Assembly (NCBI GenBank): GCA_034433795.1
Contig: DAOUAE010000002.1
Span: forward strand, 133,939 to 197,938
Source: Chloroflexota bacterium
GTDB taxonomy: Bacteria > Chloroflexota > UBA6077 > FW602-bin22 > DAOUAE01
Length of the DNA: 64,000 bases
Direction: 5' to 3'
Of the stretch, positions 1 to 64,000 are shown piece by piece; positions within the stretch are counted from its first letter, which is position 1, and each line of letters begins with the position of its first letter. Position numbers and translations under genes: made by a program. The notes under the pieces are model-generated. The model was not told the DNA's origin. It did no database searches and saw nothing but the letters and a program-made list of their open reading frames with translations.

Positions 1-11
1 GGCGCGGGAGA

Positions 12-20
12 TGCTATAAT
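12..20 (+). promoter_or_regulatory. extended -10 promoter element TGCTATAAT upstream of the rpsF operon
   Basis: TGCTATAAT read directly at 12-20, about 130 nt upstream of the rpsF GTG. The same TGnTAnAAT pattern recurs before other operons in this window. Confidence 0.5.
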
Positions 21-150
21 CCCACGGGCGCCCTAAAGAGCGCCGATGGTGGCCCTCTGGCCACCTGCCTCACTTTCCGCTCCGGGCCAGTCCCGGCTGC
101 GCACGTCGGGACCCGGACCCGGGGCAAGCCCAGGGAAAGGAGTCCGCTTG
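21..150 (+). promoter_or_regulatory. structured 5' leader of rpsF (candidate S6:S18 autoregulatory leader)
   Basis: About 130 nt of untranslated leader with several perfect short hairpins (GGCGC...GCGCC, GGTGGCC-CTCT-GGCCACC, CCGGG...CCCGG). rpsF leaders that bind S6:S18 are known in many bacteria. No covariance model was run. Confidence 0.3.
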
Positions 151-444
151 GTGCGCCAACGCGAATACGAGGTCATGTACATCATCAGCCCCGAGGTCAG
201 CGACGAGGCCATCCCACAGGTTGTCGAACGGGTCAACAAATGGGTGGCCGACCTCGGCGGCGAGGTCACGGCCGTCGACGAGTGGGGTCGGCGCCGGCTG
301 GCCTACCCGATCCGCAAGTTCCGCGATGGCTACTACGTCGTCATGCGCTTCCGGGCCCGGCCCGACGTGACCACCGAGTTTGAGCGCAATATGCGGCTGG
401 CAGAGGATATTCTGCGACACCTGCTGGTCCGTGTGGAGCGTTGA
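151..444 (+). CDS. rpsF: 30S ribosomal protein S6
   Basis: GTG at 151 follows GGGAAAGGAG (133-142). The product REYEVMYIISPE...RRLAYPI...DGYYVVM matches S6, and the gene sits in the conserved rpsF-ssb-rpsR order. The 46-150 part of the ORF is Pro/Gly-rich over-extension. Confidence 0.93.
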   Translation: MRQREYEVMYIISPEVSDEAIPQVVERVNKWVADLGGEVTAVDEWGRRRLAYPIRKFRDGYYVVMRFRARPDVTTEFERNMRLAEDILRHLLVRVER

Positions 445-473
445 GTGCGTGTGTGGTAGAAAGGAGTGAGGGG

Positions 474-887
474 ATGGCAGGGTCGTTGAACAAGGTGCTG
501 CTCATCGGCAACGTCGGGCGCGATCCGGAACTGCGCTACACGCCGAACGGCAAGCCGGTGGTCTCTTTCACGGTGGCCACCAACCGCGTCTGGACCGGCC
601 CCGACGGCGAGCGCCGCGAGGAGACCGAGTGGTTCAACGTCGTGGCCTGGAACCGGCTGGCGGAGCAGTGCAATGAATACGTCCGCAAGGGGCGCAAGGT
701 CTATGTCGAGGGGCGCCTGCACACCCGCTCCTGGGAGGGCCAGGACGGGCAGCGCCGCTACCGGACGGAGGTGATCGCCACCGACGTGCGCCTGCTCGAC
801 CGCCGACCGGCCGAGAGCGTGCCCGAGGACACCTTCGCCGCCGAGGAGCCCGAGCCAGCCGAAGACCACGAGGAACTACCGTTCTGA
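474..887 (+). CDS. ssb: single-stranded DNA-binding protein
   Basis: ATG 474 follows GAAAGGAG. OB-fold signature LNKVLLIGNVGRDPELRYTPNG...EWFNVVAWNRLAE, with an acidic C-terminal tip ending in EELPF. Confidence 0.95.
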   Translation: MAGSLNKVLLIGNVGRDPELRYTPNGKPVVSFTVATNRVWTGPDGERREETEWFNVVAWNRLAEQCNEYVRKGRKVYVEGRLHTRSWEGQDGQRRYRTEVIATDVRLLDRRPAESVPEDTFAAEEPEPAEDHEELPF

Positions 888-913
888 GCCCCACGAAAGG
901 AGGCTGAACTCTT

Positions 914-1282
914 ATGGCCACAGAGACGACCGCTACCCCGGCGGGTGCCACCCCGCCGGCCCAGCCCACGGCCGCGCCGAGCCAGGCGCCGGCCGCCCAG
1001 AAAAAGAAGGAGCGCGCCAAAGGGCGCTACGTTCCTCGCCGCAAGGTCTGCGCCTTCTGCGCCGACAAGGTCGACGACATCGACTACAAGGACCTGGCGC
1101 GCCTGCGCCGCTACATCTCCGACCGCGGCAAGATCGAGTCGCGCCGCAAGACCGGGACCTGCGCCAAGCACCAGCGCCGGCTGGCGCAGGCGATCAAGCG
1201 GGCCCGCCTGATCGCCCTGCTGCCTTTCACCGCCGAGCACGTGCGGGAGATGGGCGGCCCGGCGGTCCTGCGCGGCCAGTAA
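914..1282 (+). CDS. rpsR: 30S ribosomal protein S18 with Ala/Pro/Thr-rich N-terminal extension
   Basis: The C-terminal ~75 aa ([50 protein letters not shown]) are canonical S18. A ~45-aa low-complexity extension precedes them, and no alternative in-frame start lies closer to the core. Confidence 0.9.
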
Positions 1283-1349
1283 CCGCGCCGCCCCCCGCCC
1301 GCCAGTCGTCCCCCGCGCTCTCGGTCAGCGGTCTGGGCTGTCTCCGGCG

Positions 1350-2219
1350 ATGACGGCGACCCTGTCTCCCCGCGAACTGGTCATCGGCCCCTACCGGCTG
1401 CCGCTGGGCCGCCGGACGCTGATCATGGGCGTCCTCAACCTCACCCCCGACTCGTTCTCCGGCGACGGGCTGGCCGGCGATGTGGCCGCCGCCCTGGCCC
1501 GCGCCCGTCAGTTCTGGGAGGAGGGCGCGGACATCCTGGATATCGGTGGCGAGAGCACCCGCCCGGGGGCCGAGCCGGTGCCGGTCGCGGAGGAACTGCG
1601 CCGGGTGCTGCCGGTGATCGAGCGGGTGGCGGCCGAGGTCCCCCTGCCGATCTCGGTCGACACCTACAAGGCGCCGGTGGCCGCCGCCGCTCTCAAAGCC
1701 GGCGCCCACATGGTCAACGACATCACCGGCCTGCGGGGCGACCCGGAGATGGTGCGGGTGGTGGCCGAGCACGGCGCGGCCCTGGTCATCATGCACATCA
1801 AGGGCACCCCCCGAACGATGCAGCAGAACCCCACCTACCACGATCTCATCGGCGAGATCAGCGCCTACCTGGCCGAGGGCCTCGCCCTGGCCCACCAGGC
1901 CGGGATCCCCCGCGAGAGCATCGTCATCGACCCCGGTATCGGCTTCGGCAAAACGGTCGCCCATAATCTCGAGATCCTGCGCCGGCTGGGCGAGTTCCGC
2001 GCCCTGGGCCAGCCGATCCTCATCGGCCCCTCGCGCAAATCGTTCATCGGCCATCTTCTGGGCGGGCTCCCCCCCTCCGAACGTCTGGAGGGGACCGCGG
2101 CCACCGTCGCCCTGGCCATTGCCCACGGCGCCGACATCGTCCGGGTGCATGATGTGCGGGCGATGGTCCGGGTGGCCCGGGTGGCTGACGCCATCGTCCG
2201 TGGACCGGCGGATGGCTGA
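1350..2219 (+). CDS. folP: dihydropteroate synthase
   Basis: Pterin-binding DHPS motifs GVLNLTPDSFSGDG, DILDIGGESTRPG and GPSRKSFIG. Confidence 0.95.
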   Translation: MTATLSPRELVIGPYRLPLGRRTLIMGVLNLTPDSFSGDGLAGDVAAALARARQFWEEGADILDIGGESTRPGAEPVPVAEELRRVLPVIERVAAEVPLPISVDTYKAPVAAAALKAGAHMVNDITGLRGDPEMVRVVAEHGAALVIMHIKGTPRTMQQNPTYHDLIGEISAYLAEGLALAHQAGIPRESIVIDPGIGFGKTVAHNLEILRRLGEFRALGQPILIGPSRKSFIGHLLGGLPPSERLEGTAATVALAIAHGADIVRVHDVRAMVRVARVADAIVRGPADG

Positions 2220-2736
2220 GCGGGTCCGCGCCTTCATCGGCCTGGGCGCCAACCTGGGCGACCGGGCGGCCACCATCCGACGCGCCCTGGCCTGTCTGGC
2301 GGCTCTTCCAGCGACCGTCGTCCGACGGGTCTCCCACCTCTACGAGACCGCCCCCTGGGGCAAGCCCGACCAGCCGTGGTTCCTGAACGCCGTGGCCGAG
2401 ATCGACACGGGTCTCCCGCCCCACGATCTCCTGCGGGCCCTCAAGCAGATCGAGACCCGGCTGGGTCGCCTCCCCGGCGAACGTTGGGGGCCCCGGGTCA
2501 TCGACCTGGACCTTCTGCTGTACGATGAGATCACCCTCCGCACGCCCGACCTGACCATCCCCCACCCGTACATGGACCAGCGGGCCTTCGTCCTGGTGCC
2601 GCTCCAGGAGCTCTGGCCCGACTACCAGACGGCCGATGGCACCCCCATCGCCCAGGCCATCGCCCGGCTGCTCCCCACCCAGCCGGTCCGGCTCTGGGGA
2701 GCCCTGACGCCGCCTCCGCCCACCGACTGTCCCTAG
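2212..2736 (+). CDS. folK: 2-amino-4-hydroxy-6-hydroxymethyldihydropteridine diphosphokinase
   Basis: ATG 2212 overlaps the folP stop by 8 nt. HPPK motifs AFIGLGANLGDR, YETAPWG and RWGPRVIDLDLLLY. The ORF-track start at 2119 is over-extension inside folP. Confidence 0.92.
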   Translation: MAERVRAFIGLGANLGDRAATIRRALACLAALPATVVRRVSHLYETAPWGKPDQPWFLNAVAEIDTGLPPHDLLRALKQIETRLGRLPGERWGPRVIDLDLLLYDEITLRTPDLTIPHPYMDQRAFVLVPLQELWPDYQTADGTPIAQAIARLLPTQPVRLWGALTPPPPTDCP

Positions 2737-2832
2737 ACCGTTCCCCCCGGAGCGAGCGTGCGACCGGGTGGACAGGTCGCCGCCGGTGCGGTAAAATCCC
2801 TGCCAAGAGCCTGGCTGTGGTGAGGTGGAGCG

Positions 2833-3432
2833 GTGACCACTCTGGCGGAGATCGATGCCGAGATCGTGGCCTGTCAGCGCTGCCCCCTGGCCCGGACGCG
2901 GCTGAAGGCGGTGCCCGGCGAGGGGCCAGCCAACGCCCGAATCATGTTCATCGGCGAAGCCCCCGGCTGGCACGAGAACCAGCAGGGCCGCCCCTTCGTC
3001 GGCCCGGCCGGCCAGTTCCTCGACGAACTGCTGGCCTCAATCGGCCTGAAGCGCAGCGAGGTCTACATCACCAACGTCGTCAAATGTCGTCCCCCCAACA
3101 ACCGTGACCCCCAGCCAGCGGAGATCGAGGCCTGCCGCGATTATCTGGAGCGGCAGATCGCGGCGATCTGCCCCCGGGTGATCGTGACCCTCGGCCGCTA
3201 CTCGCTCCAGCACTTCCTGCCCGGGGCCACGATCAGCAAGGTGCACGGCCAGCCCCGAACGGTGGACGGACGGGTCGTCGTGCCGATGTACCATCCGGCG
3301 GCCGCCCTGCACCAGCCGACCCTCCGCCGCACGGTCGAAGAGGACTTCCAGAAACTGCCGGCGATTCTGGCCCGCCTGGAGCGCGCGGCCGAACCGCCCC
3401 CGGAAGTCCCCCGGCAACTGACGCTGTTCTAG
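2833..3432 (+). CDS. uracil-DNA glycosylase, family 4 (Fe-S type)
   Basis: CQRCPL...VPGEGP...IMFIGEAPGWHENQQGRPFVGPAGQFLDELL is the family-4 UDG signature. GTG 2833 follows GGTGAGGTGGAG. Confidence 0.92.
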   Translation: MTTLAEIDAEIVACQRCPLARTRLKAVPGEGPANARIMFIGEAPGWHENQQGRPFVGPAGQFLDELLASIGLKRSEVYITNVVKCRPPNNRDPQPAEIEACRDYLERQIAAICPRVIVTLGRYSLQHFLPGATISKVHGQPRTVDGRVVVPMYHPAAALHQPTLRRTVEEDFQKLPAILARLERAAEPPPEVPRQLTLF

Positions 3433-3459
3433 TCCCTGGACCCCACGAGGAAAAGACCG

Positions 3460-5112
3460 ATGGACCGCGTCTGGGTGATCCCGCTCGGTGGCGTCGGCGA
3501 GATCGGGAAGAACTGTCTGGTGGTCGAGACCGACGCGGACATGGTTCTTATCGACGCCGGGTGGAAGTTCCCGGAAGAGGAGATGCTCGGGATCGACCTG
3601 GTGATCCCGGATATCAGCTACGTCATTGAGCGCCGGGCCAAACTCCGGGCCATCCTCATCACCCACGGCCACGAGGACCACATCGGCGCTCTCCCCTTCA
3701 TCGTCCGGGACCTGGAGGTGCCGATCTACGCTCCCCGGCTGGCCGCCGGCCTCATCGAGGTCAAACTGCGCGAACACCACCTGGCGGAGACGGTGCCGCT
3801 GGCGATCCTGGAACCGGGCCGCCGCGTCACGTTCGGCAGCATCACCGTCGAGCCCTTCCGGGTGGTCCACAGCATCCCCGACTGCCTGGGCCTAGCCCTG
3901 CACACGCCTGGTGGCACCCTGGTCCACACCGGCGACTTCAAATTCGACCAGACGCCGGTCTACGGTCCCCCGACCGACTTCGCCGCCCTGGCCGACCTGG
4001 GTGCCCGGGGCGTCCTGGCTCTGCTCTCCGACTGCACGCGGGTCGAACGGCCCGGCTACACCCCCTCGGAGCGGGTGGTCGGGGAGACGTTCGACGCCAT
4101 CATTCGCGAGGCGCCAGGGCGGGTGATCATCACCACGTTCGCCTCGAACATCCACCGGATCCAGCAGGCCATCGATGTGGCCGCCCGCTACCGGCGCAAG
4201 GTGGCCGTGGTGGGCCGCTCGATGGAGTCGTACGTCAGCATCGCCCACGATCTCGGCTTCCTGGTTCCGCCGCCAGACACCCTCTACCGCTTCGAGGAGA
4301 TCCGCCACCTGCCGCCTGACCAGGTCGTCCTGGTCACCACCGGCAGCCAGGGCGAGCCGACCTCGGTTCTCAGCCGCATCGCCACCAACGACCACCGCTG
4401 GATCAAAATTCAGCCCAACGACATCGTCATCATCTCGGCCTCGCCGATCCCGGGGAACGAGGAGACGGTCGCCCGCACCATCGATAACCTGTTCCGGCTG
4501 GGGGCCAACGTCATCTACGACGCCCTGGCCACCGTCCATGTCTCGGGCCACGCCAGCCGCGAGGAGCTGAAGCTGCTGATCACCCTGCTCCGGCCGCAGT
4601 ACTGCCTGCCCATCCACTGCGAGTACCGGCACATGGTGCTCTACCGCCACCTGGCTCAGGAGTGCGGCCTTCCCCCTGAGCGGGTCATCCTGCCCGAGAT
4701 CGGCGATATTATCGAGTTCCGTCAGGGTGAGGGCCGCAAGATCGGGCGGATTCCGGTCTCGGCCGTTCTGGTCGACGGCCTGCCGCTGGCCGACTTCGAC
4801 GAGGTGGTGCTGCGCGACCGTCAGCACCTCTCGCGCGACGGCATCGTCGTCGTGGTGGTGGCCCTCGAACGCGCGACCGGGCGCCTGCTGACCGAACCCG
4901 ATATCATCAGCCGGGGATTTATCGTGCCGGCCGGGGGCAACGGCCTGCTGGAGCAGGCCCGCTCCCTGGTCCGCGAGACCCTGCGCCAGGTTCCCTGGGC
5001 CGAGGTCGAGTACGGCTACGCCGTTCAGAAGATCAAAGAGGTGATCGGCGAGTATCTCTACCGCGAGACCCGGCAGCGGCCGATGGTCCTGCCGGTGGTG
5101 ACGGAGGTGTAG
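3460..5112 (+). CDS. rnj: ribonuclease J
   Basis: Metallo-beta-lactamase HGHEDHIG near the N-terminus, a beta-CASP-type middle region and a C-terminal domain. At 550 aa it is collinear with RNase J. Confidence 0.93.
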   Translation: MDRVWVIPLGGVGEIGKNCLVVETDADMVLIDAGWKFPEEEMLGIDLVIPDISYVIERRAKLRAILITHGHEDHIGALPFIVRDLEVPIYAPRLAAGLIEVKLREHHLAETVPLAILEPGRRVTFGSITVEPFRVVHSIPDCLGLALHTPGGTLVHTGDFKFDQTPVYGPPTDFAALADLGARGVLALLSDCTRVERPGYTPSERVVGETFDAIIREAPGRVIITTFASNIHRIQQAIDVAARYRRKVAVVGRSMESYVSIAHDLGFLVPPPDTLYRFEEIRHLPPDQVVLVTTGSQGEPTSVLSRIATNDHRWIKIQPNDIVIISASPIPGNEETVARTIDNLFRLGANVIYDALATVHVSGHASREELKLLITLLRPQYCLPIHCEYRHMVLYRHLAQECGLPPERVILPEIGDIIEFRQGEGRKIGRIPVSAVLVDGLPLADFDEVVLRDRQHLSRDGIVVVVVALERATGRLLTEPDIISRGFIVPAGGNGLLEQARSLVRETLRQVPWAEVEYGYAVQKIKEVIGEYLYRETRQRPMVLPVVTEV

Positions 5113-5256
5113 GCCATCCGCCGTCCCGTCGAGCGCCCCGCCCGTGGCCGCCGTCCGGCCATCCCGCCATCGGCTCACCACCCCCCGCCGCCCCTGGAGC
5201 GGGCCGCCCGGGCGCTGGTCCTGGGGGCGGCCGCCGCCCTGAGTCTCCTCGCGCTG

Positions 5257-7285
<2,029 letters not shown>

Positions 7286-7308
<23 letters not shown>

Positions 7309-8785
7309 GCCGATCGCCCAGGTGGACTGCGACGCCCTGGTCGTCAACCTCTTTGAGAACGAAAAGGTGGACGCCAGTCACCTGCGCGAACTCGATTTCA
7401 TCCTGGACGGCGCCCTCTGTCAGGTGGTCGATCTCAAGGAGCTGAGCGGCAAGCGCCACGAGACGGCCACGGTCCTGACCTCCGGCAAGATCTCGGCTCC
7501 CCGCGTGCTGGTGGTCGGGGCCGGCCCGCGGAGCGAGTTCACCAGCGCCCGGGCCCGCGACCTGGCCGGCGTGGCCGTTCGCCACCTCACCCACCGGGGC
7601 GCCAGCCGGATCGCCTTCGCCCTGGGCGGCGACCTGCCGCCGGCCACCCTGGCGCAGATGATCACCGAGGGAGCGCTCCTCGGGCTCTTCGACCCCGGCC
7701 TCTACAAGACGCGGACCGAGGACCGGACACCGCTGGAGCGACTGATCATCGTTCGCCCGCCGACGCTGACCGACTCCACCCCGCTCGCCGAGGGCGCCCG
7801 GCGCGGCCAGATCATCGCCGAGAGCGTGAACTACGCCCGCCGGATGGCCGCCGAGCCGGCCAACGTCATGACCCCCAGTTTCATGGCCGACTGCGCCCGC
7901 GAGGTCGCCGAACAGGCCGGCCTGGAGGTGCAGGTCTTCACGCAGGCGGACCTGGAGCGCCTGGGCGCCGGGGCCATCCTGGGGGTGGCCCGGGGCAGCG
8001 AGCAACCCCCGGTTCTCATCGCCCTGCGCTACCGCAGCGGCCGGACGAACGGCCCGGTCCTGGGGCTGGTGGGCAAGGGGGTGACATTCGACACCGGCGG
8101 CATCTCCCTGAAACCGGCCGAGCGCATGCACGAGATGAAATACGACATGGCCGGTGGGGCCGCCGTCATCGGGGCCATGCGGGCCATCGGCCTCCTCAAG
8201 CCCGGCCTCGATGTCATCGGGGTCGTGCCGGCGGTGGAGAACATGCCCAGCGGGCGGGCTCTCAAACCCGGCGATATCCTGCGGGCCCTTAACGGCAAGA
8301 CCATCGAGGTGCTGAACACCGACGCCGAAGGGCGTCTGATCCTGGCCGACGCCCTGGTCTACGCCCAGCAGCAGGGCGCCACCCACCTGGTCGACGCCGC
8401 CACCCTCACCGGCGCCATCGTCGTGGCCCTGGGCCATGTAACCACCGGGCTCTTCGGCTTCCCCGACGCCTGGGTCGACCAGGTCCGGGCGGCGGCCGAC
8501 GAGGCCGGCGAACGGGTCTGGCCGTTGCCCCTCTTCGCCGAGTACCGCGACCAGCTGCGGAGCGATATCGCCGACATCGCCAACGTCGGCGGGCGACCGG
8601 CCGGGGCCATCACGGCGGCCATGTTCCTCAAGGAGTTCATCGCCGAGGGGGTAGCCTGGGCCCACCTGGACATCGCCGGCACGGCCTGGACCGACAAGGA
8701 CCAGGCTCACCTGGCCAAGGGCCCGACCGGCGTCGCCGTCCGGACCTTCGTCGCCCTGGCCAGCCGGCTGGCCGGCGGAACCTAA
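7286..8785 (+). CDS. pepA: leucyl aminopeptidase (M17)
   Basis: VGKGVTFDTGG and NTDAEGRLILADAL M17 signatures. ATG 7286 lies 8 nt after AAGGAGG and overlaps the ftsK 3' end by 23 nt. Confidence 0.93.
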
Positions 8786-10224
8786 GGCGACGGGGTCATC
8801 AGGCGCGGCCGGCGCCGCTCGCGCCGGGCCACCCCGGTCCGCTCGGCCGCCTCGGCCACGGCGTCGGCCACCGCCGGGGCCACCCGGTGGTCGAAGACCG
8901 AGGGGATGATGTAGTCGGGGGTGAGTTCGTCCGGCCCGACCAGGGCGGCCAGAGCAGAGGCGGCGGCCAGTTTCATCTCGAAGTTGATCGTGCGGGCCCG
9001 GCAGTCGAGGGCCCCGCGGAAGACGCCGGGGAAGGCCAGGACGTTGTTGATCTGGTTGGGGTAGTCGCTGCGGCCGGTGGCCATCACCCGCACGTAGGGG
9101 GCGGCCTCCTCGGGCGCGATCTCCGGCGTCGGGTTGGCCAGGGCGAAGACGATGGGATCGGGCGCCATGCGCTTGAGGTCTTCGACGGTCAGGACGCCGG
9201 CCCGCGAGACCCCCAGGAAGAAGTCGGCCCCCTCGATGACCGCGGCGAGCGGCCCCCGGCGCCGCTCGGGGTTGGTGTGCTCGGCGAACCACTGCTTGAC
9301 GGGGTTCATGTTCTCGGTCCGGCCCCGGTAGATCGCGCCGGTGCTGTCCACCCCGATGATCTCCTGAACCCCGGCCGCCAGCAGCATCCGGGTGCAGGCC
9401 ACCCCGGCGGCGCCCACCCCGCTCACCACCACCCGCAGGTGCTTCAGATCCTTGCCCACGATCTTCAGGGCGTTGAGCAGGGCCGCCAGCACCACGATAG
9501 CTGTCCCGTGCTGGTCGTCGTGGAAGACCGGAATGTCCAGCCGCTCCTGGAGCCGCTCCTCGATCTCAAAGCAGCGCGGCGCGGCGATGTCCTCCAGATT
9601 GATCCCGCCGAAGGCGGGGGCGATGAGCTCCACCGTCCGGACGATCTCCTCGGTGTCCTTGGTGGCCAGGCAGATCGGGAAGGCGTCGACGTTGGCGAAC
9701 TCTTTGAAAAGCAGCGCCTTCCCCTCCATCACCGGCAGCGCCGCCTCCGGCCCGATATCGCCCAGCCCGAGCACCGCGCTGCCGTCGGTGACAATGGCCA
9801 CGGTGTTGGCCTTGATGGTGAGGTTGAAGACCTTGGCCGGGTCGCGGTGAATGGCCAGAGAGACTCGGGCCACGCCGGGGGTGTAGGCCATGGTGAGGTC
9901 GTCACGGGTCTTGACCGGCACCTTGGCCCGGATCTCGATCTTGCCGCCCAGGTGGCGCAGGAAGGTGCGGTCCGAGTAGTTGACGACGGTGACGTTGGGC
10001 ACCTGGCGCACCCGCTCAACGATCCGCAGGGCGTGCTGGTCGTCGGTGGCGTTGACCGTGACATCCCGCACCATGGTCTTGGCAGTGACCTGCACGATGT
10101 CGATGGCGCCGATATCCCCACCGGCCTCCGAGATCGCCGCCGCGATCCGGCTGAACATGCCGATCTCGTTGGGATACCGGAGGCGCATGGTGATACTGTA
10201 GCTGGCGCTCGGGACAGCGACCAT
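8782..10224 (-). CDS. NAD(P)-dependent malic enzyme with N-terminal ACT-like domain
   Basis: About 75 aa of ACT-like N-terminus (GMFSRIAAAISEAGGDIGAIDIV), then the malic-enzyme core (LTMAYTPGVARV, dinucleotide fold VVSGVGAAGVA). ATG 10224 follows AAGGAGAGG. Confidence 0.9.
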   Translation of the reverse strand: MVAVPSASYSITMRLRYPNEIGMFSRIAAAISEAGGDIGAIDIVQVTAKTMVRDVTVNATDDQHALRIVERVRQVPNVTVVNYSDRTFLRHLGGKIEIRAKVPVKTRDDLTMAYTPGVARVSLAIHRDPAKVFNLTIKANTVAIVTDGSAVLGLGDIGPEAALPVMEGKALLFKEFANVDAFPICLATKDTEEIVRTVELIAPAFGGINLEDIAAPRCFEIEERLQERLDIPVFHDDQHGTAIVVLAALLNALKIVGKDLKHLRVVVSGVGAAGVACTRMLLAAGVQEIIGVDSTGAIYRGRTENMNPVKQWFAEHTNPERRRGPLAAVIEGADFFLGVSRAGVLTVEDLKRMAPDPIVFALANPTPEIAPEEAAPYVRVMATGRSDYPNQINNVLAFPGVFRGALDCRARTINFEMKLAAASALAALVGPDELTPDYIIPSVFDHRVAPAVADAVAEAAERTGVARRERRRPRLMTPSP

Positions 10225-10307
10225 GGTCCCCTCTCCTTGCGCGGTCCTTTCTACCCCCTACAACACCGCGCCGGCCAGACCGGCACGCCCCCGCCGGCAG
10301 TCGCCGG

Positions 10308-11342
10308 TCACCGCGCCCCCGGCACCGCCCCGCTCAGCCGTCGCCGCGCTATCTGGGCCGCCATTCTGATGGCCTCGATCAGGCTGGTCGGGCTGGCCCG
10401 CCCCTGGCCGGCGATGTCGAACGCCGTTCCGTGGTCGACCGAGGTGCGGATGATCGGCAGACCGATGGTGACGTTCACCCCCCGGTCGAAGCCCAGCATC
10501 TTGACCGGGATGTGCCCCTGATCGTGGTACATCGCCACCACAATATCGAACTCGCCCCGGGCCGCCCGCGGGAAGAGCGTGTCCCCCGGCCAGGGACCGC
10601 TCACCCGCAGGCCCTCGGCCTGGGCGGCGGCGACGGCCGGCGCGATCTCATCGGCGTCCTCGTCGCCGAAGAGCCGGCTCTCGCCAGCGTGCGGGTTGAG
10701 GCCGGCCACGCCGATATGCGGCTCGGCGATCCCCAGGTACTCCGTGGCCGCCTGGTGGGCCAGACGGATGGTCCGCAGCACCCGGTCCTTTTTCACCCGC
10801 TCGATGGCCTGGCGCAGACTGACGTGCGTGCTCACGTGGACGACCCGCAGCCGGTCGGCCACCAGCAGCATCGTGTACTCCCGAGCGCCGGTCAGCGCGC
10901 CCAGCATCTCGGTGTGGCCGGGGTAGGGGTAGCCGGCCAGATGCATCGCCTCTTTGTTGAGGGGAGCGGTGCAGATGGCCTGGACCGCCCCGGCCAGGGC
11001 CAGCCGGGTCGCCACCTGGACCGCCTGGACCGCCGCCGCCCCGGCCCGGGCGTCGACCCGCCCCGGCAGGATCTGGCTGAGGTCAAGGTCGGTGGCCTGG
11101 TAGACGTCAACGATGCCGGGCTGGAAGAGCGCCTCGGCCACCGTCCGGACCGGACGAACAGTGAGCGGGAGCCCCAGCCGCTGGCTCTCGCGCGCCAGAC
11201 AGCCGGCGTCGCCGACGACCAGCGGCCGGCACTCGGCGTAGATCTCAGGCTGGGCCAGCGCCTTGACGATGACCTCCGGCCCGATCCCGGCCGGGTCGCC
11301 CATGGTGATGGCCACAATCGGACGGGTTGCCTCGCTGCTCAT
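10308..11342 (-). CDS. PdxA-family dehydrogenase (PdxA2-like 4-phospho-tetronate dehydrogenase, decarboxylating)
   Basis: PdxA motifs ITMGDPAGIGPE, GYPYPGHTEMLG and MYHDQGHIP. Sits immediately downstream of a DUF1537 kinase. Start is ATG 11342 (GGGAGG upstream) or GTG 11354. Confidence 0.88.
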   Translation of the reverse strand: MSSEATRPIVAITMGDPAGIGPEVIVKALAQPEIYAECRPLVVGDAGCLARESQRLGLPLTVRPVRTVAEALFQPGIVDVYQATDLDLSQILPGRVDARAGAAAVQAVQVATRLALAGAVQAICTAPLNKEAMHLAGYPYPGHTEMLGALTGAREYTMLLVADRLRVVHVSTHVSLRQAIERVKKDRVLRTIRLAHQAATEYLGIAEPHIGVAGLNPHAGESRLFGDEDADEIAPAVAAAQAEGLRVSGPWPGDTLFPRAARGEFDIVVAMYHDQGHIPVKMLGFDRGVNVTIGLPIIRTSVDHGTAFDIAGQGRASPTSLIEAIRMAAQIARRRLSGAVPGAR

Positions 11343-11356
11343 ATCTCCTCCCACCC

Positions 11357-12607
11357 TCAGTCAGCCCCGGCCTCCTGCAGAAACCGGACGGCCAGGCCGA
11401 GCGCCGATGGGGGACCAAAGCCCCCGGCTTTGGTGACAATGGGCAGGCCATCGGCCGCTCCACCGCGCAGCCACCCGGCCGGGAACCCCGGCAGGACGGC
11501 GGCGGTGATGGCGATGGCCTCAGCCCCCAGGGCTCGACAGAGCGCCAGCGCGGTGTCGCCGCCGGTGACCACGACCCCGCCCAGGTTCGGCGGTCCGTAG
11601 CGGACGATCACCCGGGCCGCGACCCGACCGATCACCCACGCCGGGTCGTCGCGGCCCGTCTTCGCAACCGGTGCCGTGGTCGGCGGCCGGGTCGTCAGGA
11701 CGAAGGCCGGGTGCCGGGCCAGCCCCTGGAGCGCGGCCGCCTCCAGCCGCCGCTCCTCGCGGTCGGCGGACCGCCCATCAGGGGTGTAGAGGGCCCAGGG
11801 GAAACCGTGCTGCACCAGGTCGGCCACCTGGAGGCCAGCCTGGGGATGAGCGCTCCCGACGACCACCAGGACCGGCCGGCGGCTGGCCACCCGACGCCGC
11901 TCCGCCATCCCGCCCGGCGCCGGCCCCCAGAGGCGGGCGATCTGCGTCGCCAGACCGGCCGACCCGACGGGCAAAAGGTCGGGCAGCGCCAGGCAGGCCC
12001 GGGCCAGCGCGGCCAGATCGTCGTCGGTCTCGCTGTCGGCGATCACGATCCCGCGGGCCGCCTGCAGGTGCGCGATCAACCGGTCCGGCTGGCGCACCAC
12101 CGCCAGCGGCAGATCGCGGAGCGGGAGAGCCGTCTGCTGGGCGAGCAGCGCGCCGATCGCGGCGGTCCAGACCGGGGTGATAGGATCCCAGCGGAAGGCC
12201 GTTTCATCCACCGGGCGTCCGTCGACCAGCAGCCGACCGGCGACCACCGTCCGGCCCATCGCCGGGAAGGCCGGCGTCAGGCAGGCAGCCCGGAACCCCC
12301 CAGCCGCCAGCGCCGCCTCGACCTCCGCCCCGACGTTACCCCGCATGGTCGAGTCGATCTTCTTGTAGAGGGGCCGACGACCGGCCGGCCGCAGACGGGC
12401 AACGGCCGCCCGGACCGCCCCGGCGGCCGCGGCCGGCGGGAGCGCCCGCGAGCCGGTCGAGAGGGCGACGACGTGGTCGGCGGGCACCGGCCCCTCGGCG
12501 GTCAGCAGCACCAGAGTGGGCCAGCCCTGGAGAGCAAAGGGCAGGGCCGTGTCGGCCGCGCCGGTCAGGTCGTCGGCGATGATCGCTGGCAAAGAACCGG
12601 CGGACAC
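11357..12607 (-). CDS. four-carbon acid-sugar kinase (DUF1537; DtnK/DenK/OtnK family)
   Basis: N-terminal IIADDLTGAADT and C-terminal VVTGGDTA motifs typical of DUF1537 kinases. GTG 12607 follows GGGGAGGGA. Confidence 0.85.
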   Translation of the reverse strand: MSAGSLPAIIADDLTGAADTALPFALQGWPTLVLLTAEGPVPADHVVALSTGSRALPPAAAAGAVRAAVARLRPAGRRPLYKKIDSTMRGNVGAEVEAALAAGGFRAACLTPAFPAMGRTVVAGRLLVDGRPVDETAFRWDPITPVWTAAIGALLAQQTALPLRDLPLAVVRQPDRLIAHLQAARGIVIADSETDDDLAALARACLALPDLLPVGSAGLATQIARLWGPAPGGMAERRRVASRRPVLVVVGSAHPQAGLQVADLVQHGFPWALYTPDGRSADREERRLEAAALQGLARHPAFVLTTRPPTTAPVAKTGRDDPAWVIGRVAARVIVRYGPPNLGGVVVTGGDTALALCRALGAEAIAITAAVLPGFPAGWLRGGAADGLPIVTKAGGFGPPSALGLAVRFLQEAGAD

Positions 12608-12697
12608 CGTTCCCTCCCCTACGCTCTATCATACTGCACGGTCGCCGACTGGAGTAGAGGGCTCCCCTGGGCGAGGCCAGCGCGTGGCGCGATCCTC

Positions 12698-12726
12698 TTG
12701 CCGCTCGCGCCCCCCCATGCTACAAT
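12698..12726 (+). promoter_or_regulatory. sigma-70-type promoter: TTGCCG, 17-nt spacer, TGCTACAAT
   Basis: -35 TTGCCG at 12698-12703, a 17-nt spacer whose last 3 nt are an extended TGC, and -10 TACAAT at 12721-12726. GGGAGGAG and ATG 12758 follow. Confidence 0.6.
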
Positions 12727-12757
12727 TGCTCCCAGGTGATCGGCAGGGAGGAGAGAG

Positions 12758-13189
12758 ATGCCGCGTCCCATTGATCCGCTGGGTCCGCTGCGACCGCCCG
12801 AGGTCGCCGCCCGATCGGCGGCTGCCCTGCCACGGCCTCCGCGTCCGGCCGCCTCCCAGCCCGAGGAAGCCGGCCCCCGCGCCCCAACACCGGCCAACGC
12901 CCCAGGGCAACGCGTCGCCCAGGCGGTGGCCGAGGCGCGGGAGGCGGCCCGCGCCGCCGGTCAGCGCATCGGTCCGGCGGTGAGCACGGCCGCCCGGACC
13001 GCCAACGGCGCTCTGGAGCGGACCACCACCCCGCCACGGGGGAACCGGCCGGAAGAGACCCCTCCCGCGGGCGGGCCGCCCGCCCGGCCGGAGAACCGTC
13101 CCGGTCCCCCCGCGCCTCAGGCCCGGGTCCTGACCGACCTGCTGGGGCTGACCGAGCCACCGCCCCGGCGCATCGACCTGCGCGCCTGA
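12758..13189 (+). CDS. hypothetical Pro/Ala-rich, probably disordered protein (143 aa)
   Basis: Good promoter, strong RBS GGGAGGAGAGAG and GC3-rich codons argue for real coding. I recognise no domain; there is a central Ala-rich helix and a C-terminal RVLTDLLGL motif. Confidence 0.6.
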   Translation: MPRPIDPLGPLRPPEVAARSAAALPRPPRPAASQPEEAGPRAPTPANAPGQRVAQAVAEAREAARAAGQRIGPAVSTAARTANGALERTTTPPRGNRPEETPPAGGPPARPENRPGPPAPQARVLTDLLGLTEPPPRRIDLRA

Positions 13190-13202
13190 GGCGGAGAAAA
13201 CA

Positions 13203-13231
13203 CCCGCCCCCTCCAGCGGTGGAGGGGCGGG
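13203..13231 (-). terminator. intrinsic terminator hairpin between convergent genes (U-tract on minus strand)
   Basis: CCCGCCCCCTCCA-GCGG-TGGAGGGGCGGG forms a 12-bp GC stem with one bulge. On the minus strand it is followed by GUGUUUUCUCC, downstream of the tyrS-fusion stop at 13292. The stem could also stop the plus-strand gene. Confidence 0.5.
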
Positions 13232-13291
13232 CGGCGCCGTCTGGTCTGGCCGGTCGTTTCTTCGGCGAAGGGAGCCAGGCCGGGACCCTGC

Positions 13292-15238
13292 TCACTCCGC
13301 GGCCGAGCCCGGGGCCGGGCTCAGGCTGATGCGGGCGAACTGACGGCGCCGTCCCCGGATGACCATGCCCTCGCGGACCACCACCCGAGCCCGCGGGTCG
13401 GTGATCCGCTGCTGATCCACCGCCACGCTGCCCTGCTCGATCAGACGCTTGGCCTCGCTCCGGCTGCTGGCCAGCGCGCAGGCGACCAGGAGATCGACCA
13501 GCGCCCACTCCCCGTCGCGCGGCAGGTAGCAGGTCGGCATCTCGGCCGGGATCTCCCGCCGCTGCACCTCGCGCTCGAACCGCTCGGCCGCCTGAGCGGC
13601 CGCCTCGGGGCCATGGAAGAACGTGACGATCTCGTGGGCCAGGCGCTTTTTGAGGAGCATGGGGTTGACCGTGCCGGCCGCCAGCTGGCGGGCCATCTCG
13701 GCCAGCTCGGCCTCCGGCACATCGGTCAGCAGCTCGAAGTACTTCAGGATGAGCTCGTCGCGCAGCGACATGATCTTGCCATACATGTCGTACGGGGGAT
13801 CGGTGACGGCGATCACGTTGCCGTACGACTTGCTCATCTTCCGCCCGTCGGTCCCCTCCAGCAGCGGCACCGTGATAATGAACTTCTCCTTGTTCCTGAG
13901 GTCTTTCAGCAGCGTCCGCCCGCAGAGCATGTTGAACGTCTGGTCGGTCCCGCCCAGTTCGCCGTCCACGTCCAGGGCCACCGAGTCGTAGCCCTGCAGC
14001 AACGGGTAGAGGAACTCGTGCAGAAAGATCGGGCGGTTCTCGGCCAGCCGCCGCTGGAACATCTCCCGCTGGATCATCTGCTGGACCGTGAAGTGGGCGG
14101 CCAGTTCGATGATCTCTCTGGTCCCCATCCGGTCCCACCACTCGCCGTTGTAGCGGAGTTCGACCGGGTTGGTGGGCGAGGTGAAGTCCAGGATTCTGGC
14201 CGCCTGGTCCCGGTAGGTGCGGGCGTTGGCCTCGACCTCCTCGCGGGTCAGCTGGCGTCGGGCCTCGGCCCGCTCGGTCGGGTCGCCGATGCGGGCGGTG
14301 AAGTCGCCGATAAGCAGCGTGATGCGATGGCCCAGGTCCTGCAGCTGTCGCAGTTTGCGCAGGGCCACCGCGTGCCCCAGGTGCAGCTGAGGGCTGGTCG
14401 GGTCCACACCCATGTAGAAGTGCAGCCGTCGCCCCGACCGCAGCGCTCGCTCCAGCTCGGCCCGTGACGGCAGGATCTCCGCCACCCCGCGGGTGAGCAC
14501 CCATTCGATGGCGTCCGGCGCCCGTTCGGGCAGCGAGAGCACGACCTCGGGCCGGGCCTGGTCGACCCGAACCACCGTTGTGCGGGCCCCCAGCCAGCGC
14601 TCGGCCCGGTCGGCCAGCTCGGCTGCGGCCTGCTGGGCCCGGATGTCGTCGAGGTCAGCGAAGGCGTCGATGGGGAAGAAGACCGTTCGGCTCTCCGGCC
14701 GCACCTTGCCGAGCTCACCCATCCGCCAGACCCAGCGCCGGGTCCGCACCATCAGGGCGTCGGCGTAGACGATCTCGCCCGGCGGCACCGGCTGGGCCTC
14801 GCTCTGGCCGAGGGGAACGAAGGTGTCACCAGGCTGACTGAACCGGACCGCGAACGGGCTCCGCAGCCGGTCCAGATCGTGGGCGCCGACCGGGACGAGA
14901 TAGCGCAGGCTGATGGCGTTGGCCAGGTCGACGGCGGCGTTCACCCGTGGCGGGTCGCCCGCCAGCACCCGGCGGACCAGCGCCTCGACCGAGGGGGGAT
15001 ACTGCGCCGGGTCCAGGCCGAGCTGACGCAACGCCTGGTGCCAGGCCCGGATGGTCGGATGGGCGCTCGGCGGATGGTCCTGGAACTGGGCGCGGACGGC
15101 GGCCGCAGTCTCGGTCAGCAACGCCGTGACCTCTGGATGCTCCGGGGCGTTGTGGAGATCGACCGCCAGGACGCCCACCACCACATAGCGCGGGAACCGC
15201 GCGAAGACCTCGGGGGCGACACGGAACACGAAGTCCAT
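13292..15238 (-). CDS. tyrS: fusion protein: N-terminal B3/B4 (PheRS-editing-like) domain + complete tyrosyl-tRNA synthetase
   Basis: aa 1-225 look like stand-alone B3/B4 (COG3382-type) proteins (IRAWHQALRQLGLDP..YPPSVEALVRRVL..VNAAVDLANAISLRYLVPVGAHDLD..GEIVYAD..RRWVWRMG). aa ~242-648 are a Thermus-type TyrRS with HLGH, DFTARIGDP, GGTDQ, KMSKS and a C-terminal S4-like domain. One uninterrupted frame. Confidence 0.88.
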   Translation of the reverse strand: MDFVFRVAPEVFARFPRYVVVGVLAVDLHNAPEHPEVTALLTETAAAVRAQFQDHPPSAHPTIRAWHQALRQLGLDPAQYPPSVEALVRRVLAGDPPRVNAAVDLANAISLRYLVPVGAHDLDRLRSPFAVRFSQPGDTFVPLGQSEAQPVPPGEIVYADALMVRTRRWVWRMGELGKVRPESRTVFFPIDAFADLDDIRAQQAAAELADRAERWLGARTTVVRVDQARPEVVLSLPERAPDAIEWVLTRGVAEILPSRAELERALRSGRRLHFYMGVDPTSPQLHLGHAVALRKLRQLQDLGHRITLLIGDFTARIGDPTERAEARRQLTREEVEANARTYRDQAARILDFTSPTNPVELRYNGEWWDRMGTREIIELAAHFTVQQMIQREMFQRRLAENRPIFLHEFLYPLLQGYDSVALDVDGELGGTDQTFNMLCGRTLLKDLRNKEKFIITVPLLEGTDGRKMSKSYGNVIAVTDPPYDMYGKIMSLRDELILKYFELLTDVPEAELAEMARQLAAGTVNPMLLKKRLAHEIVTFFHGPEAAAQAAERFEREVQRREIPAEMPTCYLPRDGEWALVDLLVACALASSRSEAKRLIEQGSVAVDQQRITDPRARVVVREGMVIRGRRRQFARISLSPAPGSAAE

Positions 15239-15315
15239 CGGTGCTCTATCACTCCGTCTGCGGCCTCGTCGGGCAAAGCCATTCTTTGCCGCGTTGGGGA
15301 ACAGTGCTCCCCAGG

Positions 15316-15321
15316 ATTATA
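15316..15321 (-). promoter_or_regulatory. candidate -10 box (TATAAT on minus strand) for the tyrS-fusion transcript
   Basis: The reverse complement of ATTATA at 15316-15321 is TATAAT. Two short hairpins (GGGGA..TCCCC, GGCAAAG..CTTTGCC) lie in the ~75-nt leader before ATG 15238. The -35 is weak. Confidence 0.4.
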
Positions 15322-15392
15322 GATCGCCGGCCGTGGCGGCAGCACGCCGGGGCGGCCGGCTGGCCGTTCCCGCCTCCGCCCAATCTGCGGGC

Positions 15393-16016
15393 TCAGCCGG
15401 TGCCGAACAGGCGGTCGCCAGCGTCGCCCAGCCCGGGCACGATGAATCCGCGTTCGTTCAGGCGCTCGTCGATGGCCGCCAGATAGACCTCGACCTCCGG
15501 GTGGGTGGTGGTCAGGCGCTGGAGCCCCTCCGGGGCGGCGATGAGCCCCAGGAACGCGATCTGCCGGACTCCCCAGCGCTTGAGGATGTCCACGGCGGCC
15601 ACGGCCGAGCCACCGGTGGCCAGCATCGGGTCCAGCACCAGACAGCGGTCCACCGTCGGCTGGTCCGGCAGTTTGTTATAGTACGCGACCGGCCGGAGCG
15701 TCCGGTCATCCCGGTAGAGACCGATATGCCAGACCTCGGCGGTCGGCACCACCGACCAGACGCCGTCGACCATCCCCAGCCCGGCCCGCAGGATCGGCAC
15801 CAGGCCGAGGCGTTCGGCCAGAACCTCCCCCCGGGCCGGCGCCAGCGGGGTCTGGACCGTCACCGTGGTCGTTCTGAGCGCGCGGGTCGCCTCGTAGGCG
15901 AGGAGCGCGCTGACCTCGCGCAGGAGTTCGCGGAAGAGTTTCGGCGGGGTCTCAACGCTGCGGAGGAGGGTCAGCTTGTGCTGCACCAGCGGATGCTGGA
16001 GGCAGTGGACCGCCAT
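15393..16016 (-). CDS. upp: uracil phosphoribosyltransferase
   Basis: [21 protein letters not shown] and the PRPP motif [12 protein letters not shown]. 207 aa. Confidence 0.95.
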
Positions 16017-16955
16017 TCAGACCTTCATCCGGGGGTCCAGGGCGTCGCGCAGGGCGTCGCCGAGGAAATTGATGGCCAGAACCGTCAGGAAGATGACCAT
16101 GCCGGGATAGACCGCCAGCAGGGGATTGCGGAACATGTACCCCTGGGCCTCGGAGAGCATATTGCCCAGGCTGGGGTGCGGCGGCGTGATGCCCAGCCCC
16201 AGGAAGCTGAGCGTCGACTCCAGAATGACCCGCTCGCCGAAGCCCAGGGTCGAGGCCACGATGATCGGGGCGAAGGTGTTGGGCACCAGGTGGACCAGGA
16301 TGATCCGGGCCGGCGAGGCCCCGAGGGCCCGGGCCGCCTCGACGAACTCCCGCTCGCGCAGCGAGAGGACCGACCCGTGGACCAGCCGGGCCACCCGCAT
16401 CCAGCCGAAAAGGACCAGGATGATCACGATCACCGCCAGGCTGACGTTCTCGGCGCCGAAGAGGGCTTTCACCCCCTCCATCTCGCGCAGCATCTTCGAC
16501 AGGACCAGCAGCAGCAGGAGCGTCGGCATGGCCAGCATAATATCGGCCGTCCGCATCAGGATGATCTCGACCCACCCCCCGCCGTAGCCGGCGATGGCTC
16601 CCACCGCTGTCCCCACCAGGGCGGTGAGCAGGGTTGAGACCAGGGCCACCGAGAGGGTGACCCGGCTGGCGTACATCAGCCGCGAGAGGATGTCGCGGCC
16701 CAGTTCATCGGTCCCCAGCCAGTGCTGAGCGCTGGGGTAAGCGAACTGGGCGTTGAGGTCGATGGCGGTGGGATCATAGGGGGCCAGCACCGGCGCCAGA
16801 TAGGCGACGATAAAGAGCGCTCCCAGGAGGGCCAGTCCGGCCAGTCCCAGATGATGGCGACGGAAACGGCGCCAGATCAGCGCCCACTGGCTGAGCTCCG
16901 GAAGGGTGAGGACCTCCTCCTCATCGCGCGGATAGGGCTGGACCGCCGTGGCCAT
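16017..16955 (-). CDS. ABC transporter permease, DppC/OppC type
   Basis: Six predicted TM segments with the EAA-type loop FVEAARALGASPARIILVHLVPN. ATG 16955 follows GAGGAGAGAG. Confidence 0.9.
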   Translation of the reverse strand: MATAVQPYPRDEEEVLTLPELSQWALIWRRFRRHHLGLAGLALLGALFIVAYLAPVLAPYDPTAIDLNAQFAYPSAQHWLGTDELGRDILSRLMYASRVTLSVALVSTLLTALVGTAVGAIAGYGGGWVEIILMRTADIMLAMPTLLLLLVLSKMLREMEGVKALFGAENVSLAVIVIILVLFGWMRVARLVHGSVLSLREREFVEAARALGASPARIILVHLVPNTFAPIIVASTLGFGERVILESTLSFLGLGITPPHPSLGNMLSEAQGYMFRNPLLAVYPGMVIFLTVLAINFLGDALRDALDPRMKV

Positions 16956-16964
16956 GCTCTCTCC

Positions 16965-17939
16965 TCAACTGTAACGGATGCGCGGATCAGCCACCGCGTA
17001 GAGAATATCGGCCAGCAGATTTGAGAGAATCACCACACAGGCGGTGATCACCACGATCCCCTGGACCACCGGCCAGTCCGAGGCGAAGACCGCCTGGAAG
17101 AAGACCTGCCCCATGCCCGGCCAGGAGAAGATGAACTCGGTGACCACCGCTCCGCTGACCAGCGCCGGGATCTCCAGTCCGATGATCGTGATGATCGGAA
17201 TAAGGGCGTTGCGCAACCCATGCTTCAGGATGACGACCTGCTCGCGCAGCCCCTTGGCCCGCGCCGTCCGCATGTAATCCTGATTCAGAATCTCCAGCAT
17301 GCTGGAGCGCATGAAGCGGCTCCACTGGGCGACGTTGAAGAGGCTCAGGACCGCCACCGGCAGGATCAGGTGACGCACCCGATCCGCCAGGTCAAAGCCC
17401 ATGCCCGGCGTCATCATCCCGCCGGTGGGCAACTGGAAGGGCGTGTCTTTCAACACCACGGCGAAGATGATAATGAGCATAATGCCGAACCAGAAGGTGG
17501 GCATCGCGATGCCGAAGAACGAGAGGGCGGTGACGACGTAGTCCACCCAGGAGTACTGCCGGAGGGCCGAATAGATGCCGATCGGCAGAGCGATGAGAAG
17601 AGAGAGCAGCAGCGCGGTCCCCATCAGCAGGACCGTGGCCGGCAGCCGCTCGGCGATGACCGTGAGGACGGGCTGGCCATAGGCCACTCCCCAGGAGGTC
17701 CCCCAGTCGCCCACCACCACGTTCCGCAGCCAGGAGAAGTAGCGGATATACCAGGGCTTGTCCAGGCCGATGAGCTGGTTCAGTCGCTCGAGGTGGGCCT
17801 GGCTGACCCGGGGGCTGCCGAAGACGAGGGCGTCGAAGGGGCCCCCGGGCGCCAGGTTGATAAGGAAAAAGACGAAGGCCGAGATGATAAGCAGAAGGAC
17901 GACGGTCTGGATCAGGCGGCGGAGCAGGAACGTCCCCAT
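16965..17939 (-). CDS. ABC transporter permease, DppB/OppB type
   Basis: The MGTFLLRRL.. N-terminus and the loop DYMRTARAKGLREQVVILKHGLRNALIPIIT are typical of DppB/OppB permeases. Confidence 0.9.
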   Translation of the reverse strand: MGTFLLRRLIQTVVLLLIISAFVFFLINLAPGGPFDALVFGSPRVSQAHLERLNQLIGLDKPWYIRYFSWLRNVVVGDWGTSWGVAYGQPVLTVIAERLPATVLLMGTALLLSLLIALPIGIYSALRQYSWVDYVVTALSFFGIAMPTFWFGIMLIIIFAVVLKDTPFQLPTGGMMTPGMGFDLADRVRHLILPVAVLSLFNVAQWSRFMRSSMLEILNQDYMRTARAKGLREQVVILKHGLRNALIPIITIIGLEIPALVSGAVVTEFIFSWPGMGQVFFQAVFASDWPVVQGIVVITACVVILSNLLADILYAVADPRIRYS

Positions 17940-18006
17940 CGCTCCTCATCAATGAGCGCCGTGGGGAACACACCCCCCACGGCGCTCGGGGCAGTATTGG
18001 CGATCG

Positions 18007-19890
18007 TCAGGAGCGCAGCACCCACTCGTGGATGTTCCAGGTCTCGGGCGTGCTGGAGCCGGTGGGCCGGTAGTTCTCCAGATTGGCCCGGGCGACCGTC
18101 ACCACCACCCGCTGGAAGAGCGGCAGGACCGGCAGCTCATCGGTCCAGAGGCGCTGGAGTTCGCAGTAGATCGGCTTGCGCTCCTTCTCCGAGAGGGACT
18201 GCGAACCGCGAACCGCCAGCTGGTCGGCCTTGGGGTTGCGCCAGCCGGGGAAGTTGTTGCCGGTGAAGTTGTTGGCTGGGGAGGGGATGTTCTTCGAGTG
18301 CATGTAGTCGATGCGGTCGGGGTCGGGCAGGCTCAGCCAGGTGTACATCCCCAGCTCAAAGGTGCGCTGGCGCAGCGGTCCCTTGGTCTCGAAGAGGCCG
18401 CGTCCGGGCAGGAACTCGAGCTGCAGGTCGATCCCGACCTGCTTGAGTTGTTGCTGGATGATCTGGGCGGTGGTCTTGCGGAGGGCGGCGTCGGTGGTCG
18501 AGAGTTTGAGGGTCAGTTTCTTGCCGTCCTTGACCAGGATGCCATCCGGACCGGGCTTGTAGCCAGCCTCGGCCAGCAGCTGCTTGGCCTTCTCCGGGTT
18601 GTACTCGTACTTGACCAGGCAGCTCTCATCGTAGGCCCAGGCCGGGCTGCCGGGCATGATCCAGGAGTGGGCCACCCGCGACTTGCCGTAGAGGACCTTC
18701 TCGACCAGCTGCTCGCGGTTGATGGCGTGAGCGATGGCCTTGCGGACCCGAACGTCCTTCAGGTGCTCGTTGTCGAGGTTGAAGTCGATGTGCTCCCAGG
18801 GGGTCCCGGGGATGTAGTAGGGTTTGTAGGTGCCCTGGGCGGCCAGCCGGTCGAGTTCGGGCGCCTTGTCCAGATCGGGGCCCTGGACCTGGGTCACCAC
18901 GTCGACCTCACCGGCCTGGAGCGCGGCCAGCTGGGCGTTGGTGTCCTTGATGATGCGGAAGACGACGGTCTGGATCTTGGGCGCCCCCAGGAAGAAGTCG
19001 GGGTTGGCCTCCAGGGTGATCGACTGGTCGGGCACCCACTCTTTGAACTTATAGGGGCCGTTGCCGATCGGCTTGCGGGCGAACTCGCTGGCCTCCTGCT
19101 GGTCCGCCGGGATCTTGCTCAGGATATGGGAGGGGAGATAGCCGCCGACCGTCCAGTAGAGCGGATCGACGACCGGGTCTTTCTGGTCCTTGAAGTCGGC
19201 GTACTCCTTGGCGTCCAGCCCCCGGAAGCCCTTCTGGGCGGCCTCGCGGGCCTGGCGGGCCGACATGAACTTGTAGACCGCGGTCTGCTCGTCGACCACC
19301 GTGACGTCGTAGACCTTCTGGATCAGCGAGCGGTCGGCGATGGGGAACTTGGGATCGAGGTAGAGCTCCCACTGGTACCGCATGTCTTTGGCGGTCACCG
19401 GGGTGCCGTCGTGCCACTTGTTGCCCTTCTTGATCTTGTAGGTCACCTCAAGATGCCGGTCGTCGCCCTCGCCGACGAAGCGGGCGCCCCCGTTGTCCAG
19501 CGTCGGCACCTGCTCAACGCCCCAGGGGATATACTCTCCTTTATCGTTGAAAACGACCGGCCAGGCGAAGAGAGCGTACTCCACTTCGGTCTTGGCCATC
19601 ATCGAGCCGATACCGGGGTGAAGGGTATCGGGTTGCTGCCCCATCACGATGACCAGCCGCGACGGCGCCGCCGGCTTGGCCGCCACCGTCGGGGTGGGCG
19701 AGGGCGCCGGCACGGGCGTCGGCGTCGGCGCCGGCTTGGCCTGTTCCGCTGGCTTGGCCTCGGCCGGCTTTTCGGCCGCCTTCGGCGCCGGCGTCGGCGT
19801 CGGCGCGGGCGCCGGCGCACAGGCGGCCAGAGACGGGAGCACCAGGGCCAGGACCGCGATGAACGTCAGCAGGACACGTGACGGACGCAT
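18007..19890 (-). CDS. ABC transporter substrate-binding lipoprotein, family 5 (peptide/nickel type)
   Basis: ATG 19890 follows GAAGGAGGAAAG. Signal peptide plus lipobox LPSLAAC, a ~50-aa PT/PA/K-rich tether, then a family-5 SBP body. The 955-aa ORF-track version is an upstream over-extension. Confidence 0.88.
   Translation of the reverse strand: MRPSRVLLTFIAVLALVLPSLAACAPAPAPTPTPAPKAAEKPAEAKPAEQAKPAPTPTPVPAPSPTPTVAAKPAAPSRLVIVMGQQPDTLHPGIGSMMAKTEVEYALFAWPVVFNDKGEYIPWGVEQVPTLDNGGARFVGEGDDRHLEVTYKIKKGNKWHDGTPVTAKDMRYQWELYLDPKFPIADRSLIQKVYDVTVVDEQTAVYKFMSARQAREAAQKGFRGLDAKEYADFKDQKDPVVDPLYWTVGGYLPSHILSKIPADQQEASEFARKPIGNGPYKFKEWVPDQSITLEANPDFFLGAPKIQTVVFRIIKDTNAQLAALQAGEVDVVTQVQGPDLDKAPELDRLAAQGTYKPYYIPGTPWEHIDFNLDNEHLKDVRVRKAIAHAINREQLVEKVLYGKSRVAHSWIMPGSPAWAYDESCLVKYEYNPEKAKQLLAEAGYKPGPDGILVKDGKKLTLKLSTTDAALRKTTAQIIQQQLKQVGIDLQLEFLPGRGLFETKGPLRQRTFELGMYTWLSLPDPDRIDYMHSKNIPSPANNFTGNNFPGWRNPKADQLAVRGSQSLSEKERKPIYCELQRLWTDELPVLPLFQRVVVTVARANLENYRPTGSSTPETWNIHEWVLRS
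19660..19818 (-). repeat. low-complexity Pro/Thr/Ala/Lys-coding tract (lipoprotein tether)
   Basis: Encodes APAPAPTPTPAPKAAEKPAEAKPAEQAKPAPTPTPVPAPSPTPTVAAKPAAPS, with imperfect GCC/GGC/GTC-rich repeats in the DNA. Confidence 0.7.
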
Positions 19891-19999
19891 CGGCTTTCCT
19901 CCTTCAAATTCCGTAGACCGTGACCCCTCAGCACACTCCCTCCCCCTGACCATCACCACCGCTTTCCAGCAGACGATCAGGCGGGCAACGCTAGGCTGC

Positions 20000-20028
20000 A
20001 TTTTACTGGCTTGCCGGCGTCTTGTCAA
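20000..20028 (-). promoter_or_regulatory. sigma-70-type promoter TTGACA-17-TAAAAT for the peptide ABC operon
   Basis: On the minus strand: TTGACA (20028-20023), a 17-nt spacer and TAAAAT (20005-20000). This leaves a ~100-nt leader before ATG 19890. Confidence 0.6.
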
Positions 20029-20109
20029 TCGTCTACGCTTACAATCGCCACACGGCCCATCGCTCCCGCCCACGGGCGGGTCGCGCCTCGGGTCTCCGAA
20101 GGAGGAGCC

Positions 20110-20778
20110 GTGTCTCCCCGTCGTCTGCTGGTCTTCATCGCCCTGGCGGTCCTGCCGGTCGTGCTGGCTGTCGTCCTGGTCGGCGTCGACCTGACGACGC
20201 TGCTGGGAGGGGCTATCTGGACCGAGAACGCCATGATCGCCGGCGAGGTTCACCAGGTGAGCGCCCCGGCCACCGGACAGGTCAGCGACCTGCTGGTCGA
20301 GGCCGGCGACGAGGTCGAACGGGGCCAGCCGCTGCTCACGCTGGTCCTGGCGCCGGGCGCCAGTCCCACCGCGCGTCTGGCCGCCCGGGTGCGGGCGCCG
20401 GCCGACGGCAAACTCCTGCAGGTGGCGGTCGTCCGGGGACAGATCGTGAACGCCGGACAGCCGGTCGCCTTCCTGGCCGATCCCCAGCGCCTCTGGGTGA
20501 TGGCCTTTCTCGATGAGACCAGCGCCCGGTCGGTGCGGGTCGGGCAGCGGGCCGAGGTCTACCTCCCGGCCTTCGACCGGACGCTGACCGGCTGGGTGGC
20601 TGAGGTGCTCCCCGCCACCACCCCAGGCGGCACACCGCCGGCCACCCCCGGCGGACGGCCGGCCGGGGCTGGCCCCGCCCGTCCCCAGCCGGTGGTGCCG
20701 GTCAAGATCGCGGTGGAGACGCTGCCCGAGGGGGCCCTTCCCGGGCTCTCGGCCAGCGTCCGGATCCTCACCCGTTGA
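20110..20778 (+). CDS. HlyD-family membrane-fusion/barrel-sandwich protein (short, orphan)
   Basis: GTG 20110 follows GGAGGAG. N-terminal TM anchor, lipoyl-like hairpins (VSAPATGQVSDLLVEAGDEVERGQPLL; VRAPADGKLLQVAVVRGQIVNAGQPV) and a beta-barrel segment. No pump or ABC partner is adjacent. Confidence 0.7.
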   Translation: MSPRRLLVFIALAVLPVVLAVVLVGVDLTTLLGGAIWTENAMIAGEVHQVSAPATGQVSDLLVEAGDEVERGQPLLTLVLAPGASPTARLAARVRAPADGKLLQVAVVRGQIVNAGQPVAFLADPQRLWVMAFLDETSARSVRVGQRAEVYLPAFDRTLTGWVAEVLPATTPGGTPPATPGGRPAGAGPARPQPVVPVKIAVETLPEGALPGLSASVRILTR

Positions 20779-22105
20779 CCCGCGCCGGCGCGCCGACCAG
20801 GGGCGGCTGCGGCAGGACGACGCGCACCCGTGTGCCCTGACCGGGGGCGCTCTGGAGGTCGATGGTCCCCCCATGGGCCTCGACCAGCGCCCGGGCCATC
20901 GTCAGCCCCAGCCCCAGGCCGGGCTGGCCGGCCGCAGCCGCCCCACGGTAGAACTTCTCCCAGACCCGGGGCTGCTCGTCTGGAGGAATGCCGGGGCCGG
21001 CGTCCGCCACCTCGATCCAGACCCCCTCCGGCTCCTGACCGGCCCGCACGCAGACCGGTCCTTCCGGCGCATAGCGCAGGGCGTTCTCCAGCAGCCGCTC
21101 GACCACCTGGCGGAGGCGGTCGGCGTCGGCGAAGGCCGGCAGCGCCGGGGGAAGATCGACCTGGAGCCGGCTGGCCAGCGGGCGGAAACGCTCATCGGCC
21201 ACCACCCGCTGCAGGACCGGTGTCAGGTCGGTCCAGGCCGGCTGGACCACCAGCGTCCGGCGCTCCAGCCGGCCGAGGTCCAGGAGATCGTCGACCAGGC
21301 GGATCAGGACCCGGGCGCTGCGGACGATCTGCTCACCGATCTGACGGATCTGCTCGGGGGTGAAGCGCTCCCCCCGGGCCGCCATCAGCTGGGCGTAGCC
21401 GTAGATGACCGCCAGCGGCGTGCGCAGCTCGTGGGAGACGGTGGCGAGAAACTCGCTTTTCAGGCGGTCCAGAGCCCGCAGGGCCGCCGCCTCGGCCGCC
21501 TGCCGGGCCGCCTCGGCTCGCTCGACGGCCAGACGGACCAGGGCCTCGTTGAGGGCCGAGACCGCCCGGTAGCGGGCGATGATGACCGCGACCTGGTCGG
21601 CCAGAAAGGTCAGGGCCTCGACCTGGCGGGGATCGATGGGGTCGGCCGAGGGCAGCATATCCACGGAGATGATCCCCAGGATTTGCCCATCGGCCCGGAG
21701 GGCCACGCAGGCGTTGTTGGGCGGGGCGGTCGCGTCCACCACGGGGCGGGCGCCGTGGGCCGGCACCGCTCGTCCCGGCGGACGCTCCAGCCGCCGCAGG
21801 ACCACCTGCTGGCCGGCGATGATCTCCCGCGAGCCGACGAACTGCCCGATCGGGAGGACGAGGTCATGCTCGTCGACCTCCCGACCGTCCCAGTCGGTCC
21901 CCCAGGTGCCGCGCAGGAGGCTGGGGTCGTGGGGCTCGAGGAGCCAGATGCCGGCCCGCCGGAAGCCCAGACGGAGCAGCCCGGCCCGCAGCAGGCGGAG
22001 ACAGGCGTCAGGGTCGGACTGGCTGGCGGCCTCCGCCGCCAGCCGGCGGGCGATGGCCAGAAGCCGGCGCGGACGGAGCCGGTCCGACGCGCGCTCCGGA
22101 GCCAT
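20768..22105 (-). CDS. cytoplasmic sensor histidine kinase with GAF-like input domain
   Basis: H-box SHELRTPLAVIYGY, N-box LENALRYAP, G1 DAGPGI and G2 GLGLGL. No TM segment. The start overlaps the response-regulator stop (TGATG). Confidence 0.88.
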   Translation of the reverse strand: MAPERASDRLRPRRLLAIARRLAAEAASQSDPDACLRLLRAGLLRLGFRRAGIWLLEPHDPSLLRGTWGTDWDGREVDEHDLVLPIGQFVGSREIIAGQQVVLRRLERPPGRAVPAHGARPVVDATAPPNNACVALRADGQILGIISVDMLPSADPIDPRQVEALTFLADQVAVIIARYRAVSALNEALVRLAVERAEAARQAAEAAALRALDRLKSEFLATVSHELRTPLAVIYGYAQLMAARGERFTPEQIRQIGEQIVRSARVLIRLVDDLLDLGRLERRTLVVQPAWTDLTPVLQRVVADERFRPLASRLQVDLPPALPAFADADRLRQVVERLLENALRYAPEGPVCVRAGQEPEGVWIEVADAGPGIPPDEQPRVWEKFYRGAAAAGQPGLGLGLTMARALVEAHGGTIDLQSAPGQGTRVRVVLPQPPLVGAPARVNG

Positions 22106-22494
22106 CAGTCCTGCTTTTTATTGGCCGCCGCCTCGACCTTGGCCAGCAGGTCCTGCAGGTCGAACGGCTTGGTGATCACCGCCTCGACCTGGCTGCGCGC
22201 CTGATAGTCCACGCGGCTGGTGTAGCCGGAGAGGATGATCACCGGCACCTTCTTGGCATCCCAGTCGTCCTTCAGCTCCTTGAGCACCTGCCGCCCGTCG
22301 CGGTCGGGGAGCGCCAGGTCCAGGATCACGGCCCGGGGCTTCTCGTCTTTCACGGTCTTCAGGACCTTCTCGCCGCGGCGGAGGACCAGCGGCTGGTAGC
22401 GGCGCTCCCGCAGGGTGGCCGCCAGCAGTTCGCACAGTTCGCCATCATCCTCAACGATCAGGATCTTTTTGACCTCACCGTTGGTCGTCGCCAT
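22105..22494 (-). CDS. single-domain response regulator (receiver only)
   Basis: KILIVEDD ... LDLALPDRDG ... PVIILSG ... KPF receiver motifs with no output domain. ATG 22494 lies 6 nt after AGGAGG. Confidence 0.9.
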   Translation of the reverse strand: MATTNGEVKKILIVEDDGELCELLAATLRERRYQPLVLRRGEKVLKTVKDEKPRAVILDLALPDRDGRQVLKELKDDWDAKKVPVIILSGYTSRVDYQARSQVEAVITKPFDLQDLLAKVEAAANKKQD

Positions 22495-22544
22495 GGCCAT
22501 CCTCCTGAGGACCCGCGTGATGACCAGAGGATTCAGGCGCAGGA

Positions 22545-22553
22545 ATTATAGCA
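22545..22553 (-). promoter_or_regulatory. extended -10 element TGCTATAAT (minus strand) for the RR-HK operon
   Basis: The reverse complement of ATTATAGCA at 22545-22553 is TGCTATAAT, about 50 nt upstream of the RR start. Confidence 0.5.
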
Positions 22554-22604
22554 GAAAGCACCTGATCTGCGGAACACGGGACGGCCGAGAGCCGGCAAGC
22601 CCCC

Positions 22605-22632
22605 TTGACAAACACCCGGCCGGCGCTACAAT
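22605..22632 (+). promoter_or_regulatory. near-consensus promoter TTGACA-16-TACAAT for the tetR/menaquinone operon
   Basis: TTGACA at 22605-22610, a 16-nt spacer and TACAAT at 22627-22632, read directly. Confidence 0.65.
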
Positions 22633-22637
22633 AGCAA

Positions 22638-22651
22638 ACCGACTGGTCGGT
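22638..22651. promoter_or_regulatory. perfect palindrome ACCGAC-TG-GTCGGT, candidate TetR operator
   Basis: A 6+2+6 inverted repeat starts 6 nt after the -10 box and covers the predicted transcription start, directly upstream of the TetR gene. Confidence 0.5.
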
Positions 22652-22675
22652 CTACACCGGCGTGCGAGGTCCGCC

Positions 22676-23272
22676 GTGCGCAACCCTGCCAGCACGCGTC
22701 AGCGCCTGCTCGAGGCGGCCATCGAGGTCTTCGCCCGCAAGGGCTACCACGGGGCGGTGGTCGAGGAGATCGTCCGCGCCTCGGAGACCTCGAAGGGGGC
22801 CTTCTACTTTCACTTTCCCAGCAAACAGGATCTCTTCCTGGCCCTGGTCGACGACCTGGTCGAGCGCCTGAGCCAGCGGGTCGAGACGGCCATCGCCAGT
22901 CAGCGCGGCGGCGTCGCCAAGGTCACGGCCGCCCTGCAGACGGTCCTGGAGGCCTTCGCCAGCCACCGCCAGATCGCCAAGATCCTCCTGATCGACATCG
23001 CCGGGGTGGGGCCGGCCATCGACCGCAAGCTGCTGGAGACCCACACCCGGCTGGCCCGGCTCATCCAGCGTCACCTCGACCGGGCGGTGGCCGAGGGCGA
23101 TATCCCGCCGCTCGACACCACCATCACCGCCTTCGCCTGGCTGGGCGCCATCAACGAGGTGGTCATCCGCTGGCTCTACACCGGCCAGCCCGATCCGCTG
23201 GACCGGGCGCTGCCGACCCTGCGGGCCCTGCTCCTCCGGAGCATCGGCCTGCCGCCGCCGACGGAGGGGTGA
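22676..23272 (+). CDS. TetR/AcrR family transcriptional regulator
   Basis: N-terminal HTH RQRLLEAAIEVFARKGYHGAVVEEIVRASETSKGAFYFHFPSKQDLF. GTG 22676 is chosen because the promoter lies inside the longer ORF-track version. Confidence 0.88.
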   Translation: MRNPASTRQRLLEAAIEVFARKGYHGAVVEEIVRASETSKGAFYFHFPSKQDLFLALVDDLVERLSQRVETAIASQRGGVAKVTAALQTVLEAFASHRQIAKILLIDIAGVGPAIDRKLLETHTRLARLIQRHLDRAVAEGDIPPLDTTITAFAWLGAINEVVIRWLYTGQPDPLDRALPTLRALLLRSIGLPPPTEG

Positions 23273-23276
23273 GACC

Positions 23277-25070
23277 GTGCCGTTCGACGATCTGGCCGCC
23301 TTCCTCCGGTGCCTGGAGGCCCAGGGTGAACTGGTCCGGGTGCGGGCGCCGGTCGATCCCGTCCTGGAGATCACCGAGATCGCCGGCCGGGTGGTTCGGC
23401 AGGGCGGGCCGGCCCTCCTCTTCGAGAGCGTCCGGGGGGCGGCGTTCCCGCTGGTGATCAATCTGTTCGGCAGCCGGCGCCGGCTGGAGCTGGCTCTGGG
23501 CTGCCCCCCGGCTCAGCTGGGGGCCGAGCTGGCCGCCGTGGTCGAACGACTCACGCCCCCCAGCCTGGGGGGGCTCTGGCGCAGTCGTCAGACGCTCCGA
23601 CGTCTGCTCAACGGACGGGTGCGGCCGGTGCGGCGGGCCCCGGTCCAGGAGGTCAGCGAGCCGCCGGACCTCGGCCGACTGCCGGCGCTCCAGTGCTGGC
23701 CGGGCGATGGCGGCCGGTTCCTCACCCTGCCGCTGGTGCTGACCCAGGACCCGCTCACAGGCCGGCGCAACCTGGGCGTCTACCGCCTGCAGGTGTTCGG
23801 GCCCGACCGCACCGGCCTGCACTGGCAGATTCAGAAGGGCGGGGGCTTCCACTACGCCCAGGCCGAACGGCTGGGCCAGCCGCTGCCGGTGGCGGTGGTC
23901 CTGGGTGGCGACCCGGCCCTTTTGCTGGCGGCGGTGGCCCCCCTGCCCGAGCCGCTCGACGAGCTGGTGGTGGCCGGGGTGCTCCGGGGCCGGCCCACGC
24001 CGGTGGTGGCGGCCCAGACGGTGCCGCTCCTGGTGCCGGCCAACGCCGAGTTCGTTCTGGAGGGCTGGGCGTTCCCCGGCGAGCGGGCGCTGGAGGGGCC
24101 CTTCGGCGACCATTTCGGGCACTACTCGGCGGCCGCCCCCTTCCCGGTCCTCCACCTCCGTCGCCTCACCCGCCGCCGGCGGGCCATCTATCCGGCGGCG
24201 GTCGTCGGGCGCCCGCCCCAGGAGGACACCGTCCTGGGCGAGGCGATGACCGAAGTCTTCGCCCCGCTGGTCCGGCTGGTCCAGCCAGAGGTGCGCGACC
24301 TCTGGGCCTACGCCCCGGCCGGCTTCCACAACCTGCTGGTGGCGGCGGTCCGCGTCCGCTACACCAAAGAGGCCCTCAAAGCCGGACTGGGGCTTCTGGG
24401 CCAGGGGCAGCTGTCGCTGACCAAGTGCCTCATCCTGGTCGATGAGGAGGTCAACCCCCGCGACTTCGGCGCCGTCCTGCGGGCCATTCGGGCCTATTTC
24501 GACCCGCGCCAGGACTTCACCCTGCTCCCGGCGACGGCCCTCGACACCCTCGATTTCACCAGCGGCCAGATGCACCTGGGCAGCAAGATGATCCTCGATG
24601 CGACCCGGGGCGGCACCCGCGAGCCGGGGCTGGCGCGGCCGGCGGTCGGCGGGGAGGAGGCCCCTCCCCCGGCCCCCTCCTGGGACCCGCGGACGGTGGC
24701 GCCGATGGTCCGCGCCTGGCGCCTCTGGGCCGACACGCTCCTGGCCGTCCGGGTGGAGAGCCACGCCCGGGCCGTCCTGGAGCAGCTGGTTCAGGCCTGC
24801 CCGGTCGGGGGGCCGTCCCTCATCGTCGCCGTCAGCCCGGACGTGGACCTGCACGACGACACCGACCTCCTCTGGGGTATTTTCACCCGCTTCGACCCGG
24901 CCCGCGACGTTCTCTTCCGCGAGGTCCGCTGGCGGGGGGCGTGGCCAGAGCACCACGGCCCCCTGGCCATCGACGCCACCTGGAAGCCGGGCTACCCCGA
25001 GCCGCTGGCGATGAGCGACGAGGTCCGCCGGCTGGTGGACCGCCGCTGGCGGGAGTACTGGAGCACCTAG
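23277..25070 (+). CDS. ubiD: UbiD-family (prenylated-FMN dependent) decarboxylase, menaquinone-type
   Basis: UbiD-like N-terminus DLAAFLRCLEAQGELVRVRAPVDPVLEITEI and collinear family body. At 597 aa it is ~100 aa longer than typical, with a Pro/Gly-rich insert near aa 440-470. Confidence 0.85.
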   Translation: MPFDDLAAFLRCLEAQGELVRVRAPVDPVLEITEIAGRVVRQGGPALLFESVRGAAFPLVINLFGSRRRLELALGCPPAQLGAELAAVVERLTPPSLGGLWRSRQTLRRLLNGRVRPVRRAPVQEVSEPPDLGRLPALQCWPGDGGRFLTLPLVLTQDPLTGRRNLGVYRLQVFGPDRTGLHWQIQKGGGFHYAQAERLGQPLPVAVVLGGDPALLLAAVAPLPEPLDELVVAGVLRGRPTPVVAAQTVPLLVPANAEFVLEGWAFPGERALEGPFGDHFGHYSAAAPFPVLHLRRLTRRRRAIYPAAVVGRPPQEDTVLGEAMTEVFAPLVRLVQPEVRDLWAYAPAGFHNLLVAAVRVRYTKEALKAGLGLLGQGQLSLTKCLILVDEEVNPRDFGAVLRAIRAYFDPRQDFTLLPATALDTLDFTSGQMHLGSKMILDATRGGTREPGLARPAVGGEEAPPPAPSWDPRTVAPMVRAWRLWADTLLAVRVESHARAVLEQLVQACPVGGPSLIVAVSPDVDLHDDTDLLWGIFTRFDPARDVLFREVRWRGAWPEHHGPLAIDATWKPGYPEPLAMSDEVRRLVDRRWREYWST

Positions 25071-25934
25071 ATGCCGCGCGTCTGGACCGTCCTGGAGGCC
25101 CTCAAGGTCGAGCACACCGTCTTCGCCCTGCCCTTCGCCTACCTGGGGATGCTTCTGGGGGCCAGCAGCCGGGGCGCCCCCCCGACGCTCCGCGAGGTGG
25201 TGCTGGTGACCGTGGCCCTGGCCGGCGCCCGGACGTTCGCCATGGCCGCCAACCGGATCGTCGACCGGGAGATCGACGCCCGCAACCCGCGGACGGCCAA
25301 CCGGGCGCTCCCACAGGGGCGGCTGCGGGTGCGCGACCTGGCCCTGGTCGGCCTGGGCGGCCTGGGGATCATGCTCCTGGCGGCCTGGCAGCTCAACGTT
25401 CTCTGCCTGGCCCTGGCGCCGCTGGCGGTGGCCGTGCTCGCGGTCTACCCCTACACCAAGCGCTTCACCTGGCTCTCGCACGCCATCCTGGGTCTGGCCG
25501 ACGGGGCCGCCCCGCTGGGCGGCTGGATGGCGGTGACCGGGGCGATCGGGCTGGAGGGGGTGCTGCTGGCCCTGGCGGTGGCCTGCTGGGTGGGCGGATT
25601 CGACCTCATCTACGCCTGTCTGGATGCCGACTTCGACCGGCAGGCCGGTCTCCACTCCGTCCCGGCCCGCTTCGGGGTGGCGACAGCCCTCCACCTCTCG
25701 ACGCTGGCCCACCTGGCGACGCTGGGGCTGCTGGCCGTGGTCGGGCGGCTGATGGGCCTCGGGGTCCTCTACTGGCTGGGGCTGGCCGTCGCCGCCGGCC
25801 TCTTTGTCTACGAGCACGCCATCGTCCGGCCCGACGACCTCTCGCGCGTCGACGTGGCCTTCTTCACGGTCAACGGCTACATCGCCATCGTGGTCTTTCT
25901 GGCCACGGCGGGAGCGCTCTATGTCCCGGTCTGA
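25071..25934 (+). CDS. ubiA: UbiA-family aromatic prenyltransferase
   Basis: Polytopic membrane protein with the Asp-rich motifs NRIVDREIDARNPRTANRALPQG and a second D-rich loop (YACLDADFD). Confidence 0.9.
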   Translation: MPRVWTVLEALKVEHTVFALPFAYLGMLLGASSRGAPPTLREVVLVTVALAGARTFAMAANRIVDREIDARNPRTANRALPQGRLRVRDLALVGLGGLGIMLLAAWQLNVLCLALAPLAVAVLAVYPYTKRFTWLSHAILGLADGAAPLGGWMAVTGAIGLEGVLLALAVACWVGGFDLIYACLDADFDRQAGLHSVPARFGVATALHLSTLAHLATLGLLAVVGRLMGLGVLYWLGLAVAAGLFVYEHAIVRPDDLSRVDVAFFTVNGYIAIVVFLATAGALYVPV

Positions 25935-26553
25935 GCCCCAGCGCCCGGTGGTCGTCGGCATCACCGGCGCCAGCGGCGCCGTTCTGGCCGCCCGGGCCGT
26001 CGAGCGGCTGGCGACCCTGGGCTATCCGCTCATCGTCACCTGCACACCGGCCGGCCGGCGGGTCTGGGCCGAGGAACTGGAGACGCCGTTCCAGAAAACG
26101 GCGGCCGCGTGGGCCGCCCGCTGGCCGGTGATCGTGGCCGACGTTCGGGACATCGGCCACCCCATCGCCAGCGGCAGTTTCCCCACCGCCGGCATGCTGG
26201 TCATCCCCTGCAGCACGGACGCTCTCTCGGCCTTCGCCACCGGTCGGGCGAGCAACCTGCTGGAGCGGGCGGTGGACGTGACCCTGAAGGAGGGGCGGCG
26301 GCTGGTGCTGGTGCCGCGGGAGACGCCGCTCTCGGCCATCCACCTGGAGAACATGCTGACCCTGGCCCGGCTGGGGGTGCGGATCGTGCCGCCGGTGCCG
26401 GCCTTCTACCTCAAGCCCACCTCGGTCGAGAGCCTGGTCGAGGCCATCGTCGACCGGGTGCTCCAGGCGCTCGACCTGCCGGGTTTCCGGCTGCGGCCCG
26501 AGGCCCAGTACCCGCCGGGCCGGGCTCTGGACACTGAACTGCGGAGGGAGTGA
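25921..26553 (+). CDS. ubiX: UbiX-family flavin prenyltransferase
   Basis: ATG 25921 overlaps the ubiA 3' end by 14 nt. VVVGITGASGAVLAARAVERL and the collinear flavoprotein fold (PCSTDALSAFATG). Confidence 0.92.
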   Translation: MSRSEPQRPVVVGITGASGAVLAARAVERLATLGYPLIVTCTPAGRRVWAEELETPFQKTAAAWAARWPVIVADVRDIGHPIASGSFPTAGMLVIPCSTDALSAFATGRASNLLERAVDVTLKEGRRLVLVPRETPLSAIHLENMLTLARLGVRIVPPVPAFYLKPTSVESLVEAIVDRVLQALDLPGFRLRPEAQYPPGRALDTELRRE

Positions 26554-27512
26554 TGGGACCCATCTGGCGCCGATGGAGCCTGCTGCTCGTGGGACTTCTG
26601 GTTCTTGCTGGCTGTCAGCTGCTCCGCCCCGGGACCCCGGCTCCGGCCACGCTCAAGGTCGGCCTTCTGCCCATCGTCGACGTGCTGCCGATGTACGTGG
26701 CCGAGGCCGAGGGGTATTTCCGGGAGGAGAACCTCAGTGTCGACCTGGTCCTCTTCGCCAGCGCTCTGGAGCGCGACGCCGCCTTCCAGGCCAAACAGCT
26801 AGACCTCCAGCTGAACGACATGATCTCGGCCATCCTGCTCAACAAGGACGGCGAGCAGCTGCGGATCGTCCGGCTGACCCACCAGGGGTCGCCGAGCAAG
26901 GCGCTGGTCTATATCCTGGCCGCCCCGAACAGTCCGGCGCGGTCGGCGGCCGATCTGCGGGGCCAGAGCCTGGCCCTCTCCAGCAACACCGTTATCGAGT
27001 ACGCCGTCGACCGGCTCTTCCGCCAGCAGGGCCTGGACCCGGCCAGCGTCCAGAAAGTCGAGGTCACCCGCATCCCGCTGCGGGTCGAGATGCTGATCAA
27101 GGGCCAGGTGGCGGCGGCGGCGCTGCCCGAGCCGATGGCCTCGCTGGCTCTCCAGCAGGGGGCCCGGCTGCTCCTGGACGACAGCCAGAGCGGGGTCGGG
27201 CACAGCGTCCTCTCGGTCCGGCAGGACGTCCTGGCCGGTCAGCCGGAGGCGGTCCGCCGCTTCCTGCGAGCCTACGAGCGGGCGGTGACCGTTATCAACG
27301 CCCAGCCGGAGAAGTACCGGCCGCTGCTCATCGAGAAGGCGCGGGTGCCGGAGAGCCTGCGCGAGAGTTTCACCGTCCCCCGCTACCCGGCGGCCCGGGT
27401 GCCGACCCCGGCCGAGGTCCAGGACGTGATGGAGTGGATGGTCAGCAAAGGGCTGATTCCGGCGGCCATCCCCTACGAGAAGATGGTCAGCGACGCTTTC
27501 CTGCCCCGATGA
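26553..27512 (+). CDS. ABC transporter substrate-binding lipoprotein, NitT/TauT (NMT1/THI5-like) family
   Basis: Signal peptide plus lipobox LLVLAGC. LKVGLLPIVDVLPMYVAEAEGYFREENL is typical of aliphatic sulfonate/nitrate/aromatic-acid type SBPs. Start is ATG 26553 (TGATG overlap) or GTG 26550. Confidence 0.85.
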   Translation: MGPIWRRWSLLLVGLLVLAGCQLLRPGTPAPATLKVGLLPIVDVLPMYVAEAEGYFREENLSVDLVLFASALERDAAFQAKQLDLQLNDMISAILLNKDGEQLRIVRLTHQGSPSKALVYILAAPNSPARSAADLRGQSLALSSNTVIEYAVDRLFRQQGLDPASVQKVEVTRIPLRVEMLIKGQVAAAALPEPMASLALQQGARLLLDDSQSGVGHSVLSVRQDVLAGQPEAVRRFLRAYERAVTVINAQPEKYRPLLIEKARVPESLRESFTVPRYPAARVPTPAEVQDVMEWMVSKGLIPAAIPYEKMVSDAFLPR

Positions 27513-28273
27513 GCATGATCCGGGTCGAGAACCTTTCGTTCGGCTACCGCCAGCCCGCCGAGCTCTTCCGGGACTTCTCCTGGACAGTCCAGCCCGGCGA
27601 GCGCTGGGCCGTCATCGGCCCCTCGGGCTGTGGCAAGACCACGCTGCTGTATCTTCTGGCGGGCCTGCGCCGGCCCAGCGGCGGCACGATCACCGTCGCC
27701 GGCCAGCCCCTTCGGGGCCCCCGTCTCCAGACCGGGCTGATCCTCCAGGATTACGGACTGCTCCCCTGGGCCCGGGCCTGGGAGAACGTGGCCCTGGGGC
27801 TGGCCATCCGGGGAGTGCCGCGCCCGGAGCGCCGGCGCCGGGCGCTGGCGTGGCTGGAGCGGCTCGGTCTTCAGGCGGTGGCCGACCGCTACCCCGCCCA
27901 GCTCTCGGGCGGGCAGCGCCAGCGGGTGGCCATCGCCCGGACCCTCATCCTGGAGCCGGACCTTCTGCTCCTCGACGAACCGTTCGCCGCCCTCGACGCC
28001 CTGACCCGTGAGGACCTGCAGGACCTGCTGGGCGCCCTCTGCGCTCAGACCACCATGGTCCTGGTGACCCACGACATCGCCGAGGCGGTCTTCCTGGCCC
28101 AGCGGCTGCTGGTCCTGGGCCGCCCACCGATCCGGCAGGGTCAGGTCATCGAGAACCCGGCGGCCGGCCAGCCGGGCTACCGGCGAACGGTCGAGTTCGC
28201 CCTCCGCTGCGCCCAGGTGCGCCAGGCCCTGGAGCGGGCTCAGGACCGCGTCGTGGCGGAGGTGGGCGGGTGA
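27509..28273 (+). CDS. ABC transporter ATP-binding protein (NitT/TauT type)
   Basis: Walker A GPSGCGKTT, signature LSGGQRQR, Walker B LLLLDEP and H-loop THD. ATGA overlap with the SBP gene. Confidence 0.93.
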   Translation: MSMIRVENLSFGYRQPAELFRDFSWTVQPGERWAVIGPSGCGKTTLLYLLAGLRRPSGGTITVAGQPLRGPRLQTGLILQDYGLLPWARAWENVALGLAIRGVPRPERRRRALAWLERLGLQAVADRYPAQLSGGQRQRVAIARTLILEPDLLLLDEPFAALDALTREDLQDLLGALCAQTTMVLVTHDIAEAVFLAQRLLVLGRPPIRQGQVIENPAAGQPGYRRTVEFALRCAQVRQALERAQDRVVAEVGG

Positions 28274-29013
28274 GGCGCTTCCTTCTGGCCGGGCTGATGC
28301 TCCTGGCGATCTGGCAGGGGCTGTCCTGGCTGGTACGCTCGCCGGTCCTGCCCGACCCGCCGACGGTGGGGCGGGTCTTCGTTCAGGCGCTGGGCGGGCG
28401 GCTGGGCGAGCACATGCTCGTCAGCGCTTACCGGGTGGTCGGGGCGATGGTCCTGGCCGGGCTGGTCGGCAGTCTTCTCGGGCTGGTCATCGGCCACCAT
28501 CCGCGCTGGAACGCGCTGGCTGCGCCGGCCATCTACCTGACCTATCCCATTCCCAAGATCGTGTTTCTACCGCTGGTTATGCTCTTCCTGGGGGTGGGCG
28601 ATGCGGCCAAGATCTTCCTCATCGCTTTGATCCTCTTTTTCCAGGTCCTGGTGGTCGTGCGCGACGCGGCGGCCAGCGTGCGCTTTGAACTGGTCCTGTC
28701 GGTGCGCTCGCTGGGGGCCACCCGCTGGCAGCTGCTGCGGTACATCTACCTTCCGGCCTGTCTGCCGGCGGTGCTGACGGGGCTGCGGGTCAGCACCGGG
28801 ACGGCCATCGCGGTGCTCTTTCTCACCGAGTCGTTCGCCACCCAGGCCGGTCTCGGCTACTATATCCTGGTCGAGACCTGGGGGCGCATGGCCTACCCGG
28901 AGATGTACGCTGGCGTTCTAGCGATGAGCCTGTTGGGGATGGGGCTCTACCTGGTCCTGGACAGGCTGGAGCGACGGCTCTGCGGCTGGCTGACGGCCGG
29001 AGGAGGGCCGTGA
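28270..29013 (+). CDS. ABC transporter permease (NitT/TauT type)
   Basis: Six TM helices, GTGA overlap with the ATPase gene, and an EAA-like loop (VRSLGATRWQLLRYIYLPACLPAV). Confidence 0.9.
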   Translation: MRRFLLAGLMLLAIWQGLSWLVRSPVLPDPPTVGRVFVQALGGRLGEHMLVSAYRVVGAMVLAGLVGSLLGLVIGHHPRWNALAAPAIYLTYPIPKIVFLPLVMLFLGVGDAAKIFLIALILFFQVLVVVRDAAASVRFELVLSVRSLGATRWQLLRYIYLPACLPAVLTGLRVSTGTAIAVLFLTESFATQAGLGYYILVETWGRMAYPEMYAGVLAMSLLGMGLYLVLDRLERRLCGWLTAGGGP

Positions 29014-29726
29014 CCGGTCCCGTCCCCGAGGCCGTCCAGCAGATGTTCACCCGGATCGTCGGCCGCTACGACCTGATGAACAGACTGATGACCGCCGGCC
29101 GCGACCGGGTCTGGCGGGCGCGGGCGGCCGCGCTGGTGGCCGGCGGCCGCCGGGTGCTCGACCTGGGGTGCGGCACCGGCGACCTGAGTCTGGCGGTGGC
29201 CGCGGCCGGGGTGCCCACGGTGGTGGGCATCGACTTCGCGCCGGCGATGGTCCGGGTGGCTGAGGCCAAGCGCCGCCGACATCCCATGGGAGAACAGGTC
29301 CGCTTCCTGGTGGCCGACGCCCTGGCGCTCCCCTTCGCCGACGAGACCTTTGACGGGGTGGTCAACGCCTTCGTGCTGCGGAACCTGGCCGACCTGGACC
29401 AGGGGCTGGTCGAGGCCCGGCGGGTTCTGCGCCCTGGCGGGCGGCTGGTCTGCCTGGAGATCACCCATCCCCCGGCCTGGCTGGCCCCGCTCTTCTGGCT
29501 CTACTTCGGGCAGGTGGTCCCGCTGCTGGGCGGGATCGTGGCCGGCGACCGGGGGGCCTACGCCTATCTTCCGGCCTCGCTCCGGCGCTTCCCACCAGCC
29601 CCAGACCTGGCCCGGCGCCTGGAGCGGCTGGGTTTTACGAACGTCCGCTACGAGCGGCTGGGCCTGGGGACGGTGGCCCTCCACTTGGCCGAGCGCCCTC
29701 CCCATGAGCCCCGCCACGGCCGGTGA
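29010..29726 (+). CDS. ubiE: demethylmenaquinone/ubiquinone C-methyltransferase (UbiE/MenG)
   Basis: MFTRIVGRYDLMNRLMTAGRDRVWR is the UbiE N-terminal signature. SAM motif VLDLGCGTGD. GTGA overlap with the permease gene. Confidence 0.92.
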   Translation: MTGPVPEAVQQMFTRIVGRYDLMNRLMTAGRDRVWRARAAALVAGGRRVLDLGCGTGDLSLAVAAAGVPTVVGIDFAPAMVRVAEAKRRRHPMGEQVRFLVADALALPFADETFDGVVNAFVLRNLADLDQGLVEARRVLRPGGRLVCLEITHPPAWLAPLFWLYFGQVVPLLGGIVAGDRGAYAYLPASLRRFPPAPDLARRLERLGFTNVRYERLGLGTVALHLAERPPHEPRHGR

Positions 29727-29748
29727 GGCCACGGCGAGGGGCCTCACC
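29722..29748 (+). terminator. GC-rich hairpin at the end of the menaquinone operon (terminator-like, no U-tract)
   Basis: GGTGAGGCC-(9 nt)-GGCCTCACC, a perfect 9-bp stem spanning the ubiE stop codon, followed by a second short hairpin CCGGACGG..CCGTCCGG. Confidence 0.35.
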
Positions 29749-29835
29749 CGGACGGACCCGTCCGGCTTCGGCCAGCGTCCCCGCGCGCCGGCGGGCACTC
29801 AGGCGCCCTTCGACCGGTCGAGCAGGCCCACGCTG

Positions 29836-29844
29836 TGCTATCAT
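29836..29844 (+). promoter_or_regulatory. extended -10 element TGCTATCAT; probable leaderless start of the glycan cluster
   Basis: TGCTATCAT at 29836-29844. ATG 29853 lies 8 nt downstream with no SD sequence, which is leaderless mRNA geometry. Confidence 0.45.
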
Positions 29845-29852
29845 GCTGGCCG

Positions 29853-32252
29853 ATGAGCAGTCTCACCGTCCTCCCCCACCCTCGCCTCTCGCGCCGGCGG
29901 GCCGCTCGGTGGGCAGCGGCGATCGCCCTTCTGGGCGGCCTCCTCCTGCTCCTGGTCCGCTCGCCGCTCCGCGACGCCCTGGCGACAGACATGGTGGGCC
30001 TGGCCCAGACCGAGGCCGGCCAGACCTTCGAACTGGCCGGGCCAGCCACCCTGCGCCAGGAGTTCCGCCTGCCCCGCCCCGGCCTCCAGCGCCTGGACCT
30101 GGCGGTGACGAACCCCGACTACCGGGCGACCCAGCCGCTGGTCCTCCGCCTCACCCCGCTGGACGCCCCCGACCGGCCGCTCCAGCTCACCCTCCGTCCG
30201 TTTGAGGTCCCGGCGCGGGGGCTGCTGACTGTGCGGTTCCCGTCGTCGACGGGGCGGCGGTTCGCGCTCGATCTGGCCGCCCCCGGCGCCGCCCCGGGAA
30301 GCGGCTACCAGGTCACCCTGGGACCGGGAGCGGCGGTGGACGGCGGCCGGCTGCTGGTCAACGGCCGCGAGCAGGCGGGCAGCCTGACATTCCTGGCCTT
30401 CTACCGGCTCAGTCTGGGGGACATCCTGGCCGAGCTGCGGGCGGCCTTCTCGGTCCGCTGGCTTGGGCTCGGCCTGGGGCTGCTCCTGCCCGGTCTGGGG
30501 CTGGCGCTGGCGGCCGGCCAGCCGCTCCGGCCGGCGCTTCTCCTGGCGCCGGTTCTCAGCCTGGCCCTGGTGCCGCCGGTGCTCACCTGGGCCGCCGTCC
30601 TCGGCCTGGCGCCGGGGCCGCTCACATTGCCGCTGCTGCTGGTTCTGGGGGGAGGCGGGCTGCTCCTGGCCTGGCGGCGGCGTCCAGCTCAGACCGACTT
30701 CCTGCCGGCCGGCGAGGTCGCCCTGGCGCTCATTCTCACGCTCCTGGCCGGCGGGGCGAAGCTCCTGGCCGTGCGCGACTTCGATCTGCCGTTCTGGGGC
30801 GACGGCTACCAGCACACCTTCCTGACCCGTCTGGTGATGGAGCGGGGAGCCCTGCCGGATTCCTGGGAGCCCGACCTGCCGCTCGCCACCATGACCTACC
30901 ACGCCGGCTTTCACCTGATGGCCGCCGTCGTCGGCTGGGGGCTGGGGCTGGCTCCTCCCCAGGCGGTCCTCGTCACCGGTCAGCTGCTCAACGCCCTCGC
31001 CCTGCCCGCCGCCTACCTCGCCACCCGCTGGCTGACCGGAAGCGGGACCGCCGGCCTGCTGGCCGGCGTCCTGACCGGCCTGCTGCTGCCCATGCCCTCA
31101 TATTATGTCAATTGGGGCCGCTACACCCAGCTGGCCGGGCAGGTGCTGATGGTGGCGGCCTGGCCGCTGGTAGCCGGAGCGCTCGAGGATCGCCAGCCGG
31201 GGGCGCGGGGCCGCTGGTTTTTGGCCACGCTCCTGCTGGCCGCGGTGATGCTCACCCACGTCCGGGTCACCTATCTCCTCGGCCTCTGGACCGGCCTGGT
31301 CGTCCTTCTCTTTTTCCTCACCGCGTCCGGCTGGCCCGCCCGACGCGCGCTTCTCTGGCGGGCGGCCCTGCTCCTCGGCGGCAGCCTGGCCCTGAGCGCC
31401 CCGTGGTGGTGGCGCCTCTGGCACCACCGGCAGCAGTTCGCCAACGAACGTCCCCCGGCCGCCGACTGGGTCGCCGCCTACACCGCCTTCGGCGACTACG
31501 GGTTCGTCGTCGGCTGGGTCTGGCTGGGTCTGGCCCTGGGGGGGCTGCTTCTCGCCCTCCGGCACCGTCAGTCTCGCCTGCTCCTGCTCCCGGTCTGGCT
31601 GGCCGGTCTGTACGCCACCGCCAACACCACCGCCCTGGGACTGCCCTGGACACCTCTGCTCAATAATTTTGCGGTCGAGATCGCTCTGTACATTCCGGTG
31701 AGCGCGCTGGCCGCCTACGCCCTCGACCGGGCGGCCGGCCGGTGGCCAGGCCCGGCGCGCCAGCGGATCGCGGCCGGACTCGCCCTCCTGGCCGGGCTGC
31801 TGGCCCTGGCCGGTCAACTGGCGGTGCGCGACGACCGCTACCGGCTGGTCTACCCGGCGGACCTTCAGGCCTTCGCCTGGGTCCGGGAGAACACCCCGCC
31901 GACCGCCCGCTTTCTGGTCAACAGTCTGCCGGCGCTGGGCGATCTGGCGGCGGCGGGCACCGACGCCGGCTGGTGGCTGCCGCTGACCACCGGGCGCTCC
32001 ACCACCCTGCCTCCGCTGCTCTACGTCAGCGAGCGCACCCCGCCGGGCTACCGCGACCTGATTCTCTGGCTGGCCCACCTGCCGCCCGAGGCGCTCGGCC
32101 AGCCGGAGATCCGGGCCCGTCTGCGCGCCCTCGGCATCACCCATGCGTACCTGGGCGTCAAGGGGGGACCGCTCCGGCCGGACCAGCTGCTCCGGGCCGG
32201 CGGCCGACCGCTCTACGCCCGCGAGGGGGTGTGGATCTTTGCCCTGGACTGA
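29853..32252 (+). CDS. large polytopic membrane protein, GT-C-like putative glycosyltransferase with N-terminal ectodomain
   Basis: N-terminal TM anchor, a ~135-aa beta-rich ectodomain (30009-30410), more than 12 TM helices and a C-terminal soluble ~150 aa. The overall layout resembles ArnT/PMT/DUF2142-type GT-C enzymes. No profile search was done. Confidence 0.65.
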   Translation: MSSLTVLPHPRLSRRRAARWAAAIALLGGLLLLLVRSPLRDALATDMVGLAQTEAGQTFELAGPATLRQEFRLPRPGLQRLDLAVTNPDYRATQPLVLRLTPLDAPDRPLQLTLRPFEVPARGLLTVRFPSSTGRRFALDLAAPGAAPGSGYQVTLGPGAAVDGGRLLVNGREQAGSLTFLAFYRLSLGDILAELRAAFSVRWLGLGLGLLLPGLGLALAAGQPLRPALLLAPVLSLALVPPVLTWAAVLGLAPGPLTLPLLLVLGGGGLLLAWRRRPAQTDFLPAGEVALALILTLLAGGAKLLAVRDFDLPFWGDGYQHTFLTRLVMERGALPDSWEPDLPLATMTYHAGFHLMAAVVGWGLGLAPPQAVLVTGQLLNALALPAAYLATRWLTGSGTAGLLAGVLTGLLLPMPSYYVNWGRYTQLAGQVLMVAAWPLVAGALEDRQPGARGRWFLATLLLAAVMLTHVRVTYLLGLWTGLVVLLFFLTASGWPARRALLWRAALLLGGSLALSAPWWWRLWHHRQQFANERPPAADWVAAYTAFGDYGFVVGWVWLGLALGGLLLALRHRQSRLLLLPVWLAGLYATANTTALGLPWTPLLNNFAVEIALYIPVSALAAYALDRAAGRWPGPARQRIAAGLALLAGLLALAGQLAVRDDRYRLVYPADLQAFAWVRENTPPTARFLVNSLPALGDLAAAGTDAGWWLPLTTGRSTTLPPLLYVSERTPPGYRDLILWLAHLPPEALGQPEIRARLRALGITHAYLGVKGGPLRPDQLLRAGGRPLYAREGVWIFALD

Positions 32253-33636
32253 GAGGCTCACCCGGCGCTCACTGCTGACCGCCGGCGCGGGCTTCCTGGC
32301 CGGCCTGACCGGCGGCTACGCCCTGGGCCGGTGGGGTCCCGGCCTGCCGGACTGGCCGGGGAGGCCGTCCCCGTCCTCCGGTCCGACCGCGCCCACCGCG
32401 CTGCCCCTGGGCGTTGAGATCGTCGACATCGACCCGATCACCGGTCTGGACCTGGCCCGGCAGATCGGGGTGACCTGGGTTCGCCTGCTCCTGGGCTGGC
32501 AGGACCTCGAGCCGCAGCCCGGCGTCTTTCAGTGGGAGGCGGCCGACCGGCTCCTCACGGCGGCGCTGGAGCGGGAGCTGCGGCCGCTCGTCGTTCTGAC
32601 CGGCGTTCCGCCCTGGGCGGGGCCCGAGCCCGGCGGACCGCTTGATGAGGCTGGACAGGAGGCATTCGCCAGATTGCTCGCCGCGGCGGCCCGTCGGTAC
32701 GGCCCACGCGGGGTGAAACACTGGGAGCTTTTCAACGAGCCGGACAACGGTGACTTCGAGCGACGGTGGCTCGGGGGCAGTTGGGGCCGGGCGCCGGAGG
32801 CCTACGCCGCGCTGCTCCGCCGGGTCTATCCGGCCCTCAAAGCGGCCGACCCGACCGCCCACCTGGTCATGGGCGGCCTGGCCCTCGACTGGTTCACCGA
32901 CGACGACCTGCACCCTCATCGACCCGGCCCCTTTGTCCGCGACTTCCTCGACCGCGTCCTGGCCGCCGGGGGTGGCGCCTTCTTCGATATCGCCAACTTT
33001 CACTATTACCCCAACTTTCGCCCCCGCTGGGAACCCCACGGCCGTGATATCATGGGCAAGGCCGCCTTTCTGCGGCGCACGCTGGCGGCCTACGGGGTGA
33101 GCAAGCCGGTGCTGTGCACCGAGATCGGCGCCTGGGTCGACCCCGACCGGGGCGGCAGTCCGGACTGGCAGGCGACCTATGCTGTCCAGGCGATGGTCCG
33201 GGGGATGGCCGCCGACCTTCAGGCGGTCATCTGGTTCAACTTGGTCGATCTCACCATGCCCGGCATGGCCCGGTACGGTCTGGTGACCCGCGAGGGCATC
33301 CCCCGCCCGGCCTTTCGGGCGCTCCAGGTCCTGCGCCAGCGCCTGGACCAGGCGGTGTTCGTCCGCCCCCTCACCCCCGGCGATCTGGGCACCGAGGGGG
33401 TCGAGGGCTACCTCTTCTACGCGCCGCTGAGCGGCACCCAGATCCAGGTGATCTGGGCCACGGCGCCGGTGGCCGACCTTCCCCCTTTCCGACCGCACCT
33501 GCCCAACGTCCAGCGCACCGTCCGCCTCCCCCAGCCCCCGGCCCGCCTGCTGGACCGCGACGGCCAGCCCCGACCGCCAGCCGCGTCCCTGACGGTCGGC
33601 CCCCAGCCGCTGTATCTCGAGTACGAGGGGTACTGA
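32239..33636 (+). CDS. Tat-exported clan GH-A (GH5-like) glycoside hydrolase
   Basis: Twin-arginine signal TRRSLLTAGAGFLAGL. Acid/base motif HWELFNEPDN, FHYYPN, and nucleophile motif VLCTEIGAW. The start is uncertain: TTG 32239 is preferred, because ATG 32143 would overlap the upstream gene by 110 nt. Confidence 0.75.
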   Translation: MPWTERLTRRSLLTAGAGFLAGLTGGYALGRWGPGLPDWPGRPSPSSGPTAPTALPLGVEIVDIDPITGLDLARQIGVTWVRLLLGWQDLEPQPGVFQWEAADRLLTAALERELRPLVVLTGVPPWAGPEPGGPLDEAGQEAFARLLAAAARRYGPRGVKHWELFNEPDNGDFERRWLGGSWGRAPEAYAALLRRVYPALKAADPTAHLVMGGLALDWFTDDDLHPHRPGPFVRDFLDRVLAAGGGAFFDIANFHYYPNFRPRWEPHGRDIMGKAAFLRRTLAAYGVSKPVLCTEIGAWVDPDRGGSPDWQATYAVQAMVRGMAADLQAVIWFNLVDLTMPGMARYGLVTREGIPRPAFRALQVLRQRLDQAVFVRPLTPGDLGTEGVEGYLFYAPLSGTQIQVIWATAPVADLPPFRPHLPNVQRTVRLPQPPARLLDRDGQPRPPAASLTVGPQPLYLEYEGY

Positions 33637-35081
33637 TGGTCCGGCCACTGGGCTCACCCACCGCCAGCGCCATCCACCGCCCCTCCGGTTCGACCTCCGA
33701 GAGCCCGCGCCTCCTCCTGGGGCTGCTCCTCGGCCTGGTCGCCCTGCGCGGCCTCCTCTGGAGCCTGCTCGTGCCGCCCTGGCAGGGGCCCGACGAGCCC
33801 AAGCACCTCGAGTACGTGCTGCTGCTCCGGCTCAAAGGGCGGCCCATCGGTCTCGAGGACGCCTCACCCCCTCTGCAACGGTCCATCATCGCCTCGATGG
33901 AGGCGTTCGAGTTCTGGTGGCACCTCCGCCGTCCGGCGCCGGTGCCGCTGCCCGCGGACTTCGGCCAGCTCTGGCCCAGCGCGCCCACCCTCCTGATGCG
34001 CCAGCCGCTCTACTACATCCTCAGCCTGCCGGTCGCCTGGCTAACATCCGACCAACCGCTCGTCAGTCAGCTCTTTCTCCTCCGGCTGGTGAGCGTCGCC
34101 CTGAACGTCCTCGTGATCTACTGCCTCTTCCGCGCCCTGCGGGCGCTCTTCCCGGCCGAGCCGGCGCTGGCGCTGGCCGGCGCCGGCCTGGTCGCGTTTC
34201 TGCCCCAGCCGACGTTCATCGCCAGCACCTACAACAGCGACAACCTGGCCACGCTCGTGGGCAGCGCGCTCTTCTGGACGGCCGCCGTGGTCCTGCGCCA
34301 TGGCTGGCGCGGATCGACGGTCGGCGCTCTGGGCCTGCTCACCCTCACCGGTCTGCTGACCAAGCGCTCACTCTATCCCCTCCTCCTGGCCAGCTGGCTG
34401 CTCCTGCTGGTTCTGGGGCGCTGGAGCCGGGCCCGGCTGGCGGCCGTCCTGGCCGGGGGCGGGGCCGCGCTGGTTCTGGGGGCTGCGACGGCCGTGGCTC
34501 TCCACCGCCTGGGGGCCGGCGGCCGCCAGCCGCTGACCGACTGGTTCCTGCGGAGCTATCTCCTCGACCTCGACGCCGCCTCCCAGCAGCTCTCCCAGCT
34601 GCTCCGCCCGACCGTCTTCGGCCCGGTCCTGCGGGAGCAGGCCGACTACTGGCTGGTCCAGCAGTTCAAGAGTTTCTGGGCCTCCTGGGGCTGGGTGGCC
34701 CATCCCCTGCCCGACCCGTGGTACGGGGCGCTGGCCGGACTAACTGCGGCCGGCCTGGCCAGCGCCATCCTGGCCCTCGGCTGGCCCGGGCGGTCTCCCC
34801 TGGACCCGGTCCAGCGGCGGGGCATCCTTATGGCCCTCGGGCTGCTGGGGGCCAATCTGGGCGCCGCCTGGCTCTTCTACACCACCTACAGCGCGGCGGC
34901 TTTCCCGCAGGGACGCTATCTCTTCCCGGCGCTGGGGCCGTTCGTCCTGCTGCTGCTGGTGGGGATTCGCCGCTGGAGCGGCCCGTTCCGCCCGGCCCTG
35001 GGCGCCGGCGTGATTGTGGCCGGTCTGCTCTTCGACACGGCCTGTCTGGTTGGGTCCCTCCTGCCCAGTTTCTACTTCTGA
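33636..35081 (+). CDS. DUF2142-like polytopic membrane protein (GT-C-like)
   Basis: ATG 33636 overlaps the previous stop (TGATG). After TM1 comes the PDEPKH motif (PPWQGPDEPKHLEYV) characteristic of DUF2142 proteins, followed by ~10 more TM helices. Confidence 0.7.
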   Translation: MVRPLGSPTASAIHRPSGSTSESPRLLLGLLLGLVALRGLLWSLLVPPWQGPDEPKHLEYVLLLRLKGRPIGLEDASPPLQRSIIASMEAFEFWWHLRRPAPVPLPADFGQLWPSAPTLLMRQPLYYILSLPVAWLTSDQPLVSQLFLLRLVSVALNVLVIYCLFRALRALFPAEPALALAGAGLVAFLPQPTFIASTYNSDNLATLVGSALFWTAAVVLRHGWRGSTVGALGLLTLTGLLTKRSLYPLLLASWLLLLVLGRWSRARLAAVLAGGGAALVLGAATAVALHRLGAGGRQPLTDWFLRSYLLDLDAASQQLSQLLRPTVFGPVLREQADYWLVQQFKSFWASWGWVAHPLPDPWYGALAGLTAAGLASAILALGWPGRSPLDPVQRRGILMALGLLGANLGAAWLFYTTYSAAAFPQGRYLFPALGPFVLLLLVGIRRWSGPFRPALGAGVIVAGLLFDTACLVGSLLPSFYF

Positions 35082-35090
35082 AGGACGGCG

Positions 35091-35798
35091 ATGGCGCGAC
35101 TGACGGGACTGGCTGGTCTTCTGTTCCTGGCCCTGGTTCTGGCCGCCACCTGGCCGGTGGAGGTCTGGACCACCCTGCAGAGCCGGCCGGAGCAGCCGGT
35201 CGGCGAGATCACGCCCGACAACCGCGTCGCCCAGAGCTTCCAGGCTCGACTCTCCGGCCTCAGCGCGGTCGAACTCCACCTGGCCACCTACCGGCGGGTC
35301 AACGATGTCACCCTTCTCTGGCGCCTGCACCGCGACCGCCCCGACGGTCCCCTGGTCGCCGCCGGCCAGATCGCCGGCCGGACGGTCCAGGATAACGCCC
35401 CCTACCGCCTGACCTTTCCTCCTCAGCCCGACTCGACCGACCGGGTCTACTATCTCGTCCTGGAGTCGCCGGACGGCCGCCCCGGCCAGGCCCTCACCGC
35501 CTGGGCCTCCCGCCACGACTACTTCCCCCGCGGCCGCCTGTACCTCAACGGCGTCCCCGCCGCCGGCGACCTGATGCTGGCCCTCGGCTACCGAACACCC
35601 CCCCTCGCCATCCTGCCGACGCTGCTGGACCGGCTGGCGGCTGGCCGGCCCGGCCTCTGGGGTCAGCCGGCCCTCTACGCGGCCCTGCTCGCCGGCTACG
35701 CCCTCGCCCTGGGGCTTCTGGTGGCGGCGCTGCTGGCCTGGAGCCAGGACGGCCGGTCGGCCCCACCCTCCCGCGCGGAGAAGACCGATGTCGATTGA
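35091..35798 (+). CDS. bitopic membrane protein carrying an ectodomain paralogous to the N-terminus of the 29853-32252 product
   Basis: N-terminal and C-terminal TM helices flank a ~135-aa domain (35190-35594) that aligns by eye with 30009-30410 (Q.F....GL..L.L......L..RL...P.........F.......Y.L.L..P..........GRL.LNG...G.L.....YR). Confidence 0.65.
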   Translation: MARLTGLAGLLFLALVLAATWPVEVWTTLQSRPEQPVGEITPDNRVAQSFQARLSGLSAVELHLATYRRVNDVTLLWRLHRDRPDGPLVAAGQIAGRTVQDNAPYRLTFPPQPDSTDRVYYLVLESPDGRPGQALTAWASRHDYFPRGRLYLNGVPAAGDLMLALGYRTPPLAILPTLLDRLAAGRPGLWGQPALYAALLAGYALALGLLVAALLAWSQDGRSAPPSRAEKTDVD

Positions 35799-36831
35799 CC
35801 GCCCCCTGGCCACGGTCGTCATCGTGACCTGGAACGGCCGGGCCCTGCTGGAACAGACGCTCCCGGCCGTCCTGGCCCAGACCTACCGGCCCTTCGAGGT
35901 GCTGGTGGTCGACAACGGCTCGACCGATGGGACTGTTCCCTGGCTGCGCCGCCACTTCCCAACCGTGCGGCTGCTACGCCTCCCCGTCAACCGTGGCTTC
36001 GCCGGCGGCGCCAACCACGGCCTGGCCGCCGCCCGCGGATCGCTGGTCGCCACCCTGAACAACGACTGCTGGCCGGAGCCGACCTGGCTGGCCGCTCTGG
36101 TCGAGACTCTCCTGGCCACCCCCGGCGCGGCCATGTGCGCCAGTAAAATGCTCTTCGCCCACCAGCCCGACCGTCTCAACAGCACCGGCCTCGACCTCGA
36201 CGTCCTGGGCCTCGCCTGGGACCGCGATGGCGGCCGCCGTGACGGCGAGGAGGCTACGGCGCCGCCCTTCGGCCCCTGCGCCGGGGCGGCCCTCTACCGG
36301 CGGGAGGCGGTCCGGCAGGTCGGCGGCTTCGACAGCCGGTTCTTCTGCTACCTCGAGGACGTGGACCTGGCCTGGCGCCTGCGCCGGGCCGGCTGGACCT
36401 GCGCCTACGCCCCCCAGGCCCGCGTCTACCACCTGCACGCGGCGACCCTGGGCGACGACAGCCCGTGGAAACGCTACCTCCTCGGCCGGAACAAGCTCTG
36501 GCTGCTGGCCCAGAACTACCCACGGGGGCCGCTGCTCCGGCGGCTGCCGCTCATCCTGCTCTACGACCTCCTGGCCCTGGCCAGCTACGCCCTCTGGCCC
36601 GCGCCCGGGCGCCCGTGGCCGGCCCGCTGGGCCGCCCTGGCCGGCCGCCTGGCCGGCTGGTGGGGACTGCCGGCGGTCTGGCGCGGTCGCGAGCCTCTCC
36701 CGGCCGACCGGGAGGCCCTGCGGGCCCTGGCTCCCGCGGCCGCTCCGTGGGTGGTCGCCCGGCGTTTCGCCCATCTTCAGCATCTGCCGCGAGAAAGGAG
36801 GTGGCCGTGGCGTCCCGCGCCGTCCCGCTAG
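35788..36831 (+). CDS. glycosyltransferase family 2
   Basis: VVIVTWNGRALLEQTLPAVLAQTYRPFEVLVVDNGSTDGT, then the DxD-type ...NNDCWPE and ...CYLEDVDLAWR motifs typical of GT2 (rhamnosyl/galactosyl-transferase-like). Confidence 0.88.
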   Translation: MSIDRPLATVVIVTWNGRALLEQTLPAVLAQTYRPFEVLVVDNGSTDGTVPWLRRHFPTVRLLRLPVNRGFAGGANHGLAAARGSLVATLNNDCWPEPTWLAALVETLLATPGAAMCASKMLFAHQPDRLNSTGLDLDVLGLAWDRDGGRRDGEEATAPPFGPCAGAALYRREAVRQVGGFDSRFFCYLEDVDLAWRLRRAGWTCAYAPQARVYHLHAATLGDDSPWKRYLLGRNKLWLLAQNYPRGPLLRRLPLILLYDLLALASYALWPAPGRPWPARWAALAGRLAGWWGLPAVWRGREPLPADREALRALAPAAAPWVVARRFAHLQHLPRERRWPWRPAPSR

Positions 36832-37814
36832 TCCGAACCGGAGGGGGGATCGCGCTGGCGCTCCTCTGCACGGTGCTGGCCGTCCACGACGTCGATCTGG
36901 CCAGTGTCTCCGCCCACTGGAGCCAGGTCCAGCCTCTGCCGCTGGCCCTGGCGGCCGGGATGGTTCTGGTCTCGATCCTGGCCAAGGCCGGCCGCTGGCA
37001 GGTCCTCTGCGCCCCCCACGCCCGCCCGCCGCTCGTCACCCTCACGGCGGGCATCCTGGTGGGACAGACGGTCAACAACCTGGTCCCGGTCCGTCTGGGG
37101 GAGATCGTCCGCGTCTACCTCGTCGGCGAACGCCTTCGCCTGAGCCGCAGCCTGCTTCTCGGGACGGTCCTGGTCGAGAAGGCGCTGGACGCCCTGACGC
37201 TGGCTCTGCTCCTGACCGTTCTGCTGCCGCTGGTCGCCCTGCCGGCGTGGCTGCCGTGGCCCCGGGTCGGCGCCGCCATTCTGGGAGCCGGACTGATCGG
37301 CCTCGTCCTGGCCAGTCTGCCCCAGATCGGGGTCTGGCTCGAGCGGTGGCCGTGGGTTCACCGCTGGGACCTGGCCCGTCGGGGTCGGGAGATGGCCAGC
37401 GCTCTCCGGGCTCTGGGCGCACCCCGGCGGGCCGCCCTGGCCGGCGGGTGGTCGCTGGTGGCGATAGGGGCCGGCCTGTTGACCAACTACGGACTCCTCC
37501 TGGCGCTGGACCTCCCGGCCAGCCTGCTCGCGGCCGCCGTTCTCCTGATCGTCCTCTACGTCGGCGGGACGGTTCCGGCCACGGTCGGTCGTCTGGGCGT
37601 CTTCCATTACCTGGTCGTCCTGACCCTGGGAGGCTTCGGCCTGCCCAAGGCCACGGCCCTGAGCTACGCCGTTCTCCTGCACGGGCTGGTCGTCGTCCTG
37701 CCGACCGTGGCCGGCCTGCTCTGCGCCTGGTACTGGGGGGTGCGGCCCGGCCTGGCCATCCGGCCGCCCGCGCCCCGGCCGGCGACCGATCCCCTGGAAA
37801 GGAGCCGGCCGTGA
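36807..37814 (+). CDS. flippase-like membrane protein (LPG-synthase-TM / UPF0104 family)
   Basis: About 8 TM helices. The N-terminal pattern (..LALLCTVLAVHDVDLASV...ILAKAGRWQVLC) resembles the MprF flippase-domain family. GTG 36807 lies 5-6 nt after AAAGGAGG. Confidence 0.65.
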   Translation: MASRAVPLVRTGGGIALALLCTVLAVHDVDLASVSAHWSQVQPLPLALAAGMVLVSILAKAGRWQVLCAPHARPPLVTLTAGILVGQTVNNLVPVRLGEIVRVYLVGERLRLSRSLLLGTVLVEKALDALTLALLLTVLLPLVALPAWLPWPRVGAAILGAGLIGLVLASLPQIGVWLERWPWVHRWDLARRGREMASALRALGAPRRAALAGGWSLVAIGAGLLTNYGLLLALDLPASLLAAAVLLIVLYVGGTVPATVGRLGVFHYLVVLTLGGFGLPKATALSYAVLLHGLVVVLPTVAGLLCAWYWGVRPGLAIRPPAPRPATDPLERSRP

Positions 37815-38821
37815 CCGAACTGCTGGCCTCGGTGATCGTTCCGGCCCACAACGCCCGGGCCACCCTCGGCGCCTGCCTGCAGGCCCTGCTCCGCCAGACG
37901 GTGCCCCCCGAGCGCTACGAGATCATCGTCGTCGACGACGGCTCGACCGACGGCACCGACCGGGTGGCGGCGGCGTTCGGCGTGCAGGTCCTGCGGCAGC
38001 CCCGCAAGGGACCGGCCGCCGCGCGGAACGCCGGCGCCGCCATCGCCCGGGGGACCATCGTCGTCTTCACCGACGCCGACTGCGCCCCCTGTCCCGACTG
38101 GCTCGAACGGATGCTGGCCCCCTTCGCCGACCCGACGGTGGTCGGGGTCAAGGGGGCCTACCGCTCGGCCCAGCGGGCCCTGCTGCCCCGCTTCATCCAG
38201 GCCGAGTACGAGGACAAGTACGACCGGCTGCGCCAGTGCGACCGCATCGCCTTTGTCGACGGCTACGCCGCCGCCTACCGGCGGGCGATCTTTCTGGCCG
38301 AGGGCGGCTTCGACCCCGTCTTCCCCGTCCCCTCGGCCGAGGATATCGAGTTCTCCTTCCGTCTGGCCCGACGCGGCCACCGCCTGGTCTTCGCCCCCGA
38401 GGCCCGGGTCTACCACCAGCACGCCATCGCCCTCCGACACTATCTCCGACGGAAGTTCCGCTATGGCTACTGGCGGCTCCTGGTCTACCGACGCTACCCG
38501 GAGCGGGCCCTGGACGACGGCCACACGCCCACCAGCCTCAAACTCCAGGTCGGCCTGGCCCCGCTGCTGGCCCTCAGCCTTGCCCTCAGCCCGTTCACCC
38601 GCCACGGATGGCGGGTCAGCGGCCTCCTGGGGCTGGCTTTCCTGGCGAGCACCGGACCGTTCGTCCGCAAAACGCACCGGCGCGACCCGGGGGCGGCGCT
38701 CGTGGCCCCCGGGCTGATGTTCCTGCGCGGCCTGGCCCTGGCCGCCGGGCTGGGCGCCGGGCTCCTCCGCCTGGCCGCCGACTGTCTCACCGGCCGGCGG
38801 CCAGAGGAGGCGCCGGGCTAG
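37811..38821 (+). CDS. glycosyltransferase family 2 with C-terminal TM helices (synthase-like D,D,ED,RxxRY/W motifs)
   Basis: VIVPAHNARATL...IIVVDDGSTDGT, FTDADC, SAEDIEFSFRL and RRKFRYGYW, followed by 2-3 C-terminal TM segments. GTGA overlap with the upstream gene. Confidence 0.85.
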   Translation: MTELLASVIVPAHNARATLGACLQALLRQTVPPERYEIIVVDDGSTDGTDRVAAAFGVQVLRQPRKGPAAARNAGAAIARGTIVVFTDADCAPCPDWLERMLAPFADPTVVGVKGAYRSAQRALLPRFIQAEYEDKYDRLRQCDRIAFVDGYAAAYRRAIFLAEGGFDPVFPVPSAEDIEFSFRLARRGHRLVFAPEARVYHQHAIALRHYLRRKFRYGYWRLLVYRRYPERALDDGHTPTSLKLQVGLAPLLALSLALSPFTRHGWRVSGLLGLAFLASTGPFVRKTHRRDPGAALVAPGLMFLRGLALAAGLGAGLLRLAADCLTGRRPEEAPG

Positions 38822-40545
38822 CCACGCCGGCGGCGGGCCAGCCAGGCCAGGAACTCTTCGGGCGGGCGGGTGTTGAGGACCTGGGCGGGTCCCAGCCCGG
38901 CCCGTCGGGCCACGGCGACACCGTAGCGCAGAAGGTCGAAGTCGCCCGGCGCGTGGGCGTCGGTGTTGATGAGAAGCGGGACACCCTGTTCGGCCGCCCG
39001 GCGCGCGCTCCGGTCGTCCAGATCCAGGCGGTTGGGGTTGGCGTTGATCTCCAGCGCCTTGCCGGAGCGGGCGGCGGCCGCGATGACGGCCTCGAGATCG
39101 AGCTCATAGCCCGCGCGCCCGCCGATGATGCGCCCCCGCGGATGGCTGACGGCGTCCACCAGCGGGTGGGCCAGCGCGGCAAGCATGCGGGCGGTGATCC
39201 GCTCCCGCGATTGCTGAAAACCGCTGTGGATCGAGGCGGTGACGAAATCGCACTGGCGCAGGACCTCGTCAGGGTAGTCGAGGGTGCCGTCCGGGCGGAT
39301 CTCCAGCTCGATCCCCCGGAGCAGACGGATCTGAGGGAAGCACGCCTGAAGGTCGGCGAGAGCCGCCCACTGCTCCCGGAGGCGCTCGACCGAGAGGCCC
39401 CGAGCCACGCCCAGCGACTGGGAGTGGTCGGTGATGGCCAGGTAACGGCGACCGCGGGCCACGGCCGCCTGAACCATCGTCTCCAGCGCGGCGGCCCCGT
39501 CGCTCCAATCGGAGTGACAGTGGAGATCGCCCTGGAGGTCGGCGACCTCGACCAGCGCCGGCAGGCGGCCGGCCAGGGCCGCCTCGATCTCCCCCTGATC
39601 CTCCCGGAGCTCGGGCGGGATCCAGGGCAGCCCCAGCGCCGCGTAGATCTCCTCCTCGGTGGCCCCACCCAGCCGCCGGCCGGTCCGGTCGTCGATCAGG
39701 CCCCCGGTCGTCAGGCGATATCCCCGGCGCGCCGCCAGCGCGCACAGGCGGGCATAATGGGCCGCCGAGCCGGTGAAAGCCAGCAGCGCCGCCCCGTACT
39801 GCTCTGGCGGCACGATCCGCAGCGCCACCGGGACCCCGCCCTCGGTCAGGATGCTGGCCCCGCTCTCCGACCGGTCCAGAACCGCCCGGGCAAGCGGCAG
39901 GCTGACGAAGGCCTGGACCACCGCCGCCGGCTCGGCGCTGGCCACCAGGAGCGTGAGATCGCCCACAGTCTCACACCAGCGGCGCAGGCTGCCGACCGGC
40001 GTCACCGCCTGGACCGCCGAACACTCGGCCAGGGCGGCGCTCAGTCTCTCCGCCAGGGGGAGGGCCTCGCCCAGCGGACGACGGTGAGCCAGATCCTGCC
40101 AGTGCTCGAGCGCGCGCCGGAGCTGGGCCTCGAGCTTCGCCCCAAAACCCGGCAGCGTGCGCAGCCGTTGTTCGCGGACCGCGGCCCGCAGCTCCGCCAC
40201 CCCGGCGATCCCGAGGTGGCGGTAGAGCTGCCAGGCCCGTTTGGGCCCCAGGCCGGGGACCCGCAGCAGGTCGCGCAGCCCGGGCGGCACCTGCCGACGC
40301 AGCTCCTCCAGATAGGCGAGCCGTCCGGTGGTCAGGAACTCCTCGATCCGGGCGGCCAGCGAGGGCCCCACCCCGGGGATCGTCCGAATCTGGCCGGCCC
40401 GGTGGATCTCGGCGATATCGGTGGCCAGGGCGGCGATCCGCCGGGCGGCCTCGCGGTAGGCGTTGACCCGAAACGGTGTCTCCCCCTGGATCTCCAAAAG
40501 ATCGGCGATCTCCGCCAGCGCCTGCGCCAGCGCCTGATTCAGCAT
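38818..40545 (-). CDS. polX: DNA polymerase X family protein with C-terminal PHP domain
   Basis: N-terminal HhH (FRVNAYREAARRIA; IPGVGPSLAARI), a Pol beta-like core and the PHP motif DLHCHSDWSDG. 575 aa. Confidence 0.93.
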   Translation of the reverse strand: MLNQALAQALAEIADLLEIQGETPFRVNAYREAARRIAALATDIAEIHRAGQIRTIPGVGPSLAARIEEFLTTGRLAYLEELRRQVPPGLRDLLRVPGLGPKRAWQLYRHLGIAGVAELRAAVREQRLRTLPGFGAKLEAQLRRALEHWQDLAHRRPLGEALPLAERLSAALAECSAVQAVTPVGSLRRWCETVGDLTLLVASAEPAAVVQAFVSLPLARAVLDRSESGASILTEGGVPVALRIVPPEQYGAALLAFTGSAAHYARLCALAARRGYRLTTGGLIDDRTGRRLGGATEEEIYAALGLPWIPPELREDQGEIEAALAGRLPALVEVADLQGDLHCHSDWSDGAAALETMVQAAVARGRRYLAITDHSQSLGVARGLSVERLREQWAALADLQACFPQIRLLRGIELEIRPDGTLDYPDEVLRQCDFVTASIHSGFQQSRERITARMLAALAHPLVDAVSHPRGRIIGGRAGYELDLEAVIAAAARSGKALEINANPNRLDLDDRSARRAAEQGVPLLINTDAHAPGDFDLLRYGVAVARRAGLGPAQVLNTRPPEEFLAWLARRRRG

Positions 40546-40665
40546 CTCCGGCTCCCTGTCCGCTCGAGACTGCGTTCATGGTAGGGAGGACGGCCGGTCG
40601 CGTCAAAGCGACGACTGGCACCCGGCGTGCACCAGGTCCCGGAGTCCGCACCACCGGAGAGGGAG

Positions 40666-41046
40666 ATGACCCGCGAGGAGCTGCGCCGCCACCTGGAACG
40701 CCTCGACTGGGGCCGCGACGGCCTGGACCGCGACGGCATCGTCCGTCAGTGGCCCGATTTTCCGGCCGGTCTCTACCTGCAGCTACCCCCCGACTACCGG
40801 TTCCGCTCGGCCGGCGCGGTCCTGAGCTACCTCGACCACGTCCTGAAGACGCACCGCCCCACGATGGTCTCCACCCTCGAGCCCACCGAGGCCGGCGGCG
40901 GACACGGCGCCAGCGGCAGCGTGCTCCTGCTGCCGCCCCGGCACCACGGGATCGGCGTCGGCACCGACGCCGGCCCGACCGGAAGCTCCGCCCAGACCGG
41001 CGCCGGACGCGAGGGCACGACCTACGGCGGCGAGGAGCACCGCTAG
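40666..41046 (+). CDS. hypothetical protein (126 aa)
   Basis: ATG 40666 follows GGAGAGGGAG. GC3-rich codons over the first ~75 codons, then a Gly/Ser/Thr-rich tail. I recognise no domain. Confidence 0.5.
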   Translation: MTREELRRHLERLDWGRDGLDRDGIVRQWPDFPAGLYLQLPPDYRFRSAGAVLSYLDHVLKTHRPTMVSTLEPTEAGGGHGASGSVLLLPPRHHGIGVGTDAGPTGSSAQTGAGREGTTYGGEEHR

Positions 41047-42014
41047 ACCGTCTCCCAGCGGAAGAGGAAGCCCTCCGCGCTGGCGCGCAGCGTCGCCACC
41101 GCCCCGGCCGGCACGGCGAAGAGGGCGATGGTCCGTCGACCCGGACCGGGGGGCCGGGCGCCGCAGCCGTACAGCCGGAAGGCCAGCCCGCCATCCTCGC
41201 GGAGCCGCAGGAAGCGGGTGCCGGCGGCAATGACCGGCGCCGGATCGTGGAGATGCCCGAAGGCCAGCCCGACCGGGAGCGTGGCCGGCAGCGCCCGGCA
41301 GAACCAGAGCAGGCAATCGGCCGTCGGATTGCGGCCGCTGTAGAAGGGGATCGTGGTCGCCTGGAGCCCGGCCGCCCGGAGGTTGGCCAGATAGCGAGCG
41401 GGCGTCGGGCCACGGAAGGGCGGCTCGTGGGCCAGGATCACCACCCAGGCGGCGCGCTGGGCGCGGCGCGCCCAGCGCCGGACCGCCGCCCGCAGCCGCC
41501 GTCGCCCCGCCTCAGTCAGCCCCGGCAGCGACGGCCAGAGGACGACCAGCCCCGCGCCCAGCCAGCGGGCCTGCGGCCAGGCGAGATAGCGCACCGACGA
41601 CCGCCAGCGGGCGAACCAGGGAGTGGATTCCCAGAGGCGGTCGACGTTGCCGGCCAGGATCCAGGCCCGGCGCAGCCGGCGCCAGAGGGGCAGCACGGCC
41701 AGATAGGCGGCCTCGGTTTCGGCCCGGCGCCGGGCCTGGGCGGCCGGCGTCTCGCCCAGACGGACGGCGAGATAGGCGGAGAGATCGCGCCGTCCGGCCT
41801 GAATCAGCTCCGTAAAGCGCGCCCGCTGGGCCGGCGTGAGCCGTTCCCACCAGTCCGGGCGGGTCTTGAACTCGCGGGTGAGGGCCATCACGGTCGGCGA
41901 ACTGGCGACATCCCCCAGATGTACCCGCAGGTCAGCGGGCAGCCGGCCCAGCGCCCGGATCGGGGCCAGGGGGTCGGGAGCGTCGTGGGTGTCGGCGATC
42001 AGCCCGAGCGTCAT
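41043..42014 (-). CDS. calcineurin-like metallophosphoesterase with helical insertion
   Basis: Motifs GLIADTHD, HLGDV, GNVD, ILAHEPP and GHLH in canonical order. ATG 42014 is preferred because a plus-strand promoter occupies the longer ORF version. Confidence 0.75.
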   Translation of the reverse strand: MTLGLIADTHDAPDPLAPIRALGRLPADLRVHLGDVASSPTVMALTREFKTRPDWWERLTPAQRARFTELIQAGRRDLSAYLAVRLGETPAAQARRRAETEAAYLAVLPLWRRLRRAWILAGNVDRLWESTPWFARWRSSVRYLAWPQARWLGAGLVVLWPSLPGLTEAGRRRLRAAVRRWARRAQRAAWVVILAHEPPFRGPTPARYLANLRAAGLQATTIPFYSGRNPTADCLLWFCRALPATLPVGLAFGHLHDPAPVIAAGTRFLRLREDGGLAFRLYGCGARPPGPGRRTIALFAVPAGAVATLRASAEGFLFRWETV

Positions 42015-42062
42015 CGCCGCCGGGCCCTCGGACCGGCAACCGGCCTCACGGTTGCCGGCCGA

Positions 42063-42091
42063 TTGACGTCTGGAGCGCATGGATGTACAAT
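42063..42091 (+). promoter_or_regulatory. near-consensus promoter TTGACG-17-TACAAT
   Basis: TTGACG at 42063-42068, a 17-nt spacer and TACAAT at 42086-42091, 18 nt upstream of ATG 42110. Confidence 0.6.
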
Positions 42092-42109
42092 CAGGGCAGA
42101 GGGCGAGCC

Positions 42110-42526
42110 ATGGGCCGGCGTTCCCGGTACGAGCGCGAAATCGAAGAGATCCTGCGTCGTCTGGAGCCGCCCCCTCCCCGGCGACCGCTGCGCCAGCGCC
42201 TGTTCTCTGCCCTGGCGACGCTGCGCCAGGCCCTGCGGACCTTCCGCCTCGAGTTCTCGCCCCAGAGCCTGATGCTCCTCAGCCTGGCCCTGGCCATCGG
42301 CACCTACCCCCTCCGCGCGATCTGGCCGCCGCTGGTCCTGCCGGTCACCCTCGCCAGCCTGGGTCTCTTCCTGCTGGCCCTGGTCGCGGCCGCCGGGGCC
42401 CGCCGACGCCCGTTCCGGCCGGGCTGGCGCGGCCGGCCCCTGGACCTGTCCGCCGGCCGCCCCTCGCTCTGGCAGCGCCTGCTCTTCTGGCGCCGGCGGC
42501 ATCACAACCGCTACCCCCGTCTCTAA
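42110..42526 (+). CDS. hypothetical membrane protein (138 aa), Arg-rich N- and C-termini, 2 TM helices
   Basis: Starts at ATG 42110 (MGRRSRYEREIEEILRRLE). Two hydrophobic helices (LMLLSLALAIGTY; LVLPVTLASLGLFLLALVAAA). Strong upstream promoter. Confidence 0.55.
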   Translation: MGRRSRYEREIEEILRRLEPPPPRRPLRQRLFSALATLRQALRTFRLEFSPQSLMLLSLALAIGTYPLRAIWPPLVLPVTLASLGLFLLALVAAAGARRRPFRPGWRGRPLDLSAGRPSLWQRLLFWRRRHHNRYPRL

Positions 42527-42544
42527 CCTGAGCCCGGGGGCCGC

Positions 42545-43654
42545 CTAGCGCCCCACCGGGCTGGGTTCGACCGGCCAGGCCCCCAGCACCTTGACCATGG
42601 TGCACTGCTCCTCCAGTTCGCGCAGCGCCGCCTGGACGTGGGCGTCCTCGGGATGCCCCTCCAGATCGACGAAAAACACATACTCCCAGGGTCGGCGCTT
42701 CGAGGGCCGCGACTCGATCCGGGTCAGGTTGATCCCGTGGCGGGCGAAGACCCCCAGGGCGTCGTGCAGCGCCCCCACCCGGTCGCGGACGGCGAAGATC
42801 ACCGCGCTCCGGTCGTGCCCGCTGGGCGGGCTCCGCCGGGGACCGATCACCAGGAAACGGGTCAGATTGGTGGCCGAGTCCTCGATCCGGGCGGCGATGA
42901 TCGGCAGCCCGTAGACCTCGGCCGCGGCGGCGTTGGCGATGGCCGCGCTCTCCTCGTCGGTCACCAGCTGCGCCGCCCGGGCCGTGCTGGCCACCTCGAT
43001 CAGCTCGGCCTGGGGCAGGTTCTCCTGGAGCCAGCGGCGGCACTGGGCCAGGGCCTGCGGGTTCGAGTAGACCCGCCGGATCTGGTCCAGCCGGCCGCGC
43101 CCGAGCAGGTTGTGGGAGATGGGCAGCAGGATCTCGGCGCAGATCTGGAGATCGGTGTCCAGAAACATATCCAGCGTATGGGCCACCGCCCCCTCAGTCG
43201 AGTTCTCGACCGGCACCACCCCGTAGTCGGCCTCGCCCCGCTGGGTGGCCAGGAAGACGTCGGCGATGGTGCGGCAGGGGATGAACTCGGCGCTGCTGCC
43301 GAAGCGGCGCTTGGCCGCCTCATGGGTGAAGGTGGCCACCGGCCCCAGGTAGGCCACCCGCAGCGGCTGCTGGAGCGCCCGCGAGGCCGAGAGGATTTCG
43401 CTGTAGATCGCCAGCAGCGCCTGGTCCGGCAACGGCCCGCGGTTGGCCGCCAGCACGTTGCGCAGGACCTGGGCCTCCCGCTCCGGGTGATAGACCCGGT
43501 CCTCCCCGTCGGCCTTCAGCCGCCCGATCGCCTGGGCCAATCGGGCCCGCTCGTTCAGAAGAGCCACGAGCTGGCGGTCCAGCTCGTCGATCTGGCGGCG
43601 GTACTCGGCCAGCCGCGCGCTGTAGGCCTCCTCCGTCGCTCGCTCCCCACTCAT
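42545..43654 (-). CDS. pheA: bifunctional chorismate mutase / prephenate dehydratase (P-protein) with ACT domain
   Basis: CM helix IDELDRQLVALLNERARLAQAIGRLK, PDT core (VAYLGPVATFTHEAA ... TRFLVIG) and a C-terminal ACT domain. Confidence 0.92.
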   Translation of the reverse strand: MSGERATEEAYSARLAEYRRQIDELDRQLVALLNERARLAQAIGRLKADGEDRVYHPEREAQVLRNVLAANRGPLPDQALLAIYSEILSASRALQQPLRVAYLGPVATFTHEAAKRRFGSSAEFIPCRTIADVFLATQRGEADYGVVPVENSTEGAVAHTLDMFLDTDLQICAEILLPISHNLLGRGRLDQIRRVYSNPQALAQCRRWLQENLPQAELIEVASTARAAQLVTDEESAAIANAAAAEVYGLPIIAARIEDSATNLTRFLVIGPRRSPPSGHDRSAVIFAVRDRVGALHDALGVFARHGINLTRIESRPSKRRPWEYVFFVDLEGHPEDAHVQAALRELEEQCTMVKVLGAWPVEPSPVGR

Positions 43655-44724
43655 CGTTCGACCCCCACGCCGCTCCGGGTGACCGCCGCCAGGGCCGCTC
43701 GGACGAGCTCGCCCGGCACGTCGCGGGTGACCCGCGTCCGCCCGATGTCCTCCAGCAGCACCCAGCGGACCGCCCCGGCCTGCGACTTTTTATCCAGGGC
43801 GATGGCCCCGAGCACCCGCTCGACCGGAACCGCCGGCGCCTGGAGCGGCAGGCCGAACCGCTCCAGCGCCCGGGCCTGCCGCTCCACCACCGCCGGCGCG
43901 CAGAACCCCAGGCGCTGACTGAGCCAGGCCTCGCCCATCATCCCGATGGCCACCGCCTCCCCGTGCAGGAAGACCGCGTAATCGGTGGCCGCCTCCAGAG
44001 CGTGGCCCAGCGTATGGCCGTAGTTGAGAATGATGCGCCGGCCCTGCTCGCGCTCGTCCTCACCGACGATGGCCAGCTTGTGCTGGACGCAGCGCTCGAT
44101 GACCGGCACCACCGCCGCCATCTCCAGCCCCAGCAACCGGTCGGCCTGCTCCTCGAGGGCCGTCAGAAGGTCCGGGTCGAGGATCATGGCGTATTTCACC
44201 GCCTCGGCCCAGCCCGAGGCCAGCTCGCGTCGCGAGAGACTGCGGAGCGTCTCGGGGTCGATCACCACCACCGCCGCCGGATGGAAGGCCCCGATCAGAT
44301 TCTTGCCCCGCGGGTGGTTGACCCCAACCTTCCCGCCGATGGCGCTGTCGATCTGGCCCAGAAGCGTGGTCGGCACCTGGACCAGCGCCAGGCCCCGCAG
44401 GAAGGTGGCGGCCACGAACCCGGCCAGGTCGCCCACCATCCCTCCGCCCAGGGCCACGATGACATCGCTCCGCTCGGCCCGCCGGTCGATCAGCCAGTCG
44501 TAGAGCCGGGCCGCCTGGGCCAGCGACTTGCTCTGCTCGGCGGCCGGCACGCAGACCGCCGCCGGGTCGTAGCCGGCGGCGGCCAGGCTCCGCTCGACCA
44601 CGGCGCCGTAGAGCGCGTAGACCCGCTCGTCGCTGATGATATGGGCCCGTCCGCCCAGGCCGTGGGCCCGGAAGATCGCCCCCAGGTCAGCCAGCGCGCC
44701 GGGCCGGATCAGCACTCGGCTCAT
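43651..44724 (-). CDS. aroB: 3-dehydroquinate synthase
   Basis: GGGMVGDLAGFVAATFLRGLALVQVPTTLLGQIDSAIGGKVGVN and HTLGHALE motifs. ATGA overlap with pheA. Confidence 0.95.
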   Translation of the reverse strand: MSRVLIRPGALADLGAIFRAHGLGGRAHIISDERVYALYGAVVERSLAAAGYDPAAVCVPAAEQSKSLAQAARLYDWLIDRRAERSDVIVALGGGMVGDLAGFVAATFLRGLALVQVPTTLLGQIDSAIGGKVGVNHPRGKNLIGAFHPAAVVVIDPETLRSLSRRELASGWAEAVKYAMILDPDLLTALEEQADRLLGLEMAAVVPVIERCVQHKLAIVGEDEREQGRRIILNYGHTLGHALEAATDYAVFLHGEAVAIGMMGEAWLSQRLGFCAPAVVERQARALERFGLPLQAPAVPVERVLGAIALDKKSQAGAVRWVLLEDIGRTRVTRDVPGELVRAALAAVTRSGVGVER

Positions 44725-45262
44725 CGCTCTCTCCTGTCGGCGGCCCGACCTGTTTCAGCCAGGCCAGAATCCGTTCGACCACCTGGTCGGGCGTCAGTCC
44801 CTCGGTGTCGATGGTGACATCGGCGATGGCGTAGAAGGGGGCACGCTCGGCCTTCAGTCCGATGATCCGGGCCAGAGGGTCCGGCCCGGCCAGCAGCGGC
44901 CGCACCTCCACCGTGGACTGGGCCGTCAGGCGCGTCAGAATCGTCTCCGGGCGGGCCTCCAGACAGACCACCCGGTTCCCCCGGCGGATCCAGGCCCGGT
45001 TGGCCGGGTCCACGACCGCTCCTCCGCCCAGGGCGATCACCTGACGCCGGCCGGCGCAGAGCCGGGCCACGACCTCGCGCTCGGCCGCCCGGAACACCGC
45101 CTCCCCCTCCTCGCGAAAGATCCGGGCGATACTCTTGCCGAACCGCTCGACGATCACCTGGTCGCTGTCGACGAACGGCCAGCCCAGCCGGTCGGCCAGG
45201 CGCCGGCCGACGGCGCTCTTCCCGGTTCCGGAGAACCCAATCAGAACGACGTTCTCGGCCAT
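44687..45262 (-). CDS. aroK: shikimate kinase
   Basis: P-loop VVLIGFSGTGKSAVGRRLA, then FVDSD and GGGAV motifs. The 3' tail overlaps aroB by 38 nt. Confidence 0.92.
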   Translation of the reverse strand: MAENVVLIGFSGTGKSAVGRRLADRLGWPFVDSDQVIVERFGKSIARIFREEGEAVFRAAEREVVARLCAGRRQVIALGGGAVVDPANRAWIRRGNRVVCLEARPETILTRLTAQSTVEVRPLLAGPDPLARIIGLKAERAPFYAIADVTIDTEGLTPDQVVERILAWLKQVGPPTGESDEPSADPARRAG

Positions 45263-45267
45263 CGGTT

Positions 45268-46302
45268 CTAGGCGGCCATCACCCGGCTGACGGCCCGCAG
45301 CGTGGTCTCGATATCGGCCGCCGTGATCCCGTAGTGGGTCACCATCCGCACCCGGCGCGGCCCGATGGCGCCGCAGAGCACGCCTTCGCTCTTGAGCCGG
45401 GCGGCGAACTCGGCCGCCGTCAGCCGGTCCTCGGCCAGCTCGAAGATCACAATGTTGGTCTGGACGGTGGTGGGATCCAGGATGATCCCCGGGATCTCGG
45501 CCAGGCCGATGGCCAGCCGGCGGGCGTTCTCGTGGTCCTCGGCCAGCCGGTCGATCATCTGCTCCAGGCAGACGATCCCGGCGGCGGCGATGATCCCGGC
45601 CTGGCGCATGCCGCCGCCGACCATCTTGCGGTACTTGCGGGCCCGCTCGATGTAGGCGGCGCTGCCGCAGAGGAGCGACCCGACCGGGCCGCAGAGCCCC
45701 TTGGAGAGGCAGAAGGTCACCGAATCGACGTCGGCCACCAGCTCCTTGACATCGACCCCCAGAGCCACGGCGGCGTTGAAGATGCGGGCGCCGTCCAGAT
45801 GAACCGGGATGCCGTGGCGGTGGGCCAGGGCGCAGAGCTGGCGGGTGTACTCCACCGTCAGCACCGCGCCCCCGCAGCGGTTGTGGGTGTTCTCCAGGCA
45901 GATGAGCCCGGTGCGGGGGAAATGGATGTTGGGGCCGCGGATCGCCGCCTCGACCGCCTCCAGGGGGAGCAGGCCGCGCACGTTGGGCACGGTGCGCATC
46001 TGCACCCCACCCAGGGCCGAGCAGCCCCCCACCTCGTAGAGAAAGATGTGCGACTGGTCGCCGACGATGACCTCGTCGCCGCGCTGGGTGTGACTGAGCA
46101 CGCCCACCAGGTTGCCCATGGTGCCGCTGACCACCAGGAGGGCGCGCTCCTTGCCCAGTTTCTCCGCCGCCATCTCCTCCAGGCGGTTCACGGTCGGGTC
46201 CTCGCCGAAAACATCGTCGCCCAGTTCCGCCCGGTACATCGCCTCGCGCATGGCGGGCGTGGGCTGGGTCACCGTGTCGCTGCGCAGGTCGATCAACGGC
46301 AT
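45268..46302 (-). CDS. ltaE: low-specificity L-threonine aldolase (PLP-dependent)
   Basis: ATG 46302 follows GGAGGAACCC. IDLRSDTVTQPTPAMREAM...GDDVFGEDPT and the PLP-lysine region TFCLSKGL. The 441-aa ORF-track version is over-extended. Confidence 0.9.
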   Translation of the reverse strand: MPLIDLRSDTVTQPTPAMREAMYRAELGDDVFGEDPTVNRLEEMAAEKLGKERALLVVSGTMGNLVGVLSHTQRGDEVIVGDQSHIFLYEVGGCSALGGVQMRTVPNVRGLLPLEAVEAAIRGPNIHFPRTGLICLENTHNRCGGAVLTVEYTRQLCALAHRHGIPVHLDGARIFNAAVALGVDVKELVADVDSVTFCLSKGLCGPVGSLLCGSAAYIERARKYRKMVGGGMRQAGIIAAAGIVCLEQMIDRLAEDHENARRLAIGLAEIPGIILDPTTVQTNIVIFELAEDRLTAAEFAARLKSEGVLCGAIGPRRVRMVTHYGITAADIETTLRAVSRVMAA

Positions 46303-46347
46303 TGGGTTCCTCCGGCCGATCCCCTCATGCTGGCCAGACCGCTTGCC

Positions 46348-46353
46348 ATTATA
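46348..46353 (-). promoter_or_regulatory. -10 box TATAAT (minus strand) for the ltaE-aroK-aroB-pheA operon
   Basis: The reverse complement of ATTATA at 46348-46353 is TATAAT, about 45 nt upstream of ltaE ATG 46302. Confidence 0.4.
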
Positions 46354-46389
46354 CCGCACCGGGAGCACTCCGCAAAAGACACCCGCCGG

Positions 46390-46398
46390 TGCTACAAT
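46390..46398 (+). promoter_or_regulatory. extended -10 element TGCTACAAT for htrA
   Basis: TGCTACAAT at 46390-46398, about 30 nt upstream of ATG 46428, with AGGAGA at 46414-46419. Confidence 0.5.
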
Positions 46399-46427
46399 TA
46401 GGCCAGTACAGACCAGGAGAGCCCTTG

Positions 46428-47597
46428 ATGCGATCCCTGTCGCTCCTCGGCCTGGCCCTCGCGGCTCTGCTGACCGTCGCCTGCACCGCCCTGGCCCTGC
46501 GCGCCCAGACCGCTCCCACCCCACCACCCACGCCGACCCCCCTGGCCGCGCCCTCTCCCAGCCCGGCGCCTCCCACGCCAACCGCGCCGCCACCCCCGCC
46601 GACCCCGACCGCCGCCCCGGCGCCGGCCGCCGGCCCCCCCATCCCCGGCGACACCCGGGCCATCGCCCGCGCCGCCGGGATGGTGCGTCCGGCGGTCGTC
46701 CAGATCATCATCCGCCAGATCGCCTTCGACCAGTTCCTGCGCCCCGTCCCCGAGGAGACCGGCATCGGCTCGGGGGTGATCTTCGACCGGAGCGGGCTGG
46801 TCCTCACCGCCCACCACGTGGTGGCCGAGAGCGGCCCGACCCTCAAGGTCGGCCTGCCCGACGGCCGGGTTTTCGCCGGCCAGGTGGTGGGAGCCGATCC
46901 GGAGAGCGACATCGCCCTGGTCCGCCTCACCGCCGGAGGCGACAACCTGCCGGTCGCCCCCCTGGGCGACTCCAGCCAGCTGGTCATCGGCGACTGGGTC
47001 ATCGCCATCGGCAACGCCCTGATGCTGGAAGGGGGACCCACCGTCACCGCCGGCATCGTCAGCGCCCTCGACCGCTACCTGGAGACGCCGGACCAGCGCG
47101 TCCTCTTCGACCTCATCCAGACCGACGCCGCCATCAACCCCGGCAACTCGGGGGGACCCCTGGTCAACCTGCAGGGGCAGGTTGTGGGCATCAACACGGC
47201 GATCTTACGGGCGCCCGGCGCCGGCCTGGGGTTCGCCGTGGCCGTCAACCGGGCCAAACAGGTCATCGACGACCTGCAGCGCTACGGCCGCGTCCTGCGC
47301 CCCTGGCTGGGCATCCAGCCGATCGATGTCACCCCCTCGCTGGCCCAGCAGTACGGGCTGCCGGTCGAGCGGGGGGTGCTCATTCTGGCGGTCGACGGAC
47401 GGGGGCCGGCCGCCCGGGCCGGGCTGCGTCGGGGCGACATCCTGGTGGCCTGGAACGACGAGCCGCTCACCAACCACATCGGCCTGCTGCGGGCCCTCTC
47501 CCGCCACCGGCCCGGCGACACGGTCCGCCTGACGGTGGTCCGCGACAGCGGCCGCCAGACGGTGACCGTGACGCTCGGCGAGCGGCCGAGCCGCTGA
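46428..47597 (+). CDS. htrA: HtrA/DegP-family serine protease with one PDZ domain
   Basis: Signal/anchor MRSLSLLGLALAALLTVA, a Pro-rich spacer, the catalytic triad context LTAHHVV / DIALVRL / GNSGGPLVN, and a C-terminal PDZ domain. Confidence 0.92.
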   Translation: MRSLSLLGLALAALLTVACTALALRAQTAPTPPPTPTPLAAPSPSPAPPTPTAPPPPPTPTAAPAPAAGPPIPGDTRAIARAAGMVRPAVVQIIIRQIAFDQFLRPVPEETGIGSGVIFDRSGLVLTAHHVVAESGPTLKVGLPDGRVFAGQVVGADPESDIALVRLTAGGDNLPVAPLGDSSQLVIGDWVIAIGNALMLEGGPTVTAGIVSALDRYLETPDQRVLFDLIQTDAAINPGNSGGPLVNLQGQVVGINTAILRAPGAGLGFAVAVNRAKQVIDDLQRYGRVLRPWLGIQPIDVTPSLAQQYGLPVERGVLILAVDGRGPAARAGLRRGDILVAWNDEPLTNHIGLLRALSRHRPGDTVRLTVVRDSGRQTVTVTLGERPSR

Positions 47598-47607
47598 CAG
47601 GGCGAGG

Positions 47608-50079
47608 ATGCGACCGCGTGCCCGTCGTTCCCGACTGCTGCGGGCCAGCGTGGGGCGCCCCACGCTGGCCGCCCGGATCGTCCGGGGTCTCTGGCTGACC
47701 GTCCTGTGGGGGGGAGCCATCCTCGGCGGGGCCACCGCCGCAGCGCTGACGGGGCTGGTGCTCCTCCTGGCCGCCTCCGGCGGGCTGGGCGCGGTCATCG
47801 AGGGGCTGACCCGCGATCTCCCCCCGCCCGAGGCCGCCTTCCAGCGCGAACTCTTCACCAGCACGTTCATCTACGACCGGAACGGAACCCCGCTCTACGA
47901 GTTCTGGGCGCCGGAGGGCGGGCGGCGCGAGATCGTGCCGCTGCGCGAGATCCCGCCGGCCCTCATCGCCGCCACCCTGGCCACCGAAGACGCCTACTTC
48001 TACCAGAATCCGGGCTTCGACCTCCGGGCCATGCTGCGCGCCGCCTACCAGAATCTGCGCGGCCAGAGCATCGTCTCCGGCGGCAGCACCATCACCCAGC
48101 AGCTCGTCCGCAACGCCCTCTTCGACCCCGAGGAACGCTACGAACGGAGCCTCCAGCGCAAGCTGCGCGAGATCCTCCTGGCCTACCGCCTCTCCCAGCG
48201 CTACACCAAAGACCAGATCCTGGAGCGCTACCTGAACGAGATCTACTACGGCAACCTGGCCTACGGGGCGGCGGCGGCCGCGCGTGTCTACTTCGATAAG
48301 CCGGTCCAGCAGCTGACGCTGGCCGAGGCGGCGCTCCTGGCCGGGCTGCCGCAGGCCCCGGCCCAGTATGACCCCTTCCTCAACCCCCGGGCGGCCAAAC
48401 AGCGGCAGCTGGAGGTGCTGGAGCTGATGGTCCGCCACCGGTTCATCGACGCGGCGACCGCCGAGGAGGCCGCCCAGGCCGAGATCCGCCTGGCCCCGCC
48501 CCGCCGCTACTTCCGCGCCCCCCACTTCGTGCTCTACGTGCGCCACCTGCTCGAACAGAAGTACGGGACGGCCCGGGTCTCCAGCGGCGGCCTGCGCGTC
48601 TGGACCACTCTCGACCTGACCATCCAGACCGAGGCCGAGCGGGCCCTGCAGGCCCATCTCCCAGCCCTGCGCGCCCGCGAGGCCCGCAACGCCGCCCTGG
48701 TGGTCCTCAATCCCGCCACCGGCGAGATCCTGGCGATGGTCGGCAGCGCCGACTTCAACGACCCCTCCATCGGCGGGCAGATCAACATGGCCCTGACCCC
48801 GCGTCAGCCGGGCTCGACGCTGATGCCCTTCACCTACGCCCTGGCCTTCGAACGGCGCCTGCTGATGCCGGCCTCGCTGGTGCGCGACGAGCCGGTCAGT
48901 TTCTCGGCCGGACGGGGGCTGCCCCCCTATCAGCCGACCAACGCCGACGGGCGATTCCGCGGCCCGGTGACGGTGCGCCAGGCCCTGGCCCAGTCGCTTA
49001 ATGTGCCGGCCGTCCGCACGCTGGCCCAGGTGGGCGTTCCCGACCTGGTGGCGCTGCTCCGCCGGCTCGGCCTGACCACCATCGACACCCCCCAGCGTTA
49101 CGGTCTGGCCCTGACGCTGGGCGCCGCCGATGTTCGTCTGCTCGACCTGACCTTCGCCTACGCCACCCTGGCCAACGGTGGTCGGCAGGTCGGGGCGCCG
49201 GCGCCGCCCCAGCCCGGTGGCCCGACCTACGGACCGGTGGCCATCCGGCGCGTCCAGGACGCCCGGGGACGGGTTCTGGAGGAGTACCATCCCCCGGCCG
49301 GTGAACCAGTCCTCTCGCCCCAGACCGCCTGGCTCATCACCGACATCCTGGCCGACGCCGAGGCCCGCCAGCCCGTCTACGGACCCGACGCCCCGCTGAC
49401 GCTCAGCCGCCCGGCGGCGGTCAAGACCGGGACGACCGACCACTACGAGAGCGCCTGGACCATCGGCTACACGCCGGACTTCGTTGTCGGCGTCTGGGTG
49501 GGCAATGCCGACAACCGACCCACCCGTCAGGTCACCGGCAGCAGCGGGCCGGCGCCCATCTGGCAGAGTCTCATGGAGGCGCTGCATCGCGGCCGACCGG
49601 TGCGCCGCTTCGAGCCGCCGCCAGGTCTGGTCCGGGCGACCGTGGACGCCCTGACCGGCCTGCGACCCGCCCCCGACTCGCCGACCATCACCGACTGGTT
49701 TGTGGCCGACGCCGTGCCGACCGCCTGGACACCGCCCCGCTGGACGCCGACGCCGACCCCCACGCCGACGCCGCCACCCACCCCCACCCCAACCGTCACC
49801 CCGACGCCCACGCTCACACCGACCCCGACGCCGCTCCCGGCCGGTCTGGTCAGCGTGCCCAGCGTCGTCGGGCTGCCCGAGGCCGAGGGCCGCCGCCGGA
49901 TCGAACAGGCCGGTCTCCAGAACGCCCCCACCAACTACCAGACCGTCGAGGACATCCCCGAGGCCCACCGCGCCTTCTTCCTCTCCATTCCGCCCGGCCA
50001 CATCGTCAGCCAGACCCCGGCCCCGGGGACGGTCCTGCCGCGCGGGGCCACCGTCTATATCGCCGTCCGCCGGCCGTAA
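47608..50079 (+). CDS. class A penicillin-binding protein (GT51 transglycosylase + transpeptidase) with C-terminal PASTA domain
   Basis: GT51 motifs TLATEDAYFYQNPGFD and GGSTITQQL. Transpeptidase motifs (SxxK-type PGSTLMP, KTGTT). TP-repeat linker, then a PASTA-like VPSVVGLPEAEGRRRIEQAGL...GHIVSQTPAPGTVLPRGATVYIAV. Confidence 0.92.
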   Translation: MRPRARRSRLLRASVGRPTLAARIVRGLWLTVLWGGAILGGATAAALTGLVLLLAASGGLGAVIEGLTRDLPPPEAAFQRELFTSTFIYDRNGTPLYEFWAPEGGRREIVPLREIPPALIAATLATEDAYFYQNPGFDLRAMLRAAYQNLRGQSIVSGGSTITQQLVRNALFDPEERYERSLQRKLREILLAYRLSQRYTKDQILERYLNEIYYGNLAYGAAAAARVYFDKPVQQLTLAEAALLAGLPQAPAQYDPFLNPRAAKQRQLEVLELMVRHRFIDAATAEEAAQAEIRLAPPRRYFRAPHFVLYVRHLLEQKYGTARVSSGGLRVWTTLDLTIQTEAERALQAHLPALRAREARNAALVVLNPATGEILAMVGSADFNDPSIGGQINMALTPRQPGSTLMPFTYALAFERRLLMPASLVRDEPVSFSAGRGLPPYQPTNADGRFRGPVTVRQALAQSLNVPAVRTLAQVGVPDLVALLRRLGLTTIDTPQRYGLALTLGAADVRLLDLTFAYATLANGGRQVGAPAPPQPGGPTYGPVAIRRVQDARGRVLEEYHPPAGEPVLSPQTAWLITDILADAEARQPVYGPDAPLTLSRPAAVKTGTTDHYESAWTIGYTPDFVVGVWVGNADNRPTRQVTGSSGPAPIWQSLMEALHRGRPVRRFEPPPGLVRATVDALTGLRPAPDSPTITDWFVADAVPTAWTPPRWTPTPTPTPTPPPTPTPTVTPTPTLTPTPTPLPAGLVSVPSVVGLPEAEGRRRIEQAGLQNAPTNYQTVEDIPEAHRAFFLSIPPGHIVSQTPAPGTVLPRGATVYIAVRRP
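49744..49833 (+). repeat. Thr-Pro dipeptide-coding microsatellite-like tract (ACSCCS)n
   Basis: Encodes TPTPTPTPTPPPTPTPTVTPTPTLTPTPTP between the transpeptidase and PASTA domains. Confidence 0.75.
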
Positions 50080-50124
50080 CCACCGACACACACCCGGGCC
50101 ACCGGGAGAAAGGACGAGCGCGGA

Positions 50125-51051
50125 ATGCTCCCCAAAGAAAGCAAGCCGACTCTCCAGGGCCGGTCCCTCGGCCTCTTTCTGGCCCTGGCCTTCGGTCCGG
50201 CCTGGGGGCTTCTGCTGCTCCCGCTGCTGCTGGATCCCTCTCTCCGCCCGCTCGGGCGGCTGCTGGCCTGGAGTCTGGCGATGTGGCAGCCCGGGATCGG
50301 GGCCGTCTCCGCCGTTCGGGCCGAGGGCCGGCGGCCGGTCGCCGCCCTGGGCCTGAACCGTCTCGGCCCGCGCCGCTTTTACCTCTGGGCCTGGGGGCTG
50401 CCGCCGCTCCTGACCCTGAGCACCGGTCTTCTGACCATCTTCCTGGGCGCCGGCCGGCTGGACTCCAGCCTCCCGGCCCTCCGCCGGGCCCTGCCGTCCG
50501 AGGCCCCGGTCCCGACAGCGCTGTTGGGAACGGGGCTGATCCTCTTCGCCCTGACCCTGGCCCCCCTGCTCAACACCCCGCTGGCCCTGGGCGAGGAACT
50601 GGGCTGGCGGGCGTTTCTGCTGCCCCGGCTGCTTCCCCTGGGCCCTGGGCGGGCGCTCATTCTCACCGGGCTTCTCTGGGGGCTGTGGCACGCCCCGGCG
50701 GTGGCCCAGGGCCTGAACTACCCCGGCCAGCCCCTCCTGGGGCCTCTCCTGATGGTGGGCTTCGCCAGTCTGCTCGGGGTGATCCTCGGCTGGCTCTTTC
50801 TCCGCACCGGCAGCCCCTGGGCCCCGGCCCTGGCCCACGGAGCGGTCAACGCCACGGGCGGTCTCCCCCTGCTCTTTCTGGCCGACGTCAATCCCCTCGT
50901 CGGGGGAACGCTCCCCAGCCTCATCGGCTGGATCCCCCTCGGGATCAGCGTCCTCGGGCTGGGGCTGAGCGGTGAGCTTGCGGCCGCCGCCCGGGCCTTC
51001 GTCTCACCCGCCGCTCCCGGCGCCGGGGAAGGCGCCGGGCCGCCGTCCTGA
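50125..51051 (+). CDS. CPBP-family intramembrane glutamic endopeptidase (CAAX protease/Abi)
   Basis: Polytopic membrane protein with EELGWRAFLLPRL, LWGLWH and HGAVNA motifs in the canonical order. Confidence 0.88.
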   Translation: MLPKESKPTLQGRSLGLFLALAFGPAWGLLLLPLLLDPSLRPLGRLLAWSLAMWQPGIGAVSAVRAEGRRPVAALGLNRLGPRRFYLWAWGLPPLLTLSTGLLTIFLGAGRLDSSLPALRRALPSEAPVPTALLGTGLILFALTLAPLLNTPLALGEELGWRAFLLPRLLPLGPGRALILTGLLWGLWHAPAVAQGLNYPGQPLLGPLLMVGFASLLGVILGWLFLRTGSPWAPALAHGAVNATGGLPLLFLADVNPLVGGTLPSLIGWIPLGISVLGLGLSGELAAAARAFVSPAAPGAGEGAGPPS

Positions 51052-51059
51052 CGCCGCCC

Positions 51060-51827
51060 TCAGAGGCGAACCGGCACCCCGCGGGCGGCCAGGTACTCTT
51101 TGGCCTGGCGGATGGTGTACTCGCCGTAGTGGAAGATCGAGGCGGCCAGGACCGCGTCGGCCCGGCCCCGGGTCAGGACCTCGTAGAGGTGTTCAAGCGC
51201 GCCGGCGCCGCCCGAGGCGATGACCGGGACCGGCACCGCCTGGGAGACGGCGGCGGTGAGCTCCAGGTCGTAGCCGTCGCGGGTGCCGTCGCGGTCCATC
51301 GAGGTCAGGAGGATCTCGCCGGCCCCCAGTTCGACGCCCCGGACCGCCCACTCCACCGCGTCCAGCCCGGTGGGCCGGCGCCCGCCGTGGGTGAAGACCT
51401 CCCAGCGGGGAGGCGCAGTCCCCGGCACCCGCCGGGCGTCGATGGCCAGCACGATGCACTGGCTGCCGAAACGCTCAGCGCCGGCCCGGATGAGATCCGG
51501 GTTCTGAACCGCCGCGGTGTTGATCGAGATCTTGTCGGCCCCGGCCCGCAGCAGCCGGCGCATATCCTCAGTCGAGCGGATGCCCCCGCCGACCGTCAGC
51601 GGGATGAACACCTCGGCCGCCGTTCGGGCGACCACGTCCACCATGGTCTGGCGGTGCTCGGCGCTGGCGGTGATATCGAGGAAGACCAGTTCGTCGGCCC
51701 CGGCCTGGTTGTAGAAGGCGGCCAGTTCGACCGGGTCGCCGGCGTCGCGCAGCTGAAGGAAGCGCGTGCCCTTGACCACGCGGCCGGCAGCCACGTCCAG
51801 ACAGGGGATGATCCGTTTGGTCAGCAC
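51060..51827 (-). CDS. hisF: imidazole glycerol phosphate synthase, cyclase subunit
   Basis: [17 protein letters not shown]..., [11 protein letters not shown] and the collinear TIM barrel. GTG start at 51827. Confidence 0.95.
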
Positions 51828-51835
51828 CGCTGTCC

Positions 51836-52561
51836 TCAGGCCGGAAGGCTGCGCGCCCAGGCCACGGCCTCGCGCAGGCTCAGGTCGCCGGTGTAGAGGG
51901 CCCGCCCGATGATCGCCCCCTCCACACCGGTGCCGTAGAGGCTCTGGAGATGGGCCAGCCGGCTGACCCCCCCAGCCGCGATCACCGGCACCGGCAGGGC
52001 GGCCACCAGCTCGGTGATCGCCCGGTAGTTGGGCTGCGAGAGGGTGCCGTCACGGGCGATGTCGGTGTAGACGATCCGGGGCACCCCCAGGGCGACCATC
52101 TCCTGGGCCAGGGTCAGGGCCGTGATCGGCGTCGTCTGCTGCCAGCCGTGGACGGCGACCTGTCCGTCGCGGGCGTCGATGGCCACGGCGATCCGGTCGC
52201 CCCAGCGGTCGCAGGCCCGGGCGACCAGCGTCCGATCCTCGACGGCGGCCGTCCCCAGGACCACCCGGGCCGCCCCGGCCGCGAAGAGCCGCTCGATCGT
52301 CTCCAACGAGCGCGCCCCCCCACCGACCTGGACCGGAACGTCCACCCGCGCCGCCATGCGCGCAATGACCTCCAGGTTGCGGGGAACGCCGGTGGCCGCG
52401 CCGTCGAGGTCCACAATGTGCAGCCAGGTCGCCCCCTGCCGCTGCCACTCGCGGGCGACCCTGACCGGGTCGGTGCTGTAGACGGTCAGCCGCCGAAAAT
52501 CCCCCTGGTAGAGGCGCACGCAGGCCCCGTCTTTGAGATCGATGGCCGGAAAGATGATCAT
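51836..52561 (-). CDS. hisA: phosphoribosylformimino-5-aminoimidazole carboxamide ribotide isomerase
   Basis: [26 protein letters not shown] and GGGARS motifs. Sits directly upstream of hisF. Confidence 0.95.
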
Positions 52562-52584
52562 GCGCCCACACCCTTCGTGGCAGA

Positions 52585-52614
52585 GGTATACCAGCCCCGC
52601 TCCGCCTCTGTCAA
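52585..52614 (-). promoter_or_regulatory. candidate promoter TTGACA-18-TATACC (minus strand) for hisA-hisF
   Basis: On the minus strand: TTGACA (52614-52609), an 18-nt spacer and TATACC (52590-52585), then GAAGGGTG and ATG 52561. Confidence 0.4.
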
Positions 52615-52710
52615 GGCGAGGAGCCCCGGTCGGCCCTGCGCCTGTAACAAAGAGGAGGCCGCGGCCGTTTTCCCATGCAGCCGAAACCCTGTGCCCCAGA
52701 AGGAGTGACC

Positions 52711-52938
52711 ATGGCTGTCGCCCGCGCCATCGCTGCCAGCGACCTCGAGCAGCTCCTGATCCGGTACCATACGGTGAGCAGCCTCCTCTACACGCTGGAG
52801 CACCTGCCGCCGACGCCGGCGGTGCTGTACCACCGGCGCTACCTGAGCCAGGTGCGGGAGCGGCTCCGCCACCATCTGGCGCGGCTGCAGGCTCCGGCTG
52901 TCGCCCGCCGGCGGGGGCGACCCAACCGGACCGCCTGA
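52711..52938 (+). CDS. small basic hypothetical protein (75 aa) with C-terminal RRRGRPNR (AT-hook-like) tail
   Basis: ATG 52711 follows AGAAGGAG. GC3-rich codons and a predicted helical body. I recognise no family. Confidence 0.5.
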   Translation: MAVARAIAASDLEQLLIRYHTVSSLLYTLEHLPPTPAVLYHRRYLSQVRERLRHHLARLQAPAVARRRGRPNRTA

Positions 52939-52939
52939 C

Positions 52940-53461
52940 CTAGACGCGGCGCCGCCGCCGGTCGATCCGCTCGCTCCCGGCGTTGTTCCAGCGCCGAACG
53001 CTCAGCCGGCCGTCCGACTCCAGAATGATCGTCTCGACCTCGGCCAGATCGAAGATGTTCTGCTCCCGCAGCTGACTCAGCAGCTCGTTCAAGGTGATCT
53101 TCTCCTTCTCCAGATTGCGCCAGAGCAGCTGACCATTGTGCATCAGCAGCGTCGGCGTGCCGTGGACCAGGCGCTCGACGGTGGGGCTGCGGAAGGCCAG
53201 GAGATTGAGCAGCCAGTTGGCGGCGAAGAGGGTGGCGGCGGCCACCAGCCCGCCGGTCAGCGAGTTGTCGCCTCCGGTGATCGCTCCCTGGATCGACTCG
53301 CTCAGAATGAGGAGGGTGAGGAAATCGCCGGGGGTCAGCTCGCCGATCTCGCGCTTGCCGGTGAGGCGGAGCAGCGCCAGCAGGACGACGAAAACCCCCA
53401 GCGGCCGCAGGATGAGCGCCCAGAGGGGCTCGGTCGGGACCAGCAGCCGTTCCAGTGGCAT
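52940..53461 (-). CDS. DUF421 (YetF-like) membrane protein
   Basis: TGKREIGELTPGDFLTLLILSESIQGAI..., followed by the C-terminal soluble YetF-like part (GTPTLLMHNGQLLWRNLEKEKITLNELLSQLREQNI). ATG 53461 is preferred. Confidence 0.8.
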   Translation of the reverse strand: MPLERLLVPTEPLWALILRPLGVFVVLLALLRLTGKREIGELTPGDFLTLLILSESIQGAITGGDNSLTGGLVAAATLFAANWLLNLLAFRSPTVERLVHGTPTLLMHNGQLLWRNLEKEKITLNELLSQLREQNIFDLAEVETIILESDGRLSVRRWNNAGSERIDRRRRRV

Positions 53462-53537
53462 GGCCGGCCTCCGGAGCAAGCCCGGTGCCAGGCCGTCTCG
53501 CCTCCGCGCCACGCGCTCTCAGCGCCGTGGACCGCTG

Positions 53538-53546
53538 TGTTATAAT
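53538..53546 (+). promoter_or_regulatory. extended -10 element TGTTATAAT for the AAA/VWA module
   Basis: TGTTATAAT at 53538-53546, 35-55 nt upstream of the candidate starts at 53581 and 53599. Confidence 0.5.
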
Positions 53547-53598
53547 CACTGCAGAGACTTCGGGCCCGTCCGCGGGGCGGATGGGGGTAGGACCATCG

Positions 53599-55938
53599 AT
53601 GCGCGAACTGGAACGCCTTCTGCGGGGCCGCCGCTTCCCGCCGCCGGCCGATGCCGAGACCGCCAGCGCACCGCTCGCCCGCCTGGGGCCCGGCGTGGTC
53701 GTCTACCCCGAGGTCGTCGTCATCGACGGCGTCCGCTTCCCCCGGCGGCAGTACCGCCGCGAACCGCCGCTCGACCCGCTGCCCGCCCGCCGCCCCCTCG
53801 ACCCGACCTGGGAGAGCCAGCTCGACCATCTGAGCCCCCCCGCCGCCCTGGAGGCGGCCATCCCGGACGAGGGCGAGATCTTCACCTACATCTCCCCGAC
53901 GATGGCCCGGATCCTCCGCCGCATCGCCACGGTGGACAGCGCCCACGGCTTCGTCCTGCTGGTCGGGCCGACCGGCTGCGGCAAGACGACCTTGGCCAAG
54001 ACCTACTGCTGGCTCACCCGCCAGCCGCTGACCGAACTGACCTTCAGCGGCGACACCACCCTCACCGATTTCTACCGCAGCGTCGAGGTGGTCCGCGACG
54101 CCCAGGGCCGCCAGAGCACGGTGACCGTCCCCGGCCCGGCGGTCGAGGCGATGCTGCGGGGGAAAAAGCTCCTGATCAACGAGATCAATATGCTCCCGCC
54201 CGATATCCTGACGGTCTTCACCCAGGCCATGGATACCGGGCGGCTCATTCTCTCCGGCACCCAGCGCGGCAATATCGAGATCAACGTCCATCGCGACTTC
54301 GGCATCATCGGCACCGCCAACCCCCACTACATCGGCACCCTGGACATCGGCCGGGCGATGGAGCGCCGCTTCGGCCGGGGGCTGGGCTATATCGAGATGA
54401 CCTTCCTGCCGCCGGAGGAGGAGGCGGCGGCGGTGGCCAACGAGTTCAGCCGCCTGGCCCTCTTCGCCCGCCACAACCTCACGGCCCCCCAGGACCTCTG
54501 TCTGCGCCTGGCCACCCTGGCCGCCCGGCTGCGCAGCGATCCCCAGATCGGCCCGGTGATCCAGAGCCGCCTCTCGACCCGCAGCCTGGTCCACTGGCTG
54601 GGCCTGGCCCAGATCACCGGCCTGCCCCTGCGCGAGATCGCCGCCCAGGCGCTGCTCACCACCGTGCCGCGCGACGCCCGCGAGAAGGCCCTGGCGCTGA
54701 TCCAGGAGATGCTGGGCGCCCAGCGCCTCGACCCGGTCCCGGCGCTGACCGTCGGCGCTCTCCCCCCGGAGACGCTCGACGGGCGCCTCCTGGACCCGAC
54801 GACGTTGCCCCGGCGGTCGCAGGGACGCCGACCGGGCCACGGCGACGGGGTGGTCGTCCACCGGGTACGCTACCAGAAACATCTTCCCGACGGCACGCGC
54901 GTCCTCATCGGCGAGCCGTTCTATCCGGACGACGGTCGCCGCGTCGGTCTGGGGCTGAAGATCCGCGCCTACGACCCCCGCGGCCGGCAGATCACCGACC
55001 CGCGCCGGCTGGAGACCATCGCCGCCACCTTGCGCGATGAGTACGGCCTCAACGTCCCCTGGCGCACCGGCCATCTTCCCCAGCCGCACGAGATCCTGCC
55101 CTGCCTGACCCGAACCACCTGGCAGGCCCTGCGCCTGCTGGAGGCGGCCATCCTGCTAGGCCGGCCCGTCTTCATCGCCGGGCCGACTGGCTGCGGCAAG
55201 TCGAGCCTGGCCCGGACGCTGGCCTACCTCAAGGGCAAACGGGTGGTTGAGTTCTCCTTCACCGGCGAGACGGCCAAGGGGGATCTCACCGCCAGCCGCC
55301 GCCTGGTCGGGGGCGTGACCCGCTGGACGACCCAGGCCTTCCTGGAGGCCCTGGCCCGGGGCGACTGCGTCATCGTCAACGAGTACAACGTGGCCTACCC
55401 CGATGTCCATTCGCTCATCAACAGCCTCTTCGACAAGGGCGCCAAACTGACCCTGCCCGATGGCCGGGTCTTCCGGCTGCATCCCGACGCCTGGCTGATC
55501 GCCACCGGCTTCCTGGAGGGGCCGGGGGTGAAGCCGCTGAACGAGGCGGTGGAGAACCGTTTCGGAGCCATTATCGCCCTCGACTACCCGCCGCTCGATG
55601 AGGAGCTGGCGGTGTTGCGGCACGTGGCGCCCCATCTGGCCACTGCTCCGGCGCTGGAGAGCGCGCTCCGCTTCATCGACTACTGCCGGCGGCTGGCCGC
55701 CGGGCGGGTCGACCCGGCCACCCTGGTCGGTCTGTCGCGGGCCGCCCAGGAGGCGCTCCGGCAGGCCGCCCGCCACGCCGCCCTCAGCACCGCCGAACTG
55801 GTGGCCCTGGCCCGGAGCGCCCAGACCCCCACGGACTTCGCCCAGCGGCTGCGCACCGGCGTGCTGGAGGGTCTGAGCGAGGCCGGCCGGCGCGTCCTCG
55901 AACCGGTCCTGCTGCAGTACGAACTGGTCGGCTCCTGA
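53599..55938 (+). CDS. tandem AAA_5 (dynein/midasin/CbbQ-NorQ-CobS-type) ATPase, two P-loop modules in one chain
   Basis: Module 1: GPTGCGKT (53965-53988), LLINEIN (54169-54189), GIIGTANP, ERRFG. Module 2: GPTGCGKS (55180-55203), VIVNEYN (55369-55389), WLIATG, ENRFG. About 120 aa of non-ATPase insert lie between the modules. Start is ATG 53599 or 53581. Confidence 0.8.
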   Translation: MRELERLLRGRRFPPPADAETASAPLARLGPGVVVYPEVVVIDGVRFPRRQYRREPPLDPLPARRPLDPTWESQLDHLSPPAALEAAIPDEGEIFTYISPTMARILRRIATVDSAHGFVLLVGPTGCGKTTLAKTYCWLTRQPLTELTFSGDTTLTDFYRSVEVVRDAQGRQSTVTVPGPAVEAMLRGKKLLINEINMLPPDILTVFTQAMDTGRLILSGTQRGNIEINVHRDFGIIGTANPHYIGTLDIGRAMERRFGRGLGYIEMTFLPPEEEAAAVANEFSRLALFARHNLTAPQDLCLRLATLAARLRSDPQIGPVIQSRLSTRSLVHWLGLAQITGLPLREIAAQALLTTVPRDAREKALALIQEMLGAQRLDPVPALTVGALPPETLDGRLLDPTTLPRRSQGRRPGHGDGVVVHRVRYQKHLPDGTRVLIGEPFYPDDGRRVGLGLKIRAYDPRGRQITDPRRLETIAATLRDEYGLNVPWRTGHLPQPHEILPCLTRTTWQALRLLEAAILLGRPVFIAGPTGCGKSSLARTLAYLKGKRVVEFSFTGETAKGDLTASRRLVGGVTRWTTQAFLEALARGDCVIVNEYNVAYPDVHSLINSLFDKGAKLTLPDGRVFRLHPDAWLIATGFLEGPGVKPLNEAVENRFGAIIALDYPPLDEELAVLRHVAPHLATAPALESALRFIDYCRRLAAGRVDPATLVGLSRAAQEALRQAARHAALSTAELVALARSAQTPTDFAQRLRTGVLEGLSEAGRRVLEPVLLQYELVGS

Positions 55939-55942
55939 CGCC

Positions 55943-57919
55943 ATGAGCCAGGACCTGGAAATCCGTCCGGTCACGGCGGTCCTCGATGAGATCGCCACCA
56001 TCCGCTTTCGCCCCGACGAGGTCGAGGTGATCGGCCGGCTCCTCCTGGGAGACCTGCCGGTGAAGCTGGCGCCGGGGACGTGGTGGGCCTACGCCCCGGA
56101 ATCAGGGCGGATCGAGTACCCTGCCCATCTGCTCGGCGAGTGGAGCGGCGCCCGGGTCCTCGGGGCCCTCTGCCACGAGGTGGCCGAAGCCATGTTCACC
56201 GGCCCGGCGGCCGCAGCGGTGATGCGCGAGTTCGGCGAGCGGGCCGAGCGGCTGGGCCTGAGCGCGGCCTCGGCGCTGCTGCTCTTGAACATCGTGAACG
56301 ACCTCCGGGTCAACGAACGCTACCTGGCCCTTCGACCGGGCAGCGCGCCCTTCCTCCGGGCCGTCTACCGTGAAGGACTCAACCTGGGGCCCCGCGTCGA
56401 TCTGCGCCGCCCGGGCGGCGGCGACCGCCCCCTGCCCCACCATCAGCTGCTCGATGCCATTCTGCGGCGCTGGGCCCGCCGGCGCTGGCCCGAGATCGCC
56501 ACGCCCGCGGTGGACGGACCGGTGGCCGCCTGCCTGCGCCGGCTGGCCCCGATCATCGACCAGGCCCTCCTCGCCCCCGACTACCACGCCTGCGCCGCGC
56601 TGGTGGCCGACCACTGCCTGGCCCCTTACGCCGAACTGGTGGCCCTGAGCCAGACCGAGATCAGCCGGGCGGCCGAGGTCGCTACGCTCGACGAGCCGGT
56701 GCCGGAGAGCCCTACGGTCGAGGACGGCGACGAGCCGGCGGAGCCGGACCAGCCCGAGCGGCCCGCCGAGACTCCCGACCAGCCGGTCCGGACCGTCGAG
56801 GTTGTGATTCCACGGAGTCTGGGGGAGGAGGCCGGGCTGGCCGACGCCGACCAGGCCGAGCCTCCCCGCGAGGGTCCGCCCACGCCGACGCCCCGTCCGG
56901 CCTCGCCGGCCAACGGCGCCCCGCCCCCGCTCCCGACCCCCCAGCGGGGCCTGGGGCGATCGGCCATCATCCTGCGGCGGTTCCGGCCCACCCGCTGGCG
57001 CCAGGGGGTGGACTACGAGAACTTCGATTACATCGCCGCGGTCCGCCGGCTGGAGCCGCTCATCGAGGCCGCCCTCTACGGCCGCGACGGCAAAAAGGGC
57101 CTGGTCGAGATCCTCAATCAGCGGCGGTTTGGGACGAGCGACCCCTGGCGACGCCCCCGCCGCCACCGCCGCGGCGACTCGGGCGAGATCGACGAGGACC
57201 GCCCGGAGAATCTGATCATCGATCCGGCTCTGGCTTTCCTCAAGGGCACCCGCCAGCACCGTGACGACAGCCTGAAGGACTTCGCCAACGCCATCCTCCT
57301 CGACGTCTCGGGCAGCGTGGTCCAGCGCGGCTACCCCTCGCGCAAGTTCGACCAGCTGGTCGATACGACCGTGCTCTTCATCGAGATCCACGAACGGCTG
57401 AAACTGCCCTACCAGGTGATGTGCTTCAGCGAGGAGACGCGGGTGCTACGCAGTTTCGCCGAGTGCGCCTATGATTCCATGCACATCGCCCCGGCCTCAG
57501 CCTATGTGATCAAGGACTTCAGCTACCTTATCCGCGAGATGTACCACCTCGAGCACGGCGAGACCCACGACGGCCCGGCTCTCCAGCGGGCCGTTCAGGA
57601 CGTCCTGGCCCAGCGCGGCCTCAAGACGATTCTGATCGTCACCGACGGCATCTCCTCGGATCGCGCCGCCCTGGTCGATATGCTGGTGGCCATCGACGAG
57701 CGCAACAGCGTGGTCCCGCCGCACGAGCGGCTGAGCGTCCTGGCCTTCGGGGTGGGGCTGGCCGAGGCCGAGTTCAAGGCCTCCTACGAGCCGGTGGTCA
57801 ACGGCGCACCGGTCGCCTGCGCCCGGGGGCACCTGGTGCCCGATATCGAGGCGCTGCCGGGGATCATCTGCCAGGCCCTGGAGGAGCGCATCCGGGCCGA
57901 GGGGCGGGCGGCGGCCTGA
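55943..57919 (+). CDS. VWA/MIDAS protein with N-terminal zincin-like (degenerate HExxH) domain and acidic Pro-rich linker
   Basis: The N-terminus resembles DUF2201_N-type peptidase-like domains (LCHEVAEAMF...LLLNIVNDLRVNERY). aa ~235-330 are acidic/Pro-rich. The C-terminal VWA has MIDAS residues DVSGS (57302-57316), GETHDG and VTDG. Starts 4 nt after the ATPase stop. Confidence 0.8.
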   Translation: MSQDLEIRPVTAVLDEIATIRFRPDEVEVIGRLLLGDLPVKLAPGTWWAYAPESGRIEYPAHLLGEWSGARVLGALCHEVAEAMFTGPAAAAVMREFGERAERLGLSAASALLLLNIVNDLRVNERYLALRPGSAPFLRAVYREGLNLGPRVDLRRPGGGDRPLPHHQLLDAILRRWARRRWPEIATPAVDGPVAACLRRLAPIIDQALLAPDYHACAALVADHCLAPYAELVALSQTEISRAAEVATLDEPVPESPTVEDGDEPAEPDQPERPAETPDQPVRTVEVVIPRSLGEEAGLADADQAEPPREGPPTPTPRPASPANGAPPPLPTPQRGLGRSAIILRRFRPTRWRQGVDYENFDYIAAVRRLEPLIEAALYGRDGKKGLVEILNQRRFGTSDPWRRPRRHRRGDSGEIDEDRPENLIIDPALAFLKGTRQHRDDSLKDFANAILLDVSGSVVQRGYPSRKFDQLVDTTVLFIEIHERLKLPYQVMCFSEETRVLRSFAECAYDSMHIAPASAYVIKDFSYLIREMYHLEHGETHDGPALQRAVQDVLAQRGLKTILIVTDGISSDRAALVDMLVAIDERNSVVPPHERLSVLAFGVGLAEAEFKASYEPVVNGAPVACARGHLVPDIEALPGIICQALEERIRAEGRAAA

Positions 57920-57920
57920 C

Positions 57921-59630
57921 CTAACGGCGCTGGAAGTCCCGCTCCAGCTGGCTGGCGCTGAGCCGCAACACGGTGGGCCGGCCGTGCGGGCAGTAGCGCG
58001 AGTGCATGACCCCTTCCAGCCGCTCGACCAGCTCGATCATGGCCTCCGGTGTCAGCGGATCGCCAGCCCGGACCGCGCTGTGGCAGGCCAGGGTGGCCAG
58101 CAGGGGATCGGTCTCCTCCGCAGGCGGACGGCCAAGGGCCATCGCCTGAAGCAGCGCCCCCAGGGCCTCGGCCGGCCCCGAGCGCAGACCGGCCGGCACG
58201 GTCCGCACCAGCAGGCTGCCCGGACCGAACGGTTCGACGGTGAACCCCAGTTCGGCCAGCGTCGTGGCCTGCTCTTCGGCCACCGCCCGGTGCTCCGGCG
58301 GGAGATCGACCACCAGCGGCTCCAGCAGAGCCTGGGCGGCCAGACCCCCGCGGGCCCGCTGGGCCCGCAGCTCCTCATAGCGTACCCGCTCATGGGCGGC
58401 GTGCTGGTCGATGACGTAGAGACCGTCGGGCCCCTCGGCCACGATGTAGGTGTTCTGGACCTGCCCCAGAACGCGCAGGGCCGGCCATCGGCCGGTGGTC
58501 GGCGCGGACGCCGGCCGGGAATCGGCCGGCGAGGCCGGCCGGGCGGCCGGAGGAACGGGTGAGAGCGGCAGCGCCGGCTGGGCGGCCGGCGCCGGCGGCT
58601 CGACCACCGTCACCCGGCTCACCACGGGCAGAGGCGCCAGGTCCAGAAGCGCCGAGCGGACGGTGCGCTGGAGGAGAGCGAAGACCGCCCGCTCGCGCCG
58701 CAGCCGGACCTCGGTCTTGGCCGGGTGCACGTTGACGTCGACCTCGTCCACCGGCACGGTCAGATGGAACACACCGACCGGGTGCCGGCCGTCCGGGAGA
58801 TAGGGCCGATAGGCCTCCTCGACGGCCAGCGCCAGCAGCCGCCCCTGGACCGGCCGGCGGTTGACGGCGAAGAAGAGCCACTGACGGGTTGGCCGGGCCA
58901 GGTCGGGCGGGGCCAGCACCGCCCGCAGGTGAAGGGGCGCGCCCTCCAGGTCGGCCTGCTCGACGGTCACCAGGCGGTCGGCCATCTCCGGTCCGATCAG
59001 GCGGGCCAGGATCGCCGCCGGGTCGCTCTGGCCGCCACAGCCGAGCACCTCGCGACCGTCGCTGAGCAGGGTGAAGCGGACCTCGGGGAAGGTCACGGCG
59101 TAGTGCCAGAGGAGATGCAGAATCTGCTGGCCCTCGGCCGCCGGACTCCGGAGGAAGCGTCGCCGGGCCGGAGTATTGTAGAACAGGTGGCGCACCGTGA
59201 CCGTGGTGCCCGGCGGGCCGGGTCGGAACTCCCGGTGCCGGACCACCCCACCCTCCAGAGCCAGAAAGAGGGCGGCCGGCTGGTCCGGCGGACGGGTCAA
59301 CAGACTGACCTGGGCGACGGCGGCGATGCTCGGCAGGGCCTCGCCCCGAAAGCCCAGGGTGCGGATCCGCCCCAGATCGGCCGCTGTGCTGATCTTGCTG
59401 GTGGCGTGGCGGGCGAAGGCCAGCTCCGCCTCGGCGGCCGGGATGCCGAGGCCGTTATCGGTCACCCGGATGAGCTCCAGCCCACCCTGGCGGATCTCGA
59501 CGGTGATCGTGTCGGCACCGGCGTCCAGACTGTTGTCCAGCAGCTCCTTGACCACCAAGGCCGGCCGCTCGACCACCTCACCGGCCCGCACCTGGGCGGC
59601 GACCGCGGGAGGCAGAACGCGGATGGGCAC
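57921..59630 (-). CDS. mutL: DNA mismatch repair protein MutL
   Basis: IRVLPPAVAAQVRAGEVVERPALVVKELLDNSLDAGA is the GHKL ATPase N-terminus, with a collinear C-terminal dimerisation domain. GTG 59630 is preferred because a minus-strand -10 box lies inside the longer ORF. Confidence 0.92.
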   Translation of the reverse strand: MPIRVLPPAVAAQVRAGEVVERPALVVKELLDNSLDAGADTITVEIRQGGLELIRVTDNGLGIPAAEAELAFARHATSKISTAADLGRIRTLGFRGEALPSIAAVAQVSLLTRPPDQPAALFLALEGGVVRHREFRPGPPGTTVTVRHLFYNTPARRRFLRSPAAEGQQILHLLWHYAVTFPEVRFTLLSDGREVLGCGGQSDPAAILARLIGPEMADRLVTVEQADLEGAPLHLRAVLAPPDLARPTRQWLFFAVNRRPVQGRLLALAVEEAYRPYLPDGRHPVGVFHLTVPVDEVDVNVHPAKTEVRLRRERAVFALLQRTVRSALLDLAPLPVVSRVTVVEPPAPAAQPALPLSPVPPAARPASPADSRPASAPTTGRWPALRVLGQVQNTYIVAEGPDGLYVIDQHAAHERVRYEELRAQRARGGLAAQALLEPLVVDLPPEHRAVAEEQATTLAELGFTVEPFGPGSLLVRTVPAGLRSGPAEALGALLQAMALGRPPAEETDPLLATLACHSAVRAGDPLTPEAMIELVERLEGVMHSRYCPHGRPTVLRLSASQLERDFQRR

Positions 59631-59661
59631 GGCAGCGCTCCAGAACCGGCGGCTTGTCTCT

Positions 59662-59667
59662 ATTGTA
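59662..59667 (-). promoter_or_regulatory. candidate -10 box TACAAT (minus strand) for mutL
   Basis: The reverse complement of ATTGTA at 59662-59667 is TACAAT, 32 nt upstream of GTG 59630. The -35 is weak. Confidence 0.35.
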
Positions 59668-59705
59668 CCCAGGAGCCGCCGGGGCGTCATCCCGGAGAGG
59701 CGGAA

Positions 59706-59734
59706 TTGACGGCGGTCGGGAAAGCGGCTAGGAT
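59706..59734 (+). promoter_or_regulatory. promoter TTGACG-17-TAGGAT for the RidA/amidohydrolase cluster
   Basis: TTGACG at 59706-59711, a 17-nt spacer and TAGGAT at 59729-59734, followed by GGAGAGG and ATG 59801. Confidence 0.55.
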
Positions 59735-59800
59735 GAGGCACGAACGGCCGTCGCCTGGACTTTCGGCCGCTGCCAGCCCAGATCTGGAGAGGTGACCGCG

Positions 59801-60256
59801 ATGCATCCAGAGGAACGACTCCGCCAGCTCGGCTACACGCTCAAGCCCGTGGACCTGGGCACCCGCCCGCTCATCCCCTACGTCCGGACCGGCAACCTGC
59901 TCTTCCTGTCCGGTCACGGTCCCGACTGGGAGGGCCGGACCTGGCGCGGCAAACTCGGCCAGGAGTACACGGTCGAGGAGGGCTACGAGGCCGCCCGCTA
60001 CTGCGCCCTCAACCTGCTTTCGGCGGCCAAGGCCGCGCTGGGCGATCTGGCCCGCGTGCGACGGGTGGTCAAGGTTCTGGGAATGGTCAACTCGACCCCC
60101 GATTTCACCCAGCAGCCCCAGGTGATCAACGGCTGCTCGGACCTCCTGGTGGCCGTCTTCGGCGAGAACGGCCGCCACGCCCGCTCGGCGGTGGGCATGG
60201 CCTCGCTGCCCGGCGGCATCCCGGTCGAGATCGAGATGATTCTCGAGGTGGAGTGA
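59801..60256 (+). CDS. RidA/YjgF/TdcF-family (endoribonuclease L-PSP fold) protein
   Basis: YVRTGNLLFLSGHGP ... ARSAVGMASLPGGIPVEIEMILEV is typical of the RidA family. ATG 59801 lies 8 nt after GGAGAGG. Confidence 0.85.
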   Translation: MHPEERLRQLGYTLKPVDLGTRPLIPYVRTGNLLFLSGHGPDWEGRTWRGKLGQEYTVEEGYEAARYCALNLLSAAKAALGDLARVRRVVKVLGMVNSTPDFTQQPQVINGCSDLLVAVFGENGRHARSAVGMASLPGGIPVEIEMILEVE

Positions 60257-61356
60257 TGGACCGGAGCCGCGAGATCGGGGTCAAACGCGAGCGGGTGCGG
60301 GCCTATCTGCGCCAGCACCGGCTGGCCGGCCTGTTGCTGACCCGCACCGAGAACTTCGCCTGGTACACCGCCGGCGGCGACAACCACATCCTGACCGGCG
60401 CCGAGGCGGGGGCAGCCTCGCTCCTCATCACCCCCGACCGCGAGTACCTGGTGGCCCCCAACAACGAACTCAACCGCCTGCGCGACGAAGAGGTGAGCGG
60501 GCTGGGCTTCGAGCCGGTGGAGTACCCATGGTACGAGGCCGGGCAGTTCCCAGCCCTGGTCCAGAAGCTGGCCAGCGGGGCGGTGGCCAGCGACCTCCCG
60601 GTCGAGGGGACCCAGCCGCTCCCGCCCGGCTTCGACGACCTGCGCGTCCCGCTCCTGGAGGACGAGATCGAGCGCTACCGCTGGCTCTGCGCCCGGGCCA
60701 GCCGGGCCATGGCCGAGGCCGCTCGCTCGATCCACCCCGGCCAGACCGAGCACGAGATCGCCGCCGTTCTCAACGGCCGGCTGGTGGCCCACGGGATCGT
60801 GCCACGGGTGACGCTCATCGCCACCGACGACCGCATCGCCCGCTACCGGCATCCTATCCCCAGCGAGAAACGCCTGACCTGGACGGCGATGCTGGTCACG
60901 GTGGCCTACAAATGGGGGCTCCACGCCTGCCTGACGCGCATGGTCCACTTCGGGCCGATCCCGCTGGACCTGCGTCAGCGCCACCAGGTGGTCACCCGCC
61001 TCTTTGCCTACTGCGTCGAGGAGAGCCGACCAGGCCGGCCGGTGGCCGAGATCTTCCGGGGGCTGCAGGCCAGGTACGCCGAACTGGGCTACCCCGACGA
61101 GTGGAAGGCCCACCATCAGGGCGGCCCCACCGGCTACCGACCGCGCGACTACCTGGCCACGCCGGACTGCCCCGGCGTCCTCCAGGCCAACCAGGCCGTG
61201 GCCTGGAACCCGTCGGTGGCCGGAGCCAAGGCCGAGGACACTATTCTCATCACCGCCGAGGGCTTCGAAAACCTGACCGAAACCCCCGGCTGGCCGGCCG
61301 AGGAGATCAAACTCGCCACCGGCAGCCTGCGGGTGGCCGGCATCCTGCAACGCTGA
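60253..61356 (+). CDS. M24-fold (creatinase/prolidase/aminopeptidase P-like) hydrolase
   Basis: Creatinase-type N-domain plus pita-bread C-domain (HEIAAVLNG..., HHQGGPTGY, AKAEDTILIT). The two Asp metal ligands expected in true M24 peptidases are not obvious by eye. Start is GTG 60253 or ATG 60256. Confidence 0.75.
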   Translation: MMDRSREIGVKRERVRAYLRQHRLAGLLLTRTENFAWYTAGGDNHILTGAEAGAASLLITPDREYLVAPNNELNRLRDEEVSGLGFEPVEYPWYEAGQFPALVQKLASGAVASDLPVEGTQPLPPGFDDLRVPLLEDEIERYRWLCARASRAMAEAARSIHPGQTEHEIAAVLNGRLVAHGIVPRVTLIATDDRIARYRHPIPSEKRLTWTAMLVTVAYKWGLHACLTRMVHFGPIPLDLRQRHQVVTRLFAYCVEESRPGRPVAEIFRGLQARYAELGYPDEWKAHHQGGPTGYRPRDYLATPDCPGVLQANQAVAWNPSVAGAKAEDTILITAEGFENLTETPGWPAEEIKLATGSLRVAGILQR

Positions 61357-61390
61357 GAGAGCCCGGCGGTTGCGGCCGGCGGCCGGGCCG

Positions 61391-61399
61391 TGCTAGGAT
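61391..61399 (+). promoter_or_regulatory. extended -10-like element TGCTAGGAT
   Basis: TGCTAGGAT at 61391-61399, 38 nt upstream of ATG 61437, with AGGTGAG at 61426-61432. Confidence 0.4.
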
Positions 61400-61436
61400 C
61401 GCCGCAGAGACACTCCCGAGGCCACAGGTGAGCACA

Positions 61437-62051
61437 ATGGCGGTGGGGCGCACCGACGAAGACGGCCGCCGCTGCCCCTGGTGCGGCAGCACGGCCGTTA
61501 GCACCCGTCGGCGCTGGCCGCGCGGGTGGGCCTGGCTCTGGATCATCTTCCCCCCGGCCTGGCCGCTCCTTCTGGCTGAGGCGTTCGGCCGCCCACCCGA
61601 TTGCTCATGCCGGCGCTGCGGCATGCGGTGGGAGCGGGGCCTGCGGCTGCCGCCCCCGGCGCCGGCCCGCTTCGAGGACCTGCCCGGCGCCACCGCCTGG
61701 CCCGGCCTGGTCCGCCACCGCCCGGAGACCCCGACGGCCCCGGCCCCGCCGAGTCGCGAGGTCCGGCTGGTGGCCTCGCCGGGCGCCTGCCGGACCTGCC
61801 GGACCGCGGCCGGCGTCTACGATGCCGACAAGGCACCGACGCTGCCCATCGCCGGCTGCACCTGCCCCGAGGGCTGCCGGTGCACGCTCGTCCCGTTGGA
61901 GCCGACCAGCCCGACTGACCCCCCCGGTGAGGAGGCGGACCGTGGCCGTGCATCACTTTCAGCCGACCCACTACCACGTGACCCTTGGGCCGCATCCACC
62001 CGTCTTACGCATCGGCGACGGCGACTCGGTGATCACCGTCACCGTGGATAA
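61437..62051 (+). CDS. Cys-rich zinc-ribbon membrane protein (hypothetical)
   Basis: CPWCGS-(TM helix WAWLWIIFPPAWPLLLAEAF)-CSCRRCG, then a C-terminal CRTC...GCTCPEGCRC cluster. GC3-rich until ~61940. The last 110 nt overlap the next gene out of frame. Confidence 0.55.
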   Translation: MAVGRTDEDGRRCPWCGSTAVSTRRRWPRGWAWLWIIFPPAWPLLLAEAFGRPPDCSCRRCGMRWERGLRLPPPAPARFEDLPGATAWPGLVRHRPETPTAPAPPSREVRLVASPGACRTCRTAAGVYDADKAPTLPIAGCTCPEGCRCTLVPLEPTSPTDPPGEEADRGRASLSADPLPRDPWAASTRLTHRRRRLGDHRHRG

Positions 62052-62871
62052 CGCCGGCCGCGATGCGGCCGACCGGCCGGTCACCGCCCCCGGCAATCCC
62101 CAGACCGGTCCCTTCTTCGTCGAGGGGGCCGAGCCCGGTGACGTTCTGGCGGTCCATTTCGACCGCATCTGGCCCAACCGCCGGCTCGGACGAAGCCGGG
62201 CCGTCCTGGCCCCCCATGTCGTCGACCCGGCCTTCGTCCCCTCGCTGCCCCGCGAGCAGCCGCTCATCGAATGGGACCTGGACCTGGAGAACGGCCTGGC
62301 CAGACCCTGTCCGCCGCTGCCGGGTCTGGAGACCCTGACCGTTCCCCTCCGGCCGCTGCTGGGCTGTTTTGGCGTGGCTCCGCCGCGCGGGCAGGCCCTC
62401 TCGACCGCGGTGGCCTCGACCCACGGCGGCAACATGGACTACCGGGGCTTCACCGCCGGGGTCACAGTCTACTTCCCGGTCTTCGTCTCTGGCGCCCTCT
62501 TTCACCTGGGCGACGGCCACGCCGCCCAGGGCGATGGCGAGATCGTCGGCACCGGTATCGAGGTCTCGATGACGGTGCAGTTCACCGTCCGGGTCATCAA
62601 GGGCTGGTCCATCGCCTGGCCCCGCGCCGAGGACGCCGACGCCCTCATGACCATCGGCAACGACCGGCCGCTCGACGCCGCTCTCCAGCACGCCACCACC
62701 GAGATGGTCCGCTGGCTCCAGGAGGACTACGATCTGCCGCCCACCACCGCCCAGACTCTCCTCGGCCAGTGCGTCGAGTACGCCGTCGGCAACGTCTACA
62801 ACCCCACCTACACGGTGGTCTGCCGGCTGGCCAAGCGCTGGCTGCCCGCCGGCCGACGAGGAGGTGGTTGA
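61942..62871 (+). CDS. acetamidase/formamidase-family amidohydrolase
   Basis: GTG 61942 lies 6 nt after GGAGG. HHFQPTHYHVTLGP..PVLRI..GDSV...TGPFFVEGAEPGDVLAV...GGNMDYRG...FHLGDGHAAQGDGE is the FmdA/AmdA-family pattern. Confidence 0.85.
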   Translation: MAVHHFQPTHYHVTLGPHPPVLRIGDGDSVITVTVDNAGRDAADRPVTAPGNPQTGPFFVEGAEPGDVLAVHFDRIWPNRRLGRSRAVLAPHVVDPAFVPSLPREQPLIEWDLDLENGLARPCPPLPGLETLTVPLRPLLGCFGVAPPRGQALSTAVASTHGGNMDYRGFTAGVTVYFPVFVSGALFHLGDGHAAQGDGEIVGTGIEVSMTVQFTVRVIKGWSIAWPRAEDADALMTIGNDRPLDAALQHATTEMVRWLQEDYDLPPTTAQTLLGQCVEYAVGNVYNPTYTVVCRLAKRWLPAGRRGGG

Positions 62872-63884
62872 TGGCCACCATGCGCATCGGGATCATCGGG
62901 GCCGGGACCATCGCCCGCGACCACCTGCGGGCCCTGCTGGCCCTGGAGGGGGTGGAGATCGTCGGGGTCGTCGACCCGGTCCAGGAGCGGGCGATGGCCC
63001 TGGCGCAGCTGGCCGGAGCCCCGGCCCTCGCCGAGGAGAGCGCCCTCTACGACCGGCGGCCCCAGGCCGTCTGGCTCTGCACGCCCCCCGACCTGCACCC
63101 CGATCAGACCGTCCGGGCCGCCGAGGCCGGCTGCCACGTCTTCTGCGAGAAGCCTATCGCCCTGGACCTGGCCGGGGCCGATCGGATGATCGCCGCCTGC
63201 CGACGGGCCGGCGTGCACCTGATGGTGGGGCAGGTCATCCGCTACTATCCGGAGACGCTAGCGCTGAAGCGCCTGGTGGAGGAGGGCGCGCTCGGCCAGC
63301 CGCTCGTCGTCTTCGGCCGGCGGCTGCTGGCGGCCCGGCCGGAGACTTTCCCCGCCTGGCGACTGGATCCGCGCCGGTCGGGCGGCTTCGCCGTCGAATC
63401 CGAGGTCCACGAGGTGGACACCATCCGCTGGCTGGGCGGCGAGGTTGTCCGGGTCGTCGGGCAGGTGGGCTACGGCTGGGCGGAACATCCCGACTTCGAC
63501 ACGGTCGTCCACGGCCTTTTCACCCTGGCCAGCGGCGCCGCCGGCCTGCTGGAGGCCAGCCTGCAGAGCGGGCTGCGCCGGTGGGAGTGGGGCGTCATCG
63601 GCCACCGGGCCACCGCCTACTCCCCGCGCCGGGGCGAGGTGCGGCTCATCCGACTCGCCGACCAGCATGAAGAGGTGATCCCGGTCGAACCGGTGGTCGA
63701 TCCGGCCACCGGGGTCAACCGCAGCATGCAGGCCGAAAACCGGGAGTTCCTGGAGGCCATTCGGGCCGACCGCCCGCCGGCCATCCCCGGCGAGGAGGGC
63801 CGGGCCGACCTGGCCGTGGTCCTGGCTCTCCTCCAGTCGGCCCGCGAGGGCCGCCCGGTCAGCCTCGCCCCCGCCGGGGGGTGA
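62871..63884 (+). CDS. Gfo/Idh/MocA-family NAD(P)-dependent oxidoreductase
   Basis: MRIGIIGAGTIARDHL Rossmann N-terminus, the EKP motif (VFCEKPIAL) and a C-terminal alpha/beta domain. TGATG overlap with the formamidase gene. Confidence 0.9.
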   Translation: MATMRIGIIGAGTIARDHLRALLALEGVEIVGVVDPVQERAMALAQLAGAPALAEESALYDRRPQAVWLCTPPDLHPDQTVRAAEAGCHVFCEKPIALDLAGADRMIAACRRAGVHLMVGQVIRYYPETLALKRLVEEGALGQPLVVFGRRLLAARPETFPAWRLDPRRSGGFAVESEVHEVDTIRWLGGEVVRVVGQVGYGWAEHPDFDTVVHGLFTLASGAAGLLEASLQSGLRRWEWGVIGHRATAYSPRRGEVRLIRLADQHEEVIPVEPVVDPATGVNRSMQAENREFLEAIRADRPPAIPGEEGRADLAVVLALLQSAREGRPVSLAPAGG

Positions 63885-64000
63885 GACCGGTCTGCTCGCA
63901 GCCCCAGACGATCCGCTCCAGCGCCCCGTCCGGCCGGTAGCAGGCGACGCCGAGCCACACCGGCTCGGCTCCCGCGGGGTCGCGGGCCTGGTCGGCGACG
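63859..64000 (-). CDS. 3' end of an unidentified minus-strand gene running off the window
   Basis: The frame read from 63999 downward (VADQARDPAGAEPVWLGVACYRPDGALERIVWGCEQTGLTPRRGRG*) is strongly GC3-biased and stops at 63859-63861, overlapping the convergent oxidoreductase by 26 nt. It is not in the ORF track because no start lies in the window. Confidence 0.35.
   Translation of the reverse strand, partial: VADQARDPAGAEPVWLGVACYRPDGALERIVWGCEQTGLTPRRGRG

Follow-up and report, generated by a model that had tools for sequence, protein, structure and literature searches.

A CtdA-like B3/B4 module fused to a Thermus-type tyrosyl-tRNA synthetase in Chloroflexota, a candidate editing architecture

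Tyrosyl-tRNA synthetase (TyrRS) is a textbook case of a synthetase whose accuracy depends only on selectivity at the active site; D-tyrosine, the one weakness known for it, falls to a separate enzyme, DTD, which removes D-Tyr from tRNA(Tyr). In the 64,000-nucleotide stretch of a Chloroflexota contig analysed here (the window), a single gene on the minus strand joins a B3/B4 module to a TyrRS, which raises the question of whether this synthetase carries a proofreading site of its own. If it does, the no-editing picture of TyrRS would be overturned for a whole bacterial phylum. The gene was analysed with regard to the integrity of its reading frame, the fold and pocket residues of the module, and the distribution of the fusion and of its free-standing relatives.

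Structure of the fusion gene and its synthetase half

Positions 13292-15238 (minus strand) hold one gene, which encodes a B3/B4 module (aa 1-235), a tether (aa 236-243) and a TyrRS (aa 244-648). Its features are, all on the minus strand:

13292..15238, (-): entire fusion gene with ATG start, 648 codons and stop (13292-13294)
14534..15238, (-): CtdA-like B3/B4 module, aa 1-235 (Pfam, AF2 model, Foldseek, homologue alignment)
14876..14929, (-): pocket motif 1, DLANAISLRYLVPVGAHD (aa 104-121), carrying N107, G118, H120 and D121
14717..14749, (-): pocket motif 2, VRTRRWVWRMG (aa 164-174), carrying T166, V170, M173 and the basic cluster R165/R167/R168/R172
14666..14674, (-): P189-I190-D191, of which P189 and D191 are invariant in the fusion proteins
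14510..14533, (-): short tether LPERAPDA (aa 236-243), where conservation is lowest (pairwise identity 0.41)
13559..14509, (-): TyrRS Rossmann-fold catalytic domain, aa 244-560 (Pfam, TIGR00234, alignments to known TyrRS)
14372-14383, (-): HLGH (aa 286-289), class I HIGH signature
13826-13840, (-): KMSKS (aa 467-471), class I signature
13295..13558, (-): S4-like tRNA-binding C-terminal domain, aa 561-648 (Pfam S4 and SYY_C-terminal)

The first-pass annotation, made from the sequence alone, had described an uninterrupted ORF of 648 codons with no ATG near the junction and in-frame GTGs at codons 233, 247 and 252. All of this was confirmed, and an additional in-frame GTG was located at codon 222; at none of these positions was Met or Val conserved in the alignment of 103 fusion proteins. 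The codon composition of the ORF gave a GC3 of about 0.90-0.92 in the N- and C-terminal halves alike, which is consistent with one continuous reading frame. A frameshift or stop at the junction, by which the locus would fall into two genes, was ruled out by comparison with five other samples, in which the neighbouring genes are identical in kind to those of the window. One of these copies is 100% identical to the window gene at the nucleotide level (locus L089) and the other four are variants of 99.5-99.6% identity; the ORF of 648 codons is intact in every one and thus, including the window, in six assemblies. A per-domain dN/dS comparison of the close variants has little power, as they differ at only 5-8 synonymous and 2-3 non-synonymous sites. 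Modelling of the whole protein with AF2 yielded one compact model (pTM 0.80).

The boundary of the module had to be shifted. Its identity as a B3/B4 domain stood, and the end assigned at aa 225 did not: the model places β-strands at aa 219-225 and 231-235, and the alignment of free-standing homologues reaches about aa 234, so that the module ends at about aa 235 and the linker of about 15 residues assumed earlier is reduced to a tether of about 8. In about 20 of the 103 family members, the divergent ones, 20-50 extra residues are present within the span of aa 205-250, tether included. Within the window, no Rfam family, T-box or tRNA was found, and consensus scans gave a single promoter-like match and three terminator-like ones, with no match upstream of the fusion gene.

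The synthetase half is a complete TyrRS of the Thermus/TyrZ type with HLGH, KMSKS and an S4-like C-terminus, as had been read from the sequence. Pfam placed tRNA-synt_1b at aa 269-556 (E 1.4e-71), S4 at aa 582-619 (E 1.3e-8) and SYY_C-terminal at aa 565-619, and the NCBIfam tyrS equivalog TIGR00234 scored 362.5 bits over aa 244-638 (cutoff 113.8). In sequence matches to the fusion protein the Thermus thermophilus enzyme (1H3E, 2e-81) was nearer than the Bacillus stearothermophilus enzyme (2TS1, 1e-43), the top fold match of this half was 9sdf/1h3e (TMt 0.83), and the C-terminal domain aligned with its counterparts in the TyrRS of T. thermophilus and A. baumannii. When aligned to 2TS1, residues Y275, D319, Y411, Q415, D418 and Q433 match the tyrosine-binding residues Y34, D78, Y169, Q173, D176 and Q195 of the B. 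stearothermophilus enzyme; D319, Y411, Q415, D418 and Q433 are invariant across the fusion family. This half is proposed to be a working, canonical TyrRS, for which tyrosylation is predicted.

The CtdA-like module and its pocket

The resemblance of the N-terminal half to free-standing B3/B4 proteins was borne out by a Pfam profile, Foldseek and homologue alignment. The B3_4 profile (PF03483) matched aa 66-214 with 83.1 bits (E 2.3e-23), well above the gathering threshold of 29.3, and free-standing homologues of about 235 aa aligned across aa 5-234. The AF2 model of the module (pLDDT 96.6) superposed over its full length on the canavanyl-tRNA(Arg) deacylase CtdA, whose structures 9f7e and 9mkl were the best Foldseek matches (TM 0.82-0.86, rmsd 2.7-2.9 Å; phmmer 3e-20 and 2e-17), at an identity of 22-27% in the structural alignment. 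PheRS-beta was clearly more distant (phmmer 8e-5, TMq ~0.54, Foldseek E 5e-10), the Foldseek probability being 1.00 throughout for the matches to CtdA and to the PheRS-beta B3/B4 domain. The module is thus nearest to the free-standing CtdA rather than to PheRS-beta. No DTD-type domain (Tyr_Deacylase, the fold with the SQFT and GP motifs) was detected in the fusion protein by the Pfam scan, so that any D-Tyr activity of the module would be analogous and not homologous to that of DTD.

Residue conservation was assessed on the 103 fusion proteins, which are 43-64% identical to the query. D104, P116, G118, H120 and D121 are invariant, as are T166, R167, W169 and R172 in the second motif and P189 and D191 further on (103/103 each), while N107 and R165 are each present in 102 of the 103. 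Position 173 is variable (L 58, Q 41, M 2, E 2). Mean pairwise identity amounts to 0.51 for the module, 0.63 for the catalytic core and 0.47 for the S4-like domain.

Alignment to the two characterised B3/B4 deacylases showed N107 to be equivalent to CtdA N105 and PheRS N254, and G118 to CtdA G116 and PheRS H265. The CtdA residues that hold canavanine are exchanged (Y104 for A106, E118 for H120, C166 for T166, N170 for V170 and, conservatively, E191 for D191); in addition, CtdA I189 is replaced by P189, and M173 takes the place of CtdA Q173, the residue with which PheRS G318 has been structurally aligned (PMC12449066). CtdA is inactive without E118 and E191, the residues that contact the guanidinium group (PMC12268091); in the module these positions hold His and Asp. 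Taken together, these pocket differences argue against a specificity of the TyrRS-fused module for canavanyl-tRNA(Arg).

The earlier label of a PheRS-editing-type domain was retained only in part. The B3/B4 homology holds, and of the five alignable editing residues of E. coli PheRS only N254 is kept, R244, Y255, H265 and F267 being replaced by P97, A108, G118 and H120; the profile alignment to the E. coli editing domain stops before A312, G318 and E334. A CtdA-type label fits better. The loss of the PheRS pocket was not counted as refuting a deacylase, because the PheRS residues are missing from CtdA as well, itself a robust deacylase (PMC12449066) in which N105 and G116 matter for catalysis.

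Distribution of B3/4 fusions and free-standing relatives

A search of related sequences revealed that the fusion is widely conserved. The B3/4-TyrRS architecture of the window gene occurs in more than 100 protein clusters, of which the named ones are from Chloroflexota. These clusters, in which a TyrZ-type TyrRS is combined with a B3/4 subfamily marked by 'GAHD/RTR', were designated group A. In group B (35 clusters) a TyrS-type TyrRS is joined to a different B3/4 subfamily, and in group C the latter subfamily is joined to a TyrZ-type TyrRS, which gives more than 140 clusters with a B3/4-TyrRS fusion for the three groups combined. Both B3/4 subfamilies also include free-standing members. Judged from the sequences, the fusion arose recurrently and independently. 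Pocket positions 120, 165, 166 and 189 differ between group A and groups B/C, so that the substrate may not be common to them.

A module of the same B3/4 family was found fused to ArgRS in 16 sequences. Since it is ArgRS that makes the canavanine error put right by CtdA, this fusion serves as a positive control: the ArgRS-fused modules retain the canavanine pocket of CtdA (Y106 in 15/16, E120 in 15/16, N170 in 16/16), and these three residues occur in 0 of 145 TyrRS-fused modules. By sequence counts, in which kinship was ignored, the pocket residues track the synthetase partner. No synthetase partner besides TyrRS and ArgRS was detected by Pfam in 20 longer matches and in homologues of three of them. 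The fusion partner would thereby point to a tRNA system for each B3/4 subfamily, namely the canavanine type for ArgRS and two others for TyrRS.

The fused lineages are interspersed with three close TyrRS that have no module, which indicates that some lineages can do without it; next to the closest unfused TyrRS genes (P0097, P0098) no B3/4 gene was found. In one related cluster, a copy is split into products of 405 aa and 251 aa on a single contig. In one relative, P0226, a B3/4 domain is joined to a tRNA_bind domain.

A genome scan found relatives among the Thermomicrobia, Chloroflexia and Dehalococcoidia and in many Bacillota. The scan pattern demanded Gln at position 173, and fused genes are consequently under-sampled and the ratio of fused to free genes is skewed. 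No tyrS was found within 6 kb of the free-standing B3/4 genes, and among the 67 free-standing loci a neighbour was shared only between closely related ones (7 of the 67 at most), so that no hint of the substrate was obtained from their context. A search with an approximate query sequence found no DTD-like gene in the approximately 1 Mb made up by the window and the loci examined, a part of any genome far too small to bear on the D-Tyr idea.

The first-pass annotation had not recognised the architecture as a described enzyme, and the literature agrees: neither a B3/4-TyrRS nor a B3/4-ArgRS fusion is mentioned in the searchable literature, including the CtdA papers, aaRS reviews and AARS Online, beyond which further papers may exist.

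Proposed function and comparison with known systems

A proofreading or tRNA-binding role had been suggested for the module, and the proofreading idea is supported by its conservation, the recurrent independent fusions and the parallel ArgRS fusion. We infer that the module is probably a cis-acting post-transfer editing site by which a non-cognate amino acid is cleared from tRNA(Tyr). In this mechanism, the synthetase core would charge tRNA(Tyr) at the A76 2'-OH with tyrosine and, now and then, with a near-cognate amino acid. The aminoacylated CCA end would then swing over to the B3/4 pocket, where the basic RTRRWVWR strand would grip the 3' end of the tRNA, N107 and the backbone of G118 would place the ester and a water molecule, and wrong products would be hydrolysed. 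By the class rules on the aminoacylation site of synthetases (PMC7373986), PheRS, ArgRS and TyrRS, the three synthetases seen with B3/4, would all acylate the A76 2'-OH.

An editing site on TyrRS would have to reject tyrosine itself. L-Tyr-tRNA(Tyr) might be spared by discrimination in the pocket, by shielding through the synthetase and EF-Tu, which has been reported for Arg-tRNA in the case of CtdA, or by both. If editing is real, the substrate can tentatively be sought among analogues of L-tyrosine with a modified ring, for instance L-DOPA or halogenated or nitrated tyrosine; D-Tyr is a possible candidate of lower standing, and so is something else. An uncorrected error of TyrRS is known and speaks for an editing site: the enzyme has no editing domain, and its Thermus-type form discriminates against D-Tyr only 19-24-fold (PMC6765224). 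A B3/4 module that acts as a chiral proofreader unrelated to DTD and clears D-tyrosine from tRNA(Tyr) within the synthetase is, taken as a whole, rather unlikely; if this were true, the hundreds of free-standing 'CtdA-2' proteins of Bacillota and Chloroflexota would represent a further, unrecognised class of D-aminoacyl-tRNA deacylases.

Several other readings were weighed. The module could be a non-catalytic appendage, a former deacylase kept as a tRNA-binding or handover domain that raises the affinity for tRNA(Tyr), much like the EMAP or tRNA_bind appendages of other synthetases. The generic description of B3/4 as a tRNA-binding domain and the tRNA_bind fusion of P0226 would suit such a role, and the conserved basic RTRRWVWR strand could merely bind RNA. 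However, the conserved set includes small polar residues of the pocket (N107, G118, H120, D121, T166 and D191), the CtdA equivalents of N107, G118, H120 and D191 are needed for hydrolysis, and the sole known role of the nearest relatives, the free-standing proteins of about 235 aa, is catalysis; an appendage is accordingly regarded as improbable.

About as improbable is an active deacylase whose substrate is not a TyrRS error and that might work in trans on Tyr-tRNA(Phe) or another mischarged tRNA, with the fusion providing only co-expression or co-localisation with the translation machinery. It is true that the B3/4 fold of PheRS frees tRNA(Phe) of Tyr and m-Tyr (PMC12449066) and that free-standing relatives act without an attached synthetase and are unlinked to tyrS. 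Against this, the repeated fusion to two TyrRS subtypes, and to ArgRS with the matching canavanine pocket, argues that the partner sets the substrate, and TyrRS and ArgRS were the only partners in the Pfam scans described above.

That the module hydrolyses cognate L-Tyr-tRNA(Tyr), whether to slow charging as a means of regulation or to recycle tRNA in some conditions, is very unlikely: the His/Asp pair deep in the pocket could bind the phenolic OH, and in vitro CtdA is weakly active on its cognate product Arg-tRNA(Arg) (PMC12449066), yet a futile cycle within an essential synthetase would be costly and its conservation in more than 140 lineages would hardly be expected without a regulatory element, none of which is evident. 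Finally, an artefact, i.e. two neighbouring genes merged through faulty sequencing or assembly, or parted in vivo by an internal start, for which the GTG-only junction and the one split copy might speak, is effectively refuted by the intact ORF in six assemblies of different samples, the occurrence of the fusion in more than 140 clusters of three groups, the high GC3 throughout a junction devoid of a conserved start codon, and the single compact AF2 model.

Cis-editing by the fused module therefore remains the preferred reading, and its meaning is best seen against known systems. With the Thermus/TyrZ-type TyrRS (PDB 1H3E, 9SDF, 6BQY) the fusion protein shares the core, HIGH and KMSKS signatures, tyrosine pocket and S4-like C-terminal domain; it differs in its module, as known TyrRS have no editing domain (PMC6765224), which agrees with the earlier remark that cis-editing is normally absent from TyrRS. 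In the AARS Online table of domains common to aaRS families, the editing modules are Edit-LIV and Edit-AT only, neither of them in TyrRS, and the table has no B3/B4 entry. The fusion of a free-standing deacylase fold to a synthetase is known from archaeal ThrRS, which carries a DTD-like editing domain at its N-terminus (PMC7373986). DTD and this ThrRS domain are functional analogues only, their fold being unrelated to that of the B3/4 module. An editing TyrRS could also be of use as a natural tool against misincorporation of tyrosine analogues and for fidelity engineering of TyrRS-based genetic code expansion systems.

CtdA (PDB 9F7E, 9MKL; PMC10018355, PMC12449066, PMC12268091) resembles the module in its whole-length fold, the catalytic Asn, the pocket Gly, the RRWxWR strand and the acidic residue 191. 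In contrast to the module, which is covalently fused to TyrRS, it is a stand-alone protein of about 230 aa that acts on tRNA(Arg), and it fails to replace PheRS editing in vivo (PMC12449066). The 'CtdA-2' clade of Chloroflexi, Bacillota and archaea has about 20% identity to CtdA-1, and its authors predicted deacylase activity and left the specificity open (PMC12449066). By residues (N105 and G116 kept, C166 absent), identity to CtdA-1 (22-27%) and taxonomic range (Chloroflexota and many Bacillota), the module is a candidate member of this clade, for which a synthetase fusion is not mentioned in PMC12449066; if the editing role is true, the fusion would provide the first functional handle on this uncharacterised family. 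The B3/B4 domain of PheRS-beta shares with the module the fold, the Asn (E. coli N254) and the position as a cis post-transfer editing site on a 2'-OH-acylating synthetase, but is set in a multi-domain class II subunit and has the editing-site residues R244, Y255, H265 and F267, which are not kept here. Along with PheRS, an editing TyrRS would mean that synthetases have repeatedly taken up a single ancient deacylase fold as an add-on unit for proofreading.

Organization and authenticity of the fusion gene

The gene encoding the B3/B4-TyrRS fusion was confirmed as one uninterrupted ORF with an ATG start, and the three domains proposed for it in the first-pass annotation were all matched by Pfam in one protein. 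The following features are considered (residue numbers refer to the encoded protein, the query).

13292-15238 (-), fusion gene, one ORF of 648 codons
aa 66-214, B3_4 domain (Pfam, E 2.3e-23)
aa 269-556, class I W/Y catalytic domain (Pfam, E 1.4e-71)
aa 565-619, S4 / SYY C-terminal domain (Pfam)
10308-12607 (-), downstream flank, pdxA-like gene and SBD_N/NBD_C (four-carbon-acid) kinase-like gene
15393-17939 (-), upstream flank, upp and two opp-type ABC permeases

Against the NCBIfam tyrS equivalog, aa 244-638 score 362.5 bits (cutoff 113.8). GC3 is ~0.90 over codons 1-225 and 0.92 over the last 405 codons, so the coding signal is continuous across the junction. As had been noted before, the junction is devoid of ATG codons and contains in-frame GTGs at codons 233, 247 and 252 with no obvious Shine-Dalgarno sequence; an additional in-frame GTG is located at codon 222. 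Since no conserved Met or Val was found at the junction in the alignment of 103 full-length fusion proteins, a conserved internal start is absent.

The fusion gene is not an assembly artefact. A nucleotide-identical copy with intact ORF is present at locus L089 and four further variants with intact ORFs are 99.5-99.6% identical (five other samples in total), with differences limited to D195G, A228T and F540L. The same architecture was found in 103 full-length proteins with 43-64% identity to the query, the named members of which are Chloroflexota or Dehalococcoidales MAGs annotated merely as 'tyrosine--tRNA ligase'. In one assembly, a close fusion relative (P0072 cluster) occurs on a 201-kb contig as two adjacent products, P0283 (405 aa) and P0285 (251 aa), which points either to a frameshift error or to a gene that split recently.

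The flanking gene order is kept in all six close assemblies, including the window, and has no evident tie to tyrosine or tRNA metabolism. Neither tRNA genes nor Rfam families at the gathering threshold were detected across window positions 1-64000, and no T-box leader was found in the 154 nt that separate the end of upp (15393) from the start of tyrS (15238). Just downstream, on the opposite strand, a Pro/Ala/Arg-rich ORF of 143 aa (12758-13189, +) is situated within a stretch of 79% GC (12750-13249). Gene calls for it exist in six related loci (L086, L087, L089-L091); it has no Pfam match and is possibly spurious. The real fusion gene is overlapped by several long ORFs in alternative frames, e.g. 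12720-14504 (-), as expected at such GC.

The N-terminal module and the synthetase half

Sequence and structural model identify the N-terminal half as a complete, putative deacylase module resembling CtdA, the free-standing canavanyl-tRNA(Arg) deacylase. The best solved relatives by sequence are the two CtdA structures (9MKL, 3e-20; 9F7E, 2e-17), and the model of aa 1-236 (pLDDT 96.6) superposes on full-length CtdA with a TM of 0.82-0.86 and an rmsd of 2.7-2.9 Å. PheRS-beta sequences match more weakly (8e-5 to 0.03) and their B3/B4 domains come next in the fold ranking (E ~1e-9, TMq ~0.54). The earlier comparison with free-standing B3/B4 proteins holds; the label 'PheRS-editing-type' is imprecise, CtdA being nearer (3e-20 vs 8e-5). 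When 1.84 billion representatives were searched exhaustively by HMMER with aa 1-236, 2963 relatives were recovered, the majority of which are free-standing proteins of ~235 aa aligned from residue 5 to ~234. The fusion therefore consists of a whole protein of the free-standing type, a tether of ~8 residues (instead of the ~15-aa linker first proposed) and the TyrRS N-terminus.

The synthetase half is predicted from sequence and model to be an ordinary TyrRS of the Thermus/TyrZ type (2e-81 vs T. thermophilus 1H3E, 1e-43 vs B. stearothermophilus 2TS1). The full-length AF2 model (pLDDT 93, pTM 0.80) has its best fold match in T. thermophilus TyrRS-tRNA complexes (TMt 0.83). HLGH and KMSKS are both present, as are the tyrosine-binding residues Y275, D319, Y411, Q415, D418 and Q433, most of them invariant in the fusion family, which correspond to B. 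stearothermophilus Y34, D78, Y169, Q173, D176 and Q195. No sign of a relaxed or altered amino-acid pocket was found in these motifs and residues.

In mutagenesis of CtdA, N105 and G116 proved essential and C166 and Q173 shaped specificity (PMC12449066); Y104 is catalytically important, and the deep-pocket residues E118 and E191 are required and likely hold the canavanine guanidinium (PMC12268091).

Pocket residues of CtdA and their counterparts in the query
Y104, A106
N105, N107
G116, G118
E118, H120
C166, T166
N170, V170
Q173, M173
I189, P189
E191, D191

D104, G118, H120, D121, T166, R167, W169, R172, P189 and D191 are invariant in the fusion proteins (103/103) and N107 is kept in 102, while position 173 is variable (L in 58, Q in 41). 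Mean pairwise identity in the family is 0.51 for the module, 0.63 for the catalytic core and 0.47 for the essential S4-like domain. The invariant residues and the module identity argue for a catalytic framework under strong constraint, and the residues presumed to read the side chain differ from those of CtdA. Complete loss of the PheRS editing-pocket residues had been considered a mark of a non-catalytic appendage; of the five alignable E. coli residues N254 is kept and four are lost. CtdA has an identical pattern and yet deacylates fast, so that the loss is no sign of an inactive domain.

Fusion partners, pocket chemistry and distribution

Longer matches to the module comprised fusions to ArgRS, GNAT acetyltransferases and a tRNA_bind domain as well as a second kind of TyrRS fusion. 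Besides group A (query subfamily with TyrZ-type TyrRS), these families outside the window were distinguished:

P0179, P0416-P0424, P0515, P0519, P0522, P0218, P0212, P0162: N-terminal CtdA-like B3/4 with ArgRS
P0154, P0297-P0330: group B, second B3/4 subfamily with TyrS-type TyrRS
P0344-P0349, P0353, P0215: group C, second B3/4 subfamily with TyrZ-type TyrRS

At least 13 clusters make up the ArgRS fusion, a real family whose relatives in the ArgRS part are Patescibacteria. In its modules the canavanine pocket of CtdA is kept (Y104, E118, N170, mostly C166 and E191, CtdA numbering), which predicts a cis-editing ArgRS directed against canavanine or a similar analogue. Group B is likewise real (35 clusters, 49-100% identity to P0154; KIGKT/KMGKT and GGNDQW motifs) and group C is small; the pocket of their subfamily contains D120, M/L165, C166 and N189, and where members are named, they are Chloroflexi and, in one case, an Acidobacteriota MAG. 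In a rough neighbour-joining tree with no support values, TyrRS-fused modules fall into two separate B3/4 clades, each mixed with free-standing proteins, and two ArgRS-fused modules are placed among CtdA-like sequences.

In query numbering, ArgRS-fused modules carry Y106 (15/16), E120 (15/16) and N170 (16/16), none of which occurs in the 145 TyrRS-fused modules (Fisher p ~1e-20, uncorrected for phylogeny). In the latter, position 106 holds a small residue (Ala, Gly, Ser; in a minority Leu or Val), position 120 is His in group A and Asp in groups B and C, and position 170 is Val or Ile and, in rare cases, Thr. In this residue comparison, pocket chemistry clearly appears to track the fusion partner. 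Because the proven substrate of CtdA is an ArgRS error product, the ArgRS fusion serves as an internal positive control for the TyrRS fusions.

Other arrangements are B3_4 with GNAT (P0169, P0266), B3_4 with tRNA_bind (P0226) and two tandem B3_4 domains with ArgRS (P0162, 1124 aa). In P0266 a CtdA-type pocket lies beside the acetyltransferase, which recalls a canavanine-selective GNAT of which a structure has reportedly been published; P0266 may be a protein that detoxifies in two steps.

Species-representative genomes were scanned with a pattern that requires Gln173 and is thus biased against fused members; 567 relatives were revealed. Among the best 80, TyrRS-fused forms belong to five Chloroflexia MAGs, Ca. 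Chlorohelix, a Dehalococcoidia MAG and a 'Chloroflexota bacterium' closely related to the window, and free-standing forms to Thermomicrobium, Thermomicrobiaceae, Brachyspira and many Bacillota (Clostridium carboxidivorans, C. drakei, Limosilactobacillus, Ligilactobacillus, Desulfotomaculum, Megasphaera, Oscillospiraceae). The truly unfused TyrRS proteins P0097, P0098 and P0102 nest within fused TyrZ lineages; at least one loss or separation of the module must therefore have occurred. The survey of fused versus split genes suggested at first pass recovered fused proteins, free-standing modules and unfused TyrRS. The neighbourhoods of 67 loci of free-standing relatives gave no substrate clue. 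In four of them, including L006 (6996-7454, -), a 152-aa ORF resembling, by eye, a YbaK/ProX-type aminoacyl-tRNA editing protein adjoins the B3/4 gene.

Proposed function and relation to known systems

The architecture of the TyrRS fusion, its conservation and the association of pocket residues with the partner were observed directly; from these we infer hydrolytic activity, its operation in cis and the substrate. In the best-supported reading, which we hold to be reasonably probable, the module would serve as a post-transfer editing site acting in cis on misacylated tRNA(Tyr). In agreement with the first-pass annotation, TyrRS is described as having no editing domain; discrimination against D-Tyr is only 19-24-fold in the Thermus-type enzyme and correction is left to DTD, a separate D-aminoacyl-tRNA deacylase (PMC6765224). 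This makes D-Tyr-tRNA(Tyr) one obvious candidate substrate. Alternatively, the site might act on a ring-modified L-tyrosine analogue that escapes exclusion at the synthetic site. The replacement of the deep-pocket Glu/Glu pair by His/Asp, the loss of the bulky Tyr at 106 and the Asn to Val change at 170 would suit an aromatic side chain that is neutral and polar at its tip, and the changes at 106, 120, 170 and 191 do not distinguish between the two candidates. By the class rules on acylation of the 2′-OH of A76 (PMC7373986), PheRS, ArgRS and TyrRS would all acylate this hydroxyl, which would fit a catalytic geometry common to B3/4 modules.

Public databases already contain the fused proteins and their precomputed Pfam domains, with TyrRS as the only label. 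As the first-pass annotation had supposed for the TyrRS fusion, neither a B3/4-TyrRS nor a B3/4-ArgRS enzyme was found described in the literature covered (full-text searches, CtdA papers, aaRS reviews and AARS Online), although literature beyond that set may differ; among the inter-family aaRS domains tabulated in AARS Online, Edit-LIV and Edit-AT are the sole editing modules. The query family agrees with the uncharacterised clade CtdA-2 (PMC12449066) in taxonomic range, in lacking C166 and in showing 22-27% identity to CtdA by structural alignment. We class the deacylase fold and the cis-editing logic as known, and the partner and the predicted specificity as new.
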